A stretch of 64,000 nt of DNA from Methanoregula sp. (lineage in GTDB: Archaea; Halobacteriota; Methanomicrobia; Methanomicrobiales; Methanospirillaceae): contig JBDKTL010000048.1 in the NCBI GenBank assembly GCA_039698055.1, positions 32,001 to 96,000 of the forward strand. The letters are read 5' to 3'. Made by a program: the position numbers and the translations under genes. This document shows positions 1 to 64,000 of this stretch, in pieces. The first letter of the stretch is position 1, and each line of letters begins with the position of its first letter. The notes under the pieces are model-generated. The model saw only the letters and a list, made by a program, of their open reading frames with translations. It searched no databases and was not told the DNA's origin.

Positions 1-1
1 C

Positions 2-1531
2 AGAACGGTACTGGAGGGATCGGCAATGCCCGTTGCCCTGATCTTCGGGAAACGGATAACAGAAGAGCAGGCGCAGATGCTCAATACGATCCGGGCACGG
101 ATTCTTGATATCAACCAGAGAATTGAAGATTCACGCGAGATCGAATCTCTCCTGCACGGGATGGAGGGGAAATATATCCCGGCCGGGCCATCGGGCCAGA
201 TCTCCCGGGGGCACGAGGAAGTACTGCCGACCGGGCGGAATTTCTATTCTCTTGATCCGTACCGTGTCCCCACCGGTGCCGCATGGCGCGTGGGGCAGCG
301 TCTTGCCGACGCACTCATCGAAAAGCATTCCCGAGAAGAAGGGACCGTTCCGGAGAACGTCGCATTTTACTGGATGGCTGGGGACATCATGACATCGGAC
401 GGCGAGATGTTTGCCGAGATGCTCTGGCTGCTTGGAGTGCGGCCGGTCTGGCAAAAAAACGGCCAGGTGCGATCGTTTGAAATAATCCCCCTCCATAAAC
501 TTGGCCACCCCCGTATCGACATTACTGTGCGCACGACCGGGATACTGCGGGACAATTTCTCCAACTGCTATGAGCTGCTCGATGATGCAGTCCAGGCAGT
601 TGCCGGTCTGAACGAACCTCCCGACAGGAATTTTGTCCGCCGGCATACACAGAAAAGCATGGCAGAGGAAGGGGCAGTATTCCGTGATGCAACACTGCGC
701 ATCTTCTCGTCGCGCCCCGGCTCCTATGCAAGCGGGGTGAACCTTGCCGTACTTGCGAGTGCATGGAAAACAGAAGGGGATCTTGCTGATATTTTTGTGG
801 CATACAACGGCTACGCATACGGCAGGGATATCCATGGTAAAGTCGCCCACGAACAGTTCGCCGCCAACCTTTCGACCGTATCGGTCACGTTCAACAAGGT
901 CCAGTCTGATGAACACGACCTGCTGGGCTGCTGCTGCTATTTCGGCACCCACGGGGGTTTCACAGCTGCGGCCCGGCACTATTCCGGTAACGAGGTTAAG
1001 CCCTATTACGGGGATACCCGGGAACCTGAACATGTGGAAGTGCGCGACCTGTCCGATGAGATCCGGCGCGTGGTCCGGACAAAACTCCTCAACCCGAAAT
1101 GGATCGAGGGGATGAAGGTGCACGGGTATAAGGGTGCATCCGACATCATGAAACGCGTGACCCGGGTATATGGCTGGTCAGCATCAACCCAGGAAGTGGA
1201 CAACTGGATATTTGATGATATTGCGACAACGTTTGTCAATAATAAAGAGATGCGGGGATTTTTTGAAAAGAACAACCCTCATGCACTCGAAGAGATCACC
1301 CGACGTCTCCTCGAAGCAAACCAGCGCAGTCTCTGGGACGCAGATCCCGTTGTTCTCGAAGACCTCAAAAAGAATTACCTGGAGATCGAATCCTGGATGG
1401 AAGACCAGGTAGGCGGTGGCGATTTTCAGGGCGGGAATGTAGATGTATTCACGCAGGAGGATATTACCGGCTGGAGAGCCACCATGAAGGAGAGTATGGC
1501 AAAAGTTCATGCAAAGTACCGGAAAGAGTGA
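2..1531 (+). CDS. cobN: Cobaltochelatase CobN/Mg-chelatase H family, C-terminal part (5'-truncated by window edge)
   Basis: Motifs GPSG..RG...LPTGRNFYS, LGHPRIDIT, RIFS..PGSY, RTKLLNPKWIEGM..HGYKGA; frame open back to window start. Confidence 0.9.
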   Translation, partial: RTVLEGSAMPVALIFGKRITEEQAQMLNTIRARILDINQRIEDSREIESLLHGMEGKYIPAGPSGQISRGHEEVLPTGRNFYSLDPYRVPTGAAWRVGQRLADALIEKHSREEGTVPENVAFYWMAGDIMTSDGEMFAEMLWLLGVRPVWQKNGQVRSFEIIPLHKLGHPRIDITVRTTGILRDNFSNCYELLDDAVQAVAGLNEPPDRNFVRRHTQKSMAEEGAVFRDATLRIFSSRPGSYASGVNLAVLASAWKTEGDLADIFVAYNGYAYGRDIHGKVAHEQFAANLSTVSVTFNKVQSDEHDLLGCCCYFGTHGGFTAAARHYSGNEVKPYYGDTREPEHVEVRDLSDEIRRVVRTKLLNPKWIEGMKVHGYKGASDIMKRVTRVYGWSASTQEVDNWIFDDIATTFVNNKEMRGFFEKNNPHALEEITRRLLEANQRSLWDADPVVLEDLKKNYLEIESWMEDQVGGGDFQGGNVDVFTQEDITGWRATMKESMAKVHAKYRKE

Positions 1532-1564
1532 TATGAAAGCAGATTTTTTTCACGGGAGCCTGCG

Positions 1565-2521
1565 ATGAACGCGATAGAAACCCATAATCTCACAAAATAT
1601 TACGGTTCGCTCTGTGCGGTTGACAATCTCTCGCTGTGTGTGAACAACGAGATCTTCGCGTTGCTCGGCCCCAATGGTTCTGGCAAGACAACAACCGTAC
1701 TGATGCTCACCACGCTGCTGCACCCGACCAAAGGGAGCGCAACAGTCTGCGGTCACGATATCCTTTTGGAAGGAAAAAACGTACGGCGACAACTCAGTTA
1801 TGTCCCGCAGGAAATGGCTGTCGATATCAAGCTGACGGGCAGGGAGAATGTCCTGCTTTTTGCCCACCTTTACGGCATACCAAACCCGAAAGATAAAACA
1901 GACGAGGTCCTTGCAGTCATGGAACTCTCGGATCGGGCCGACGACCTGATTAAAACATATTCCGGGGGCATGCGCCGGCGGCTCGAACTCGCCCAGGCAC
2001 TGGTGCACGAACCGGCCGTCCTCTTCCTTGATGAACCAACGATAGGTCTTGATGTCGCAGCCCGCAGGAAGATATGGGAACATATCAGGGCACTAAAAAA
2101 AACGGGCATGACCATTTTTGTCACAACGCACTACATGGATGAGGCCGACCAGTACTGTGACCGGGTAGGTATTATCAGTAAAGGCCGAATCGTCGCACTA
2201 GGTCAGCCCACCTCCTTAAAATCCCAGCTCATGAAAGATGTGATCACCGCAAAAATCTCCGGTATCTTTGTCCCGCCGGATATCGAAGGGCTTCAACTTC
2301 TCGGTGTAAAAGACGACGAGGTCTCATTTTCTGCAGAAAATGGCAGAGAGGCTCTTCCGGTTATTGCACAGGTTCTGACCGGTTCAGGCATGAACGTCCA
2401 TTCGCTTTCACTCAGGGAACCAACCCTCGATGACGTGTTCCTCCAGGCAGTAGGACGACAGGAAGAGCCCCGGCATTTCAACGACCAGCAGTTCAGGACC
2501 ATGCTGAGGAGGAGGAAATGA
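1565..2521 (+). CDS. ABC transporter ATP-binding protein (DrrA-like exporter)
   Basis: GPNGSGKT, YSGGMRRRL, LFLDEPT, TTHYMDEA, C-terminal EPTLDDVFL. Confidence 0.9.
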   Translation: MNAIETHNLTKYYGSLCAVDNLSLCVNNEIFALLGPNGSGKTTTVLMLTTLLHPTKGSATVCGHDILLEGKNVRRQLSYVPQEMAVDIKLTGRENVLLFAHLYGIPNPKDKTDEVLAVMELSDRADDLIKTYSGGMRRRLELAQALVHEPAVLFLDEPTIGLDVAARRKIWEHIRALKKTGMTIFVTTHYMDEADQYCDRVGIISKGRIVALGQPTSLKSQLMKDVITAKISGIFVPPDIEGLQLLGVKDDEVSFSAENGREALPVIAQVLTGSGMNVHSLSLREPTLDDVFLQAVGRQEEPRHFNDQQFRTMLRRRK

Positions 2522-3243
2522 AAGGTATCTGGTATTACATGGACCGGGACATGACCAAATGGCTCCGTGGTAAAATTGCAGTTATCACGCTCCTTGTCAT
2601 GCCGGCAGCGTGGTTGATCTTCGTTGGCCTTGCATTGCCGGTCACCTTCACGGGTAATTATCTCGATTTCATCACACCGGGGATCCTTGTCATGACGATG
2701 CTTGCGTCCTCGATGCAGGGAGGGGCGCTCCTGATGTTCGATAAGATCCTGGGGTTCTTAAACAAATTCCTTGCACTCCCGACTCCGCGCGAGAGTATAC
2801 TGTTTGGTAAAATCCTGTTCATCACCATACGCGGGGTCATCCAGTCGACCGTTATCCTTCTCGTGGCAATCCTGATCGGTGCAACCATCCTCTCACTGGC
2901 TCAGTACGCGACCATCTACCTGATCCTGATACTTTTTGGCATCCTCGTTTCCGGGCTGGCGACCACGCTCGCGCTCTATGTCGGCGACCATGACTCGTAT
3001 GCCGCTGTCAACACCATGATCTCCATGCCCCTGTTCTTTACTTCAAGCGCCCTGATGCCATACAGTGTGATGCCCCCGTGGCTGCGGGCAATTGCATCGG
3101 TCAATCCCCTGAGTTTTGCCATTGATGCGATCCGTTCGGTGAGTGTCGGCGGGATACCGTTTTTGCAGATCGCGATTCTCGTAGTGCTGGGCATCGCCGT
3201 AATCACGATTTGCATGCAGGTTTTCCGGAAAATGACAGTCTGA
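2518..3243 (+). CDS. ABC-2 type permease
   Basis: About six TM segments, YLDFITPG, NPLSFAIDAIR; ATGA overlap with the ATPase gene. Confidence 0.88.
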   Translation: MKGIWYYMDRDMTKWLRGKIAVITLLVMPAAWLIFVGLALPVTFTGNYLDFITPGILVMTMLASSMQGGALLMFDKILGFLNKFLALPTPRESILFGKILFITIRGVIQSTVILLVAILIGATILSLAQYATIYLILILFGILVSGLATTLALYVGDHDSYAAVNTMISMPLFFTSSALMPYSVMPPWLRAIASVNPLSFAIDAIRSVSVGGIPFLQIAILVVLGIAVITICMQVFRKMTV

Positions 3244-3268
3244 CCCGAAACTCTACAGAGGTATATTC

Positions 3269-4372
3269 ATGAAAATTTTCAAACAACCCTTAACCAGTAT
3301 CCTGGTTATGCTGGTGCTCATCATGGCAGCATGTGCTGGATGTGCCAGCACTCCCGGGAATGACAGCACAGGAACAACAGAGCCGGTGACACCGGCTTAT
3401 ATCGCAGACACAGGCCAACCTGTCCCATCGGCACCAGGTTCGGCCTGCACTCCGGTGACGATCACGCAGACCAATGGCATTCCGGTAACCCTGCCCTGCA
3501 TGCCTCATCGTATCATTGTCACCAACTCGGATGCGGCGGAGATGCTGATCGCGCTTGGGGCAGCGGACACAGTTGTTGGTATCACTGAAACAACAAAGAA
3601 CATCTCGTATGTCATGGACAAAATCCCAACGGCGCAAAGCATCGGGGACTGGCAGACACCCAATATCGAGTGGATGCTTTCCTTAAAACCCGATGCCGTG
3701 ATCTCGTACGCGAGCTCGAAGCCAAAAAACCTCGACCAGATCCTTGCAGCAAACATAACGGTCATCTACCTTGACTGCTACCGCCTCCCAAAACTTGCTC
3801 AGGACGCCCGTGCGGTCGGTGCGCTGACCGGCCATGAACAAAAAGCAGAAACATATGCGCAGATGATCGAGAATACAATGGCGCTTGTCAAAGGCGATGT
3901 CGCGGCCATCCCGCAGGACAATCTTCCCCGGGTCTATTTTGAAGGATACTCTGACTTCACTGCTGCGGGAACAGGATCGGGATCCGATGAACTGCTGACC
4001 ATGGCAGGGGGAAAGAATATTGTCGCGTCGCTCTCCACATCTTCATCGCCAAAGGTAAGCGCCGAGTGGGTTGTTTCCCAGAACCCTGCATATATCATGA
4101 AGGTGATTTCAGCAAAAGAGACAAGGCCATATCCCGAAATTGTGGAAACGCTGAAGAAGCGGACCGGCTGGAATACGATCTCTGCAATCAAACAGGACCG
4201 GATCTATCTCTTTGGCAGCGGCATCGAGTACGGCCCGAAAGCGTACATCGGACTTGCAGCAACAGCGAAAGTTCTACACCCGGATCTTTTTGTGGATCTG
4301 GACCCGGAGAAGATGCTGGACGCGTATGCAGGAGAATACGTTGCGGGAACAAACATGACGGCAATGATGTAA
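3269..4372 (+). CDS. Class III (Fe-siderophore/cobalamin type) ABC substrate-binding lipoprotein
   Basis: Lipobox-like CAGC after hydrophobic signal; RIIVTN..EMLIALGA..VVG, PNIE..LSLKPD, AGGKNI. Confidence 0.85.
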   Translation: MKIFKQPLTSILVMLVLIMAACAGCASTPGNDSTGTTEPVTPAYIADTGQPVPSAPGSACTPVTITQTNGIPVTLPCMPHRIIVTNSDAAEMLIALGAADTVVGITETTKNISYVMDKIPTAQSIGDWQTPNIEWMLSLKPDAVISYASSKPKNLDQILAANITVIYLDCYRLPKLAQDARAVGALTGHEQKAETYAQMIENTMALVKGDVAAIPQDNLPRVYFEGYSDFTAAGTGSGSDELLTMAGGKNIVASLSTSSSPKVSAEWVVSQNPAYIMKVISAKETRPYPEIVETLKKRTGWNTISAIKQDRIYLFGSGIEYGPKAYIGLAATAKVLHPDLFVDLDPEKMLDAYAGEYVAGTNMTAMM

Positions 4373-4625
4373 TCGGAACCGGCGTCGTCGAGAAATGAAA
4401 ATATCCCAGCCATGGCAGGAAAGGGTGATGTACCCTGTTCTCCTCCAGGATTGGGACAACCCCGGTTGCTTAAAATGCAGCGACCCGGTATAAGCGGGAT
4501 CGTCATCTGCATTTTTTTATCGCTGGAAAAAACCTTGCCTGCGCATACAAGGTATGAATTTTAACCCCGTTTTTTAGGAAATGTTAAAAACAATCAGCAA
4601 TGATATTGTCATTACTGGTACTACT

Positions 4626-5048
4626 ATGGTCATGGATGACGATTTATCACGCATTGGAATCTCACTTCCAAAAAACCTGCTCGACCGTTTTGATGAAATA
4701 TTGAATTTCAGGGGTTACTCCTCGCGGTCTGAGGGCATCCGCGATGCAATCCGCACCTACATCACGTATTACAAGTGGATGGCAGATGTCAAGGGTGAGC
4801 GTGAGGGAGTCATCACCATGGTATACGATCACGACCAGCGCGGGCTCCTTACAACCATCACGGATATCCAGCACGAATTCCACGAGGTGATCAAGGCATC
4901 CCTCCATTCCCACGTGACCCATAACCGGTGCCTTGAAGTGATCCTCGTTCACGGGGACGGGGCCCAGCTCAAGACACTTGCCGAACGGCTCATGTCCCAG
5001 AAAGGGGTTGAGTCGGTCAAGCTCACCACAATCTCAATCGAAGAGTGA
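4626..5048 (+). CDS. nikR: Nickel-responsive regulator NikR (start probably 4626 or 4632)
   Basis: RHH N-terminus RIGISLP..LL..FD...GYSSRSEGIRDAIR; Ni ligands YDH, HSHVTHNRCLE. Confidence 0.92.
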   Translation: MVMDDDLSRIGISLPKNLLDRFDEILNFRGYSSRSEGIRDAIRTYITYYKWMADVKGEREGVITMVYDHDQRGLLTTITDIQHEFHEVIKASLHSHVTHNRCLEVILVHGDGAQLKTLAERLMSQKGVESVKLTTISIEE

Positions 5049-5393
5049 AGAACCATTCACCAGTATTGTGGTGAACGGGCCAGTATCTTTTTTTCTTTCC
5101 CCGGTTTTTAGCGGGTCACGCTGTACCTGAATAGGGCACCGTTTTGTTTTACGTTAACAATGCAAAGCATACCAGCAAATTTTTAGTATTACATTTCTTT
5201 AATATTTACATATTTTTTATTACAAAAATAAAAAGATATAATAAAGATGGGTGCCAATAATGGATGCAGGGTATAACCGGCATGCCGGTGTAACCCGCAT
5301 ATTCGACAATTACATCGCACACCATGCTGAGCTGTACAGCAAAACCCGGGATCGGCGGGGAAACCGATCCTGTTTGCAGCAGGAGTATGTCCG

Positions 5394-5729
5394 ATGAAAA
5401 CTACTGTGTATGATGGGAGCAGGAAAATTACGGTCGATACACGGCATGACGAATGCCTGTATGCCGCCGCACGTCCATTAAAAGATTCTCCAGAAGTCCA
5501 GAGGGTGGGAAAAGATCTCTACCTGCATACCGACAGCGAAAAGAAAAACACGTACTATCTTCATCTCTGGTCGACAAGTAAGACCGTCAAAGAGAAGATC
5601 CTGCCCGTATCCCCGGCATCCATGGAGCGTTTGTTGAGGAACAAGGGGCTTTTGTGCAACCTGTTCCCGAAAAGCGATTCGATTGCAACGCTCTATGCCA
5701 TGGGATATGGTATAGCAGAAGAATTCTAA
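5394..5729 (+). CDS. Hypothetical protein (111 aa)
   Basis: GGAG RBS upstream, T-run downstream; no family recognised. Confidence 0.6.
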   Translation: MKTTVYDGSRKITVDTRHDECLYAAARPLKDSPEVQRVGKDLYLHTDSEKKNTYYLHLWSTSKTVKEKILPVSPASMERLLRNKGLLCNLFPKSDSIATLYAMGYGIAEEF

Positions 5730-5903
5730 TCTTTTTGCACACACCTCTTTTTTTTAGTTGTTGCACACGACTTTTTTTGAGGACCCAAATCCCCAGGGAT
5801 TGTTGTGCCTATTTTAAAAAAATTCCCTGGTAGGAATACTCATTGATGGATCTGATGGCGACAGGGATCGGACTTCACCGGGACAACAGAACTTCGGAAT
5901 ATT

Positions 5904-5946
5904 TTTAGGTCAACCTAAACATTTATTATTTAGGGTGCCCTAAATA
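5904..5946. promoter_or_regulatory. Tandem DtxR/SirR-type operator palindromes
   Basis: TTTAGGtcaaCCTAAA (5904-5919) and TATTTAGGGtgCCCTAAATA (5927-5946) directly before the DtxR-feoB operon; resemble the TTAGG..CCTAA DtxR-family box. Confidence 0.8.
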
Positions 5947-5954
5947 TTAGGTAT

Positions 5955-6680
5955 ATGGCACAGGAGCAGGTCGAAGAATACCTTGAAACAATCTATGATC
6001 TCGAATGGCGGGACGGGTCAGCAAAAACAACCGCAATAGCAAAATGCTTGAAAATCGCCCCGGCAAGCGTCACCGAGGCGCTGAAAAGTCTCTCGGACAA
6101 AGGGTTCATCCAGTACGAGCCATACCGGGGTGCAACCCTGACCGGGGAAGGCAAAAAAATCGCGGATACGATCAAGCGCAAGCACCGGCTCCTTGAAGTT
6201 TTTTTAACCGATGTTCTCCACCTGGACCGGGAGAAAGTCCACAATGAAGCGTGCCGGATGGAGCACACCATCTCGGAAGATACCGAAAACGCCCTCTGCC
6301 GGATGATGAAAGCCCCCGCCCGCTGCCCGCATGGCAGCCCGATCGGCCCGTGCAAACGCGGTGTGGGGAGCTGTGCGGAATGCGATGCGGTGACCGGCGC
6401 AGGAATCCCCATACCGGCATCCCTCCGCGATAAAAAAATCGTCCCGGTTACTGAACTTAAGCCTGGCGAGAAGGCAAAGATCGCATTTATCCGGGGGGAC
6501 TGCAAGGTTGTCCAGCGCCTCTCCGATCTCGGGCTTACCCTTGGGACAACCGTTTCCATCCTCAAAAAAACTCCCATGGACGGACCGGTGGAGATTGCAG
6601 TCAGAAGGACAAAACTTGCCGTGGATCACACGATTGCCGAAAACATCTTTATCGAATCACCGGTTGCGGATGAACCATGA
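5955..6680 (+). CDS. DtxR/MntR-family metal-dependent repressor with C-terminal FeoA (SH3) domain
   Basis: EEYLETIY, ASVTE, RKHRLLEVFL, EACRMEH, CPHG; C-terminal QRLSDLGL..G FeoA domain. Confidence 0.92.
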   Translation: MAQEQVEEYLETIYDLEWRDGSAKTTAIAKCLKIAPASVTEALKSLSDKGFIQYEPYRGATLTGEGKKIADTIKRKHRLLEVFLTDVLHLDREKVHNEACRMEHTISEDTENALCRMMKAPARCPHGSPIGPCKRGVGSCAECDAVTGAGIPIPASLRDKKIVPVTELKPGEKAKIAFIRGDCKVVQRLSDLGLTLGTTVSILKKTPMDGPVEIAVRRTKLAVDHTIAENIFIESPVADEP

Positions 6681-8665
6681 GCGGCTGCGGGGATTGCAAA
6701 GGCTGCCCTAAAGGAGGAGATTCCGGCATAAAGAATGCGGATTACACCATTGCCCTTGCCGGCAATGCCAATGTTGGCAAGAGCGTGATCTTCAACCAGC
6801 TGACCGGTGTTGACCAGATCATCGGCAACTGGCCAGGGAAGACCGTTGAGCGGGCAGAAGGGCTCCTGCTGTACAAGGGAAAACGCATCCGGGTCATCGA
6901 CCTGCCCGGCATCTACTCATTCTCCACGTACTCGATGGAGGAACTGGTCTCCCGGGATTTTATCGCGCTCGAACATCCTGATGCCGTTATCAACGTGATC
7001 GATGCCTCAGCGCTGGAACGCAATCTCTTCTTTACGATCCAGCTCATGGAACTGGCACCCCCGCTCCTTATCGCGGTCAACCAGATCGATCTGGCCGAAA
7101 AAAAAGGGTTGACCATCGATACCGGGAAACTCGCGGCACTGCTCGGTGTCCCGGTCATTCCGACCATTGCCATACGGGGCAAGGGAATCCCGGCCCTCAC
7201 AGAAGCAATTACGGGTCTCATGCCGGGCCACCCGGTCCCACCGGTCATTTACTATGGAAAGGAAGTAGAAGAGCGGATTGGAAAAATTATTGCCCTGCTC
7301 GCGAGCGTAACAACACCGTACCCTGTCCGCTGGACTGCGATCAAACTGCTCGAGCGCGATCCGTCAATCATGAAGATGGTTGGCGAACATGACCCGGGCA
7401 TCGTAAAAAACGCAGGAGTTCTTGCCGGTGAAATTGAATCCATCCACGGCGAAGCGGTCTGCGTTGTCATGAGCGCGGAGCGGTACCAGGTTGCCGACCG
7501 GATCGCAGCTGAAGTGATCACCGTGCGTCCGCCGGGCGAAGGCCCGCAGAAAAAGAGCCTGACCGACAGGCTCGACGCGGTTGCCCTCCACCCGGTAATC
7601 GGGTACCTCGCGGTCATTGCCGTAATCGGCGGGTTGCTGGTATGGACATTTTTGATCGGCGCACAGATTTCAGAGATCCTTGCTGGTTTCCTCTCACAGT
7701 TCGAACAGTACGAACCGGTGATCACGGGCCCGCTCATGGACATTCTCTGGAACGGGGCCTTCACCGGTTTTGTAGCAGGAGTGACCCTGGTTATCCCGTA
7801 TGTCCTGCCGTTTTACCTGCTCCTTGCGGTCATGGAAGATTCAGGGTATCTCACCCGGATCGCGGTGATGCTCGATCGCGGCATGCACAAACTGGGCCTG
7901 CACGGCAAGGCGATCATCCCTTTGATCCTTGGATACGGGTGCAATGTTCCTGCAATCTATTCATGCCGGATCATGGAAACGCCAAAACAAAAGACCCTTG
8001 CCGCATTCTTAGTGACGCTTGTTCCCTGCACGGCACGGACGGTAGTCATCCTTGGCCTCGTCGCTGCGTTTGTCAACATCTGGTGGGCGCTCGCGCTCTA
8101 CGTATTCAATATTCTCCTGATTCTCATTGTCGGGAGATTTGCGTTCAAGGCAGTGCCGGGCGAGTCTGTCGGGCTCATCATGGAGATGCCGGACTATCAC
8201 GTACCGTCGCTTTCGGTCGTGCTGAAACAGACATGGGCCCGGACAAAGTCGCTGGTCTGGATCGTCTTCCCGGCGTACATCATCGGGAGTGCATTGATCC
8301 AGGCGTTCTATGCGGCCGGCCTGCTGAACCCGGTGAACGATCTTCTTTCTCCCGTTACCGTGCTCTGGCTCGGGCTGCCCGCGGTTGTTGGGATCACGCT
8401 GATCTTCGGGGTCGTGCGAAAGGAGCTGACAATCCTTACGCTTGCCGTGATCTTCCACACGACTAACTTTGCGGCGATCATGTCCCCGGTCCAGCTCGTG
8501 GTCCTTGCACTGGTATCGATGCTTTATATTCCCTGCATCTCGGTGATACTGGTGCTCGCATCGGAGTTCGGCTGGAAAAAAGCACTCGCGATATCGGCTT
8601 TTGAAGTCATCATGGCAATTGTCATCGGCGGGATCGCATTCCGGGTGCTGGGCCTGGTGATGTGA
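6677..8665 (+). CDS. feoB: Ferrous iron transporter FeoB (copy 1)
   Basis: [47 protein letters not shown]. Confidence 0.95.
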
Positions 8666-9133
8666 TACCGGCCCGGTCTGTTCTTTAGTTAAGGCAATCC
8701 ATTAAAAAAAGGAGAGCCTGCCCGGGATTAACTGCCACCTGGGTCGCATGCAAAAAAACTTTTTTGTACACAAACTCCCGCCCGATGTCCGGCGTACCTC
8801 GTTCAACTATCCTAAACCCAATTTTAACCTCTGTCGGAAAAAGCGATCCTCATATTCGCATTCTGGCAGCCTTTCCGGGGCCCGGATGGGGTAAATCAGG
8901 TGGCAAAAACAGCCTCGGTTAAAGGGCCTTTGGTGGCCCATGAGTGAGGGGCAAACCTGCCGTATTTTGGCAAACAGGGCAACCATAAGGCGTATTTTCC
9001 ATAGGGACACAAAAAGAGGGATATTTCGGGGGTTTTTAGGTATGGGTCGGGATATCAAGAAGGGAAATTAGGCTTGAAATGGGCTTATTTTTATCAGATC
9101 ACAAACTTTCCTACTTTCCGGCTTTTCACTCAT

Positions 9134-10276
9134 TTAAGAGATATCAGAAATAATCTCACGGATAATTAATTCTGATAATGCGTTGTTAAGGCACGGGAGG
9201 ATTGATTCCTGCGCAGGATTTGATTCTCTTTCTCCACCAATAATTTTTTCAAGACTAAAGCCCTCACGGATCAAACGGCAGGCAATCATTCTTGCTTCGT
9301 GTTCCGGCAGCAAATTCCATTCCACTTCATCAACGATGTGGAGGATTGCTGATACCAGTATAACAAGCTCCGGCTCCCGTGCTTTTTTTTGTAAAACCCC
9401 CATGAAATTTTCTTTTGACAGGATTTCTGGCATCATTTCCTTACATCGCACCACTGCCACATTCCAGATATCCTCCTCCGTCACGCCAAACCGGGACAAC
9501 CTCACCAGTACATCCCGCTGTGATTCGGGCGAGAGACCCGTCTCCATCTTCAGTGCGGCAGTGGTTGCATTTATCAGAGTCCTCCCGATTAACTCTCCAA
9601 GTTTTGAATGCTTCCCCGAATCGGATAGATGGATGGCCGAACCAGGATCGGCAACGATAGTGATCATATCTGTGCCGGACCCGGTGGCGAGACCGGTCGA
9701 ATAGATGCTCCGGGCCATCAATTGCTGGAGAGCCGCAGCCTTTGCTTCGGTAGCAGTCATCAGTGCCCGTGTCATGGCATATTCAGGAAGACTGGCATTG
9801 ATGAGAAGAATGGTGTTGATTGTACCGCCGACCGGCTCAAATGACTCGCCATTCTCATAATATGAGGCCGGGTCCCCGGCCCTCCCACCGTTCTTGTCGA
9901 TTCCTGCAGTCACAATCGCACAGACCCGGAGACCCCGAAACGACTCATTGACTATTATCGTATTCTTCATCTCTGCCCGGGTGACAAGGCCAGTCGCGGT
10001 TTCCGGGTCAAGTCCCAGATCCTGTGCAACACTTTTAAGGTACCGCAGCACGCTCCCGCCAGTATGGCAGGCATCACAGGCCTCAAGGGAGATCTGGTGG
10101 TTGAAGACTGCCGTCAGGTCTTCCCGGTATCCCCCGTTCATCCACGAAGTGGAGAGCACATTCCGCTGGCCGGGAAACCGGATAGTAACTGAATCGTCAG
10201 TACGCGTTATTGTCTCTCCACCGGCAAGGCGGACAGGTTGTTGTAAGGGCAGGATAATTTCATTGCTGTGCATCAT
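9134..10276 (-). CDS. cbiZ: Adenosylcobinamide amidohydrolase CbiZ
   Basis: VLSTSWMNGG, VTAG..N..RAGDP, GTINTILL, TATEAK, ATGSGTD, GKHSKLGELIG. Confidence 0.88.
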   Translation of the reverse strand: MMHSNEIILPLQQPVRLAGGETITRTDDSVTIRFPGQRNVLSTSWMNGGYREDLTAVFNHQISLEACDACHTGGSVLRYLKSVAQDLGLDPETATGLVTRAEMKNTIIVNESFRGLRVCAIVTAGIDKNGGRAGDPASYYENGESFEPVGGTINTILLINASLPEYAMTRALMTATEAKAAALQQLMARSIYSTGLATGSGTDMITIVADPGSAIHLSDSGKHSKLGELIGRTLINATTAALKMETGLSPESQRDVLVRLSRFGVTEEDIWNVAVVRCKEMMPEILSKENFMGVLQKKAREPELVILVSAILHIVDEVEWNLLPEHEARMIACRLIREGFSLEKIIGGERESNPAQESILPCLNNALSELIIREIISDIS

Positions 10277-10288
10277 ATCACCACCATC

Positions 10289-11320
10289 CTAAAATCTCCT
10301 TACCAAGGCAAGGGTAATAAGTCCGGCTATTGCCGCGAACACGGTGAACCCCGGGGTTTTCGCGGTAGACTGCAGCACACTTCCGGCCTGCGATGCGGTA
10401 CGCTCGTCATTTACCGTATGGATAATTTTTGCCACCTGCTCAATTGCATCGACGATCCGGGGTCCGGCCCGGCTGATTGCATCCGCATTTACGGAATATA
10501 TATGTTTATTTTTCACGGCCGAGAGCGATGCATACTGCGGATTGGTTAAAAACGCATCAAGGATTACGTCTTTGGCCCAGGGATCCATCCCGTCTCCCCC
10601 GCTCACGATGATAATATCAGGGTTTCTCACCAGGAACTCCTCAAGCGGGACCGTATTCCAGCCATCCTTGTCGGAAAAAATATTGGTGCCGCCGGAGGCA
10701 ACGATCACATCGTTCTGGAGCGTGTCATTGCCGCTGACGTAGAGGGGGTCATGCCAGACCACGTGGGCAACGGTCGGCCGGTATGACAAAGAAGATGACG
10801 GGACTGCTGCTGCAATACGGTTTAAAAGATTTGCCGACAATTGGTCTGCCTGTATGCCAGTACCGGTAACGTTTCCGACTACACGGATATCACGAATAAC
10901 ATCGTCGATGTTTCTGGGTGCGATGACCATGACCGTGAGATCAATCTCACGGAGCCGGGATACCGTTTCCTGTGGCGTGATATCCGATGCGATAACAAGG
11001 TCAGGACGGGCAGCGACAACCTTCTCAATGCTGATGGCAGAGTAGCCCCCAATATGAGTAATATTTTTTACCTCCGGGGGATAATTGCAGACATCGGTCA
11101 CCCCCACTACCCGGTCAAGAAGCCCAAGAGCGGCAAGGATTTCGGTATTGGACGGTGCAAGCGAGACGATGCGTGTTGGCGTAGCATTGAGGGTTATCAC
11201 CGTCCCGGCATCATCGGTTATCGTGATTGCCGATGTGGGCATGATACCACATACCAATGCAATTGCAATAACCATCAGGACAATGACAGGTTTTTTTGGA
11301 ATACTATGTGCAGGATTCAT
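10289..11320 (-). CDS. btuF: Cobalamin-binding protein BtuF with PGF-CTERM anchor
   Basis: TDDAG..ITL...PTRIVSLAPSNTEIL, SRAGPRI; C-terminal TPGF + TM + RR archaeosortase signal. Confidence 0.85.
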   Translation of the reverse strand: MNPAHSIPKKPVIVLMVIAIALVCGIMPTSAITITDDAGTVITLNATPTRIVSLAPSNTEILAALGLLDRVVGVTDVCNYPPEVKNITHIGGYSAISIEKVVAARPDLVIASDITPQETVSRLREIDLTVMVIAPRNIDDVIRDIRVVGNVTGTGIQADQLSANLLNRIAAAVPSSSLSYRPTVAHVVWHDPLYVSGNDTLQNDVIVASGGTNIFSDKDGWNTVPLEEFLVRNPDIIIVSGGDGMDPWAKDVILDAFLTNPQYASLSAVKNKHIYSVNADAISRAGPRIVDAIEQVAKIIHTVNDERTASQAGSVLQSTAKTPGFTVFAAIAGLITLALVRRF

Positions 11321-12069
11321 GAGTGTTCTCCATTCATAATTGATGAAAGAAACCCAATGCTCCGGTCAGCAGCAGCAAGTTCCCGGGTCTCCACGACAAG
11401 GGATACTTGCTTTGGAAGTTGCGATACCAGGCCGGAAAAATCGATCGTCCCATCACCGCACGCGAGATGATCGTCGCTTGTCCCGCCATTGTCGTGGAGG
11501 TGGACATGGCAATACATTCCTGCGGCAAGGAACGCATCAAGATTCCCGTTAAGCTGTGCATGGCCGCAGTCAAGCGTAAAAGCCAGGCCACGTTCTGAGA
11601 GTTCGGGAAGAAAATCCGGTGTCCGGAAATGGCAGCAGTCCCAACCCCCCATGTTCTCGACACAGACTTTAACACCGTGCTCATCCTGAAGAAGAGTCAG
11701 ATCATCCAGCGACCGCATCAGTGACTCGTGTGAACGGCCATGTACCTGATCATAGACAGAATAGCCCGGGTGAACGACGAGATGCTCTGCGCCAATGCGG
11801 GCACAGACCGCCATCACATCGCTAAGTACGGCGATCGAAGATCGCCGCATACGCTCGTTGACCGCTGCAATATTGACGTCGCTTGCCGGAGCATGGACGG
11901 AATACGTGAACGGGTATTCGCTGCACGGGGTGCTGTCTGACAGGAGATCGTGCAGCCCGTCGGAGAGGATTTCAATATGCGATGTGTGAGGGGCAAGGAT
12001 GGCGAGTGCCTCCTTAAGCGGACGGTCCATACAGCAGAATGTGGATATGAAAAAGGGCCTTTTATTCAT
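11317..12069 (-). CDS. AP endonuclease 2 / xylose-isomerase-like TIM-barrel metallohydrolase
   Basis: SVHAP, VVHPG, VENM, LDCGHA, HVHLHDN...DDH...GDG.IDF, VVE. Confidence 0.85.
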   Translation of the reverse strand: MNKRPFFISTFCCMDRPLKEALAILAPHTSHIEILSDGLHDLLSDSTPCSEYPFTYSVHAPASDVNIAAVNERMRRSSIAVLSDVMAVCARIGAEHLVVHPGYSVYDQVHGRSHESLMRSLDDLTLLQDEHGVKVCVENMGGWDCCHFRTPDFLPELSERGLAFTLDCGHAQLNGNLDAFLAAGMYCHVHLHDNGGTSDDHLACGDGTIDFSGLVSQLPKQVSLVVETRELAAADRSIGFLSSIMNGEHS

Positions 12070-12078
12070 GGTTCACTC

Positions 12079-13359
12079 TCATTTAGGTTCGTTCTTGCAG
12101 GACACTTTGTCCAGGTATTCGATGATCCCTTCAAAACTGCCGGTACACTGTGCACCGGCAGTGCAAAGGCCTGAAAGTGCGGCGACAGCGGCTCCTTTTA
12201 CAAAATCGTACGATGAAAAATCACGGCCTTCTGGCAGGTGGATAATGATCCGTGCCGGATCCGTCTCGCGGAGCATTGCAAGAACCGGAAGGTTGCCGGT
12301 CCCTACCGGATGAGAGGAAAGAATGAGGGGGTCTTTACGGGAGAGCAGGGCACGGAATTTTTCAAGGGAATGGTGAGGGATTTGCGAGAAGGGAAGGACC
12401 GGGATGCACGGGATGTTTAATGCTTTTGCCGTGAGGTAATCGGTATCTGTGGTTGCAATGATGCCCGCCGTGATATTGTATCCTTTACGGAAAAGGAAGT
12501 GCATGAGGTCAGTACCACTTCCCCCGCCGGAGATCACAACTATGTCCCGAATTTTATCCGGAGTGATATCCCTGTTTACGGTGGCAAGGGGCATCAGGAA
12601 GGTCCGGCCGGTAGCCGGGTGGACTGAAGTGATAACGTCCGCCCCATAGACCTCACGGATTTTTTCGGGCGTCAGGACTTTTGTGGGCATCCCGTCAACG
12701 ACAACACGGCCATCCTTGATCATGATAAGCCGGTCGCAGTAGAGTGCAGCCATGTTGAGGTCGTGGAATACCCCGATAATAGTGGAGCCTGACCCGGCCA
12801 GACCACGCATGAGCGACAGGACATCGGACTGGTGGGAGAGGTCAAGGTGCGATGTCGGCTCGTCAAGGAGGAGCACTTTTGTCTCCTGCGCAAGGGCACG
12901 TGCGATGAGCACACGCTGCCACTCCCCGCCGCTTAAGGTCCGGATTGAACGGTCGGCCAGGTGAGCGACGCCGGTCTCTTCAAGGGCCCGGTGGCACCGG
13001 GCATAATCGTCCGGTGCGAGCGCGGTAAATCTGCTGGTCCGGGCATACCGGGCCATCATGACGACCTGCAACACCGTATAAGAGAACGGGCGCCCTTCAT
13101 CCTGCGGGACAAAACCAAGCGCCATACCCAGTTCGGCCGGGGTATAATCGCTGACCGACTTTCCATCCAGTTCAAGGATACCGCTTGAGGGGATTACACG
13201 GCTGAACGCTTTAAGAAGAGTGGTTTTCCCCGAACCGTTTGGCCCGATGATGCCCGTAAAGGTACCTTCAGAAAACGAGCAGCTGACGGATTTTATGATA
13301 TCCACCATGTCGTAACCGGCATTGAGGTTCTCTGCGGTGATGTTGTGCCGGTCGTTCAT
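12079..13359 (-). CDS. btuD: Cobalamin/Fe3+-siderophore ABC ATP-binding protein (BtuD-like) with C-terminal extension
   Basis: GPNGSGKT, LSGGEWQRV, LLLDEPTSHLD, HDLN; extra domain IVVISGGGSG. Confidence 0.85.
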   Translation of the reverse strand: MNDRHNITAENLNAGYDMVDIIKSVSCSFSEGTFTGIIGPNGSGKTTLLKAFSRVIPSSGILELDGKSVSDYTPAELGMALGFVPQDEGRPFSYTVLQVVMMARYARTSRFTALAPDDYARCHRALEETGVAHLADRSIRTLSGGEWQRVLIARALAQETKVLLLDEPTSHLDLSHQSDVLSLMRGLAGSGSTIIGVFHDLNMAALYCDRLIMIKDGRVVVDGMPTKVLTPEKIREVYGADVITSVHPATGRTFLMPLATVNRDITPDKIRDIVVISGGGSGTDLMHFLFRKGYNITAGIIATTDTDYLTAKALNIPCIPVLPFSQIPHHSLEKFRALLSRKDPLILSSHPVGTGNLPVLAMLRETDPARIIIHLPEGRDFSSYDFVKGAAVAALSGLCTAGAQCTGSFEGIIEYLDKVSCKNEPK

Positions 13360-14303
13360 GTGGCCGTCCCCCGCTGGTAGATCAGCCAGATGAAGAACGG
13401 CGCACCGACAAACGCCGTAATGATCCCGACCGGCAGGTCAGAGAAAAACGTGCGGGCAATCGTGTCGGACAGGACAAGGAAAATTCCCCCTACAAGAATT
13501 GAAGCAGGGATGACGACCCGGTTGTCCGGGCCGATCAGCATCCGGACGATGTGCGGGGTGACCAACCCGATGAACCCAATCGATCCGGCAATTGAGACTG
13601 CCCCGGCGACAAGTATGGTGCTGCCGCCAAGCACTACCCAGCGTGCCCGTCCCGCATCAATGCCAAGGTGGGCGGCCGTTTCCTCGCCAAGCGAGAGGGC
13701 ATTGAGGTCCCGGCCCATGAAGAAGAGGAGTGCTCCTGCGGGGATGAGGATGCAGGCCGAGAGGATTGCATCGGATGGTGACGCGTTCCAGAAACCGCCC
13801 ATGAGCCAGAAGAGGATCTGGTGGACATTCTGGCCGGCTACTGCGATGAGGAACGAGACGAGTGCAGAAAAGAAGAACGAGACAGCGATGCCGGTAAGAA
13901 GCAGCGTCTCGACCGAGATTACACCTTTACGCCCGGCAATTGCCCAGACGATCAGGATAGCTACGACAGCGCCAATCCACGCAAAGATTGGGACGAAGAA
14001 CCCGCCAAGGAATACGATTGCCAAGGAAGCTCCAAGCGCCCCACCGGACGAGGTACCGAGGATGTACGGATCGGCCATTGGGTTCCTGAAGAGCGCCTGC
14101 ATCGCGGCACCGGCAACGGCAAGGCTTGCACCGACAAAAAATGCAGCGAGAACCCGGGGGAGCCGGATACTACCCACGATGTCAGCAGCCCCGGGTGCAG
14201 TAGAAACAAAACCGAATCCTGCCGGACCGGTAAACGTGCAGAGTATGATGGTCAGGATGGCTGCGATTATCAGGCCGATGATAAGAGGGATGGTTTTGGT
14301 CAA
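13356..14303 (-). CDS. btuC: FecCD/BtuC family permease
   Basis: IRLPRV, QALFRNPMADP..LG.SSG, G.IGFIGL..PHI.R, LPVGIITA..GAPFF; start codon uncertain (TTG). Confidence 0.88.
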   Translation of the reverse strand: MTKTIPLIIGLIIAAILTIILCTFTGPAGFGFVSTAPGAADIVGSIRLPRVLAAFFVGASLAVAGAAMQALFRNPMADPYILGTSSGGALGASLAIVFLGGFFVPIFAWIGAVVAILIVWAIAGRKGVISVETLLLTGIAVSFFFSALVSFLIAVAGQNVHQILFWLMGGFWNASPSDAILSACILIPAGALLFFMGRDLNALSLGEETAAHLGIDAGRARWVVLGGSTILVAGAVSIAGSIGFIGLVTPHIVRMLIGPDNRVVIPASILVGGIFLVLSDTIARTFFSDLPVGIITAFVGAPFFIWLIYQRGTAT

Positions 14304-14493
14304 AGCGGCTCATCACTCCATTTAGGTTTTGGTTTGCCGGATCATTCTTTGGGGGAAAGCCGGCGATGCACGTCCCTGGGATATGCGAAAACTGCCAATT
14401 GGGCGTGCCGGAGTTCAGTCGGTCGTCCGGCACGGCCGGTCACACCATAATAGTTTGTTCGTGAACAGACCAGGGCCGTAATTATCCCACCCG

Positions 14494-14859
14494 TTATGCT
14501 GCCTTTCCCGCAAGTGAGCGCTCCTGCATGAGAGCAAAACGGACAAATGCATCTCCGTCTTTAAGGGGTTCGGTTGCAAGCGATCTGTCGGCATCAGCGT
14601 CCGAACGGTACATCCGCACGTTGTTGCTTTCCTGCGCCGGGCATGAGTACCGGACTTCGAGCGGGTTCTCGTGCCCGTGAAGGCCGGGTTTGCGGGAATA
14701 GTTGTAGGCAAATGCAACTGCCCACTGGTTTTCCTGCATGTCGACATAGACTGTTCCAAAGAGATTCTGGTTGTCGTGCCGGATCATCACTTCATTTTCA
14801 AACTTCTCGATTTCCTGCTTTGTTGCCGGTTGTGGTTTGAATCCAAAAAATTTTGACAT
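14494..14859 (-). CDS. Hypothetical protein (121 aa)
   Basis: GAGGT RBS upstream; protein-like composition. Confidence 0.65.
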   Translation of the reverse strand: MSKFFGFKPQPATKQEIEKFENEVMIRHDNQNLFGTVYVDMQENQWAVAFAYNYSRKPGLHGHENPLEVRYSCPAQESNNVRMYRSDADADRSLATEPLKDGDAFVRFALMQERSLAGKAA

Positions 14860-15002
14860 TTGTTTACCTCACGCGTTTCGTTTGTGGTGTTTATCGTTCC
14901 GGATCATTCATGTCCTCTAAAAATCCCCGGGGCCGGGTGCAGGTGGCACCCGAGGATTGTAACGGGGAACAAGGGGAAAAAATAATAATTTCATCTCCCT
15001 CA

Positions 15003-15506
15003 TTATGGCAGGATGGTAGTCTGCGCTGTTGCGATCACTTTTCCGCTTCCTGAATCGTAGATCTCGATATTGACGGGTTCGCCGACAGATGGAGCCATAT
15101 ATCCTCCAAATGATGAGGCTGCAAAAGCATCTGCCCAATCGATTTTTATCTTGTCACCGGGCTGGATGGTCGTGTAAGTGATACCAACAGTATTTGTTGG
15201 CAGGTATGTCACATTATTCAGGTTAACCTGATGGCTGACATCCTTAAATAAGCCTGATGGAATGAATGTCTTGATAGTGATTGTACCACCACTGATGGGA
15301 TCACCACCGTTGTGATCAATATAGATTGATTCATCATTGTGCGCTTCCAGACCGATGTTTATCTGAGGTGTTTTTGATGTTGTCTGCGCCATTCCTCCGG
15401 AAAACGCACTTACAACCGCAGCGATGATGATGGTCACAACGAGCATCAGCATCACGCCAACAACAGGTGACACAGCCATTTCATGGGTATCGTTTTTTTG
15501 CATCAT
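15003..15506 (-). CDS. Archaeal type IV pilin (Pilin_N/DUF1628)
   Basis: Class III signal EMA|VSPVVGVMLMLVVTIIIAAVVSAF, H.GGDPI. Confidence 0.9.
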   Translation of the reverse strand: MMQKNDTHEMAVSPVVGVMLMLVVTIIIAAVVSAFSGGMAQTTSKTPQINIGLEAHNDESIYIDHNGGDPISGGTITIKTFIPSGLFKDVSHQVNLNNVTYLPTNTVGITYTTIQPGDKIKIDWADAFAASSFGGYMAPSVGEPVNIEIYDSGSGKVIATAQTTILP

Positions 15507-16273
15507 TACATCTCCACAAGAATATCTTTACTGTAAATGGTTGAGCCGGATTTCAAATCGATCAGCTTGACATTAACAATGTCATTGGCCGTGAGCAGGT
15601 TTCCGTCTTTTATAATCGGCGTAGCTCTGTTCTGGGCATCTCCCGTGCCTGCTACCGTGTTATCATTGTCTGCCTTGATGGAGTCACCCGGACGCAGGAC
15701 ATAATTTCCAAACCAGAGACTGGTCTCTTCACCAGCATTATCCGCAGGCATGTCTCCTGCAACCATGAGATACGGTGCATTGTAGTAAATTTCTCCGCCA
15801 GGTGAATCATACCCGTCAACAGCTAAAGTTTTAGGTGTCGCAATATAGTGGGTATTGAGTGAAGAGAGCACATAGTGTGCTGTAGCAGTTGTGCCATCAG
15901 ACTTGTCATAATATAATTCGGTTCCGGTGCCATTGTACTTCGGAGCGGTTGTCGATTGAATATGATATTCCCCGGTAGCATTTGCCCAGCTTGTTACCAG
16001 TTTTACATCTTTTGTATTGATGGGGTCACCACCCAGATGTTTCATCGTAAACTGCGGGCCTGAGGTTCCCGTATACATCGCATCACCCCAGGTAATATGA
16101 CAATCCAACGAAGCCTGCGGCGCTTTTTCCTTACCAGCGGCTAGTCCACCGGAGAATGCACTGACTACCGCCGCAATAATAATCGTCACAACAAGCATCA
16201 GCATCACACCGACCACCGGTGAAACTGCATATTCCTGTACGTTTCTCTTAGTGTGTTTCATTTTCATCTCCAA
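15506..16273 (-). CDS. Archaeal type IV pilin (Pilin_N/DUF1628)
   Basis: EYA|VSPVVGVMLMLVVTIIIAAVVSAF, HLGGDPI. Confidence 0.9.
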   Translation of the reverse strand: MEMKMKHTKRNVQEYAVSPVVGVMLMLVVTIIIAAVVSAFSGGLAAGKEKAPQASLDCHITWGDAMYTGTSGPQFTMKHLGGDPINTKDVKLVTSWANATGEYHIQSTTAPKYNGTGTELYYDKSDGTTATAHYVLSSLNTHYIATPKTLAVDGYDSPGGEIYYNAPYLMVAGDMPADNAGEETSLWFGNYVLRPGDSIKADNDNTVAGTGDAQNRATPIIKDGNLLTANDIVNVKLIDLKSGSTIYSKDILVEM

Positions 16274-16360
16274 ATCCTTGCCATCATGCGATGGGTAAAG
16301 ACACCCGTGAAAGTATCAGTAACCACATGGTCCACCCGTAGATGACACGATCAACTCAGG

Positions 16361-16406
16361 TTGAATTAAAACTATTTAAATTGATCATTTTTAATTGAAT
16401 TAAAAC
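16361..16406. promoter_or_regulatory. Direct repeat TTGAATTAAAAC x2 in the divergent pilin/pilus-assembly promoter
   Basis: Identical 12-mers at 16361-16372 and 16395-16406 flanking an AT-rich TATA-like stretch. Confidence 0.5.
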
Positions 16407-16477
16407 AAATAGACTTTTGTCGATGCAGGTAGCATACACTGGTTATCGTCGAATCATCAGAATCATGGGGTACCACT

Positions 16478-17305
16478 ATGCCAATTAATTATGAACGCAA
16501 ACAAAAACCGGAAAACGGCCAAGAAAAAGCCATATACATTTTTTTCCTCATATCTCTGGTATTCATCTCAGTTGGTGCCTCCGGTTGCATCAAACTCATG
16601 CAGCAATCTTCCGGAAGCGGCAACACCCAGACTCTTGAGGTTCTGAACCCGGATCCCACAAAAACCATTCCCACTACAGCCCCCGTCATCGCTGCACGGG
16701 AAAATCTCCCCACTCACCCAATCCTTTCCGCCACCACCACAACACCCAACCTGGTTACGGACGCCCCACCCATCCTCCCCCCGGATCTCTATCCCATTCA
16801 ACATGGAACACGGATCAATACAACACCGGAAAGTAATCTGCTTGACAGGCCCCCTGAATTCACCAGAACATATACCCTCAACGATAATGCCACAGGTATG
16901 ATCGTGAACGTGGCAAAAGGCCCCCTTATCATTTCATTCGATGTCAATCCTTTGTATGACTGTATCGAAAACCCGGACTCCTGCCGGGGAACTCTGGCAA
17001 GATCAGTCAACCTCCCATGGATGACAATTACCGTACGGGATAACCAGACACGCGGGATCGTCGCGGAGGAGGGATATGCACGGGAATACAGCTCGCAAAA
17101 AAACAATCGCACGATCAAAATATTTGGTGAAGGCCAGTACCACATCACCCTGGCTGGTGCTTATCTCGATGTCACCATCTCCCTTATCACCGGCGCCGCA
17201 CCATCCGTTCCAGATGCGCAATCACCCTCTGCAAGTCCGGCCCATGGTAAGACATTGTCACCAGAATACCTTCGCTATCTCAGGCAGTCCCGGGGTGGTG
17301 TATGA
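16478..17305 (+). CDS. Putative lipoprotein/surface protein heading the pilus assembly operon
   Basis: TM + ASGC lipobox-like motif, Pro/Thr-rich linker; ATGA overlap with the ATPase gene. Confidence 0.7.
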   Translation: MPINYERKQKPENGQEKAIYIFFLISLVFISVGASGCIKLMQQSSGSGNTQTLEVLNPDPTKTIPTTAPVIAARENLPTHPILSATTTTPNLVTDAPPILPPDLYPIQHGTRINTTPESNLLDRPPEFTRTYTLNDNATGMIVNVAKGPLIISFDVNPLYDCIENPDSCRGTLARSVNLPWMTITVRDNQTRGIVAEEGYAREYSSQKNNRTIKIFGEGQYHITLAGAYLDVTISLITGAAPSVPDAQSPSASPAHGKTLSPEYLRYLRQSRGGV

Positions 17306-19218
17306 AAATCCGTAAAAGATGGTCCATGCTTGCCTCAACCATTTCAGCAGGTGTGACCGGGTTATTACCTTCAATGAGTATGGAACGAAACTTTCCTGCT
17401 GATACTGTTACAGAACAGTCAGGAGATAACCAAGCCTATACCCGATATCTCTTTTTTGGGAATCTATCTGCATCAATTCGCCGCCTGCCCCACACATTGG
17501 GTAACCGCACGGATCATGGAGATCTCCTTATCCTCGCGGTATGCCTTATCGCAGTTGTTACCGGTTATGCCGCACTCTTAATCGATTTCCCACCGGTTGT
17601 ATTAGGCATCCTCGGTGCGGTCTCGCTCTCTGCACTCGCACTCGTCTCCAGTGCAGTATGGTACCGGTTGCATCATTCCGTTGCAAAATCCATGGAACCT
17701 GCACTGATGGGAACGATTTCTCCACAGACTCTCAGGCACACCCCCACCCCCGGGAACGTCCCTCATACACATGATATGGATGTACCGCTCCCGGAAGAGC
17801 GGGCGGTTGGAACCCTTGACACCTACTGGATTGAAGCCCCCGATGTCTATATAAAAATTATCCGTAAGGGAAACCAGGGATTTACCTACACGGTTGTCGA
17901 ACCCACGATCACCCGAAGGGAACAGGTCGTGTTGCGGGAAACTTCCATTCACTTGCGTAAAGTGATCGTCTACGACGATCCCGATAAACCTCCGGTGCAC
18001 CAGCTCAGCAAGGAGTCGGTCTATCGCATCATACGTGAATTCCATCCGGATATAACTGACGACCGGCTCGCCATCCTCTCCTATTACCTGCGGCGCGATC
18101 TCTCGGGGTTTGGCCCGCTCGAAGCCCTCATGCATGATCCGGCTCTTGAAGACATCAGCTGCAACGGAGACAACATGCCGGTCTTTGTCTTTCACCGGAC
18201 CTGGGGCAGCCTGCCCACCAGTGTCCTCTTCCGGGAGGGCGAACTCGACCAGTTTGTCCTGAAACTTGCACAGAAAGCCAACAAGCAGATCTCCCTGACA
18301 ACCCCGATGGTGGATGCAACCCTCCCGGGAGGCTCACGAGTCCAGGTCACGTACAGCAATGTCGTATCCCTGCGGGGCAGCTCGTTTACAATCCGTAAGT
18401 TTCGCACCGAGCCGATGACACCGCTTGACCTGATCCGGTTCGGGACGTACAACGCCGAGATTCTCGCGTTCCTCTGGCTGGTTATCGAGCACCGCAGGAG
18501 CCTGATCATTGCCGGGGGTACTGCAAGCGGCAAGACCTCGACAATGAATGCAATCTCGCTTTTCATTCCGCAGAACGCGAAGATCGTATCCCTTGAAGAT
18601 ACTCACGAGATCCAACTCCCTCACAGTAACTGGCTTGCCACCCAGACACGGGAACTCAACACGCACGGGGTCCAGGGCGACATCGATCTCTTCTCGCTTT
18701 TAAAATCCTCCATGCGACAGCGCCCCGAGTACATTATCGTCGGGGAAGTGAGAGGAAAAGAGGCCCAGACGCTCTTCCAGGCAATGAACACCGGGCATGC
18801 CACCCTGTCCACAATCCACGCGGGCAGCGTGCAGGAAACAATCAACCGGCTCACCCATGAGCCCATCAGTGTGCCCCCGGTCATGTTTACCGCGCTCGAT
18901 CTGGTAATCAACCAGTCGATCTCCACGTACGGCAACCGTCGGATACGCCGCTGTCTCGCCATCCATGAAATAACCGTGGATGGGCAAGGCACCATCATCC
19001 CCCATAAATTGTATGAATGGGATGTTCACGGAGATTCTTTCCGGAAAGTGTCTTTGTCCTCCCGGGTGCTCGAAGAAATTGCAACCATGCGGGGATGGAC
19101 ACAGGAGCAGGCCAATGAAGCCCTTAAAAAACGTGAGGAGTTCCTGAACATCGCCCTCGATGTTCCCATACCGGACATTCGCGATCTCGCCAATGCGATC
19201 CACGATCTCGGTGAATGA
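17302..19218 (+). CDS. Type IV pilus assembly ATPase (PilB/FlaI/VirB11 family) with N-terminal TM segments
   Basis: LEDISCNG, FTIRKF, GGTASGKTS, SLEDTHE, RQRPEYIIVGEVRG.EA, MNTGH..LSTIHA. Confidence 0.92.
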   Translation: MKIRKRWSMLASTISAGVTGLLPSMSMERNFPADTVTEQSGDNQAYTRYLFFGNLSASIRRLPHTLGNRTDHGDLLILAVCLIAVVTGYAALLIDFPPVVLGILGAVSLSALALVSSAVWYRLHHSVAKSMEPALMGTISPQTLRHTPTPGNVPHTHDMDVPLPEERAVGTLDTYWIEAPDVYIKIIRKGNQGFTYTVVEPTITRREQVVLRETSIHLRKVIVYDDPDKPPVHQLSKESVYRIIREFHPDITDDRLAILSYYLRRDLSGFGPLEALMHDPALEDISCNGDNMPVFVFHRTWGSLPTSVLFREGELDQFVLKLAQKANKQISLTTPMVDATLPGGSRVQVTYSNVVSLRGSSFTIRKFRTEPMTPLDLIRFGTYNAEILAFLWLVIEHRRSLIIAGGTASGKTSTMNAISLFIPQNAKIVSLEDTHEIQLPHSNWLATQTRELNTHGVQGDIDLFSLLKSSMRQRPEYIIVGEVRGKEAQTLFQAMNTGHATLSTIHAGSVQETINRLTHEPISVPPVMFTALDLVINQSISTYGNRRIRRCLAIHEITVDGQGTIIPHKLYEWDVHGDSFRKVSLSSRVLEEIATMRGWTQEQANEALKKREEFLNIALDVPIPDIRDLANAIHDLGE

Positions 19219-21052
19219 TATGACCCTTCATTCCATCCTTAAAAGGACCGGCACGAGGCTTGAAAATTTTGAGATGATCCTCTTGGGCACGCATCTCAGC
19301 CGGGATCTCCAGTCTGCCCACCTGCCGGTTACCGCAGAGCAGTACCTGCGCACAACACGGATCAATCTTGCCGCATCCGCTGCACTATTTCTGGGTTTTT
19401 TTGCACTGGTATCGTTGACCGGCTTCGACTTTGGACTTTTTATGTTCATCCCACCGCCCCTCTTCTGGATCCTCGTATTTCTCGGCATGGTGCCCGGGTT
19501 GTACCTGTTCCAGGTGTATTATCCGGTCATTATTGCCCGGGGAAGGAAAACCCGGATCGATCTCGAACTTTCCTATGCAGTCTCGTACATGCAGGCACTC
19601 TCCACCACGATGTCCCCGTTCGAAGTTATCCGGCGCATCTATGAAGAAAAGGCGATGTTTGGGGAAGTGTCCTGCGAGTTTGGCCAGATTGTAAGGGATG
19701 TGGAAATATTTGGCGACGATCTGCTCACGGCCTTGCGAAACCTCCAGCAGACCACGCCCTCGCCACTCATGCGGGATTTTCTCAATGATTTGGGCATCGT
19801 CTTTGAGAGCGGGGGTGACATTACCGCTTACCTTTCGTCAAAAACGGATTACTTCCATGAACAGGCACGGCGTGAACTTGACGTGGTGCTTAAAACGATC
19901 GAGATCATGGCCGAGGTGTATGTCTCGGCGTTTGTTGCCGGGCCGATCGCGTTGATCATCATGATTGTTGCACAGGGCATGACCAGCAAGGGAACGATGG
20001 CATGGCTCCTGCCATTCATGTATCTCTGCATACCGGCAGGTGCAATTCTCATGATCTGGATCCTCTCCCTTATGTTACCTTCGGAAAACCTTGAGATCAG
20101 CAGGCACGGGATCAGGGAGTTTGATTCCAGTTCAGGTGTTCCCATACTGGCGGGTAATACCCCGGGCGATCGTGAGTTCTACCAGCATATCGAAGCAAAG
20201 AAAAAACGGTTCCGGATATACGACCAGCTGCGTCACCCTTTCCGTACTTATATTTCCCATTACACGTACGGGATAATCGCCGGCAGTACCTGTGCCGGGT
20301 TGTTCGCGGTTCTTCTCCTCACCGGTTCACTTGAAAAACTGTTCCCGAAAACTGCGTTCGAGGCGAGTGTCTGCATGCTCGTCATCGGCTTTGTGGCACC
20401 AATTTCGCTCGCGTATGAAGGGCGCCGGTGGTATGTCAATAATATCGAGGAGCATATTCCGGAATTCCTGCGGGAACTCTCCGATATGAAAGAGATCGGG
20501 CTTACACTCCCGGATGCCATCCAGCGGATTTCATCTGCCAAACTGGGTCTTTTGAGCTTGGAACTCTCGCACGTATCCCGGGATGTCGGTACCGGTGCCT
20601 ATGTGAATTTCGCCCTTATCCGGATGGAAGAACGCATCGGGCTTATATCGGTCAAACGGGCGATCTCGCTGCTGGTCAAGGCAAGCGAGATCACCTCCAA
20701 CCTGAGCCAGATACTCCTGATTGCCATTGCAGACTTTGAACACTACCTCCGGATGAAGCGCGAACGGTCCAATACGGCAATCGTCTATGTCATGATCATT
20801 TACCTGTCTTTTGGCATTTACCTCTATACGGCGTACCAGCTCAACGGACCCTTCATGTCGAGCTTCCTGACGTACAATATCAATTTCAATCCTGCCCAGA
20901 ACGTTACCGATATGTTCAGGATCGGCATCATCCTTGGCCTGTTCTCCGGTATCATGGCCGGACAGTTCAGTTCGAACAGCATTCTTGCCGGGTTCAAGCA
21001 CAGTATTGTCCTGCTCGCAGCGGCGGTAGCGATGTTTGTATTTATCATCTGA
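19211..21052 (+). CDS. Type IV pilus platform protein (PilC/TadC/FlaJ, duplicated T2SSF domains); start uncertain
   Basis: Two T2SSF-like domains (FGEVSCEF..IVRDVEIFG.DL..AL, IPEFLRELS), multiple TMs; follows the ATPase. Confidence 0.88.
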   Translation: MNDMTLHSILKRTGTRLENFEMILLGTHLSRDLQSAHLPVTAEQYLRTTRINLAASAALFLGFFALVSLTGFDFGLFMFIPPPLFWILVFLGMVPGLYLFQVYYPVIIARGRKTRIDLELSYAVSYMQALSTTMSPFEVIRRIYEEKAMFGEVSCEFGQIVRDVEIFGDDLLTALRNLQQTTPSPLMRDFLNDLGIVFESGGDITAYLSSKTDYFHEQARRELDVVLKTIEIMAEVYVSAFVAGPIALIIMIVAQGMTSKGTMAWLLPFMYLCIPAGAILMIWILSLMLPSENLEISRHGIREFDSSSGVPILAGNTPGDREFYQHIEAKKKRFRIYDQLRHPFRTYISHYTYGIIAGSTCAGLFAVLLLTGSLEKLFPKTAFEASVCMLVIGFVAPISLAYEGRRWYVNNIEEHIPEFLRELSDMKEIGLTLPDAIQRISSAKLGLLSLELSHVSRDVGTGAYVNFALIRMEERIGLISVKRAISLLVKASEITSNLSQILLIAIADFEHYLRMKRERSNTAIVYVMIIYLSFGIYLYTAYQLNGPFMSSFLTYNINFNPAQNVTDMFRIGIILGLFSGIMAGQFSSNSILAGFKHSIVLLAAAVAMFVFII

Positions 21053-21065
21053 TTGAGAGGGACCC

Positions 21066-21500
21066 ATGCACACAAACGGCAATAACGGCACCGCAGTTTC
21101 TGAAGTGGTCGGGGAAATGCTCATGATCGGGATTGTGCTCATCCTCGTTTCCGTCTTTTCCGCATCGCTCCCCAATTACCTCCCCTCAGAGCGCAGCCCG
21201 ACGGTTACCATCATGATGAGCAACGATACCGGGGGAAATATAACTCTCTGGCATAAAGGTGGGGACTGGGTAAAGACCGATATACTGAAGATCATTGTCT
21301 CGGACAAAAACGATCATATGACAACCTATACGCTGAAGAGTACCCCCCCATTCATTCCTGTACCCGGCACCCGGGCGTTTGACCTCGATGGAAACCTTAC
21401 TATAATCCCGGGGTATCCATTGGATGGTAACGAGAGCGTTGTCCTTGCCACCGATCGTGCAGTCATCTTCTCCGGTACCGTGGGGCGCGGGTCACCATGA
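21066..21500 (+). CDS. Minor type IV pilin
   Basis: GTA|VSEVVGEMLMIGIVLILVSVF, HKGGDW. Confidence 0.85.
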   Translation: MHTNGNNGTAVSEVVGEMLMIGIVLILVSVFSASLPNYLPSERSPTVTIMMSNDTGGNITLWHKGGDWVKTDILKIIVSDKNDHMTTYTLKSTPPFIPVPGTRAFDLDGNLTIIPGYPLDGNESVVLATDRAVIFSGTVGRGSP

Positions 21501-22462
21501 AGGACGACGCGGTAGCACCGGTGATTGCCGTGATGCTGATCCTTGCGGCCATTGTCACATTCCTGTCGGTCTGGAACGCGGTTTATATCCCGTCCATGAA
21601 ACAATCGGCCGAAGTCGGACACCTCCAGAATGTGGAATCTGCGTTTCTGCACTTCTCATCGGATATCAGGAGGGCCACATCGACACGGGAGGATTTCCTG
21701 ACCTTAAGCGAACCAGTACAGCTGGGGGGAGGGGATTTCTTCTTCAATACACTCAGATCCGGCGGATCGATATCAATCCAGGACGAGCAGAAACCGATCT
21801 ATTACATGTGGCTTGACGATGACTATGAACCCGACGCGGTTGGCACCCTGGTAAATATTTCGTACGAACCACAGGGAAATTTCTGGCAGGACCAGGGATA
21901 CCGCTGGCAGTACGGTTACCTCAATGTGACCAAACGCAGCACCCTCCAGTCTCCGCTAAACTATTACAACATGACCAATGTGAACAGCGAGTTCATGGGT
22001 ACGGGTTCGCTTGCGACATTTGCCGGCTCTTTTGGGGATGTAGAGTATACCCTTAACCAGACACTCTTTTTGGACACCGATTCCAACGGGACTGTTGTTT
22101 CCTATTCCCCGCGGGAAGGCAACTGTTCCGGTATCAATCTCTGGGTGACAAATCTATCGGCTTCACCCGATCACCAGTTTGTCAGCAGCAATGGTTTTGG
22201 GACGCTTGAACTGAAGTCAACGGTAACTTCTGTTCCGTATTATGGGGTTTTGAATATCACGATTGGTTCTGACCAGGAACCCTTCGGGAATGCGACGTTC
22301 AGGAACTGGAATTCAGGTTTCACTGCGCTTGCCGGAGCATGTCCAAGCAATATACATCTGGCAGATTCTCAGGACGGTTATATATCCTACACCGTATTAC
22401 AGCAGGTCAGCCCGGTCAATGTCACGCTTAATGTGGCAAATATTATAATCGGGGCGTACTGA
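21497..22462 (+). CDS. Pilin-like protein with class III signal peptide
   Basis: DDA|VAPVIAVMLILA...YIP..K..AE..H; many N-x-S/T sequons. Confidence 0.8.
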   Translation: MKDDAVAPVIAVMLILAAIVTFLSVWNAVYIPSMKQSAEVGHLQNVESAFLHFSSDIRRATSTREDFLTLSEPVQLGGGDFFFNTLRSGGSISIQDEQKPIYYMWLDDDYEPDAVGTLVNISYEPQGNFWQDQGYRWQYGYLNVTKRSTLQSPLNYYNMTNVNSEFMGTGSLATFAGSFGDVEYTLNQTLFLDTDSNGTVVSYSPREGNCSGINLWVTNLSASPDHQFVSSNGFGTLELKSTVTSVPYYGVLNITIGSDQEPFGNATFRNWNSGFTALAGACPSNIHLADSQDGYISYTVLQQVSPVNVTLNVANIIIGAY

Positions 22463-22583
22463 CGTACGACCCGGCACCTAAAAAAGAGAGTTTCACTTCA
22501 GCGATACAGTTGTGGTGGCCGTGATGCCGGTATCCTATAAGTACAGGACGGTTCAATAAAAAATCAGACAGGAGTGAGAAGAG

Positions 22584-23156
22584 ATGCGCAAAGTTTTATT
22601 GATGAATGGAAGCCCGAGGCCTGATGGGAACACGGCATTCGCATTAAAAGAATGTGCCAAAGCCATCGAGGCTGCCGGTGTTGAGACAGAGACCATATCG
22701 CTTGCCGGAAAAAATATCCAGTCCTGTACTGCCTGCATGAGCTGCTTTGAGAATAAAAAATGCGCCATTGACGACGGGCTCAACGAAATCATCGACCAGA
22801 TCAAAGAATCGGACGGTTTTATTGTGGGTGCACCGGTCTATTTTGGGACCCCCCGGGGAGATGTATTGTCGGCGCTCCAGCGGATCGGCTATGTCTCTCT
22901 TGCATCGGGAGGATTTTTATCCCGCAAGGTGGGCGGCCCGGTTTCCCTTGCGGCTAATGAGGGTATTCTGGCATCCAACCAGGACATGCTGGTCTTTTTC
23001 CTGGCAAACGACATGATTGTCCCGGGAACCGACCTGATGTGCGGGGCAAAAGGGCAGAAGCCGGGCGACGTCGCCCATGACGAACGGGGGCTTGCGAATA
23101 TCCGGAAGTTTGGCGATAACGTCGCGTTCCTCATCAACCTGTTGGGGAAGAACTAA
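22584..23156 (+). CDS. Iron-sulfur flavoprotein (Isf)/NADPH-dependent FMN reductase family
   Basis: NGSPR..GNT, C-x2-C-x2-C-x5-C, GAPVYFG. Confidence 0.9.
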   Translation: MRKVLLMNGSPRPDGNTAFALKECAKAIEAAGVETETISLAGKNIQSCTACMSCFENKKCAIDDGLNEIIDQIKESDGFIVGAPVYFGTPRGDVLSALQRIGYVSLASGGFLSRKVGGPVSLAANEGILASNQDMLVFFLANDMIVPGTDLMCGAKGQKPGDVAHDERGLANIRKFGDNVAFLINLLGKN

Positions 23157-23216
23157 AAAACCAATAATCTCTTTTGAGGATTTATTGTTTTTAAAAAATG
23201 ATGGGAATGAAATCTC

Positions 23217-23405
23217 TCACACCCCCATCCCCGTAATAATACCCACCACCTGCTGCACCGTCACCAGATCCACCACCCGGGCCAGCACGACGACCAAGCT
23301 CCGGAACACCTTCTTCACCTGCTCGTTCTTCCAGAGCGCGGTAAGGATCGCATCTGTGTCCGCCTTCATTGCCCGCTGGATCAATTTGGGCAGGAATAAA
23401 AATGA
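23217..23405 (-). pseudogene. 3' remnant of a paralog of the membrane protein at 37498-38082
   Basis: Translates FLFLPKLIQRAMKADTDAILTALWKNEQVKKVFRSLVVVLARVVDLVTVQQVVGIITGMGV*, matching FVFLPKLIQRAMKADVNEVIEEFGKNEHVKKVFW...VVLARVVDPVTAQQIVGAVMGMGV*; in-frame stop just upstream. Confidence 0.85.
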
Positions 23406-24322
23406 TCAACCGGCTGGGATATTCCCCCATTTCCGCATCAATTGAATCCGGACTGTAGTTCAGGAATATTCGGATCGCCACCCGAATCCTCATTCTCTTC
23501 GGCCATCCTTGATCATGACCTAACAAGAGAGAAGTGTATGGCAGACCATGAAAGAAACGCACCACACACATGGATCTGCAGGAAACAATGTCATGAACAT
23601 ACTATCAAGCGAGATATTCGGGACCAGAAGTTCCATCAGGGGCTTTTGGTCCCCCGCCAGCAACCCTCCTGACGAGCCGTGTCGCAGCTACAGGCACGGT
23701 TCATGGAAGAATAACAGAAATATCAGGGGAGGTGAACCGGGAAACCCGCTGCCATGCAAAAAAAGTGAATTATCCTCACTAACCTCATAGGAACAGGCGT
23801 CATGCCACACACCGTCTGCTCATATGCAATCTCATTTCAATTTCGCAGCGGGAACGCTAACCACGCTGCGATCAGAACTTTCGACACCAAAAACACATTT
23901 TTATTGTCTTTTAACCTGGGGTACTCTGTTTCATCATGCTACCATAATGCCATGTCCCCGAGAGATAACCAGGCTTACCCGGTCACACCAGACCCCGTTA
24001 CATCCCCTTGGCAGGGATTTTTTAACGGGATCGCAGATCGGAGAGCGAATTACACGGATCAAGGAACATAAAAACACTTAAACCCCAATCCTGGACCAGC
24101 ACTGCAGTACCGATCTCACCGGCATATGCAGGGTCAGTTCGGTATTACGGGGTGTCTCTCCATGTTACGCAATCTTCATTCTTGAAATAATAGGATTTGC
24201 GCACCCATCCACGGTATTATCTGGTAGTTATCAGGGTAGTCCTCACCAGATTCGGTTTTCCAGCGAATTAAAAACGGTTATGGCAGCCAGACACACTAAC
24301 AGACGGCTACCATGATTCTTAT

Positions 24323-24766
24323 TTAATTCGCCCTGGCTTTTCTGATACGGGAATACGCATCAAACGAATTAATCTCTGTGGAGATCTGGGGATGTTCTTT
24401 GATGAACAAGAGAAACATCCGGAACTGTTCGATGGTCTCCGGGTGGAGCTCGTGCTCCATCATACAGGCATCCTTCTCCGCGATATCATGAGATACATTC
24501 ATGATCTCAAGAAATGATCGGAGCGTGACATGGCGATCCCGGATAACTTCGGCGATCTTGCGCCCCTCCGGAGTCAGCGTAACCCCTTCGTACTTCCGGT
24601 ACGTGATCATCCCCATCTTAGCGAGTTTCTGGACCATTTCGACAACTGTGGGGGGCTGGATGCAGAGTTCCCGTGCAATATCCTTGGTGCGTGCATACCC
24701 CTTCTCAAGCGAGGCGTTCAAGATCGCTTCCAGGTAATCCTCCGCTTTCCGGCTGAGTGCATGCAT
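24323..24766 (-). CDS. DtxR/MntR-family metal-dependent repressor (short form)
   Basis: EDYLEAI, PPTVVEM, RH..L..FL, DACMMEHEL. Confidence 0.9.
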   Translation of the reverse strand: MHALSRKAEDYLEAILNASLEKGYARTKDIARELCIQPPTVVEMVQKLAKMGMITYRKYEGVTLTPEGRKIAEVIRDRHVTLRSFLEIMNVSHDIAEKDACMMEHELHPETIEQFRMFLLFIKEHPQISTEINSFDAYSRIRKARAN

Positions 24767-24794
24767 GATCGATCTTGGTTCCTGGGGATATATA

Positions 24795-24814
24795 AATTTA
24801 GTACAACCTAAATT
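24795..24814. promoter_or_regulatory. DtxR-type operator palindrome
   Basis: AATTTAGtacaacCTAAATT between the divergent DtxR and feoAAB genes; matches boxes at 5904/5927. Confidence 0.7.
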
Positions 24815-24934
24815 CAGTTGTCCGCGCTGGAATTTTGGATCAGAGCGAATATCCTAATATTTTTTGATGACTTGCCAGATACCCGAACATTGTTCGGGCA
24901 CCCGTTATCTCACCCGAATATCTGATATTCCTGC

Positions 24935-25216
24935 ATGGAAATAACAGAATCAAAACCGGAAGGTGTTTCCTTAAGCGGGGATATTACCACGCTCGACCGG
25001 ATAGCACCCCCGGACACCTGCCGCGTGGTCATGGTGCCGGCCCGCGGCCCGGTCCGCCAGCGGCTGCTGGCTCTCGGCTTTGTCCCGGGTGCAATCATTG
25101 AAGCAGTACGGGCAGCCCCGCTTGGCGACCCGATCGAATACAAGGTGAAAGGTGCCTGCATCTCGCTCAGGAAAGAGGATGCACGACTCATCTCCGTGAT
25201 CCCCGGGGGTGCATGA
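24935..25216 (+). CDS. feoA: FeoA family protein
   Basis: RQRLLALGFVPG, APLGDPIEY.VKG..ISLRKEDA. Confidence 0.9.
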   Translation: MEITESKPEGVSLSGDITTLDRIAPPDTCRVVMVPARGPVRQRLLALGFVPGAIIEAVRAAPLGDPIEYKVKGACISLRKEDARLISVIPGGA

Positions 25217-25464
25217 TGACACAGACCATCCCCCTCTCATTCCTCACACCCGGGACAGAAGCCACGGTTGCCGATGTCCGGGCAGGCTGCGGCATGCTTC
25301 GCCGGCTCGCGGCCATGGGCATTCACCCCGAGAGCCGGGTGACCGTGATCTGTTCCGACCGGGGTTCGCTGATCGTATCGGTTGCCGGAACACGGTATGC
25401 CCTCTCAAGAGGTATGGCCATGAAGATCCTCGTCGGCACAGCGGCCGGAATGGGGGCAGTATGA
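25213..25464 (+). CDS. feoA: FeoA family protein (second)
   Basis: RRLAAMGI, RYALSRGMAMKILV; ATGA overlaps on both sides. Confidence 0.85.
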   Translation: MMTQTIPLSFLTPGTEATVADVRAGCGMLRRLAAMGIHPESRVTVICSDRGSLIVSVAGTRYALSRGMAMKILVGTAAGMGAV

Positions 25465-27464
25465 AAAAGACGATCCGGATCGCGCTTGCCGGCAACCCGA
25501 ACGTGGGCAAGAGCACCATCTTCAATGCCCTGACCGGCTCCCGCCAGCATGTGGGCAACTGGCCCGGTGTGACTGTCGAGAAGAAGAGCGGATTTGCCAA
25601 ATGCCAGGACTACGAGATCGAGATCGTGGATCTCCCCGGCACCTACAGCCTGACCGCGTACTCAATCGACGAAGTGGTGGCCCGCGATTATATCATCGAT
25701 GAGAAACCCGATGTCGTCGTTCATGTCGTAGATGCCACCAACTTCGAACGGAACCTGTACCTTACCACCCAGCTCATGGAACTGGGGGTGCCGCTCGTCA
25801 TGGCCCTCAACATGTCGGACATGGCAGAAAAGGCCGGTACCGCCATCGACCGGGCGTCCATGAAGAAGTTCTTCGAGATCCCGGTGGTCAGGACCGTTGG
25901 CAGCAAAGCAGAAGGTCTCGACGAACTCCTCCGGACCGCGGTCCACGAAGCCGAAACCTCGCCCCACCACGAACACGCCATCGGGTATGGCGACGCGATC
26001 GAACGCACCATCTCCGATCTCGTTGCTGCCTTGGGGAATGATCCCGCCCTTGCTGCCCGGTACCCGCCCCGCTGGCTGGCCATCCGCCTGCTGGAAGGCG
26101 ACGAGAATGCAAAGGACAAACTCGCCGGCAGCCCGGCGCGGGCACCAGTACTGACCCTGCTTGAAAAAACAGACCTCGCCGAGACCGAAGCCGCCATGGC
26201 GGACCGGCGGTATGATGTTATCGCCGCACTCCTGCCGCAGGTCTGTACCACCTGTGTCAAAGAGATGAACTCCTCGGACCTGATCGACCGGGTGATCACC
26301 AACCGGTATCTCGGTATCCCGATCTTCCTTGCCCTGATGTGGGGGGCATTCCAGCTTACATTCGCTGTTGCCACTCCATTCATGGCAGCGATCGATGCGC
26401 TGTTCGGGTACTGTGCCGGGCTCCTCTCATCGGGAAGCGTGGAACCGGCGTGGCTCGGGTCCCTTCTTGGCGACGGCATCATCGGAGGCGTAGGATCGGT
26501 AATCATCTTCCTGCCCAACATCTTCATCCTCCTCTTCATCCTCTCGCTCCTGGAAGACAGCGGGTACCTTGCCCGGGCCGCGTTCGTCATGGACCGGCTG
26601 ATGTACGCCATCGGCCTGCCGGGCAAGTCTTTCATCCCCATGCTGATCGGGTTCGGGTGCAATGTGCCGGCGATCATGGCAACCCGGACGATCGAGGATC
26701 CAAAAGATCGGCTGCTCACGATCCTGATCAACCCGTTCATGTCCTGCAGTGCACGACTGCCGGTGTACGTCCTCTTTGCCGGCGCATTCTTCCCGGCGAA
26801 TGCGGGAACCGTGGTCTTTGTGTTGTACGTGCTCGGGATCGCCGTCGCGATCGGCTCCGCATGGCTGTTCCGAAAAACCATTCTTCCCGGAAAGCCGGCA
26901 CCGTTCCTCATGGAGATGCCGCCCTACCGCCTGCCCACCCTCTTTACATCGGTACGGCACATGTGGGACCGTGGTTCGATGTACATCCGGAAAGCCGGGG
27001 GTATCATCCTGTTTGCCAGCATCATCGTCTGGGGGCTGGCCACGCTTCCTTACGGGGTCGAGTACGGAAGTGCAAACAGTTATGCCGGCATGCTCGGGCA
27101 TATTATTCAGCCGGTCTTTGCCCCGCTTGGGTTTGACTGGAAGATCGCCGTTGCGCTCCTCTTCGGCTTTGTTGCAAAGGAGATCGTGGTCGGTTCGCTC
27201 GGTGTCCTTTACGGGACCGGGGAAGACGGTGGGTCGCTCCAGAGCGCCCTGCTGGCGGATCCGTCGCTTGGACCGGTCACCGCCTTTGCCCTCATGGTGT
27301 TCGTGCTGCTCTACCTTCCCTGCCTTACTGCCTTTGCGGTCATCCGCAAGGAGACCGGTTCCTGGAAATGGACACTGTTCTCGGTAGGCTATGGCATTGG
27401 CGTGGCGTATCTCCTCGCTCTCATTATTGTGCATCTTGCCCCGGTTGTCCTCGGGAGGATCTGA
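25461..27464 (+). CDS. feoB: Ferrous iron transporter FeoB (copy 2)
   Basis: GNPNVGKS, GNWPGVTVEKK, DLPGTYSL, GFGCNVPA, FMSCSARLPVY, LYLPC. Confidence 0.95.
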   Translation: MKKTIRIALAGNPNVGKSTIFNALTGSRQHVGNWPGVTVEKKSGFAKCQDYEIEIVDLPGTYSLTAYSIDEVVARDYIIDEKPDVVVHVVDATNFERNLYLTTQLMELGVPLVMALNMSDMAEKAGTAIDRASMKKFFEIPVVRTVGSKAEGLDELLRTAVHEAETSPHHEHAIGYGDAIERTISDLVAALGNDPALAARYPPRWLAIRLLEGDENAKDKLAGSPARAPVLTLLEKTDLAETEAAMADRRYDVIAALLPQVCTTCVKEMNSSDLIDRVITNRYLGIPIFLALMWGAFQLTFAVATPFMAAIDALFGYCAGLLSSGSVEPAWLGSLLGDGIIGGVGSVIIFLPNIFILLFILSLLEDSGYLARAAFVMDRLMYAIGLPGKSFIPMLIGFGCNVPAIMATRTIEDPKDRLLTILINPFMSCSARLPVYVLFAGAFFPANAGTVVFVLYVLGIAVAIGSAWLFRKTILPGKPAPFLMEMPPYRLPTLFTSVRHMWDRGSMYIRKAGGIILFASIIVWGLATLPYGVEYGSANSYAGMLGHIIQPVFAPLGFDWKIAVALLFGFVAKEIVVGSLGVLYGTGEDGGSLQSALLADPSLGPVTAFALMVFVLLYLPCLTAFAVIRKETGSWKWTLFSVGYGIGVAYLLALIIVHLAPVVLGRI

Positions 27465-27466
27465 TT

Positions 27467-27904
27467 ATGGCATCCCAAGGAAAAACCCTCTTCGCCGCAG
27501 TGTTCGGCACCCTGTACCTGCTCTTTGGGATCGTCATGATCCTGTCAGCGGCAATCCCGTACCTTGCGGAGCTGGCCGGGTCATACCTCATCCCCTCCGA
27601 TCCCGCTGCCGGCTTTGTGCTCTGCGTAGTGGGAATGGTCTTCCTGTTTGCCTGCCAGAGGCTGGCAACGGGTTCAGCCAACGGGCACGCATTCCTCTAT
27701 GTCGGCATGGCGCTGGCCCTGATATTCGGGATCGTTGCACTGCTCTCCCTGCTGGCGCAGGGCGCCGAGATCGTCATCTTTGGGGACGGCGAGCCGTGGG
27801 ACCCGGTCCAGCTCCTGGTCCCGATGGTATACCTTGCTCTGGTGCCGGCCATCGGGCTGTATGCCTGGGGCCGGGAATTCATCAGCAACCTTGCCGGGGT
27901 GTGA
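27467..27904 (+). CDS. Membrane protein (about 4 TM) in feo operon
   Basis: GGAGG RBS, hydrophobic segments. Confidence 0.7.
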   Translation: MASQGKTLFAAVFGTLYLLFGIVMILSAAIPYLAELAGSYLIPSDPAAGFVLCVVGMVFLFACQRLATGSANGHAFLYVGMALALIFGIVALLSLLAQGAEIVIFGDGEPWDPVQLLVPMVYLALVPAIGLYAWGREFISNLAGV

Positions 27905-27906
27905 GC

Positions 27907-28194
27907 ATGGGAGGAACGCTCCAGTCCATTGCACGGATTATCCGTGACGGCAATCTTACCATGACGGAATGCGCCCAGCGTCTCGGGATCTCGCGGGACC
28001 AGCTGGAGAACCGGCTTTTCCTTATGGAGCGACAGGGTTACCTTGCCCGGCAAAAAGATCCGGCTCCCGGCCCGGACTGCGGCTGCGGGCACTGCTGCTC
28101 ATCGTGCAGTAACGGAGAAGGTGCACCCGTTCCGGTCCTTTATACTCTGACTCAGAAAGGGGAGCGGCTTGCACAGGATTCCGGGAGTGCCTGA
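27907..28194 (+). CDS. FeoC-like winged-HTH protein with Cys cluster
   Basis: HTH (TMTECAQRLGIS...MERQGYL), CGCGHCCSSC, YTLTQKG wing; ends the feo operon. Confidence 0.75.
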   Translation: MGGTLQSIARIIRDGNLTMTECAQRLGISRDQLENRLFLMERQGYLARQKDPAPGPDCGCGHCCSSCSNGEGAPVPVLYTLTQKGERLAQDSGSA

Positions 28195-28298
28195 TTTTCC
28201 GGGTGTGATTCTGCTCTGGCTCCCTTTTTGCCTCTGCGGTAACGACATATCAGTTGACAATAGTTTTTGTGTCTGAATGAATTCGTAATGAGCGATTT

Positions 28299-28679
28299 TT
28301 ACCTCTTACCTGAATTGCAGATATGAATCGGGCAGCCAGGCATCTCATGTCCTCCATGTTCGGAAACCCAGAAAAGCAGCGGGATAAGTTTTTCCCGGAG
28401 ATCTTCCCCGTCCGGCGTCAGGGAATATCTGACGGTGGGTGGCGAGGTTTTGAGGATTTTCTTGTGAACGAGTCCAATCCTCTCAAGATTCTTCAGAGTG
28501 TCCGAGAGGGGCTTGGGACTGATGCATCCCAGTTCTTTCTTGAGCTCATTGAATCCTTTCTCACCTTCATTGCCAAGGATTGCAATGATAAGGAGAGCCC
28601 ATTTCTTTGCAATGATATCGAGAATTCCCAGCAGCGGGCAAAAACAGATCTCTTTTTTTTCCGTTTGCGGTATCTTCAT
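28299..28679 (-). CDS. HxlR-family transcriptional regulator
   Basis: CP..ILDIIAKKWALLII, FNELK..L..ISPK.LS..LK.LE..GLV, PPTVRYSLT. Confidence 0.9.
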   Translation of the reverse strand: MKIPQTEKKEICFCPLLGILDIIAKKWALLIIAILGNEGEKGFNELKKELGCISPKPLSDTLKNLERIGLVHKKILKTSPPTVRYSLTPDGEDLREKLIPLLFWVSEHGGHEMPGCPIHICNSGKR

Positions 28680-28773
28680 GAATACTACCTATCCCTTGCC
28701 GTACTTTTTGGATTATTAACTATTAAACCGATACTATCTATCGGAATTTAATCACCAATTTTATGAGGTTCCT

Positions 28774-28902
28774 ATGACGAAAAAAGTCCTGTATATCCAA
28801 TACGATGGTACCAATGAAACATGCAACAACTGCAGGGCCATTGTACTTTTCCGGTTGAACGCAAAATCAGATGCCGCAGAACCCGGTGAGGTGCCTGTAT
28901 GA
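28774..28902 (+). CDS. Small CxxC peptide (42 aa), not in ORF track
   Basis: MTKKVLYIQYDGTNETCNNCRAIVLFRLNAKSDAAEPGEVPV*; GAGGT RBS; stop overlaps the ATPase start (ATGA). Confidence 0.45.
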   Translation: MTKKVLYIQYDGTNETCNNCRAIVLFRLNAKSDAAEPGEVPV

Positions 28903-30812
28903 GTTCCTGCTCCTGCTGTTCGAAGAAACCGGCCCGTACGGGCTACCGGGAATTGTTGCGGGAGCCGGGTACCATCTTTACTCTTGTAAGCGGTTTTCTG
29001 CTCGCCATTGCGGTCATCGCCGATCCCGGGATGATGCTTGATGAAACCGTCACTTCCGGGTCCGGCAGTATCCTCTATCTGATTGCGGCTCTAACGGGTT
29101 CATCTTATATCTGGTACTCTGCACTGCAGGGAATCCGGAACCGGGATTTCACTACCGATATCCCGGTCTCGCTTGCCACGCTCACCGCAATTGCCATCGG
29201 CCAGTACCCGGCAGCAGCGGTTGTCGCGGTGCTTCTCCTCGTCGGCGGCATGCTGGAAGCGTACGTGGCTGCCCGGGCAGGCAATGCCATGGAGGCGCTC
29301 GCCGCACTCCTGCCGGACCGGGTCACGGTGCGGCGCAGCGGCAGCGATACCCGTGTCCCGCTGGAAGAATTGAGTGCCGGGGACATTGTGCTTGTGAGGT
29401 CCGGTGAACGGATACCGGTCGACGGGGAGGTTATTTCCGGAACGGCATCCGTCAACCAGGCGACCATTACCGGAGAGAGCACTCCCATAACCCGGATGTG
29501 CGGGGATACTGTCTATGCCGGGACATTCAATGATTGTGGGGTGCTTGAGATCCGTACCGTTAAGACCGGGGAGATGACCCTTCTCGGGAGGATACGGGAT
29601 CTTATTGAAGATGCAAAAAACCAGAAGCCTCCAGTTGAACGGGTACTTGACCGGTACTCCCGGTTATACACACCGCTGGCACTTCTGTTCGGCGGCCTCG
29701 TTTGGTTCCTGAGCGGGGATGTCCTGCGTGCCATTACCATGCTCATCGTCTTCTGTCCCTGCGTGATCATTCTTGCCACGCCAACCGCACTCGTTGCAGC
29801 GATCGGGAACGCCGCCCGTCACGGAAACCTTGTCAAGACCGGGGAAACCATCGAGAAAATGGCAGCGGTGGATACCGTGATCTTCGATAAAACAGGAACC
29901 CTGACGACAGGAAAACCGGTCCTTGCCGATGTAAGACCGCTCCGGAACCTGACAGAAGACGATGTCATTTTTGCAGCAGCAACCATAGAAAAATTCAGCG
30001 AGCATCCTTTAGGAAAAGCAATTGCTGCGGAAGCATTGCGGCGCCATATTGTTGTTCCGGATCCGGAATCATTCGAGGTTTTACCGGGCCGCGGGATCTC
30101 TGCTGTCATTCATGGAAAAACCGCGCTCCTTGGAAACGAATCTCTCATGGCGGAGTACAGGGTTGAGATCGATTCCTGCGCCACGGCCTCTGCCCGGTCC
30201 TGCGCAGCCGATGCCCGGACCATTTCCTATCTTGCAATCGATGGCCGGGTCGCAGCGGTCCTGACGTTTGCGGATGCACTGAGGAATAATGCCGGAGAGG
30301 TCGTCTCCAGGCTTCAGGCTGCCGGAGTGCATTGTGTCATGGTAACCGGGGACCAGCCGGGTTCGGCATCCTCTGTGGGACGCGCCCTCGGGATTACGGA
30401 AATCCATGCAAATGTACTGCCGCAGGATAAAGTTGCGATTGTCCGGAAGATGCAGTCGGAAGGCTGGCATGTTGCCTTTGTCGGCGACGGGGTCAATGAC
30501 GGGCCGGCACTTGCAGCATCCGATGTCGGGATTGCGATGGGGCTCTCCGGCACCGATGTTGCCATTGAAACCGCCGATATTGCTCTCCTCTCCGATGACC
30601 TTGCCTCGCTGCCTCACCTGCATTCGCTCTCCCGGGTCGCCCTCAGCACTATCCGGAACAACCTTGTCTTCTCGGTAGGGGTTCTGGTCGTTGCCGTGAT
30701 GCTCACGATCCCCGGTATCCTGCACCCGGTTACCGGTGCCCTTGTCCATGAGATCTCATCGCTGCCGGTGATTGCCAATTCGGTGCGCCTGATCGCATAC
30801 CGGAACGGATAA
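28899..30812 (+). CDS. Heavy-metal P1B-type ATPase
   Basis: TGES, CPC, DKTGTLT, SEHP, GDGVND, C-terminal HEISS. Confidence 0.93.
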   Translation: MSSCSCCSKKPARTGYRELLREPGTIFTLVSGFLLAIAVIADPGMMLDETVTSGSGSILYLIAALTGSSYIWYSALQGIRNRDFTTDIPVSLATLTAIAIGQYPAAAVVAVLLLVGGMLEAYVAARAGNAMEALAALLPDRVTVRRSGSDTRVPLEELSAGDIVLVRSGERIPVDGEVISGTASVNQATITGESTPITRMCGDTVYAGTFNDCGVLEIRTVKTGEMTLLGRIRDLIEDAKNQKPPVERVLDRYSRLYTPLALLFGGLVWFLSGDVLRAITMLIVFCPCVIILATPTALVAAIGNAARHGNLVKTGETIEKMAAVDTVIFDKTGTLTTGKPVLADVRPLRNLTEDDVIFAAATIEKFSEHPLGKAIAAEALRRHIVVPDPESFEVLPGRGISAVIHGKTALLGNESLMAEYRVEIDSCATASARSCAADARTISYLAIDGRVAAVLTFADALRNNAGEVVSRLQAAGVHCVMVTGDQPGSASSVGRALGITEIHANVLPQDKVAIVRKMQSEGWHVAFVGDGVNDGPALAASDVGIAMGLSGTDVAIETADIALLSDDLASLPHLHSLSRVALSTIRNNLVFSVGVLVVAVMLTIPGILHPVTGALVHEISSLPVIANSVRLIAYRNG

Positions 30813-30924
30813 ACTGTGAAGATGACCCGGATCCGGTTTTAACCAGTGCCGGTTTACCGGGTCAATCCTCCCAACGTCCTTTTTAACTCTGGAAAATGGA
30901 ACCGGAGCACGCATGGGGCTTGTT

Positions 30925-32127
30925 TTATCTCGTATCCCTACAACCGTCTGTCCCCATAAAACAGAAAGGATCTTCCGCCAGGAAATCCCCTTCCACAGCA
31001 TGTGCCCGGACCCGGCACCCGCCGCCGCAGAGATCCCGATACCTGCAGATTCCGCACCGGCCCCCGAAACGGGCATCCTTTTTTCGGAACCGGGCGAGAA
31101 CGGGGCTGGCATCATCCGCCCAGAGCCTGCTGAACGACCGGTCCCTGACATTCCCCACGAGAAATTCCCGGGAACGGGCGAACTGGCAGGGGTACACGTT
31201 CCCCCGGGTATCAATATTGGCCACCCGGGTGCCGGCGCTGCACCCACCCTTCAGTGATTCGAGCAGCCCCCGGGCATCGGCCAGGTCCTCCGATCCGTCT
31301 TTCTCCATGGAAGCAAGCAGGTGGATGCAGTCCTGCGGGGCATCGACCGTCAGGAACTCCATGGTTGCAGGATCCGTCTCCTTTGCTTTCCGGTAGAGAA
31401 GATCAAGAGCCCCCTTTACCTCGTCCTTGTCCAGTTGCAGCCGGGCGTAGGAATCACTTCCCCGGCCTGTTGGCACAAGCCAGTACAGGCAGAAGCGGGA
31501 GGCGCCGAGGGAAATGGAAAGATCGACGAGCGCTTCAAGTTCGTGGCAGTTCTCTTTCGTGAGAGTAACCCGGACCCCGCACCGGAGCCCGGCTTCCGTG
31601 CATGCCGCAAATGCCTTTATCGTCTGCTCAAACGCACCAGGGGAATTCCGGAACCGGTCGTGAGTCTCAGCTTTCGCACCATCAAGCGATATGCCGGCAT
31701 ATTCGATCCCGCTCTCTTTGATCCGCCGGGCAATGTCGGGGGTGATAAGTGTTCCGTTGGTGCTGAGCGCCAGCTTGAGACCACGGTTGCCGGCATGACG
31801 TGCCAGTTCCCAGATATCCTCACGGAGAAGCGGTTCCCCGCCGGTGAACAGGATGAGCGGCACACCCATAGCTGCGAGATCATCGATCACTCCTAGCGCT
31901 TCAGCAGTGGACAGTTCTCCTTCCGTTGTACGTCCCGGTCCTGACCTGCTGTAGCAATGGGCGCAGCTCAGGTTGCAGCGGTCCGTGAGGTTCCAGAAGA
32001 CCACCGGCCGGTACATCCCAGAGAATGCCAGATAACCGCTGGGCACATCGGTCTGCGGTTTATGCCGGTGCCGCATCACGCTGCTGACGGTTCCCCGGCC
32101 GTGCATGCATTGAGTAATCCTGTTCAT
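30925..32127 (-). CDS. ahbC: Radical SAM AhbC-like (12,18-didecarboxysiroheme deacetylase / NirJ1)
   Basis: RPVVFWNLTDRCNLSCAHCY, SPASM Cys motifs; ATGA overlap with ahbB; operon context. Confidence 0.8.
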   Translation of the reverse strand: MNRITQCMHGRGTVSSVMRHRHKPQTDVPSGYLAFSGMYRPVVFWNLTDRCNLSCAHCYSRSGPGRTTEGELSTAEALGVIDDLAAMGVPLILFTGGEPLLREDIWELARHAGNRGLKLALSTNGTLITPDIARRIKESGIEYAGISLDGAKAETHDRFRNSPGAFEQTIKAFAACTEAGLRCGVRVTLTKENCHELEALVDLSISLGASRFCLYWLVPTGRGSDSYARLQLDKDEVKGALDLLYRKAKETDPATMEFLTVDAPQDCIHLLASMEKDGSEDLADARGLLESLKGGCSAGTRVANIDTRGNVYPCQFARSREFLVGNVRDRSFSRLWADDASPVLARFRKKDARFGGRCGICRYRDLCGGGCRVRAHAVEGDFLAEDPFCFMGTDGCRDTR

Positions 32128-32609
32128 GGGCTCCCTCCATTCTCGTTCATCCGGACATTCGGCACACGCTTGAACTCGCGGGTACTGAAGAGGATGGTAT
32201 AATCCGGGCATTGGATCGTTTCGGCAACCGCCTTCACTTCGTCCACTACCTTCTCTCTGCTGTACCCGTGGTGGACGGTATACAGGGTGTACTCCCACCT
32301 TCCCGGGACCGGTGTGCGTTCATAGCAATGGGTCACCTGGGGAAATGCTGCCAGCAGTTTTCCCGTATCCATCTCTTTGCCCCGTGCCGGTTTCCATGCC
32401 ACGAGGGCATTCGCGGTGATCCCAATCTTCCGCTGGTCGATCCGGGCCCGGAATTTCCGGATCACTCCTGCCTCATTCAGGTGCCGGATCCGGGCCACTA
32501 CGTCATCGCCGCTCAGACCCAGCCGGTTTCCTATCTCTTCAAACGGTGCCGGGACAAACGGGAGACCCCGTTCCAGTTCCCGGAGCAGGTGCATATCTGT
32601 TGGGTCCAT
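32124..32609 (-). CDS. ahbB: Siroheme decarboxylase beta subunit (Lrp/AsnC-like)
   Basis: LPFVPAPF, GITANALVAW, VTHCYER...WEYTLYTVHH. Confidence 0.85.
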   Translation of the reverse strand: MDPTDMHLLRELERGLPFVPAPFEEIGNRLGLSGDDVVARIRHLNEAGVIRKFRARIDQRKIGITANALVAWKPARGKEMDTGKLLAAFPQVTHCYERTPVPGRWEYTLYTVHHGYSREKVVDEVKAVAETIQCPDYTILFSTREFKRVPNVRMNENGGSP

Positions 32610-33111
32610 TAGGTATTCTCTCCGGATTGTGCGGGCAAAAAGGCGAACCGCACATCGATTTTGATCTTTCTTACGGTCGGCAGGTCAAGGACATCGGAGT
32701 CCGGAATTCCCGTCCTCTCCAGGATCTCGTCCAGCACCTTTCGGATCCCCTCCCCGTTCTTCGCAGCAATCGTGAACCAGAGGGAGTAGTAATGGTCCCG
32801 CTGGAAATTGTGCGACACTTCCGGGTAACTGCTGATGATGGCCGCAATCTCGTCCACGCTCTCCTCAGGTACATGGATGGCAACGAGGGTCGCCGCATGC
32901 AGGCCAAGGTGCCGGGACTCCAGCACCGGAGATATCCCCCGGATAATGCCTGCCTCTTCCATCCGTTTCATGCGATCGATCAGCCCGGTTTCCGTCATCC
33001 CGAGCCGGTCTGCAATCGCTTTCCATGGCCGGGACACCAACGGGAGATCATCCTGCAGGGCATTGAGAATGGCCAGATCGGTCTGGTCCGGAACGAAGCA
33101 GGAGCGGGTGT

Positions 33112-33115
<4 letters not shown>
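32609..33115 (-). CDS. ahbA: Siroheme decarboxylase alpha subunit (Lrp/AsnC-like)
   Basis: LQDDLPLVSRPW, ATLVA, VSHNFQRDHYYSLWFT; GTG start overlaps ahbD stop. Confidence 0.85.
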
Positions 33116-36416
<3,301 letters not shown>

Positions 36417-36705
36417 TCAGGTGGACATCCACAAAGGACACGGCCACGCTGCCCTGCCATGAGAGATTCTGGTTGTCAGCAACCGGGACTCCCACGGCTG
36501 CCGTGAGGGTTGTCCTGGCCATGATCTCTTAAAGGTAAAATTACCACGGTCATATTTAATAAGATAGGGTTCCGGGCACACCCTCCCCTGTACCTTGATT
36601 CTTCGACAGGTAAGAACATGGCATGACAGAAAATGTTCGTGCTTCGTCGTGTTTTTGCATAATAAAAGAGGATGGTTGATATCAGACTACCACAGAATAA
36701 AAATT

Positions 36706-37485
36706 ATGAGCGATATTGAAATCATTGATCTTACACCAGACAATATTGCCGACTATGGGGTCTGCGGATATAAGGATGTCAGGAAGCATGCGGAACTCAG
36801 AAAAAAAATCGACTGGTTCAACCGGTATTATCCAAAAGGATTGCGGATAAAAGTCCTGTTTTCCAAGAGCGCCGGTTACCAGGGCATGCTTGAATATATC
36901 CCGGGAAAATATGCCCACCGCCCTGTGGATGCAGACGGTTATATGTTCATCCATTGTATCTTCGTCGGTTTCAGGAATGAGTTCAAGGGAAAGGGATATG
37001 CCTCGTCCCTGATCGACACCTGTATTGCCGACGCAAAACTGGCCCACATGGATGGTGTTGCCGTTGTAACAAGGAAAGGCCCGTTCATGGCAAATAAAGA
37101 AATTTTTGTGAAAAAGGGATTTGTTGTTACGGACAAGGCAGCTCCCGACTTTGAACTGCTTGGCTTAAAATTCCATCGGGATGCACCCGATCCCAAATTC
37201 AAGCCCTCTCTGGCAAAGAGCAGGGAAAAATATGCAGACGGTTTAACCGTCCTGCGCTCGGCCCAGTGCCCGTATTCCGAGAAGAACGTTGCTGCCATTA
37301 TGGAGACCGCAAAGAAAAAGTTCGGCCTGAACGCCCGGCTGGTTGATCTGGAAGGCGCGGCCGCTGTTCAGGGATCTCCCTGTGCATTCGGGACATTCTG
37401 CATCGTGTACAATGGCGAGGTCATCAGCCATCACCCGATCAGCAACACGAGATTTGAGAATATCATGAAAAAGATGAAAAAATAA
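36706..37485 (+). CDS. GNAT/YoaP-domain protein
   Basis: EYIPGKYA.RP, IHCIFV...KGKGYAS.L, C-terminal QCP...PCAFGTFCIVYNGE. Confidence 0.8.
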   Translation: MSDIEIIDLTPDNIADYGVCGYKDVRKHAELRKKIDWFNRYYPKGLRIKVLFSKSAGYQGMLEYIPGKYAHRPVDADGYMFIHCIFVGFRNEFKGKGYASSLIDTCIADAKLAHMDGVAVVTRKGPFMANKEIFVKKGFVVTDKAAPDFELLGLKFHRDAPDPKFKPSLAKSREKYADGLTVLRSAQCPYSEKNVAAIMETAKKKFGLNARLVDLEGAAAVQGSPCAFGTFCIVYNGEVISHHPISNTRFENIMKKMKK

Positions 37486-37497
37486 AATGCATGTCTC

Positions 37498-38082
37498 TTA
37501 CACCCCCATTCCCATAACCGCCCCGACAATCTGCTGAGCTGTCACCGGGTCCACCACCCGGGCCAGCACAACCCCGGCCATTGCAGCAAACACCGCCCAG
37601 AATACTTTTTTCACGTGTTCGTTTTTACCGAACTCCTCAATCACTTCGTTCACATCCGCCTTCATTGCCCGCTGGATCAGCTTCGGCAGGAACACGAAGA
37701 GTGGCAGAAACAAAACCGCAGCACCGATGAACGCAAGCGTGATCTCAGCCCGGCCTGCAAGAAAGATCCCGACCGGGATCGCAAACACCCCGGCCAGCAC
37801 CGAAGCCATCCCGACCTCCCCGAACCAGAAGTAATGCCTTTTATCGGCATAGTTTAGTTTCTCCGGATCAGTCAGCGCCGAAAGATCGAAGATCCCAAGC
37901 GTGTTCAGCATCCCGTACCAGACCGCGTGCGTCTCCTCCGGGTCTGCAACGATACCGAGAAAGAGCACCGCGACCGGCACAACGAGGAGGATGTGGGGAA
38001 GACCGGCCAGCACCATGACCAGCCCCAGCAGAATCCCGGTCCCGCAGATGGCGCACCGGGTCTGCACTTCATTCTCGAACAT
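37498..38082 (-). CDS. Uncharacterised membrane protein (likely start ATG 38082)
   Basis: Several TM segments; GGAG upstream of 38082; decayed paralog at 23217-23405. Confidence 0.7.
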   Translation of the reverse strand: MFENEVQTRCAICGTGILLGLVMVLAGLPHILLVVPVAVLFLGIVADPEETHAVWYGMLNTLGIFDLSALTDPEKLNYADKRHYFWFGEVGMASVLAGVFAIPVGIFLAGRAEITLAFIGAAVLFLPLFVFLPKLIQRAMKADVNEVIEEFGKNEHVKKVFWAVFAAMAGVVLARVVDPVTAQQIVGAVMGMGV

Positions 38083-38194
38083 CGGCCAACTCCACAATCC
38101 GGATCGCAAAGACCGGTTTTTTGTGCTTGCCGTCACTTCCCCGGTAGAGAACAGCCACGGTTCCGGTCGGCTGCATTGAGGTTTTAGTTGCCAC
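38069..38194 (-). CDS. Small hypothetical protein (41 aa)
   Basis: GTG start after GGAGGAG RBS; MATKTSMQPTGTVAVLYRGSDGKHKKPVFAIRIVELADVRE*; overlaps both neighbours. Confidence 0.45.
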   Translation of the reverse strand: MATKTSMQPTGTVAVLYRGSDGKHKKPVFAIRIVELADVRE

Positions 38195-38348
38195 GGTACT
38201 CCTCCCGGCGATGCTCGTGCTCAACCTGGAGTTTCCTGAACTCCTCGACGACCTCATCATATTTGCCAATCTTCTGGTAGATCGCAAACAGCAGGGGATA
38301 GAGTGGGAGCACGGCCCCAAGGACGATCCCCGCTAGTTCTGTTTCCAT
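38184..38348 (-). CDS. Small single-TM protein (54 aa), not in ORF track
   Basis: GGGAGGA RBS; METELAGIVLGAVLPLYPLLFAIYQKIGKYDEVVEEFRKLQVEHEHRREEYRGN*. Confidence 0.6.
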   Translation of the reverse strand: METELAGIVLGAVLPLYPLLFAIYQKIGKYDEVVEEFRKLQVEHEHRREEYRGN

Positions 38349-38437
38349 AACAGTCCTCCCGCACCTAAAAAAAAAGAGCCGGAAGAGAGGTGACGGTTTG
38401 GTCCGCCGCCCCTTCCGGATCTTTTTACCGGCCGGTT

Positions 38438-38941
38438 CTAGGCAAGAGCGGCCACCGAGTCCGCCCAGGTCTCGACCTTTGTCCGGATTGCGTCGTCTTC
38501 ATACGATGACAGGACAACCTGGCTCCGGTTGAAGGTGACGTAGAACTGCTCACCGCCCTCGTCATTGCACTTGAGGGTCGCCGAAAATGTGTCATTGGCA
38601 ACATCATGCACTGCCGTGCCGCCGTGAGCGGCGCTGGTTGTCGCATCGGCAAGCCGGGCGGCGATGCCGGTAGTATAACCGTCCATCGTGTTGTAGGTGT
38701 CCGATGCCCTGCCAACGTTTTTTGCATCGACATTCTCGTAGACCAGCTTTGCGACATAACTCTCCCGGGTCTTTTCTACCGGCGCATGGATGATGCCGGC
38801 GGTCATGTATTCTACACAGGCAAACGGGTTTGTTGCAATGACCGACTGAACGATTGCATCGAACGCTGCCACGTCTGCTATCGGGTCCGCAAGGGTGCGA
38901 ACCGCGCTTTTGATGTTTGCTTTCTGTACGAAATCTGCCAT
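38438..38941 (-). CDS. Hypothetical protein (167 aa, MADFVQK...)
   Basis: Clean ORF with AGGA RBS, Ala/Thr/Val-rich; followed by hairpin and T-run. Confidence 0.8.
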   Translation of the reverse strand: MADFVQKANIKSAVRTLADPIADVAAFDAIVQSVIATNPFACVEYMTAGIIHAPVEKTRESYVAKLVYENVDAKNVGRASDTYNTMDGYTTGIAARLADATTSAAHGGTAVHDVANDTFSATLKCNDEGGEQFYVTFNRSQVVLSSYEDDAIRTKVETWADSVAALA

Positions 38942-39237
38942 TTTTGTTTCCTTCTTGTGTTGTTTTTTTCCTCTGGTGTCTCGGGGCCCTTTGACATATT
39001 CTTATAGGATGTGGGGGGTGATGTGCTTTGATTATGAAAAAAATTGAGAGGAAAACGGCGGCTGATCATGGGGTTGTTTGGTGATTGGGGAACGGGAACG
39101 GGAGATTGGGAAGGTACAAAAAAATCCGGGGGGGTGGCTATGCCATGGGGGAATGAAAAAAAGTCGTACAGAACGCCGTAAACTCGTGGCGTGGGACGTA
39201 TGATGCAGGGTGCAAATTACAGGAATACAAGACAGGG

Positions 39238-39379
39238 ATTTGCCGACCCGGCAGACAAAGCCCGCCACGACCACATGGTTGCGCTCGTCACCCGGATGCT
39301 CGATTTGAATAAGCGGGTGTCCGCGCTGTACTGGATGACGGAAGAGGAAATACTGATCGTCAAAGGCATAAAGGAATAA
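39238..39379 (+). pseudogene. C-terminal remnant of a type IIG (Eco57I/TaqI-like) restriction-modification enzyme
   Basis: FADPADKARHDHMVALVTRMLDLNKR..LY.MTEEEI.IV.G resembles the recalled type IIG C-terminus with the intervening helix deleted. Confidence 0.6.
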
Positions 39380-39489
39380 TCTTTTTTATCGCGATATGAT
39401 TTCTTTTACAATTTTTTATAATGAGGTTATTGCATTTTCGCGGGATACAGACCAGATAACGACAATCTCAAAACAAGCCTTTTTTGGTT

Positions 39490-39960
39490 CCAACAGTGTA
39501 TTGGCCATCCGGGAAGCGATCGTCCATCCAATCGCTTCTGTTAGCGTACATTTTCCGGCCCGTAACACAGCTCGTTTGCCTCAAATATGGCCAAATCGTG
39601 GGATTTGAAAAATCATGTGCCGGAATTCGACCATTTTTATAAGATAATGGATCGAAAATGACCAATCCGGGCTCGTACCGGGCACTGATTTCACCATCCG
39701 GGATGCAGCCCTCCACCAGTCCGGGGATCACGTCATTGAAAAAAAGACCAGAACCAAAAACAGCCCTTTTTTCATTCCCAACAGTGTATTGGCTATCCGG
39801 GGAGCGATCGACCGTCCAATCGCTTCTGTTAGCGTACATTTTCCGGCCCGTAACACACCCCGTTGGCCTCAAATATGGCCAAATCGTGGGATTTGAAAGA
39901 TCATGTGCCGGAATTCACCATTTTTCATAAGATAATGGATCGAAAATGACCAATCCGGGC
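39490..39960. repeat. Two ~183-bp direct repeats, period 288 bp
   Basis: 39490-39672 and 39778-39960 (CCAACAGTGTATTGGC...GACCAATCCGGGC), about ten differences by eye. Confidence 0.95.
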
Positions 39961-40096
39961 ACGCAGGGGGCCTGGATAGGGGGTATGAACACCTCCTCAA
40001 AATGAAGGGATATCCTCATTCACTCACCGGGGTGAAATGTTCGCTGGCACCGGTTGCCGGCAGCAGCACATCCCGGGACACCCGGCCTGGTACCGA

Positions 40097-40459
40097 TCAA
40101 TCGGTGCCCGGCATACGCGAGCCATCAGGCAGTATCCCGTTAATGGTGTCCGGTTGGATCAAAAAAAACTGCCAGACCCCCCGGGGCGATCGCAGCCAGA
40201 GCTCGCGGGCAACAATACCCGTTACAGGCACAGTACGGATAGGGGAAATTTCACGTTTGCAGCACTGCATGATTTCCTGCGGGTCATCGTAATGCGTAAC
40301 GATCCGTTTCACCCGGACAAACGCCGTCTGCTGTTCCGTGCAGATAATCAGGTCAAAATATGCATTCCGCCGGGCAGGCATCAGCAATACCTTCCCGCGC
40401 CGGGCCGCAATATCGGCTGCCTCGCGGAGTGCAATAAGCGGTCGCCGTCCCCGGGTCAT
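40097..40459 (-). CDS. Hypothetical protein with degenerate PD-(D/E)XK/Hjc-like motif
   Basis: A..IA.RRG..V, FDLIIC...TAFVRVKR, RELWL...G.WQFF; GAGGG RBS; ATGA overlap with upstream gene. Confidence 0.6.
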   Translation of the reverse strand: MTRGRRPLIALREAADIAARRGKVLLMPARRNAYFDLIICTEQQTAFVRVKRIVTHYDDPQEIMQCCKREISPIRTVPVTGIVARELWLRSPRGVWQFFLIQPDTINGILPDGSRMPGTD

Positions 40460-40698
40460 TTCCCCTCACTCCCATACCCGGTACCATCCGGCACATATTT
40501 TCCTGACGGAATTGTCCCTGGTCTCTGCTCCCGGTTAATGGTCCGGGTCCGGATACTGATATTGTAGTAATGCTGTCCGACTTTGCGCACGATCACCCGC
40601 TCAAGATCATCACCATACGCTCTGACACCCCGCATGACGATGTGCGGGACAAGGAACAGCGGGATCTGCCTTTGGGTCGTCGCCGGTTTGCGGGACAT
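40456..40698 (-). CDS. Small basic hypothetical protein (80 aa)
   Basis: GGGG RBS; coupled to the downstream gene by ATGA overlap. Confidence 0.55.
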   Translation of the reverse strand: MSRKPATTQRQIPLFLVPHIVMRGVRAYGDDLERVIVRKVGQHYYNISIRTRTINREQRPGTIPSGKYVPDGTGYGSEGK

Positions 40699-41848
40699 CA
40701 GGACCGCCCCTGGAAATAGTATCTCATGAGTATTTGTATCATGATGATGGTGAGCCGGTTTTTCACCACGATCTGTTCGCGGTTTTTGGTCGCACGATCC
40801 ATTATCCGTATACCTGGTGTTCCATATCCACCGCCAGCTGTGTCCGCATACACCGGCACAAAACCCGTACGGTTACGTACCTGCCGGCCTGTTTCTGGTA
40901 GTTCGCTGATCGACTCACCGGATTTTCTGGACCCGGTATTTTTTTCGTTTATTTCCATTCACATCACGTTTCATTTTGTATAGTCTCCTGCACTGCCCGC
41001 GAACATAGAGCCTGTCCCCCCTTTTTTTCGCGATTAAAAAAATTAAAAAACCGACACCAGTCCGGCGGGAGCCATGGCTCATGCACACGTTCCCGTACTA
41101 CCGTGAAAACGCAGGAAGGTATCCTCGCAAACCACATCAACACGGGACTACACACGCCGGACCGGCGTCTAACTACGTATAAGAGAAAAGTCAGATACAG
41201 CGTACCCGGCCCGGGCACCCAAACGATATATCCCGGAACCGGTAGTCAGCGGATACTGCGATGCGGACGGGAGAGAGAGCACTCCCATCACGGCACAGAC
41301 AAGCAGCATGGATGCAAAGAAAAACCGGGCGTAAAAAAGTGCAACCGATCGTGCATAGCCCAGTTTACGGATCTTCCGCGCTGTTTGTGTGCAGAAATTT
41401 TCAAACATTTGTGTAAATAAACCAAGCAGTGACAAGCATATAAGATGCACGGAACCGCGAGGTTAGCTCAATGGATTCCGGGGAAATCCGGGGCAATCAC
41501 GGCCTCCGATGCGTCAGACAATCGTGCAGGAATTATCCTGACGCACCGGAGATTGGGAAAACCCAATTTGCGGCCCGGATTGTGCCGGATTTTTATGGAT
41601 TATGCCGGGGGTGCCGCACATGATGCCATTAAAAAAAACAGAGGGGCGCACCCATTTTTGTGCGGGAAAAAAATGCAGGAATTTTTCTCCGGGAAAAATT
41701 TGAACCATACTTTTTTGCTCCCGGACAAGCATCCCGAACCACCAATCACGTTCCTGTGGGCAACCCTTGACTCAATCCCTGCAATTCTGGTATTTTCTTA
41801 ACCTATAGATCCTTTTTACCTTTTATTCATCTTCACCGTTTAACAGGT

Positions 41849-42952
41849 TCAATGCGAATGCTTCGGCAGCCCGTCATGGTTATGTTCCGCAACATGGTGG
41901 TGATCCGGCCCTGAAGCCGTTGCAGGATCGACGTGAATGGTGGCATCGGAAAGATACCGGAGATGATGGAGGAGTTCGTGCCGGAACTTCTTTGCAATAG
42001 CATGGCCGGATTCCACGGAGAGCAATGAATCGACCGTGATATTGATCTCCGCATGGAGCCGGTGACCCAGCCACCGGACCTTGATATCAGTAATCTCCAT
42101 TACCCCCTCAACATGATCGGCGGTATGGCGAATCTCATCAGTGATCGCCGGGTCAACGCCGTCAAGGAGCCGGGTGAAGATGGTCTTTGCCGAATCCCAG
42201 ACAATCCAGAAGATCATAATCGTGATGATAAGACCGATCGCCGGATCGGCAAGCGGGAACCCGAAATAAACCCCTGCTGCTCCAATCAGGACCGCAAGGC
42301 TCGTCCATCCGTCTGTCCTTGCATGATAGCCGTCCGCAACGAGCGCGGCGCTGCCGATCTCCTTTCCCACCCGGATGCGGAGCTGTGCCACGGCCTCGTT
42401 CCCGATAAACCCGACCAGCGCTGCGGCTGCTACCGCCCAGAGAAAGGTTACTTCCTGCGGGTGAAAGAGCCGGTCGATGGAAACGTAACCGGCAATGATC
42501 GCAGAAATCAGGATCATCAGCACAACGAAAACGCCCGCAAGGTCCTCGACACGGCCATAGCCGTAGGTAAACCGCTTGTCTGGTTTCCACCGGGCCAGCA
42601 TGAACGCGAACAGGAGCGGGATGGCCGTGAGGGCATCACCGAAATTATGGATAGTATCAGCGAGCAGCGCAATGCTGCCGGAATAATAGACGATGATTAT
42701 CTGGAAGATTGCAGTAACGAACAGCCCGGCAAACGACCACTTGACCGCCCGGATGCCCCGTTCAGTGGTGAGGATTGTCGAATCGACAATACCATGTGTG
42801 TGGGTATGGCCGTGAGGGTGATCCGAATTTTCATGGGATTTGTCACGGTCTTTTTTATGATCGTGACCATGGAACCGGTCACGATTATGATCTGCCTCTT
42901 CAGGGAGATCAGGGTTTTTCTCGTGAAGGATCATCCTCTTTGCCCTCATCAT
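41849..42952 (-). CDS. Cation diffusion facilitator (CDF) transporter with His-rich termini
   Basis: SIALLADTIHNFGD, YGYGRVED, ADGYHARTD, IHVDP. Confidence 0.92.
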   Translation of the reverse strand: MMRAKRMILHEKNPDLPEEADHNRDRFHGHDHKKDRDKSHENSDHPHGHTHTHGIVDSTILTTERGIRAVKWSFAGLFVTAIFQIIIVYYSGSIALLADTIHNFGDALTAIPLLFAFMLARWKPDKRFTYGYGRVEDLAGVFVVLMILISAIIAGYVSIDRLFHPQEVTFLWAVAAAALVGFIGNEAVAQLRIRVGKEIGSAALVADGYHARTDGWTSLAVLIGAAGVYFGFPLADPAIGLIITIMIFWIVWDSAKTIFTRLLDGVDPAITDEIRHTADHVEGVMEITDIKVRWLGHRLHAEINITVDSLLSVESGHAIAKKFRHELLHHLRYLSDATIHVDPATASGPDHHHVAEHNHDGLPKHSH

Positions 42953-44141
42953 TTATACGGCCCGTTCCCGGAGCCGGGTTTGTGATGTTCAGCGGGATAA
43001 CCGCGATGGTATTACCGCTCTCCTTACAGTACTCCTCGACCCGGACAGCGACCCGGCCAACCATGCTGCCGGTTGTCAGGATTAAGGAGTCCTGCCCCCG
43101 CAGGGCACGCAGGATGCATTTATCGATAACCCCGTAGGTGAACTCAAGGGCCAGCGATTCCTGGCTGGCACGCTGTTTCGCACGGGTACCCATGGCCCCG
43201 ACGGCCAGGTCATTACGGGATGAGATCCACGCTGCAAGCGGCGTATCGTTCTCCTCCTCGACATTGCAGACAGAAATGGTGCCGGTCCGGCACGTGCCCG
43301 GTGACTGGACGAGCAGGTTCTCGATGATGTGGATCATATCGAGCACGCTGCGGGGCTTTCTCTCCGGCTGGGCAAACCCACGCCGCCCGAGTTCCTGCGA
43401 GAGTTCAAGGAGGGTCGGTACCGAGAGGTGCGCCATGCGGACATGATCGGGATTCCCAAACGCCACGTCCGGCACGTCTTCCTGCAGGATTTGGCCATCC
43501 AGCATAAGGATTGCCCGGTCAGCCCACGGGTAGGCAAGTTCGACATCGTGGGTGGAGATGATCACGGTTTTGCCGTCATGGTTCAGTTCGTCGAGCAGTT
43601 CCATGAGATCTTCGGAACCCGAAGGGTCAAGGCCGCTCGTGGGCTCGTCAAATACCAGCACGTCCGGGTCCATTGCCAGCACGCCGGCAATGGCAACCCG
43701 TTTCTTTTCCCCACCCGAGAGATGGTGAGGCGGTCGCCGTTCAAATCCCTCAAGGCCGACCTGCCGGAGCGCAAGAGCGACTGCCTGCCGGATCGCCGGC
43801 TCATCGTACCCGAGGTTTGCCGGGCCAAAGGCAACGTCCTGGTACACGGTCGGGGCAATGATCTGCCGGTCCGGGTTCTGGAGCACAAAGCCGACCCGTT
43901 TGCGGATCTGGCGGAGGGAAGGGGTATCGTACCGGATCGGTTCTTTATCAAAGAGCATGGTACCGGAAGTCGGGCGGATCATGCCGTTGAACATCTGTAA
44001 CAGCGTGGACTTGCCGGCGCCGTTTGGTCCCACGAGCGCGATCTTCTCGCCCGGGCGGATATGAAAACTGATCCCTTTGATCGCATCCGGGCTTCCCGGG
44101 TAGTGGTACCTGATATCCCGTGCTTCAAGAATGATCTTCAC
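42909..44141 (-). CDS. cbiO: Cobalt ECF transporter ATPase CbiO with C-terminal extension
   Basis: GPNGAGKS, QNPDRQ, DVAFGP, LSGGEKKRV, DEPT. Confidence 0.88.
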   Translation of the reverse strand: MKIILEARDIRYHYPGSPDAIKGISFHIRPGEKIALVGPNGAGKSTLLQMFNGMIRPTSGTMLFDKEPIRYDTPSLRQIRKRVGFVLQNPDRQIIAPTVYQDVAFGPANLGYDEPAIRQAVALALRQVGLEGFERRPPHHLSGGEKKRVAIAGVLAMDPDVLVFDEPTSGLDPSGSEDLMELLDELNHDGKTVIISTHDVELAYPWADRAILMLDGQILQEDVPDVAFGNPDHVRMAHLSVPTLLELSQELGRRGFAQPERKPRSVLDMIHIIENLLVQSPGTCRTGTISVCNVEEENDTPLAAWISSRNDLAVGAMGTRAKQRASQESLALEFTYGVIDKCILRALRGQDSLILTTGSMVGRVAVRVEEYCKESGNTIAVIPLNITNPAPGTGRINDEGKEDDPSREKP

Positions 44142-44932
44142 AAAAACACCCCGACTCCCGTTGTCACCATCATCAGGATCCCGCCAAGCCCGGCAAGGTA
44201 TACCATGACCGGGACAAGCGACCGCACCCGAACGGGTTCCGCAGAATCCAGCGACGGCATGATCCCGTTATAGCAGCGGCAGTCCATCGCACGGACAAGG
44301 TCTTCTCCGGCAATCCAGCTGGAGATAAAGAGCATCCCAAACATCATGGATACGGACCGGATGGATTCCCGTGGCCGGCTGTAGCCAAGGCGCATCACCT
44401 GCGCCTGCCAGATCTCGACTGCCTGATCACAGATGATGAAGATGTACCGGTAGATGATCATCATCAGGTCGATCAGTTCAAGGGGAATCCCGATACGCTT
44501 CATCCCGTTGAAGAGATCGGTCATGGGCGTTGTCAGGGTAATAAAGAACAACGAGATCGAACAGCCAAACACCCGGCACAGGACAAGCCAGCTCTGCATA
44601 ACGGCCCCGGTGGTGATGGTAAGGTTGATCCACGAGACCGGGTTGAACCGCCAGATCACGTCCCCGCCGCCGAGCATGAAGAGGAGGACAACCGCGCTCA
44701 TAATCGCAAAAAAGGCCGGGGCAAGCAGGAGCTCCCCGTACAGGAGAGGAGATACCCGGCCCGGCACGATAAGGACAAGACTGAGAACGATACCTGAAAC
44801 CAGCGGCACGACCGGGGACGGGGATATGAGGCAGATGATAAGGGAGCCCAGTGCAAGAAGGAGTTTTGTCCCGGGATGGATATGCCGGAACACACTCTGT
44901 TGTGCGACGTAGTCGAGGTTTGTTTCAAACAT
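44138..44932 (-). CDS. cbiQ: Cobalt ECF T component CbiQ
   Basis: HPGTKL, LTTPM, IYRYIF, AQVMRLGY, AMDCRCY. Confidence 0.88.
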   Translation of the reverse strand: MFETNLDYVAQQSVFRHIHPGTKLLLALGSLIICLISPSPVVPLVSGIVLSLVLIVPGRVSPLLYGELLLAPAFFAIMSAVVLLFMLGGGDVIWRFNPVSWINLTITTGAVMQSWLVLCRVFGCSISLFFITLTTPMTDLFNGMKRIGIPLELIDLMMIIYRYIFIICDQAVEIWQAQVMRLGYSRPRESIRSVSMMFGMLFISSWIAGEDLVRAMDCRCYNGIMPSLDSAEPVRVRSLVPVMVYLAGLGGILMMVTTGVGVFL

Positions 44933-44938
44933 AAAAAA

Positions 44939-45247
44939 TCAGGTAGGTTGTGAGGACTTTTTCTGCCCCAGCCAGTACCCGAACACGAGCCCGAGAACGA
45001 GTCCTCCAAACGATGCCTGGAGCGCAAAGAGCGTTGATTCAATCTCCCCGCTTGGAGGTTCATACTGGGGAATGAGCGGTGTGAAGAAATCAGCCGGATG
45101 ACCGGTCAGTTCGGCAATTTTTTCCGAACCGACATCGTCAGACCCGCTGAACTCATGGGTCCCGCCGGCGCTGACCAGAAGGAATACCGCGACAAAGGCA
45201 AGAATAGCAACCACGGTGATAATTTCGAGTTTGTAGTCCCTGATCAT
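44939..45247 (-). CDS. cbiN: Cobalt transport protein CbiN
   Basis: FSGSDD, EPPSGEIESTLFALQA..G....GY. Confidence 0.92.
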   Translation of the reverse strand: MIRDYKLEIITVVAILAFVAVFLLVSAGGTHEFSGSDDVGSEKIAELTGHPADFFTPLIPQYEPPSGEIESTLFALQASFGGLVLGLVFGYWLGQKKSSQPT

Positions 45248-45966
45248 GATCGTCCCTCTGGTGCGGGAGCTGCCCCGTCGTGCAGTCGTGCACCGGTGAT
45301 CTGTTGTTCTGAGAATACATTGAGTTTTATGAGGATTTCAGGTTTGAGGGCGACAATGTACTTGAAGACGAGCGCCAGCACGCAGCCTTCGACAATCGCG
45401 AGAGGTACCTGCGTAATGGCGAAGATCGCAAAGAATGCTTCAAACGAGGCAAGGATCCCGCCAACCTGCGCGGGATACGCGAGTGCAAGCTCAAAGGACG
45501 TGATCACATAGGTCACCAGATCGGCGACGGCCGTTACGAGAAATACCGTGACATAAATATTGACCTTCGTGTCTTTGAGGAGGCGGTAGAGGGCGTACCC
45601 GGCAATGGGGCCGCCAATCGCCATCGAGACCATGTTGGCACCCATGGTGGAGAGCCCCCCGTGGGCAAGCAGGAGCGCCTGGAAGAGCAGGACGATCGCA
45701 CCGACGACTGATGTGATGAATACGCCAAAACACATGGTCGAAAGACCGGTACCGGTCGGGTGGGAACAGCTGCCGGTGACCGAGGGGAGCTTGAGAGCGG
45801 ACAGTATGAAGATGAACGCCCCGCAGACGCCCAGCAGCGGCAGGTATTCCCGGTCTTTTCTCATCATTGCCCGCAGTTCAAGCACTCCCATGACAAGGAA
45901 CGGGATGGCGATCAGCCACCACACGAGACACCATTGCCAGGGTAAGAAACCTTCCATGATATGCAT
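45244..45966 (-). CDS. cbiM: Cobalt ECF S component CbiM
   Basis: MHIMEGFLP N-terminus, LKLPSVTGSCSHPTG, LLAHGGL. Confidence 0.95.
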   Translation of the reverse strand: MHIMEGFLPWQWCLVWWLIAIPFLVMGVLELRAMMRKDREYLPLLGVCGAFIFILSALKLPSVTGSCSHPTGTGLSTMCFGVFITSVVGAIVLLFQALLLAHGGLSTMGANMVSMAIGGPIAGYALYRLLKDTKVNIYVTVFLVTAVADLVTYVITSFELALAYPAQVGGILASFEAFFAIFAITQVPLAIVEGCVLALVFKYIVALKPEILIKLNVFSEQQITGARLHDGAAPAPEGRS

Positions 45967-45980
45967 GATTGTCTATCAAG

Positions 45981-45999
45981 TTTACTTGCTTTAAGTAAA
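45981..45999. promoter_or_regulatory. Palindrome upstream of cbiM
   Basis: TTTACTT-gcttt-AAGTAAA about 15 bp before the cbiM start. Confidence 0.4.
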
Positions 46000-46147
46000 T
46001 AAAATTTGCTAAAATGAACCAAAAAAGAGATTGGCGGGCTACGAAATGTTAAAAGGGCCTGAAGTATTATTAAAGTTTAAATATATTCATGGACAGGCAT
46101 ATTTATAGTTTACTTCAGTACATGTAGTATCAGAAGAATTGGAAAAA

Positions 46148-47374
46148 ATGCAGTCCCCTTCGCAGCCCCTGCACGTCCTCTATGTTGATGATGAACTGCC
46201 GCTCCTTGAGCTGGGCCGGGCATTCCTCGAACAGATGGAGAATTTCCGCGTCGAAACCTCATCGTCCGCACGCAACGCGCTCTCCCTTCTTGGCCATACC
46301 GGTTTTGACGCGATTGTCTGCGATTTCCAGATGCCCGGCATGGATGGCATGGAATTTTTACGGGAAGTCCGGACCATCCACGGGGATATTCCTTTTATTT
46401 TGTTTACCGGGCGGGGACGCGAGGAGATCGTTATCAGGGCAATCACGAGCGGCGCTGATTTTTATGTCCAGAAGGGTGGCGAGCCGCGATCGCAGTTTGC
46501 GGACCTTGCCCACAAGGTAAAACAGGCAGTCCGCCGGAGAAAAGCGGAGCAGGACCTGAAATATTCAGAGGACCGGTTTTCAAAAGTTTTCCATGCAAGT
46601 CCAATCCAGGAGCTTATCCTTGAATCCAAAACCAGGCAGATCGTTGATGCCAACGAATCGTTCCTTACCGGCACGGGATACAGCCGGCAGGACGTGATCG
46701 GCAGGACGATTGACGAGCTGGGCTTGGCGGTCAAATCGCGTGAAGGAATATCGCTGACGGGGATCCTTTCCCAGAAACATCAAATCAGCAACGTGGAGGT
46801 GCAGGTCAAAATCAGGTCCGGGGAGATCCGAACCGTTCTTATTTCCCTGCGGCACATCACCGCTGCCGGGCATGACCTGATCGTATCGCAGGCCATCGAT
46901 ATTACCGAACAGATCGAGACGCAGAGAATACTCCGGCAAAAGACCAGTGAACTCATGGGCGCGTATGAGCACCTTGCAGCCATCGAAGCGGATATGCAGG
47001 AAAACCTCAAAGTGCTTGCCTGCCAGCGGGAGGCGCTGCAGAGCACCCGGGCCGATGAACGGACACTTCTTGACGCATCGCTTGATTATGTCTGCCTGTA
47101 CGACCGGTCCGGCACGATTTTTGCGATCAATGAACGGATGGCAAAAGAGATCAAAAAGCCGGTCATGCATCTTATCGGGGAAAATTTTTTCGATGCGCAC
47201 AGTTCTTTTTCACCGGATATGATCCGATCGCTGAGCGAACATGCATTCTTTACCCAAAAAACTGTTGAAAAAACCATCCGGCTGGGTGACCGCACCTGTG
47301 AAATCCGGGTCGTCCCGGTGATGGATACAAACCACCCGGTAAACCGGGTTGCGTTTATTGCCCGGGTGTTGTGA
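46148..47374 (+). CDS. Receiver (REC)-PAS-PAS signalling protein
   Basis: VLYVDDE, DAIVCDFQMPGMDG, FILFTGRG, FYVQKGG; PAS-like ANESF...GYS, DITE. Confidence 0.85.
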   Translation: MQSPSQPLHVLYVDDELPLLELGRAFLEQMENFRVETSSSARNALSLLGHTGFDAIVCDFQMPGMDGMEFLREVRTIHGDIPFILFTGRGREEIVIRAITSGADFYVQKGGEPRSQFADLAHKVKQAVRRRKAEQDLKYSEDRFSKVFHASPIQELILESKTRQIVDANESFLTGTGYSRQDVIGRTIDELGLAVKSREGISLTGILSQKHQISNVEVQVKIRSGEIRTVLISLRHITAAGHDLIVSQAIDITEQIETQRILRQKTSELMGAYEHLAAIEADMQENLKVLACQREALQSTRADERTLLDASLDYVCLYDRSGTIFAINERMAKEIKKPVMHLIGENFFDAHSSFSPDMIRSLSEHAFFTQKTVEKTIRLGDRTCEIRVVPVMDTNHPVNRVAFIARVL

Positions 47375-47549
47375 GCGCGGGGAGGCAACCCGTCAGGGCA
47401 AAGAGCCATGGATCAAAGAATGAATTTTTTTGTAATTTTTTCGTTGTGCACGCGAGATGACCCATCGTCATTCATCGTGACAGGCAAAAATGCCCCCGGT
47501 TCTCCCGATTTCCCAAGGTGTTGCTGTACGTTCCCGGCAGATTTTTGCT

Positions 47550-48908
47550 TCACACCCTGCTTTTGATCTGCTTTTTCTGCCGCATCGCCTGATCATGTCC
47601 CGGGTTGAGCGCAAGCACCCGGTCATATGCCGCGATCGCATCGGTATCCCGCTGGACTTTTTTCAGGATAAAACCTTTATAGAGCCATGCTTCGACGGAT
47701 TTTTCGTCAAGCGCGGTTGCACGGTCGCACGCGGCGATAGCCTCTTCGAATTCTCCCAGCATGACGAGATTCTTGGCGCAGCTTATCCAGGCGCCGGGGT
47801 TTTTGGGAGCGATCGCAAGCGACCGTTCATAGGCAGACAGCGACTCGTCATATATCCCGGATTTTTTCTTCGCATCGCCAAGAGCCCGCCACACATCGGC
47901 ATTGCCGCTGTTGATGCCGAGATATCGTTCAAACGAACCGGCTGCTTCCCGGTATCTCCCGGTCTTCATGTAGAGATGCCCAAGGATATGCCAGCGGTCC
48001 GGGTCCGTGACCGTATCCGGGATCTGTTCCAGTTCGCGGATCATCTCTTCGTACGAACTGCCCGGTGACACGTGAACTGACGGGACAGGAACCGGTTCTT
48101 CCGTTGCCGGAGACATCCGTGACGGATGGTCCTGCACAACCGGGTTCACGCGATCCGGCACGGCCGGAGGAATGTTTTTTGCAGCCGATGCAATCGGGGC
48201 AGGTGCCGGTTTCCCGTCATGGGTTCCCGGTGATGCCGGTACAGGTACCGGGCGTTCAGGAACAACCACCGGGTAAGAAGACGGGGATTTTTGGGCCACG
48301 GGCACAGGAGCCGGAACCGGCAGGCTGGTGGCAGGTTGCGGGGATCTTGGATCTGGTGTGACAGGGAGATCTTCTTTGGGATGTTTGACGAGAGGTTTGT
48401 CCTTAGTGCCGGCCTGGTACCGTTTTCTTGCAACGCTGATGCCGGTGAGGGCATCCATATGTTTTGGATCAAGGCTCAGGACTTTTTCGTACGCGAGGAT
48501 CGCCTCGTCATACTTTTCCTGGATGGCAAGGGTAAGTCCTTTGGCATACCATGCCTTGATGAAATCGGGATGGATGGCAAGTGCCCGGTCATAAAGTGCA
48601 AGCGCGAGGGAATATTTACCATATGTTAAATAAATGAGGCCCTTGTAAACAAGCGCATCAGGAAGATCGGGATCGATACCAAGCGCCCGGTCGAAATATT
48701 GCAGCGCCTCGTCAAAGGACCCGATCTGGTACAGGGCATAGCCTTTCAGCTGCGAGGCCCGGGGGCGTCCGGGCTCGATGGCGGCAACTTTGTCAAGGAT
48801 CTCCAGGGCATCGGCATAATATCCCTTGCGGCAGAAGGCTTCTGCCCGGAGGTACATGGACTCCGGATCCATCGCCGGATTCTTCAGGATTGTTTCAAAG
48901 ATACCCAT
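47550..48908 (-). CDS. TPR-repeat protein with central Pro-rich linker
   Basis: Repeated W..KG..L...G.Y.EA...Y..AL.IDP. Confidence 0.9.
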   Translation of the reverse strand: MGIFETILKNPAMDPESMYLRAEAFCRKGYYADALEILDKVAAIEPGRPRASQLKGYALYQIGSFDEALQYFDRALGIDPDLPDALVYKGLIYLTYGKYSLALALYDRALAIHPDFIKAWYAKGLTLAIQEKYDEAILAYEKVLSLDPKHMDALTGISVARKRYQAGTKDKPLVKHPKEDLPVTPDPRSPQPATSLPVPAPVPVAQKSPSSYPVVVPERPVPVPASPGTHDGKPAPAPIASAAKNIPPAVPDRVNPVVQDHPSRMSPATEEPVPVPSVHVSPGSSYEEMIRELEQIPDTVTDPDRWHILGHLYMKTGRYREAAGSFERYLGINSGNADVWRALGDAKKKSGIYDESLSAYERSLAIAPKNPGAWISCAKNLVMLGEFEEAIAACDRATALDEKSVEAWLYKGFILKKVQRDTDAIAAYDRVLALNPGHDQAMRQKKQIKSRV

Positions 48909-49616
48909 AAAAACCTCACCCGGGCATTCCTGATCGGTTCACCTGTTTTTTTCTCTGACGGTTCCCCGGGTTTGCCGGCCTTGAATGTTTCTTCTCGTTA
49001 CGATGAGTCGTTCCATGCAGGATGCCCGGCAGTGTCCAACTATCGGGTCTCCACATACGCTGTACCTCGTTACCTGCATACTCATGTTCAACAGTATATA
49101 GAATAGCATCCCTATAATATAGTTTTTCAATTTGTTCTCTATATACATTGGATTTATAAAAATATTTTTCCGGTTTACACTGTGCCGCAGGAGTTGGATG
49201 TGGTTACCGAAGATTGGCGTGGCTTGGACAAATGAACAGGAAACTTTTCCCGCACGGCAATGCCCGGGTTTTCCCGGATCGCTTCGTCTCATCAAATCAA
49301 TATTTTCAAAACAATTATATAGAGATTGTGCCAAGTCTATTGTGTCGCTTTTTCGAAAAAACCAGGGGGCCGACTCCCGGACCATTCCAGGTCGTGCGCC
49401 CCCGCCCGCAGTGAAACCTCCCATCCACGAGAAAAATCCTGCCGGCAGGTGGGATGGCAAAGGTTTGCCGGTATCGTGGCTGCCCCTGTTCATCCGGACC
49501 GGCAGTCTCTTCCTTGTCCCAAAATGCATCAGCACGCTGTACGGGATGCCCGTGAAAAAATTATTCCGGAATACTACCAGTTCCCCGTGTCGTGAGGATG
49601 ACACAGGATAAAAGCC

Positions 49617-50402
49617 ATGAACGTCGATTTCCACGTTCACACCAACCGGTCCGTTGACGGCGTCCACAGCCCCCGGGCGATGGTGAAATGTGCACGGGCC
49701 GCCGGGCTCGACGCCATCGCTATCACAGATCACAACCGGCTCTTTCCCTGGATCGAGGCACAACGGCTCGCAAAAGAGTTCGGGGTTCTCGTGATCCCGG
49801 GCATCGAGGGAGGGGATATTGCCATCCAGAAACACTGGCTCGCGCTTGGCATTATGGTGCCGCCAGCCGGATGGGCAATCAAAAGCGTCCTGCGCCGCAT
49901 CAGGAACCAGGGCGGGCTTTGCGTTGCCCCCCACCCGCACACACGCCTTGGCTATGGCAACTATGCCGCGCTCGGCTTTGACGCAGTCGAATCCCTCAAT
50001 GGCGCGGAGCCGGGTTCCAACCGGCAGGTCAGGAACGTTACCCATATCCCGGAAGTAGCCGGCAGCGATGCCCATGCAGGCCCGATGCTTGGGACAGTAT
50101 GGACTGAAGTTGATGCGGAAGGCACGGCAGAGGACGTCCTTGAAGCAGTGCGCCACGGGCGGTGCACCCCGGCCGGAACGACCATCCCCGGACGGGATAT
50201 TCTCAACTATTATTACCTCTACGCCGTGCACCGCGTAATCCTCAGCCCGCTGGACGCTTTTGCGTCCCTGCGACTGGTCATCAGGAATATGAAAAAAGCA
50301 CATGCGATCGAAACATCGCGCTCCAACCGTTTACCGCAAGAAGTACCAGGTGATTCACATTCATTCAGATGCAGTCCCGCAGATCCACTGGATTGGCATT
50401 GA
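49617..50402 (+). CDS. PHP-family phosphoesterase
   Basis: DFHVHT..S.DG, AITDHN, GIE, PHP, AVESLN, GSDAH. Confidence 0.9.
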   Translation: MNVDFHVHTNRSVDGVHSPRAMVKCARAAGLDAIAITDHNRLFPWIEAQRLAKEFGVLVIPGIEGGDIAIQKHWLALGIMVPPAGWAIKSVLRRIRNQGGLCVAPHPHTRLGYGNYAALGFDAVESLNGAEPGSNRQVRNVTHIPEVAGSDAHAGPMLGTVWTEVDAEGTAEDVLEAVRHGRCTPAGTTIPGRDILNYYYLYAVHRVILSPLDAFASLRLVIRNMKKAHAIETSRSNRLPQEVPGDSHSFRCSPADPLDWH

Positions 50403-51150
50403 TCTCAACACCACCGGCTATGCCGTTGTCGTTGCCGATCCCGCCACCGGCCATGTACTGAAACTGGGAAAACAACCGTCCCGCATCCCGGGCCGGACAT
50501 GCACGAACTGTACGAAACTGTACAGGGAAGGAAAGATGTGGAAATTAAAAAAGATGAAAACAAGGGAACGCAAGAATTTCCGGTCCACGCTCAATACCAT
50601 CGTCTGGCAGATTGTTTCCTTTGCAGAATCTTCGTGCGCCGGCATCAAGTTCGAAAAACTTTTCAGCCACCATTACCCGGGCCGGAAAAAGGAGATTGGA
50701 GAATATGAATTCTCGTTCCAGAACACCTCGTTTCCCCACCTGCTGCGGCTCGTGGAGAAACATGCATCGGACCGGGGGATCCCGGTCGATTACGTGAACC
50801 CGAACAACACATCGAAAATCTGCAGCCGGTGCGGGGGCCTCGGGCGCCGGGTGCGCAAGCGGTTCGAATGCCCCCACTGCGGTGCGGTTGTCCACGCGGA
50901 CGTGAATGCGGCATTCAATATCGCGGCAACTCCTGTCTTTACCAGCAAGGTTGAGGCAGAGCGCATAAAATCCCTCAAAAAGCAGATGCGGAGGCTTGCA
51001 CGCCAGGAGCGGGCCCGGGCCGGTATGCCGCTGCAGGAGGGCGTTTTGGTCGCCCCGTCAGAACTGCCTGCCCGCTGGGACATGACGGGCACATGGGCGG
51101 CGAGATTGGGAGAGGGTTTGCCGGCGACTGCAACGGGCTCGCGACCATGA
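50302..51150 (+). CDS. N-terminally truncated TnpB/Cas12f-like RuvC + Zn-ribbon protein
   Basis: RuvC-I GIDLN (D34), RuvC-II IKFEKL (E118), VNPNNTSKICSRC..FECPHC, RuvC-III HADVNAAFNIA (D200). Confidence 0.85.
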   Translation: MRSKHRAPTVYRKKYQVIHIHSDAVPQIHWIGIDLNTTGYAVVVADPATGHVLKLGKQPSRIPGRTCTNCTKLYREGKMWKLKKMKTRERKNFRSTLNTIVWQIVSFAESSCAGIKFEKLFSHHYPGRKKEIGEYEFSFQNTSFPHLLRLVEKHASDRGIPVDYVNPNNTSKICSRCGGLGRRVRKRFECPHCGAVVHADVNAAFNIAATPVFTSKVEAERIKSLKKQMRRLARQERARAGMPLQEGVLVAPSELPARWDMTGTWAARLGEGLPATATGSRP

Positions 51151-51419
51151 TTCTCGAAGTGGTGACCATCACGGTGACCTGCCCCCACTGCACGCAGAGG
51201 TTTACCAAAAAGGTCTGGTTCCCGATTCACCGGGCGCTTGAAGACCCTGCCTGCATGCAGGCTGACGAATGGGTCATGGCAACCTGCCCGGCATGCGGAT
51301 GCACGTCATGCATCAGTGTACAGGCAGGCACCGCCAGGAAAAAAACCGGGACCGGGGGTTGTCCCGTCACACTGCACGAACGATCCGGGCTGCCCGCTGA
51401 CAGCGAGGACCTCGGTTGA
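51147..51419 (+). CDS. Small Cys-rich zinc-finger-like protein (90 aa)
   Basis: CPHC...CPACGC; ATG overlaps the TnpB-like stop (ATGA). Confidence 0.55.
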   Translation: MILEVVTITVTCPHCTQRFTKKVWFPIHRALEDPACMQADEWVMATCPACGCTSCISVQAGTARKKTGTGGCPVTLHERSGLPADSEDLG

Positions 51420-51597
51420 GAAAGAAACGATGACGGGAGTAACGGATCGGGCAAACATTTTTTTTATCTGCACCGTTTGCAAAAATCCCACAATTCTACA
51501 ACAATCTTTTTTAATTCCGGTATAAAAATGAAGCCGCATCTCAAAAAGTTGGGCTCATACCAAAAATATATGACTGCAAACGTTCCATGAACTGGAT

Positions 51598-52056
51598 ATG
51601 CGGGCGGAAAGCGAGATCGATCTCTCGCCGCGAAAGGCTGCGTACGTCAAATACCTGTACGAGCAGGGGGGCCGGGTGAGGACGACAGATATTGCCGCAC
51701 GGTTTGTTGTCGATCCATCCACGATCACAAAAACGGTTGCGGAACTCGCGGAGACCGGCCTTATCGCGCACGAACCGTACCGGGGCATCTTTCTGACCGA
51801 GAAGGGAAAACGGCACGCCGGATACCTCGTCAAGCGCCACCGGATCCTGAGCCTGATGCTCACGCATTACGGGCTTACCCCCGAACAGGCATGCGAAGAA
51901 GCGGCGCGGTTCGAAAGCCTCGTATCCCGGGACACCATCGACCGGGTCTGCGCCGCGATGGGACACCCGCGCCTTGGGGTCTGCGGCGAGATCACCCACG
52001 ACGACGGCTGCATGAATCATGTAAAAAAGAGCAGGAAGGCAGAGGGTAAACCATGA
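51598..52056 (+). CDS. DtxR-family metal-dependent regulator (third copy)
   Basis: HTH VDPSTITK, PYRG..LT, KRHRIL, EAARFES, GHP..GVCG. Confidence 0.85.
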   Translation: MRAESEIDLSPRKAAYVKYLYEQGGRVRTTDIAARFVVDPSTITKTVAELAETGLIAHEPYRGIFLTEKGKRHAGYLVKRHRILSLMLTHYGLTPEQACEEAARFESLVSRDTIDRVCAAMGHPRLGVCGEITHDDGCMNHVKKSRKAEGKP

Positions 52057-52084
52057 TCCTGCCTGCACAGGCCAGGTGGCGGTT

Positions 52085-52897
52085 ATGAGCCGGGCGATGG
52101 TCTCTGAACATATACCGGATCTTGACCTGATCACGTTCTATGCAGAGAAACACCGGTCCCCGTTTTCAGAAGTGAGCCCGTGGACAAAAATTGCGCTGCT
52201 GTTCCTCATCATCACACTTATCACAGTCACCCGGAACATGGCACTGCTCGTTGCCACCTACGCGATCGTACTGGGTTGTTTTGCCTGTGCAGGATTGCCG
52301 GTAAAAAAACTTTTTTACTGGTATACCATCCCCATGATCTTTGTCGTATCGCTGGTGGGAATCATGATCTGGAGCGAACCGGGAGTTCCCCTGTTTACCC
52401 TTCCCCTGCCCGGGTTCCCGCTCACCCTGACCGACCAGGGACTCATTCTCATCGTGACCCTGGTGGTCAAGGCCCTCATTTCCATCACGTACTCGATTTT
52501 TATTCTTATGACCACCCGGTACGAATATCTATCAGGAGTTATTTCCCGGGTATTTCCCTCCCCGCTCGACCAGATCTTTCTTATGGCCTACCGGTTCCTC
52601 TTCCTCACGCTGGCAATGACCGGCCAGATCATCAAGGCGTTCCGCTCGCGGGGCGGCGGGGTCATTGCAAGCATCAGGACGCAGTGGAGAATGTTTGCCG
52701 GGATATTCGGCCTTGTCTTTATCCGCTCCTTTGAACGGGCCGAACGGGTAAACAAGGCGATGCAGGCCCGGGGATTCAACGGAATCTACTCGACAAATGC
52801 CACGATTCCGGCCCCGGGATTTGGAGGATATGCCATGCTTCTCTTCCTGTCCATCTTTGTAGTCGCGATCGCGATCCAGTCCAACAACCTGTGGTGA
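52085..52897 (+). CDS. Ni/Co ECF T component (CbiQ/NikQ)
   Basis: SPWTKI, MTT, YRFLF, SRGG, RSFERAERV..AM.ARGF. Confidence 0.85.
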   Translation: MSRAMVSEHIPDLDLITFYAEKHRSPFSEVSPWTKIALLFLIITLITVTRNMALLVATYAIVLGCFACAGLPVKKLFYWYTIPMIFVVSLVGIMIWSEPGVPLFTLPLPGFPLTLTDQGLILIVTLVVKALISITYSIFILMTTRYEYLSGVISRVFPSPLDQIFLMAYRFLFLTLAMTGQIIKAFRSRGGGVIASIRTQWRMFAGIFGLVFIRSFERAERVNKAMQARGFNGIYSTNATIPAPGFGGYAMLLFLSIFVVAIAIQSNNLW

Positions 52898-52901
52898 AAA
52901 T

Positions 52902-53783
52902 ATGACGACCAGTGCAGATGCAGACGATTCAATATACCGGTGCCATACCGGTACCCATACGGATGAACTGATTCACGTGGACTGTGCAAGCCATACCTAT
53001 CCCGACGGCAGTGTCGGCATCCACGAGATGTGTTTCTATGTTTTAAAAAAGGAGATCGTGGTGCTGTGCGGAATAAACGGTGCCGGCAAATCCACGCTGA
53101 TCGAACACTTAAACGGCTTGCTGACCCCGTCGCTGGGGCGGGTGATCGTAAGCGGGCAGGATATTACCAAAGGGGCCAACCGGACCCTCTGGAAAGAGGT
53201 CGGCGTCGTATTCCAAAGTTCCGACGACCAGCTCTTTGCCCCGACCGTGCTTGACGATGTCATGTTCGGGCCGCTCAACCTGGGTATGACAAAAATGGAG
53301 GCAGAAACCACCGCCAGAAATGCCCTCGAAGCGGTCCGGGCCGCAGATCTTGTCGGGAAACTTCCGGATTACTTAAGCGGCGGCCAGAAGCGTTTGATCT
53401 CTATTGCCGGTATCCTTGCCATGAAACCACAGATCATCGCGATGGACGAACCGACATCAGACCTCGATCCGGTGCACGCGGAAACCGTTGAACGGCTGAT
53501 ACGGAGTTTCCGCGACGAATCGGGCATCAGTATCGTGATTGCAACCCATGACCTCGATTTTGCTGCACGGATTGCAGACCGGGTCTGCCTTGTCAAAAAC
53601 GGTTCGGTCTTTGCAGAAGGTACACCGGCAGATATTTTTTACAACGACAATCTCATCAGGCAGGCAGGGCTCAGGGCTCCCCAGATCGTACGGATATACC
53701 AGGAGTACTGCCGGGCAAAAGGCATCGTGCCGGACAAGCGCCCGGTAAGCCTTGAAGAACTGATACCCGCCATGATCGGCTGA
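52902..53783 (+). CDS. Ni/Co ECF ATPase (CbiO/NikO)
   Basis: GINGAGKS, DDQLFAPTV.DDV.FGP, LSGGQKR, DEPT, THD. Confidence 0.88.
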   Translation: MTTSADADDSIYRCHTGTHTDELIHVDCASHTYPDGSVGIHEMCFYVLKKEIVVLCGINGAGKSTLIEHLNGLLTPSLGRVIVSGQDITKGANRTLWKEVGVVFQSSDDQLFAPTVLDDVMFGPLNLGMTKMEAETTARNALEAVRAADLVGKLPDYLSGGQKRLISIAGILAMKPQIIAMDEPTSDLDPVHAETVERLIRSFRDESGISIVIATHDLDFAARIADRVCLVKNGSVFAEGTPADIFYNDNLIRQAGLRAPQIVRIYQEYCRAKGIVPDKRPVSLEELIPAMIG

Positions 53784-53933
53784 TGCAGCACATTTTTTTC
53801 GCAGGCAAAAGAAACGATCCGGGATTTTTGGGGAGACTCCAACTTCTTCAGAGTATTTTTATCCCGGTTCGTCCAACCACATCTTTGAAATCGCACCATC
53901 TTTGATTAAATTCGGGGATTGGGGAGTCGTGGC

Positions 53934-54575
53934 ATGGCACATATACATCTCGAAGATGGTTCATTTACCCTGTTCTGGGTTCTTGCCTGGTGGATTATCG
54001 CACTGGTGCTTATCGGCATTATCCTTTTCTGGCTTCGTTTGGTTAAAAAAACGGATAACCGGATGATCACGATTGCGGCATTTTGTACTGCTGCATCATT
54101 TGCAATTTTCCAGGTAAGCATCCCCATCGCCGGGGGCGTGCACATGAACCTGACGCCGTTGATCGGCATCCTGACCGGGCCGTTTGTCGGTGGCCTGATT
54201 ATTTTTATCGTCAATATTTTGTCTGCTGCCATCGGTCACGGCGGCTGGGGCATGATCGGCGCAAACACGCTGGTCAATGCAACGGAAGTGGTGGCCGCAT
54301 ATCTCATCTACCGGGGATTGAAATCGGCGGGTGTCGGCACGTTCTCCCGGACTGGTATTGCCACGATCGCCGCGCTGTTCATCGGGAACCTCGTGATGAT
54401 GGGAATTATCATCTTGTCCGGTATCCAGGGTTCGAGCCTGACAGCCGATCAGACGTTGGGGGGATTGTCCCTTCTTGTTGCCGTGAACATGGCAGTCGCT
54501 GTTGTCGAAGCCGTGGTGACCGCATTCATCGTCACCTATATTGAACGGCGCCGGCCCGATATGCTGGGGGCGTAG
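53934..54575 (+). CDS. Ni/Co ECF S component (CbiM/NikM)
   Basis: MAHIHLEDG N-terminus, GGVHMNL, GHGG...GAN. Confidence 0.85.
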   Translation: MAHIHLEDGSFTLFWVLAWWIIALVLIGIILFWLRLVKKTDNRMITIAAFCTAASFAIFQVSIPIAGGVHMNLTPLIGILTGPFVGGLIIFIVNILSAAIGHGGWGMIGANTLVNATEVVAAYLIYRGLKSAGVGTFSRTGIATIAALFIGNLVMMGIIILSGIQGSSLTADQTLGGLSLLVAVNMAVAVVEAVVTAFIVTYIERRRPDMLGA

Positions 54576-54577
54576 TC

Positions 54578-54853
54578 ATGGCAATCGAAAAAGAGACCGG
54601 GGGCAAAATCCTGTTTGCCGCACTTATCGTCATTTTCCTGGCATGCGCCATTCTTGCCTATACACAAACCGGGCCCATGGACATCGAGGGCCGGTTCATG
54701 CATGCGGTCGGGCTTGAAGATGCGGGTTCGTCACCCGGTGAAGACGCAGGGGAGCCCGGGTTCTCCCTTGAAGGAAACCCGGTCGCGTACATCATTATTT
54801 TCCTCATCCTCATTGCCGTATGCTGGATTGCGTACCGGCGTTTCAGGCCATGA
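54578..54853 (+). CDS. Small 2-TM ECF accessory protein (CbiN/NikN-like position)
   Basis: Two TMs flanking an acidic loop; directly after the S component. Confidence 0.6.
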   Translation: MAIEKETGGKILFAALIVIFLACAILAYTQTGPMDIEGRFMHAVGLEDAGSSPGEDAGEPGFSLEGNPVAYIIIFLILIAVCWIAYRRFRP

Positions 54854-54868
54854 CACAGGTTTTTCTGG

Positions 54869-56020
54869 TTAATAAAAAAAGGACCTGATGCCGGCTGCGA
54901 GCAGCGGCGAAAGCCATCGCAGGAGTGCAGGTTTTTTCAGCAGCATGCCGACAAGTTTTCCCGGCCGGTCCATATCGCCGTACTGCACGATCGCATCAAG
55001 AATATCCTTGTTGCCAAATGCCTTTATCATCCCGTCAATGTCTTCTGATGTGAGGTCCTGGCGCATGCGAAACAGCCTGAACCCGAGCGAGAGTTCCCGT
55101 CCGATATCCGCCTGCCAGCGTTCCTCGTAGCCTGACAGCAGGGCATCGTCATACCGGTCCAGCTCGCAGGCCAGCACCGCAATATCTGCCGCGTGCCGGG
55201 CGGAGCGGATGCCGGTATAGACACCGCCGCCGGACGTGGGTTTGGGAAAACCTGCTGCGTCGCCGACAAAGAGCGTGCGCCGGCCATAGGTCACCGGCAT
55301 CACGCCAATCGGCAGCGTCCCGGTGACAACGTGAACGGACGAATCCCCACCCATCCGGTGCACAAACTCCCTGAACCGTTCCTGCACCTGTTCTTTTCCG
55401 CACAGGCCGACACGCACTCTTCCCTCACCGGTTGGGATCGTCCAGCCAAAAAAATCCGGGGAAGCGTCCGGGTAAATTTCCACAAACCGGGGATCGCGAT
55501 CCAGCACCATATCGGCCTGGATACCGGAAAGAAACACCGGTGCCCGCTGCATCCCGTAGCACCGTGCGATCGTGCTCCGTGGGCCGTCAGCCGCAACCAG
55601 GATCTTAAACCCGTGCTGCTGGTGGCCGTATGCCCCCCGGGTGAGCACCTGCCCGTCGCGGATGCCATACACGGACGTTTTCACCAGGTACTGGGCACCG
55701 GCACCGGCCGCCGCCTCCGCCATCTCCCGGTCAAGCATGCCCCGGTCGACAACCGACGCTTTTTTCTTTTTGGCATCAAGGAGAATTGAACTGCCCCAGC
55801 CGGAGAATACCCGGGCGCCCTGGACAGTATTTTGCACACACCGATCGGACACCCCGCATTCGGCAAGCGCCGCATTGGAGAGGAGCCCGGCGCACTGCAC
55901 CGGGTAGCCGATGGTGCCGTGCTCTTCGATACAGAGCGTGGATAAACCCTTGCGTGCGCACGCGTGTGCCGCTGCGCTTCCGGCAGGTCCGGCGCCGACA
56001 ACGATCACATCATAGGTCAT
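54869..56020 (-). CDS. Geranylgeranyl reductase family FAD oxidoreductase
   Basis: GAGPAG, PVQCAG, ADG, GDAAG.PKP..GGG. Confidence 0.88.
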   Translation of the reverse strand: MTYDVIVVGAGPAGSAAAHACARKGLSTLCIEEHGTIGYPVQCAGLLSNAALAECGVSDRCVQNTVQGARVFSGWGSSILLDAKKKKASVVDRGMLDREMAEAAAGAGAQYLVKTSVYGIRDGQVLTRGAYGHQQHGFKILVAADGPRSTIARCYGMQRAPVFLSGIQADMVLDRDPRFVEIYPDASPDFFGWTIPTGEGRVRVGLCGKEQVQERFREFVHRMGGDSSVHVVTGTLPIGVMPVTYGRRTLFVGDAAGFPKPTSGGGVYTGIRSARHAADIAVLACELDRYDDALLSGYEERWQADIGRELSLGFRLFRMRQDLTSEDIDGMIKAFGNKDILDAIVQYGDMDRPGKLVGMLLKKPALLRWLSPLLAAGIRSFFY

Positions 56021-56062
56021 TGCCGTGTGCGCTCCATGGGGGTAAAAAAGATTTTTTTTAGG

Positions 56063-56638
56063 TTATGGTTCTTTTCTGTTGAACAACTTGCAGGTATTTA
56101 CTTTGATGATCGGCAGTTCCGGGGCTTTTTGATCGGGGTCGCTGATTGACCAGCCCATCAGGATGGATAAAACACCAAAGACTAATGCAAAGATGCCGAT
56201 GACCAGGAGAATCGGGTTGCCGGTCATTGCAGGCACGTACCGGAACATGAAAATCAGGAACAGGATACCGACAACAAACGTCCCGCCGATCAGGAAATAT
56301 TTTGTTTTTGGCTTAGCAAGCGCAAGCGAGATCCCGGAATAACCGGAATAAAACGCAAGCGCCGCGACCGCCAGGAGAAAGAGAATCGCGACAACCCAGG
56401 TGAAGATAAATGACACCACGCCCATGACAAGAAATCCTGTGGCAAAAATAAACCAGAACAGTGACTCCTCCCCGGGCGATGTGATGGCAAGGAAAATACA
56501 CACCAGAACTCCTGCCGCCACGAGCACCCAGAACACGGCAAGGAAGGTCGTGAGCGTGAGATCGGGAACCAGTATTGCCACGCTGCCAAAAACCACCCCG
56601 ATTAACCCCTTGATGAGGCATGACAACTTCGCATCCAT
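56063..56638 (-). CDS. HdeD/DUF308-like membrane protein
   Basis: KGLIGVVFG..AIL.P, six TMs. Confidence 0.65.
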   Translation of the reverse strand: MDAKLSCLIKGLIGVVFGSVAILVPDLTLTTFLAVFWVLVAAGVLVCIFLAITSPGEESLFWFIFATGFLVMGVVSFIFTWVVAILFLLAVAALAFYSGYSGISLALAKPKTKYFLIGGTFVVGILFLIFMFRYVPAMTGNPILLVIGIFALVFGVLSILMGWSISDPDQKAPELPIIKVNTCKLFNRKEP

Positions 56639-56910
56639 AAAAATACCTCTTTTGTCCTTCTGGATAATAGTTTCGTATGCTGTACTGATGAGGTTTACGG
56701 GTGATGCCTGTCACCGGCACGGGACGATCTTTTTATCTTTCGGAAAAAAACCTCGTTTATCAATAAAAATGCACTTTTTAAAACCGGATGCATGCATCGG
56801 GAACATTTTACCGGTTCTGCAAGTGAGTGCATGTGCCTTTGAGTCCGGGTTAAAAAAATTATAAAAAAAATAATCGGGGAGAAGAAAGGCACACCCCGGC
56901 TTGCAGGGTA

Positions 56911-57138
56911 TTACTCGTTACGCCCGAACCCGAAAAATTCGATCCCCAGCAATTTTTCTATCGCATAGAGCACGGCAAAGAAAATTGCCGCATACAGGAT
57001 GAAATTTACGAGGAACCTTACCGTTCCGGTCATCCCCGCCATGCCGACAATCAGGTTTGCCAGTGCATCGGCAATGATGATTGCACAGAGAATGCCGGCA
57101 AAGAAGATCAGCCATTTCTTGACAACTGCAAAATCCAT
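56911..57138 (-). CDS. Small 2-TM membrane protein
   Basis: Two hydrophobic segments, clean ORF. Confidence 0.6.
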   Translation of the reverse strand: MDFAVVKKWLIFFAGILCAIIIADALANLIVGMAGMTGTVRFLVNFILYAAIFFAVLYAIEKLLGIEFFGFGRNE

Positions 57139-57315
57139 ACTATCACTACGCTGCGTGACTATAAAAAATCATAAAATCACGGCATAAGAAACTGCATGTT
57201 TTACCCCATCGTTACCGGCATGTCATCGGGTCCTTGCATCAGAAAAAAATGATAACCCCATAATTTGTTCTTTTACTCACAAAAAAACCGGATCGAAAAA
57301 AGGTGGCAAAAAAAA

Positions 57316-59379
57316 TTACAGCAGACCCGGTGCTTTTACCCGGAACTTCTGCCAGAGCACACGGCCCATCACACGGTAGGTGAAATCGAGCTCGTCGAAA
57401 CTGGGGATGCTGTGCTCTTTTAACATCTCGCGGCCGACATTCATCGAGTCGCCGCCAAGGAGTGTCGCGATCAACCGGTTCTCTGTTCGCTCCGAGAAGT
57501 GGAGGATACGCTTTGCGAGCTGTTCTGAAGTGAGCACGAGGTTGGGGAAGCCGATAATAAACGCCATATCCCAGATATCCGGGTGTTTTGCGAGGACCTC
57601 AAAGGTCTTCTCAAACCGTTTCTCCGTTGCATCGCCAAGCAGATCAATCGGGTTGCCCTTGTTCCAGAACTCAGGGAGGAACTCATTAAGCTCGTCGACC
57701 ACCTCTGCCGGTAAATCAACCAGCTCGATACCGTACCGCTCAGCGTAATCCGATGACAGCACGGCAAACCCGCCGGCGTTGGTGATAACAACTGCCCGTT
57801 TCCCTCTCGGGTATCGTTTCGGGTGGGCAAGCATCTGCGCTGCAAGGAAAGCACCGGTAAGAGTGTGGACGGCGATGACCCCGGATTTGCGGAATGCTTC
57901 CATGTACACATCATACGAACCGGAGAGTGACCCCGTGTGCGAAGCGGATGCTGCCTGGCCCCGGCGGGATGACCCGGACTTAATCGCGATCACCGGTTTT
58001 GTCTTTGCCACGTCCGCGACGACTTCCATGAACGTTTTGCCATCGGTGATCTGCTCGATGTACATGATGATCGCTTTTGTCTTGGGATCTTTTTCGACAT
58101 AGCGGAGATAATCGAGGAAATCAAGATCCGACTGGTTACCGACCGAGATGACGTTGGAGAAACCAATGTTCTTTGCCAGGCTCCAGTCCACGACGGTGTT
58201 GATAATGGCCCCACTCTGGGAGATAAAAGCAATGTTGCCGGGTTTTGGCGACTGGTGAACATAGGTCGTATCGATCCCCCGCGGAGGAACGATGATCCCC
58301 AGGCAGTTTGGCCCGATAATCCGGGTGCCGTGGCCCTTTGCGATTGCAACGACCCGTTCTTCGAGCGCTTTTCCCTGTTCGCCCATCTCCTTGAACCCGG
58401 CCGTAATGATAATGACCATCGGGACACCCTTGGCACCGCACTCTTCAACCACGGACGGGACCTGGATCGCGGGCACGGTAATTACCGCAAGATCGACCGG
58501 GGCCTGGATCTCGGTAATCGTGTGGTATGCCTTGAGCCCCTGGATTTCCGAGCGCTTGTTGTTGACCGGGTAGAGCTGGCCGGGGAAATGCAGGAGGTTG
58601 TGCATGACCGCATACCCCATCTTCGTGGAGTCCTGCGATGCTCCGATGACGGCGATCGAACGGGGGGTGAAATATTCCATCGGTACCGGGATGCGCACTT
58701 TCTTTTCAACGTTTACCACTGAATCTGAAACAATAACACGGGCATCTACAGCGCATGCACCTGATTCATACAGCCTGAGGGGATTGATATCGAACTCCAC
58801 GATCTGGTCATTCTCTTCAAAGAACCGGCAGACATTTTTGATAATCTGGACAAGGGTCTCCTCATCCCGGGGCTTGGAACCGCGGTAACCGGCTATAAGG
58901 GGATACGCGTTGATCTCGTGGATCATCTGGCGGATCTCCTCGTCAGTCACCGGCAGGATGCGCAGCGTCACATCTTTCATGAGCTCGACCATCGTGCCGC
59001 CCATACCAAAGGTGATGACCTTGCCAAACGCCGGATCGGTCCTGCCCCCGATAATGAGTTCGAGGCCCGGCTCTGCCTGCTGCTCGACGATCACACCGTC
59101 AATATCGGCCTCGGGGTTGTACGCTTTTGCGCTGTCGATAATTTTTGTAAATGCGCCAAGTGCGGCTTTCCTGCTGCCGATACCAACAATCACACCGCCC
59201 GCGTCGCTCTTGTGGACAATCTGCGGCGACATGATCTTCATCACCACGGGGCAGCCCATTTTCTCCGCTGCAAGTGCCGCATCCTCGCCGTTCTTCACGA
59301 TACGGTATTCCGGGACAGGGATGTCGTACTTCCGTAAAATGTCATATCCTTCCGCTTCAGAGAGCATATTCTGGGTCAT
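57316..59379 (-). CDS. ADP-forming acetate-CoA ligase (beta-alpha fusion)
   Basis: N-terminal ATP-grasp HKSDAGGV, DINP; CoA-binding SIAVIGAS, GPNCLG, SQSGA, SHTGSL, NAGG, NPIDL. Confidence 0.92.
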   Translation of the reverse strand: MTQNMLSEAEGYDILRKYDIPVPEYRIVKNGEDAALAAEKMGCPVVMKIMSPQIVHKSDAGGVIVGIGSRKAALGAFTKIIDSAKAYNPEADIDGVIVEQQAEPGLELIIGGRTDPAFGKVITFGMGGTMVELMKDVTLRILPVTDEEIRQMIHEINAYPLIAGYRGSKPRDEETLVQIIKNVCRFFEENDQIVEFDINPLRLYESGACAVDARVIVSDSVVNVEKKVRIPVPMEYFTPRSIAVIGASQDSTKMGYAVMHNLLHFPGQLYPVNNKRSEIQGLKAYHTITEIQAPVDLAVITVPAIQVPSVVEECGAKGVPMVIIITAGFKEMGEQGKALEERVVAIAKGHGTRIIGPNCLGIIVPPRGIDTTYVHQSPKPGNIAFISQSGAIINTVVDWSLAKNIGFSNVISVGNQSDLDFLDYLRYVEKDPKTKAIIMYIEQITDGKTFMEVVADVAKTKPVIAIKSGSSRRGQAASASHTGSLSGSYDVYMEAFRKSGVIAVHTLTGAFLAAQMLAHPKRYPRGKRAVVITNAGGFAVLSSDYAERYGIELVDLPAEVVDELNEFLPEFWNKGNPIDLLGDATEKRFEKTFEVLAKHPDIWDMAFIIGFPNLVLTSEQLAKRILHFSERTENRLIATLLGGDSMNVGREMLKEHSIPSFDELDFTYRVMGRVLWQKFRVKAPGLL

Positions 59380-59724
59380 GAATTCACCTCGGTTTCGTAT
59401 CAGGCAATTCCCTGATTCATTTTTTTGTTAAGAGAAAATGCACACCGGCATTTTTTTTTTTTGAAAAAAAACATGGCCGGGTATCATGCTGAATACAGGT
59501 CCACGTTTTTTTGTCTGCAGAAAAAACTGGCCGCAAAAATGCGGAACCATTCTGCCCGTTCACAGATTTGATCAGAGTTTGGCGAGACACAATTTAAATT
59601 TGCTGAATTGTATGCATTGCCCGCCGTAAGTGAAAATAACGCGAAAACGACCGATTTTATGCAATCCAACCACAAGAATTAATTAGAATTCATCATTATT
59701 GATAATGTAGAATTGAGGTACTTT

Positions 59725-61620
59725 ATGGAAGAGAGCGCACAATCCCAACCGGAGCCAAAGTACTATACCCCCAACCCGTCCTACCGGGAGAAAAGCTGGA
59801 TGGGGGATTACAGCTGGACGTATAATGAATTTTTAAAAGATCCTGAACAGTTCTGGGACCGGATCGCAAAAAAACTCCACTGGTTTTCCGAGTGGGACAA
59901 GGTAAAGGAATGGAATTATCCGCACGCAAAATGGTTTCTCAACGGCAAGACCAACATCACCTACAACTGCCTTGACCGGCACGTGCTCGGGGAGCGCCGC
60001 AACAAGGTTGCCCTGATATGGAAAGGCGAGAGCGCCGATGAAGAGCGTGTCTTCACCTACCGGCAGTTATACCGGGAAGTCATGCGGTTTGCAAACGGTT
60101 TAAAAAAACTCGGCGTCGTCAAAGGCGACCGGGTCTGTATCTATATGCCGGTCATTCCCGAACAGGTTATCGCGATGCTCGCGTGCGCACGCATCGGAGC
60201 GGTACACAGTGTTGTGTTCGGGGGATACGGTGCCGCAGCACTCAACCAGCGGATTGTCGGCGCCGGGGCAAAAATTGTCATCACTGCCGATATGGCAATC
60301 CGCCGGGGCAAATCAATTCCGCTCAAGCACGTAATCGAGGAAGCGATCATCGGTGCACCCACCGTTGAACACCTTATCATCCTGCGAAGGGAGCTCCGGA
60401 CACCGGTCGAGATCCACAGCGAGATGGAGATTGACTTTTATGAGGTCATGACCGATGTGGAACCGGACTGCCCGGCTGAAGTAATGGATTCAGAAGACCC
60501 GATGTTCATACTCTATACGAGCGGCACTACGGGAGCGCCAAAAGGAATTGTCCATACCTGCGGCGGTTACATGGTGGGGGCGTATTACACAACCCGGTAT
60601 ATCTTTGACGTCAAGGAAAGCGACGTGTACTGGTGTACCGCTGACCCGGGCTGGATCACCGGGCATTCTTACGTGGTCTACGGGCCGCTGTCGGTAGGCG
60701 CGACGATCCTGATCGCTGAAGGTACGCCGGATTACCCGGACGCCGGCATCTGGTGGAAGATGGTCGAAGAGTACGGGGTCAGCATCCTGTACACTGCGCC
60801 GACCGCAATAAGGATGTTTATGAAGATGGGCCGGGAATGGCCGGACAAATACAACCTCTCATCGCTGCGCATCCTTGGATCGGTCGGGGAACCGCTCAAC
60901 CCGGAGGCGTTTGAATGGTTCTACCATGTGATTGGCAGGGCAAAGTGCCCCATTGTGGATACATGGTGGCAGACCGAGACCGGCATGCACATGATCACCA
61001 CCGTTCTTGGCGAACCGATGCGCCCGGGTTTTGCCGGGAAATCCATCCCCGGCGTGGTTGCTGACGTTGTCGATAAAGAGGGTAAGAGCGTCCCCCCCGG
61101 CACGAGCGGTTTTCTGGTCATTAAGGAACCCTGGCCTGCGATGATGCGGACGGTCTATAACAACGAGGAGCGGTACCTCAAGTACTGGGAGACGATTCCC
61201 GGGTGTTACACGGTAGGCGACCTTGCCATAAAAGGTGAGGACGGTTATATTATGGTCATCGGCAGGTCAGACGACCTGATCATCGTCTCCGGGCATAACA
61301 TCGGGACTGCGGAAGTGGAAAGCGCCCTTGTATCCCACAAGGCAGTGGCGGAAGCCGCAGTCATCGGCAAGCCCGATCCCCTTAAGGGAAATACCATCAA
61401 GGCATTTGTGACACTCAGGAACACGCATACCCCCAGCGACCGGCTCAAGAATGAACTCTTCTATCACGTGAGGATCACGCTTGGGCCCATTGCGATGCCG
61501 TCCGAGATCGAGTTTGTCGATTCGCTGCCAAAAACCCGGAGCGGCAAAATCGTCCGGCGTGTTCTGAAAGCAAAAGAGATGGGCCTTGACCCGGGCGATA
61601 TCTCCACACTGGATGAGTGA
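59725..61620 (+). CDS. acs: AMP-forming acetyl-CoA synthetase
   Basis: [43 protein letters not shown]. Confidence 0.95.
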
Positions 61621-61674
61621 TACCCCCGGTCACCCACCCAACTATTTAAATACTGTTTTGTGGCATTTATAAAT

Positions 61675-62238
61675 ATGAAGGTCAGACCAGAGGACTCTTT
61701 AAAGATTGAAAATATTGTCGCTTCTGCCAAGGTGACCGATTATCTGGATCTACCTGCAATTGCAGAAAAAATCCCCGGTGCAGAATACAACAAAAAGCGG
61801 TTCCCCGGCGTTGTACTCCGCATGCAGGACCCAAAAATCGCCGCACTGGTATTTGGTTCCGGCAAGGTCGTATTGACCGGTGCAAAGAGCATCGACAGCC
61901 TGTCCAAGGGACTCAATATCCTCGGGAACAAACTGCGGGCGCTCGATATCGCTATCCCGAAAAAATTAACCTACAAGATCCAGAACATTGTCACGTCCGC
62001 GGACCTGGCGACGCCGATCAACCTGAATAAAATTGCTGTCGGTTTCAACCTTGACCGGATTGAATACGAACCGGAACAATTCCCGGGCCTCGTCTACCGG
62101 CTCGAAACCCCAAAAGTGGTCGTGCTCCTCTTTGGTTCCGGCAAGCTGATCATTACCGGTGGAAAAGAACCCGAAGATGCAAAAAAGGCGGTCATCAAGA
62201 TCCTATCCGATCTCCGTGGTCTCGGACTGATGACGTAA
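61675..62238 (+). CDS. tbp: TATA-box binding protein
   Basis: Two repeats: IENIVAS..FPG..FGSGK..TG and IQNIV..YEPEQFPGLVYR..FGSGK. Confidence 0.97.
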   Translation: MKVRPEDSLKIENIVASAKVTDYLDLPAIAEKIPGAEYNKKRFPGVVLRMQDPKIAALVFGSGKVVLTGAKSIDSLSKGLNILGNKLRALDIAIPKKLTYKIQNIVTSADLATPINLNKIAVGFNLDRIEYEPEQFPGLVYRLETPKVVVLLFGSGKLIITGGKEPEDAKKAVIKILSDLRGLGLMT

Positions 62239-62432
62239 ATTTTCTGCCGGGTCCCATGATACCTGTAACCATACATCGCTTTTTTATGATGGCCGTACAC
62301 GTGGATAGACGGAAAAATCCATTATAATATATAATTTGTTGTCCTATTGCCGACCAATACCATTGCATATATATCAATGATTAGATATTAGCTACCATAA
62401 ACAGAAATCAGGAATATTTTGGATGTGATAGT

Positions 62433-62807
62433 ATGAGAACTGAAAATGTAATGTATTTCACCGATAAGGAGGAAGAGTTTGCAAATCTTCTTATCGAGAT
62501 CGGAACCAAGCGCAATGTGGCTAAAGTCCTTGTATTTCTCGCAAACACTCCTGAGGCAACGTCACGGGCAATCGAGCGGGGCACGGATCTCCGCCAGCCT
62601 GAGGTCAGCATAGCGATGCGCTACTTAATGGAGCAGGGCTGGATCTCGAGCCGCGAGAGCAAGGCCGAGAGCAAAGGCCGCCCGGTCAAGATCTATGAAC
62701 TTTCAAAGCCCATCACGGAAATAATGGACAGCATTGAAAAAGAGAAGAAGAACGAGGCGAACAACCAGCTCGCCATGATACAGAAATTACGGGATTACAT
62801 CCGGTGA
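62433..62807 (+). CDS. Winged-HTH transcriptional regulator (TrmB/ArsR-like, methanogen type)
   Basis: SRAIERGTDLRQPEVSIAM, KGRPVKIYEL. Confidence 0.85.
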   Translation: MRTENVMYFTDKEEEFANLLIEIGTKRNVAKVLVFLANTPEATSRAIERGTDLRQPEVSIAMRYLMEQGWISSRESKAESKGRPVKIYELSKPITEIMDSIEKEKKNEANNQLAMIQKLRDYIR

Positions 62808-63500
62808 TGTAATCACCCGGCACTTTTTTTCATCCCCGACAATGACCATGGTTTTGTCGGTAAAACCGGTAAACAGCCCGCTTTCCACAATTCCCGGGAT
62901 CATCGCGATCGACGCTTCAAGAGCACGGGGATCGGCGATCCGGTCAAACCGGCAGTCAACGATGATATTTCCATTGTCCGAGATTACCGGCCCGTCTTTT
63001 TTTACGGCTTCCCTTACCAAAGGAACGCCGCCCAGTCCCCGCAGCTGCGCCATCACGGGCCTTAAGGAGAACGGGAGAACCTCGAGGGGCACCGGCCCGC
63101 TCAGCTGCGGGACCTTCTTTGCCTTATCCACGACCACGATAAACCGGAAGGCAGCAGCCGCAACGCATTTTTCCCGGGTATGGGCGGCACCGCGTCCTTT
63201 GATCAGGAACAAATTCAAATCAACCTGATCCGCACCATCGATTGCCAGATCGAGCACGGGATTGTCGTCAAGTGTCGTTAAGGGAATGCCATATTCCCGC
63301 GCACGCATTGCGGTCTGGTAAGATGTTGGGACGCCGGCGATTTTCATGCCGTCCCGGACTTTTTTTGAGAGCCGGTCGATCATATAAAAGACCGTAGAGC
63401 CCGTGCCAAGGCCAATGACCATCCCATCCTCAACCAGTTCCGCGGCATAATGGCCTGCCGCCTGCTTTTCTGCGACGATTGCCTGTGAATTGTCAACCAT
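62787..63500 (-). CDS. rpiA: Ribose-5-phosphate isomerase A
   Basis: GLGTGST, DGAD, IKGRGAAH.REK, SDNGN..D. Confidence 0.95.
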   Translation of the reverse strand: MVDNSQAIVAEKQAAGHYAAELVEDGMVIGLGTGSTVFYMIDRLSKKVRDGMKIAGVPTSYQTAMRAREYGIPLTTLDDNPVLDLAIDGADQVDLNLFLIKGRGAAHTREKCVAAAAFRFIVVVDKAKKVPQLSGPVPLEVLPFSLRPVMAQLRGLGGVPLVREAVKKDGPVISDNGNIIVDCRFDRIADPRALEASIAMIPGIVESGLFTGFTDKTMVIVGDEKKCRVITSPDVIP

Positions 63501-63567
63501 TAAAGTGTACGATATCAATGCTGGAATAATTAAAACTGGTGACGGGATTTGATTGAAAAAGAAACAT

Positions 63568-63783
63568 GGGGCATCAGATTGATGGGGGCTGATGCCCCCA
63601 TACCCCCAATTGCGATAAGCCCCGCCGCCCCTGAAGGGGCGCCCCCGCGGCAGTTTTAAATCGGTGTATGGTATATCCGATCAAAAACATCCATTTTTGT
63701 AAAAATGAAAAAAAAAACGTTTTGCCCAGCGAGGGGTCGACGAGACCCCTCAAGCGACCCCGAAGGGGTGGGAAGAATCGCAA
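63568..63783. repeat. Multi-hairpin non-coding element (REP/MITE-like or structured RNA)
   Basis: GGGGCATCAG/CTGATGCCCC, GCCCCtgaaGGGGC, GAGGGGTC/GACCCCTC, ACCCCgaaGGGGT, enclosed by TTGCGAT(63610)/ATCGCAA(63777). Confidence 0.55.
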
Positions 63784-64000
63784 AATAAATTAATAGTCAA
63801 CTTCTGACGTCATTTGATGAAGAAATACTCATATCATTATTTCTTCACTAAAATTTACGAGTGCCGCACGTTTTTGTAACTGTTTATCGGTTACATATGC
63901 GCTGCAACAAAACTCCACAAAAAAAATTTCACCGGCAGAATATCTGTTTTGCTTCTTCTTCTGCTGCATGAGCGGTGCAATCCAGCGTAATCGGGGTGAT

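Follow-up and report, generated by a model that had tools for sequence, protein, structure and literature searches.

Cas12 descends from TnpB, whose domestication is an active field. In canonical TnpB and Cas12f the WED/REC lobe binds the guide RNA and recognises the TAM, and to our knowledge all characterised domesticated forms (Cas12, TldR and the sigma-linked dCas12f) retain this RNA-guided lobe. A non-mobile TnpB branch consisting of RuvC alone was reported for Halobacteria (Altae-Tran et al. 2023, PNAS, PMC10691335); its members are very short (~220 aa, e.g. WP_004214924.1), predicted to be active and fixed in their lineage. In the same census, the Sulfolobaceae GATase-TnpB (~280 aa), for which an RNA-independent nuclease action was suggested, is likewise small, non-mobile and catalytically intact; it keeps the wedge domain, lies beside the gene of a host enzyme, a glutamine amidotransferase, and leaves no space for a downstream RNA gene. 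TldRs and other nuclease-dead TnpBs (sigma-TnpB, flagellin-TnpB) are also host-domesticated and immobilised, having kept the guide-binding lobe and lost RuvC catalysis (PMC10705468, PMC10691335). The main text and one supplement file of the census (PMC10691335) mention no PHP or zinc-ribbon partner, no fusion and no Methanomicrobiales clade. Furthermore, our literature searches returned no work pairing TnpB with a PHP domain, only engineered truncations and the TldR papers among those listed for truncated TnpB, and only the 2023 census for RuvC-alone or RNA-independent TnpB.

The locus described here lies in a 64,000-nucleotide stretch of a Methanoregula sp. contig, the whole of which was analysed and is called the window; its features are outlined in Table 1. 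The central ORF belongs to a family of headless TnpB-like nucleases which is the reverse of the TldRs. RuvC-only, non-mobile TnpBs are already known from Halobacteria since 2023, whereas the PHP and zinc-ribbon partners are new. Unlike the Halobacteria branch, the methanogen family resides in another host order. Outside this order a family profile (E ≤ 1e-25) retrieved only full-length frames of 328–489 aa from 401 sampled genomes of the phylum, and the two branches probably arose by independent truncation. Compared with GATase-TnpB, the methanogen protein lacks the wedge too (the structural match begins at TnpB residue 185) and is partnered by PHP and a zinc ribbon.

Table 1. Features of the headless nuclease locus (positions within the window).
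Feature	Position	Strand	Basis and remarks
Promoter-like block	49308..49352	+	alignments of 5 and of 13 loci
Long leader, ~265 nt	49353..49616	+	between invariant block and PHP start
PHP-family metal-dependent phosphoesterase gene	49617..50402	+	ORF, 261 aa; Pfam and NCBIfam matches
Headless TnpB-like nuclease ORF	50302..51150	+	282 aa; Pfam, alignment, AF2
Small zinc-ribbon protein gene	51147..51419	+	CPxC...CPxC, 90 aa; alignment with homologues

All three ORFs claimed by the first-pass annotation are present as described. The proposed ATGA coupling of the nuclease and zinc-ribbon genes was read directly from the sequence (ATG at 51147, TGA at 51148–51150), as was the PHP stop codon at 50400–50402. 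An overlap of the PHP and nuclease genes also exists, but its annotated length of 101 bp is probably too large. The nuclease starts at ATG 50302 or, likelier, at GTG 50350, where V or M is the start in most orthologues; the GTG start is kept in 9 of 9 loci of lineage B, which comprises the stand-alone copies (lineage A being that of the window). With the GTG start, the nuclease would measure ~266 aa and the overlap 53 nt. The zinc-ribbon start, formerly placed at 51093, was replaced by 51147 on the basis of an alignment with 19 homologues. A programmed frameshift joining PHP to the nuclease at an A-AAA-AAG run (50291–50298) was rejected, because this run gives a −1 shift whereas the nuclease is read in the +1 frame with respect to PHP. 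Short metatranscriptome contigs from two studies match PHP, nuclease and zinc-ribbon gene with at least 98.5% identity, none of them lying over the leader, and give a weak sign that the operon genes are expressed.

The nuclease ORF matches the Pfam family Cas12f1-like_TNB (PF07282) with 1.4e-20 and 73.6 bits (cut-off 26.3). Only positions 188–388 of the 389 positions of the NCBIfam model guided_TnpB (NF040570) are matched, and the score of 77 bits falls short of the cut-off of 100. The order along the protein is RuvC-I (D34), a helical/hairpin insert (56–110), RuvC-II (E118), the TNB zinc ribbon CxxC..CxxC and RuvC-III (D200). After D200 there is an 82-aa tail with a basic helix (216–239), and the variable tail closes with the degenerate terminal peptide SELPARWD. 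An alignment of 53 relatives bears out that the RuvC catalytic residues (E118 and D200 invariant, D34 in at least 90%) and the zinc ribbon (C174, C177, C190 and C193 invariant) were kept. Regarding the extra motif CTNC noted in the first pass, the same alignment shows only its second Cys (C70) conserved (at least 90%); the motif is not a zinc site. In the AF2 model (pLDDT 72) residues 17–213 align to residues 212–414 of AsCas12f (Z 18.1) and to residues 185–376 of ISDra2 TnpB (Z 13.9); for the fold matches as a whole (PDB 8h1j, 8j1j, 8dzj) 152–166 residues were aligned with 22–28% identity and Z of 13.9–18.1. With canonical ISDra2 TnpB (8h1j) and Cas12f (8j1j, 8dzj) the nuclease shares the RuvC fold and the D-E-D triad split by TNB. 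Evidently, the window nuclease consists of the RuvC and zinc-ribbon half alone, the guide-binding WED/REC lobe being gone. In contrast to canonical TnpB and Cas12f, the headless family is without WED/REC, IS ends, transposase and multi-copy spread, and no omega-RNA or CRISPR array was found.

The headless proteins (~250 aa) form one clade among compact full-length TnpBs. Within a tree of 91 rows the 34 headless rows are found on one side of a branch with a support of 96/87, and the genus-level headless set of 18 rows is supported with 100/100. Their closest relatives are full-length TnpBs of 330–370 aa with RuvC-I at about residue 130, which are multi-copy and, to judge from their sequences, active-looking. 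The frame upstream of RuvC-I measures 13–41 aa from stop to stop in 16 of 22 headless-type loci (L001–L022). Its members occur in three or more families of the order, and the phylogeny places the single origin of the headless family within this order of methanogens. Close matches are labelled Methanoregula by their sources.

Synteny and dN/dS, both proposed as checks by the first-pass annotation, came out in favour of a retained gene. In 8 species, one of which belongs to a second genus, a stand-alone copy is flanked by DUF2070 and an ion-channel gene, and as many as nine upstream genes are common to these loci; a 9th species carries a degraded copy at this site, and the ion-channel neighbour is also kept in a member of another family (G110). 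The NG86 dN/dS values are purifying and not relaxed (0.09–0.26), varying between 0.09 and 0.25 for lineage A (10/10 pairs) and between 0.12 and 0.26 for lineage B (26/28 pairs with a value). The least saturated pairs gave omega 0.17 at dS 0.54 and omega 0.15 at dS 0.65. Genomes carry one to two headless copies; the two in the own genome are 59% identical to each other. These measures show vertical inheritance of the family at fixed sites in the chromosome, under purifying selection. Since the copy of one genome (G081) is frameshifted and the site between the same neighbours as in other loci is empty in another (G106), the headless nuclease gene is dispensable in some species. The window operon is located at a different, non-syntenic site, and its nuclease and zinc ribbon diverge more than any others in their lineages (end branch 0.44–0.46, 25–37% identity). 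In five relatives that have the DtxR-CbiQ-CbiO cluster, the region upstream of it lacks PHP, nuclease, zinc-ribbon and TPR genes; this comparison marks the different location of the window operon, not its route there.

The three-gene system suggested in the first pass holds only for one sub-lineage of one genus, whereas most family members stand alone. The full trio of PHP, nuclease and zinc ribbon was found in the window, in two further genomes (G143, G139) and on one metagenome contig. PHP lies upstream of the nuclease in 6 of 10 lineage-A loci and is missing in the remaining 4, while the zinc-ribbon gene follows 0–40 nt downstream in 7 of the 9 complete lineage-A loci and is missing or degraded in 2. 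Lineage B and the copies in other families have neither a PHP nor a zinc-ribbon neighbour.

The PHP gene is intact, as had been stated: HxH, DH, E, H and DxH are invariant in all covering sequences (n = 7; the count for HxH is 6 of 7, as the sequence P0015 starts downstream of that motif). The ORF matches Pfam PHP (PF02811, 3.2e-13) and PHP_C (PF13263, 4.8e-12) as well as NCBIfam CehA/McbA (80.5 bits, cut-off 80), and it has metal-binding motifs, size and domain order in common with PHP-domain phosphoesterases (PF02811/PF13263; 3e0f, 2anu, 2yb1). The likeness to orthologues stops near residue 237 (~50327), and the remainder overlaps the nuclease gene. Stand-alone PHP proteins of ~228 aa occur in 145 of 151 genomes of the order. 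The window PHP is a second paralogue, ~40% identical to this housekeeping PHP, and unlike the stand-alone proteins the window type is linked to the headless nuclease, in some cases by fusion. Two of the 120 best matches (P0008, P0015) are in-frame fusions carrying PHP_C and TNB in one ORF; longer fused forms of 495–2000 aa were not found in a weak search. In 4 other genomes the window-type paralogue occurs by itself, with neither nuclease nor zinc ribbon. Together with its absence from four lineage-A loci this means that PHP is not obligatory.

The zinc-ribbon protein, which comprises 63–80 aa in relatives, belongs to a family of 17 clusters, of which the window protein is the most divergent member. 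No Pfam family reached the cut-off, and the ESM Atlas returned only unnamed clusters (0.90–0.91). The idea that the zinc ribbon is the split-off, lost N-terminal TnpB half was rejected at an hhalign probability of 0.15% against the nearest TnpBs; the nearest full-length TnpBs have no CxxC within their first ~130 aa.

The reading to which we give slightly better than even chances is that of a domesticated, guide-less RuvC/TNB nuclease, which is directed by proteins and works in a nucleic-acid processing or repair module. The domain content suggests nuclease activity, DNA or RNA as substrate and independence of a guide. The headless protein would be a metal-dependent nuclease that no longer uses omega-RNA in the manner of TnpB. 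It may contact its substrate via the basic C-terminal helix and may be targeted or controlled by protein partners binding the conserved extreme C-terminal peptide. In the window lineage the coupled zinc-ribbon protein could serve as a nucleic-acid-binding or regulatory subunit and PHP could trim or dephosphorylate ends made or met by the nuclease, the operon as a whole forming a small nucleic-acid processing or repair module.

The C-terminal peptide of the headless nucleases reads ...C.EN[IL]LAVLE in one lineage and ...SCHREMLSRWDD.P.IPGE in the other; 21 of the 120 best matches have the terminal motif at their extreme end. In the AF2 model of the stand-alone paralogue, residues 226–251 have a pLDDT <50 and there is a short terminal helix, so modelled the tail fits a free docking peptide. 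The terminal peptide x-E-x-[LI]-x-x-[W/L] may be read as a degenerate PCNA-interacting motif. It is conceivable, albeit at low probability, that the protein is a protein-targeted housekeeping nuclease docked on a replication or repair hub, i.e. a guide-less repair or replication-restart enzyme, to which a zinc-ribbon subunit and an end-cleaning PHP enzyme would have been added in one lineage, in some cases within a single polypeptide.

Doubtful in our view is an RNA-processing pair, in which RuvC would cut RNA and PHP would be an exoribonuclease or nucleotide phosphatase similar to TrpH/RNase AM. Self-processing of guide precursors occurs in TnpB and some Cas12 enzymes, and RuvC sites can process RNA. 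By sequence, the closest solved relatives of PHP are TrpH-like phosphoesterases (3e0f, 4.5e-7; 2yb1, 8.6e-4), partial NCBIfam matches point to nucleoside bisphosphate phosphatase and RNase RNM, and the family loci have housekeeping neighbours, GatE and PfkB among them. However, the PHP matches are weak as well as partial and none reaches the equivalog cut-off, and an RNA gene or conserved RNA target was not found beside either lineage.

The upstream region bears on the question of a guide RNA. The promoter-like block comprises an A-rich/TATA-like aattatatag (49314–49323) and, at a spacing of 13 nt, the 13-nt block tctattgtgtcgc (49336–49348), which all lineage-A loci share without change. This 13-nt block is found a single time in the own genome and covers the expected position of an archaeal transcription start. 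Its position marks the conserved block as a putative promoter or operator. A metagenome scan with a 17-nt motif yielded 118 stretches, 80 of which were examined and consisted of 8 true loci and 72 chance matches. The leader is of roughly constant length (227–281 nt), measuring ~263 nt where PHP is absent and the nuclease directly follows. A small ORF in the leader was rejected, as the sequences translated downstream of the conserved block show no conservation at the protein level. An invariant block and a length-conserved leader of ~260 nt, kept in lineage A even without PHP, would suit a RuvC/TNB core and basic C-terminal helix that are still RNA-guided, with the guide encoded in the leader or elsewhere and the zinc-ribbon protein perhaps in place of WED/REC. 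The C-terminal region of TnpB contacts omega-RNA, and the active-looking multi-copy TnpBs are the nearest relatives of the family. Nevertheless, we consider RNA guidance unlikely. Conserved secondary structure was found neither in the lineage-A leader (RNAalifold −2.9 kcal/mol, 8 sequences) nor in that of lineage B (0 pairs, 9 sequences), and an Rfam E-value scan of 48500–52000 gave 0 matches. On the 3' side of the nuclease the next gene overlaps or begins within 0–44 nt; lineage B leaves only 44 nt to the next downstream gene, and its 3' coding part is variable. The zinc ribbon is unlike the N-terminal TnpB half in the hhalign comparison and absent in lineage B, which speaks against it as a stand-in for WED/REC.

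A toxin-antitoxin or defence module, in which a guide-less nuclease toxin is restrained by the small coupled zinc-ribbon protein, is quite improbable. The tight gene pair with its ATGA overlap and the non-syntenic site of the window copy would suit such a module, and a toxin role was proposed in the census for another archaeal TnpB with a small DNA-binding protein (PMC10691335). Against this, the adjacent small gene is absent in most family members, including lineage B and the other families, the nuclease gene is passed on vertically and in synteny instead of being scattered in a patchy way, and the family loci are surrounded by housekeeping or signalling genes and not by genes of defence. PADLOC found on the locus only Cas12 profiles over the RuvC half and a weak PHP match. 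The family thus displays neither the patchy distribution nor the obligatory pairing of type II toxin-antitoxin systems.

In the own genome (93% complete) 0 matches were obtained for the OrfB_IS605 N-terminal domain (PF01385) and for the Y1 transposase (PF01797), and tblastn with 12 N-terminal halves detected no trace of the N-terminal TnpB half in the 64-kb window. The earlier observation that no tnpA or IS end is recognisable thereby stands, the repeats being short and at chance level only. Although relatives carry the source annotations 'IS605 OrfB family transposase' or 'putative transposase' and one species has a frameshifted copy, a decaying IS remnant, that is a recently truncated tnpB pseudogene with its frame open by chance, has next to no probability and is refuted as far as sequence evidence goes: truncation point and GTG start are the same throughout the clade, omega is 0.09–0.26 with catalytic and zinc residues conserved, synteny is kept between species and genera, and N-terminal half, transposase and IS ends were not found in the own genome or the window. 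The proposal of an exapted, immobile gene instead of a recent truncation is upheld by the single clade, synteny, dN/dS and the lack of an N-terminal half or IS ends, which at the sequence level establish that the 282-aa ORF derives from a compact archaeal TnpB, has been domesticated and is not mobile.

An intact RuvC without a guide-binding lobe was previously mentioned only in passing, for two archaeal groups. The present family offers a tractable case with a single origin, two paralogous lineages, strong purifying selection and a conserved candidate docking peptide, and its natural partners, including the in-frame PHP fusions, hint at the working context of the nuclease. The substrate of the headless nuclease would reveal the capacities of a bare TnpB RuvC domain, and the enzyme could lead to a methanogen activity in nucleic-acid processing or repair that has so far gone unrecognised. 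If docking on a replication or repair hub proved true, methanogens would have turned what was once a transposon nuclease into a guide-less enzyme for DNA repair or replication restart.

Direct reading of the window revealed the ATG at 50302, the PHP stop codon at 50400-50402 and the ATGA junction at 51147-51150, thereby confirming the three ORFs with the features described in the first-pass annotation. Profile matches showed that the second ORF corresponds to a TnpB C-terminal half: it matched Pfam Cas12f1-like_TNB (1.4e-20), covered only positions 188-388 of the 389 positions of the guided_TnpB profile (77 bits, against a family cut-off of 100) and matched the PADLOC profiles for Cas12f, Cas12u and Cas12b over the last third only. 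In an alignment of 53 sequences E118, D200 and the four zinc cysteines were invariant and D34 was at least 90% conserved; of the two cysteines in the noted CTNC motif the second is conserved but the first is not. Likewise, the ATG at 50302 is present, but nearly all orthologues begin at the residue matching GTG 50350, 13 residues ahead of the RuvC-I strand. In the stand-alone paralogue (lineage B) a GTG start behind a purine-rich stretch was found in 9 of 9 loci. The start of the zinc-ribbon protein was corrected to 51147 by homologue alignment. Relatives matched the 454-aa antisense frame by tblastn solely in the part that mirrors PHP; this frame, lying in GC-rich coding DNA, is most likely spurious.

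Table. Features of the trio locus and its surroundings, in window coordinates.
Feature	Position	Strand or location	Remarks
TPR protein	47550-48908	-	Long Pro-rich linker
454-aa frame	48939-50303	-	Antisense to PHP gene and leader
Conserved block	49308-49352		
TATA-like stretch	49314-49323	Upstream of lineage A operon	In conserved block
Invariant 13-mer tctattgtgtcgc	49336-49348	Upstream of every lineage-A operon	13 nt past TATA-like stretch
PHP phosphoesterase	49617-50402	Same strand as other two ORFs	261 aa, ORF listing
Headless nuclease	50302-51150	Same strand as other two ORFs	282 aa, ORF listing
Zinc-ribbon protein ORF	51093-51419	Same strand as other two ORFs	108 aa; internal ATG at 51147
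Metal (cobalt/nickel-type) ECF uptake cluster	51598-54853		DtxR/iron-dependent-repressor family regulator (152 aa), then CbiQ, ABC ATPase, CbiM, small membrane protein; conserved in five relatives

A protein search with the nuclease yielded 420 proteins at E <= 0.001. The 120 best-scoring of these comprise 227-475 aa, are 53-67% identical to the query and in most cases carry PF07282 alone; source names of the relatives include 'putative transposase' and 'zinc ribbon domain-containing protein [Methanoregula sp.]'. When the profile was run against 1.84 billion representatives, 12,093 matched at E <= 0.001 and 88 at E <= 1e-30, with headless proteins ranking at the top, followed by compact full-length TnpBs of 330-370 aa whose RuvC-I lies near residue 130. 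In a tree of 91 rows (RuvC-TNB core, IQ-TREE careful search), whose bootstrap was not fully settled, 34 headless rows formed one side of a branch (support 96/87), and the 18 rows belonging to the genus and family of the window fell in a branch of their own (100/100). Two of the 34 were initially labelled 'full', their N-terminal frames being low-complexity read-through. Eleven more 'headless' rows were dispersed among full-length TnpBs and have the look of fragments or of truncations that arose separately. Among full-length proteins, the closest relatives of the headless clade are compact TnpBs such as those of genomes G039 and G181, where multi-copy frames of 335-369 aa occur at four (G039:C1) and six (G181:C1) places; these are presumably active IS elements and a possible source for defining the ancestral omega-RNA.

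Within the order, 53 of 151 genomes contained a match at E <= 1e-10, a count that takes in full-length TnpBs, as did 11 of the 12 genomes of the window's genus. The 22 best-scoring fetched loci (L001-L022), which represent three families of the order (f1, f4, f5), are of the headless type: RuvC-I and RuvC-III are 168 residues apart in all of them, and the upstream frame is short in most. Another group of short frames, 199-231 aa long and from a different family of the order (loci L023 (G118), L025 (G095) and L027 (G058)), differs in this spacing (157-163 aa) and has a short C-terminus; these may be fragments or a headless form that arose independently. When the family profile was run on a phylum-wide sample of 401 genomes, the hits at E <= 1e-25 outside the order were all frames of 328-489 aa, some of them multi-copy.

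The AF2 model of the window nuclease, calculated with 53 sequences as input, reached a pLDDT of 72.2 and matched Cas12f (8dzj_A, E 4e-9) and TnpB (8h1j_A, 1.6e-5) in Foldseek. VIA-align placed residues 17-213 onto 212-414 of AsCas12f (Z 18.1) and 185-376 of ISDra2 TnpB (Z 13.9), with Z 11.5-11.8 for bacterial RuvC, and the structure alignment found no counterpart of the WED and REC domains in the model. Past RuvC-III a basic helix (216-239) is followed by a low-confidence tail. The model of the stand-alone paralogue (pLDDT 74.0) falls below pLDDT 50 in its last 26 residues and has a 4-residue terminal helix. Its lineage ends in a variable linker followed by ...C.EN[IL]LAVLE, which forms the extreme C-terminus in 21 of the best 120 of the 420 matches, while tails of the window copy's lineage (lineage A) are ...DLSCHREMLSRWDD.P.IPGE-like and distant members of the headless clade end in NIFCTLE, LFSLLDDD or SFSLLF; SELPARWD, at the end of the window nuclease, is a degenerate version. 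As this terminal peptide is conserved and preceded by a disordered linker, it suggests a docking motif, and it may resemble PCNA-interacting motifs.

Nei-Gojobori dN/dS values, for which most pairs were saturated (dS above 1), ranged from 0.12 to 0.26 in lineage B (26 of 28 pairs, dS being undefined in 2) and from 0.09 to 0.25 in lineage A (10 of 10 pairs); the least saturated pairs gave dS 0.54 with omega 0.17, 0.65 with 0.15, 0.88 with 0.13 and 0.89 with 0.21. Relaxed selection, which according to the first-pass annotation would speak against domestication, is not borne out by the overall range of 0.09-0.26. Nor did the missing N-terminal TnpB half come to light: when 12 such halves, taken from the closest full-length TnpBs, were searched by tblastn against the entire window, there were only chance matches (best E 0.07) and none near the locus. 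OrfB_IS605 (PF01385) and Y1_Tnp (PF01797), both detected in control genomes, had 0 matches each in the 93% complete genome itself, and repeats flanking the locus are short and imperfect.

The second copy in the genome, on contig C30, is 59% identical to the window copy and is flanked by a DUF2070 membrane-protein gene and an ion-channel gene, with GatE and PfkB nearby. Lineage B orthologues occupy the same site in 8 species, one from a second genus, with up to nine upstream genes in common (43-90% identity). The ion-channel neighbour is retained beside the headless gene in G110, a genome of another family; in G051 and G021 a different neighbour is common to both. Since the syntenic copy is frameshifted in G081 (L051, G081:C1, about 8001-8449) and the lineage B neighbours in G106 (L211, G106:C3) stand ~200 nt apart with an empty gap, the gene is dispensable in some species. 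Lineage A forms one branch (97/89), and the AU test did not separate a position nested in lineage B from one sister to it (p 0.449). Genomes G143 and G139 share the order PhoU/AbrB regulator, PHP, nuclease, zinc ribbon and CHASE4 histidine kinase; in G119 these neighbours and the zinc-ribbon gene are present and PHP is absent, and G076 has PHP and nuclease with the zinc-ribbon gene reduced to a 22-codon remnant. The window copy lies at another site, between the TPR gene and the DtxR-type regulator with its CbiMNQO transporter, where none of the three genes was found in five relatives having that cluster. In G127 (L048, G127:C4, 1-7700) a very long TPR-like repeat array adjoins the headless nuclease gene. 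Taken together, selection, synteny and the absence of transposase domains and of the N-terminal half uphold this part of the earlier proposal: an exapted rather than decaying gene is well supported.

The PHP ORF matched Pfam PHP (3.2e-13), PHP_C (4.8e-12) and, at 80.5 bits (cut-off 80), NCBIfam CehA/McbA. PHP_C and TNB occur in one ORF in 2 of the best 120 matches, P0008 (440 aa) and P0015 (475 aa), the latter a clean in-frame PHP-nuclease fusion beginning inside PHP at a contig end. The metal-binding motifs are invariant in those of 7 sequences that cover them, HxH preceding the start of P0015. The PHP of the operon is a second paralogue: 145 of the order's 151 genomes have a ~228-aa housekeeping PHP (G000:C16:104469-105062) that is ~40% identical to it. 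Presence was counted over genomes plus 8 true loci from a metagenome motif scan (8 of 80 fetched). Of the 10 lineage-A loci with a visible upstream side, 6 have PHP ahead of the nuclease (window, G143, G139, G076, L084 and L095) and 4 lack it (G119, L086, L112 and L062). The zinc-ribbon gene lies downstream in 7 of the 9 loci that are complete, being missing or degraded in the other two, G076 and L095. As L084 nearly duplicates G139, and L095 nearly duplicates G076, these two are not independent. Linked-type PHP (49-63% identical) stands alone in four genomes (G111, G027, G084, G053), with nuclease, zinc ribbon and motif all absent; given this and its absence from 4 of 10 lineage-A loci, PHP is facultative. 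The zinc-ribbon family comprises 17 clusters at E <= 1e-22 (63-90 aa), all named 'hypothetical protein' and from Methanoregula wherever an organism is named, with the invariant pattern V..CP.C...P...E..D..V...CP.C. From the presence counts the trio is a real, recurrent elaboration of one lineage, with the nuclease and zinc-ribbon pair as its more constant core; the suggested three-gene system thus recurs, but it is lineage-specific and partly facultative.

The conserved block upstream of the operon was also located at L032 (7043), L033 (7012), L034 (7005) and L035 (8921, minus strand), and its 13-mer, which occurs once in the genome itself, may be an operator for a regulator. An AbrB+PhoU-domain regulator is the upstream neighbour in three genomes. 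The lineage A leader behind the block spans 227-281 nt, ~263 nt being retained even in loci without PHP; it gave no conserved fold (-2.9 kcal/mol) and no Rfam match. The ~100-nt leader of lineage B contains small conserved blocks, folding predicted no pairs in it, and the gap between the stop and the following gene is just 44 nt. Two studies supplied three short metatranscriptome contigs, for which DNA carry-over is a possible source; these matched PHP, nuclease and zinc-ribbon gene at at least 98.5% identity, and none covered the leader. Consequently, leader folding, Rfam and these contigs provide no positive evidence for an omega-RNA, which is neither supported nor disproved.

Headless-type proteins as a kind are already in print, being described in the 2023 TnpB and Cas12 census (PMC10691335, section 11), whose main text and one supplement file mention neither PHP, phosphoesterase, Methanoregula nor Methanomicrobiales; the clade is perhaps contained in its other tables. 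Our literature search found no published work on TnpB together with 'PHP domain' and no functional study of a truncated, RuvC-alone or RNA-independent TnpB. For the headless nuclease, domain content, an intact active site, immobility, selection and partner genes are established. We propose that the protein would be a metal-dependent nuclease and would dispense with TnpB-style use of a guide; its basic helix may contact nucleic acid, and its terminal peptide may recruit protein partners that direct or control it. In lineage A the nuclease would act jointly with the zinc-ribbon subunit and, because PHP-nuclease fusions exist, with PHP as a putative end-trimming or dephosphorylating enzyme beside it. 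What is new here is a separate, well-defined methanogen clade of headless TnpBs with new partners.
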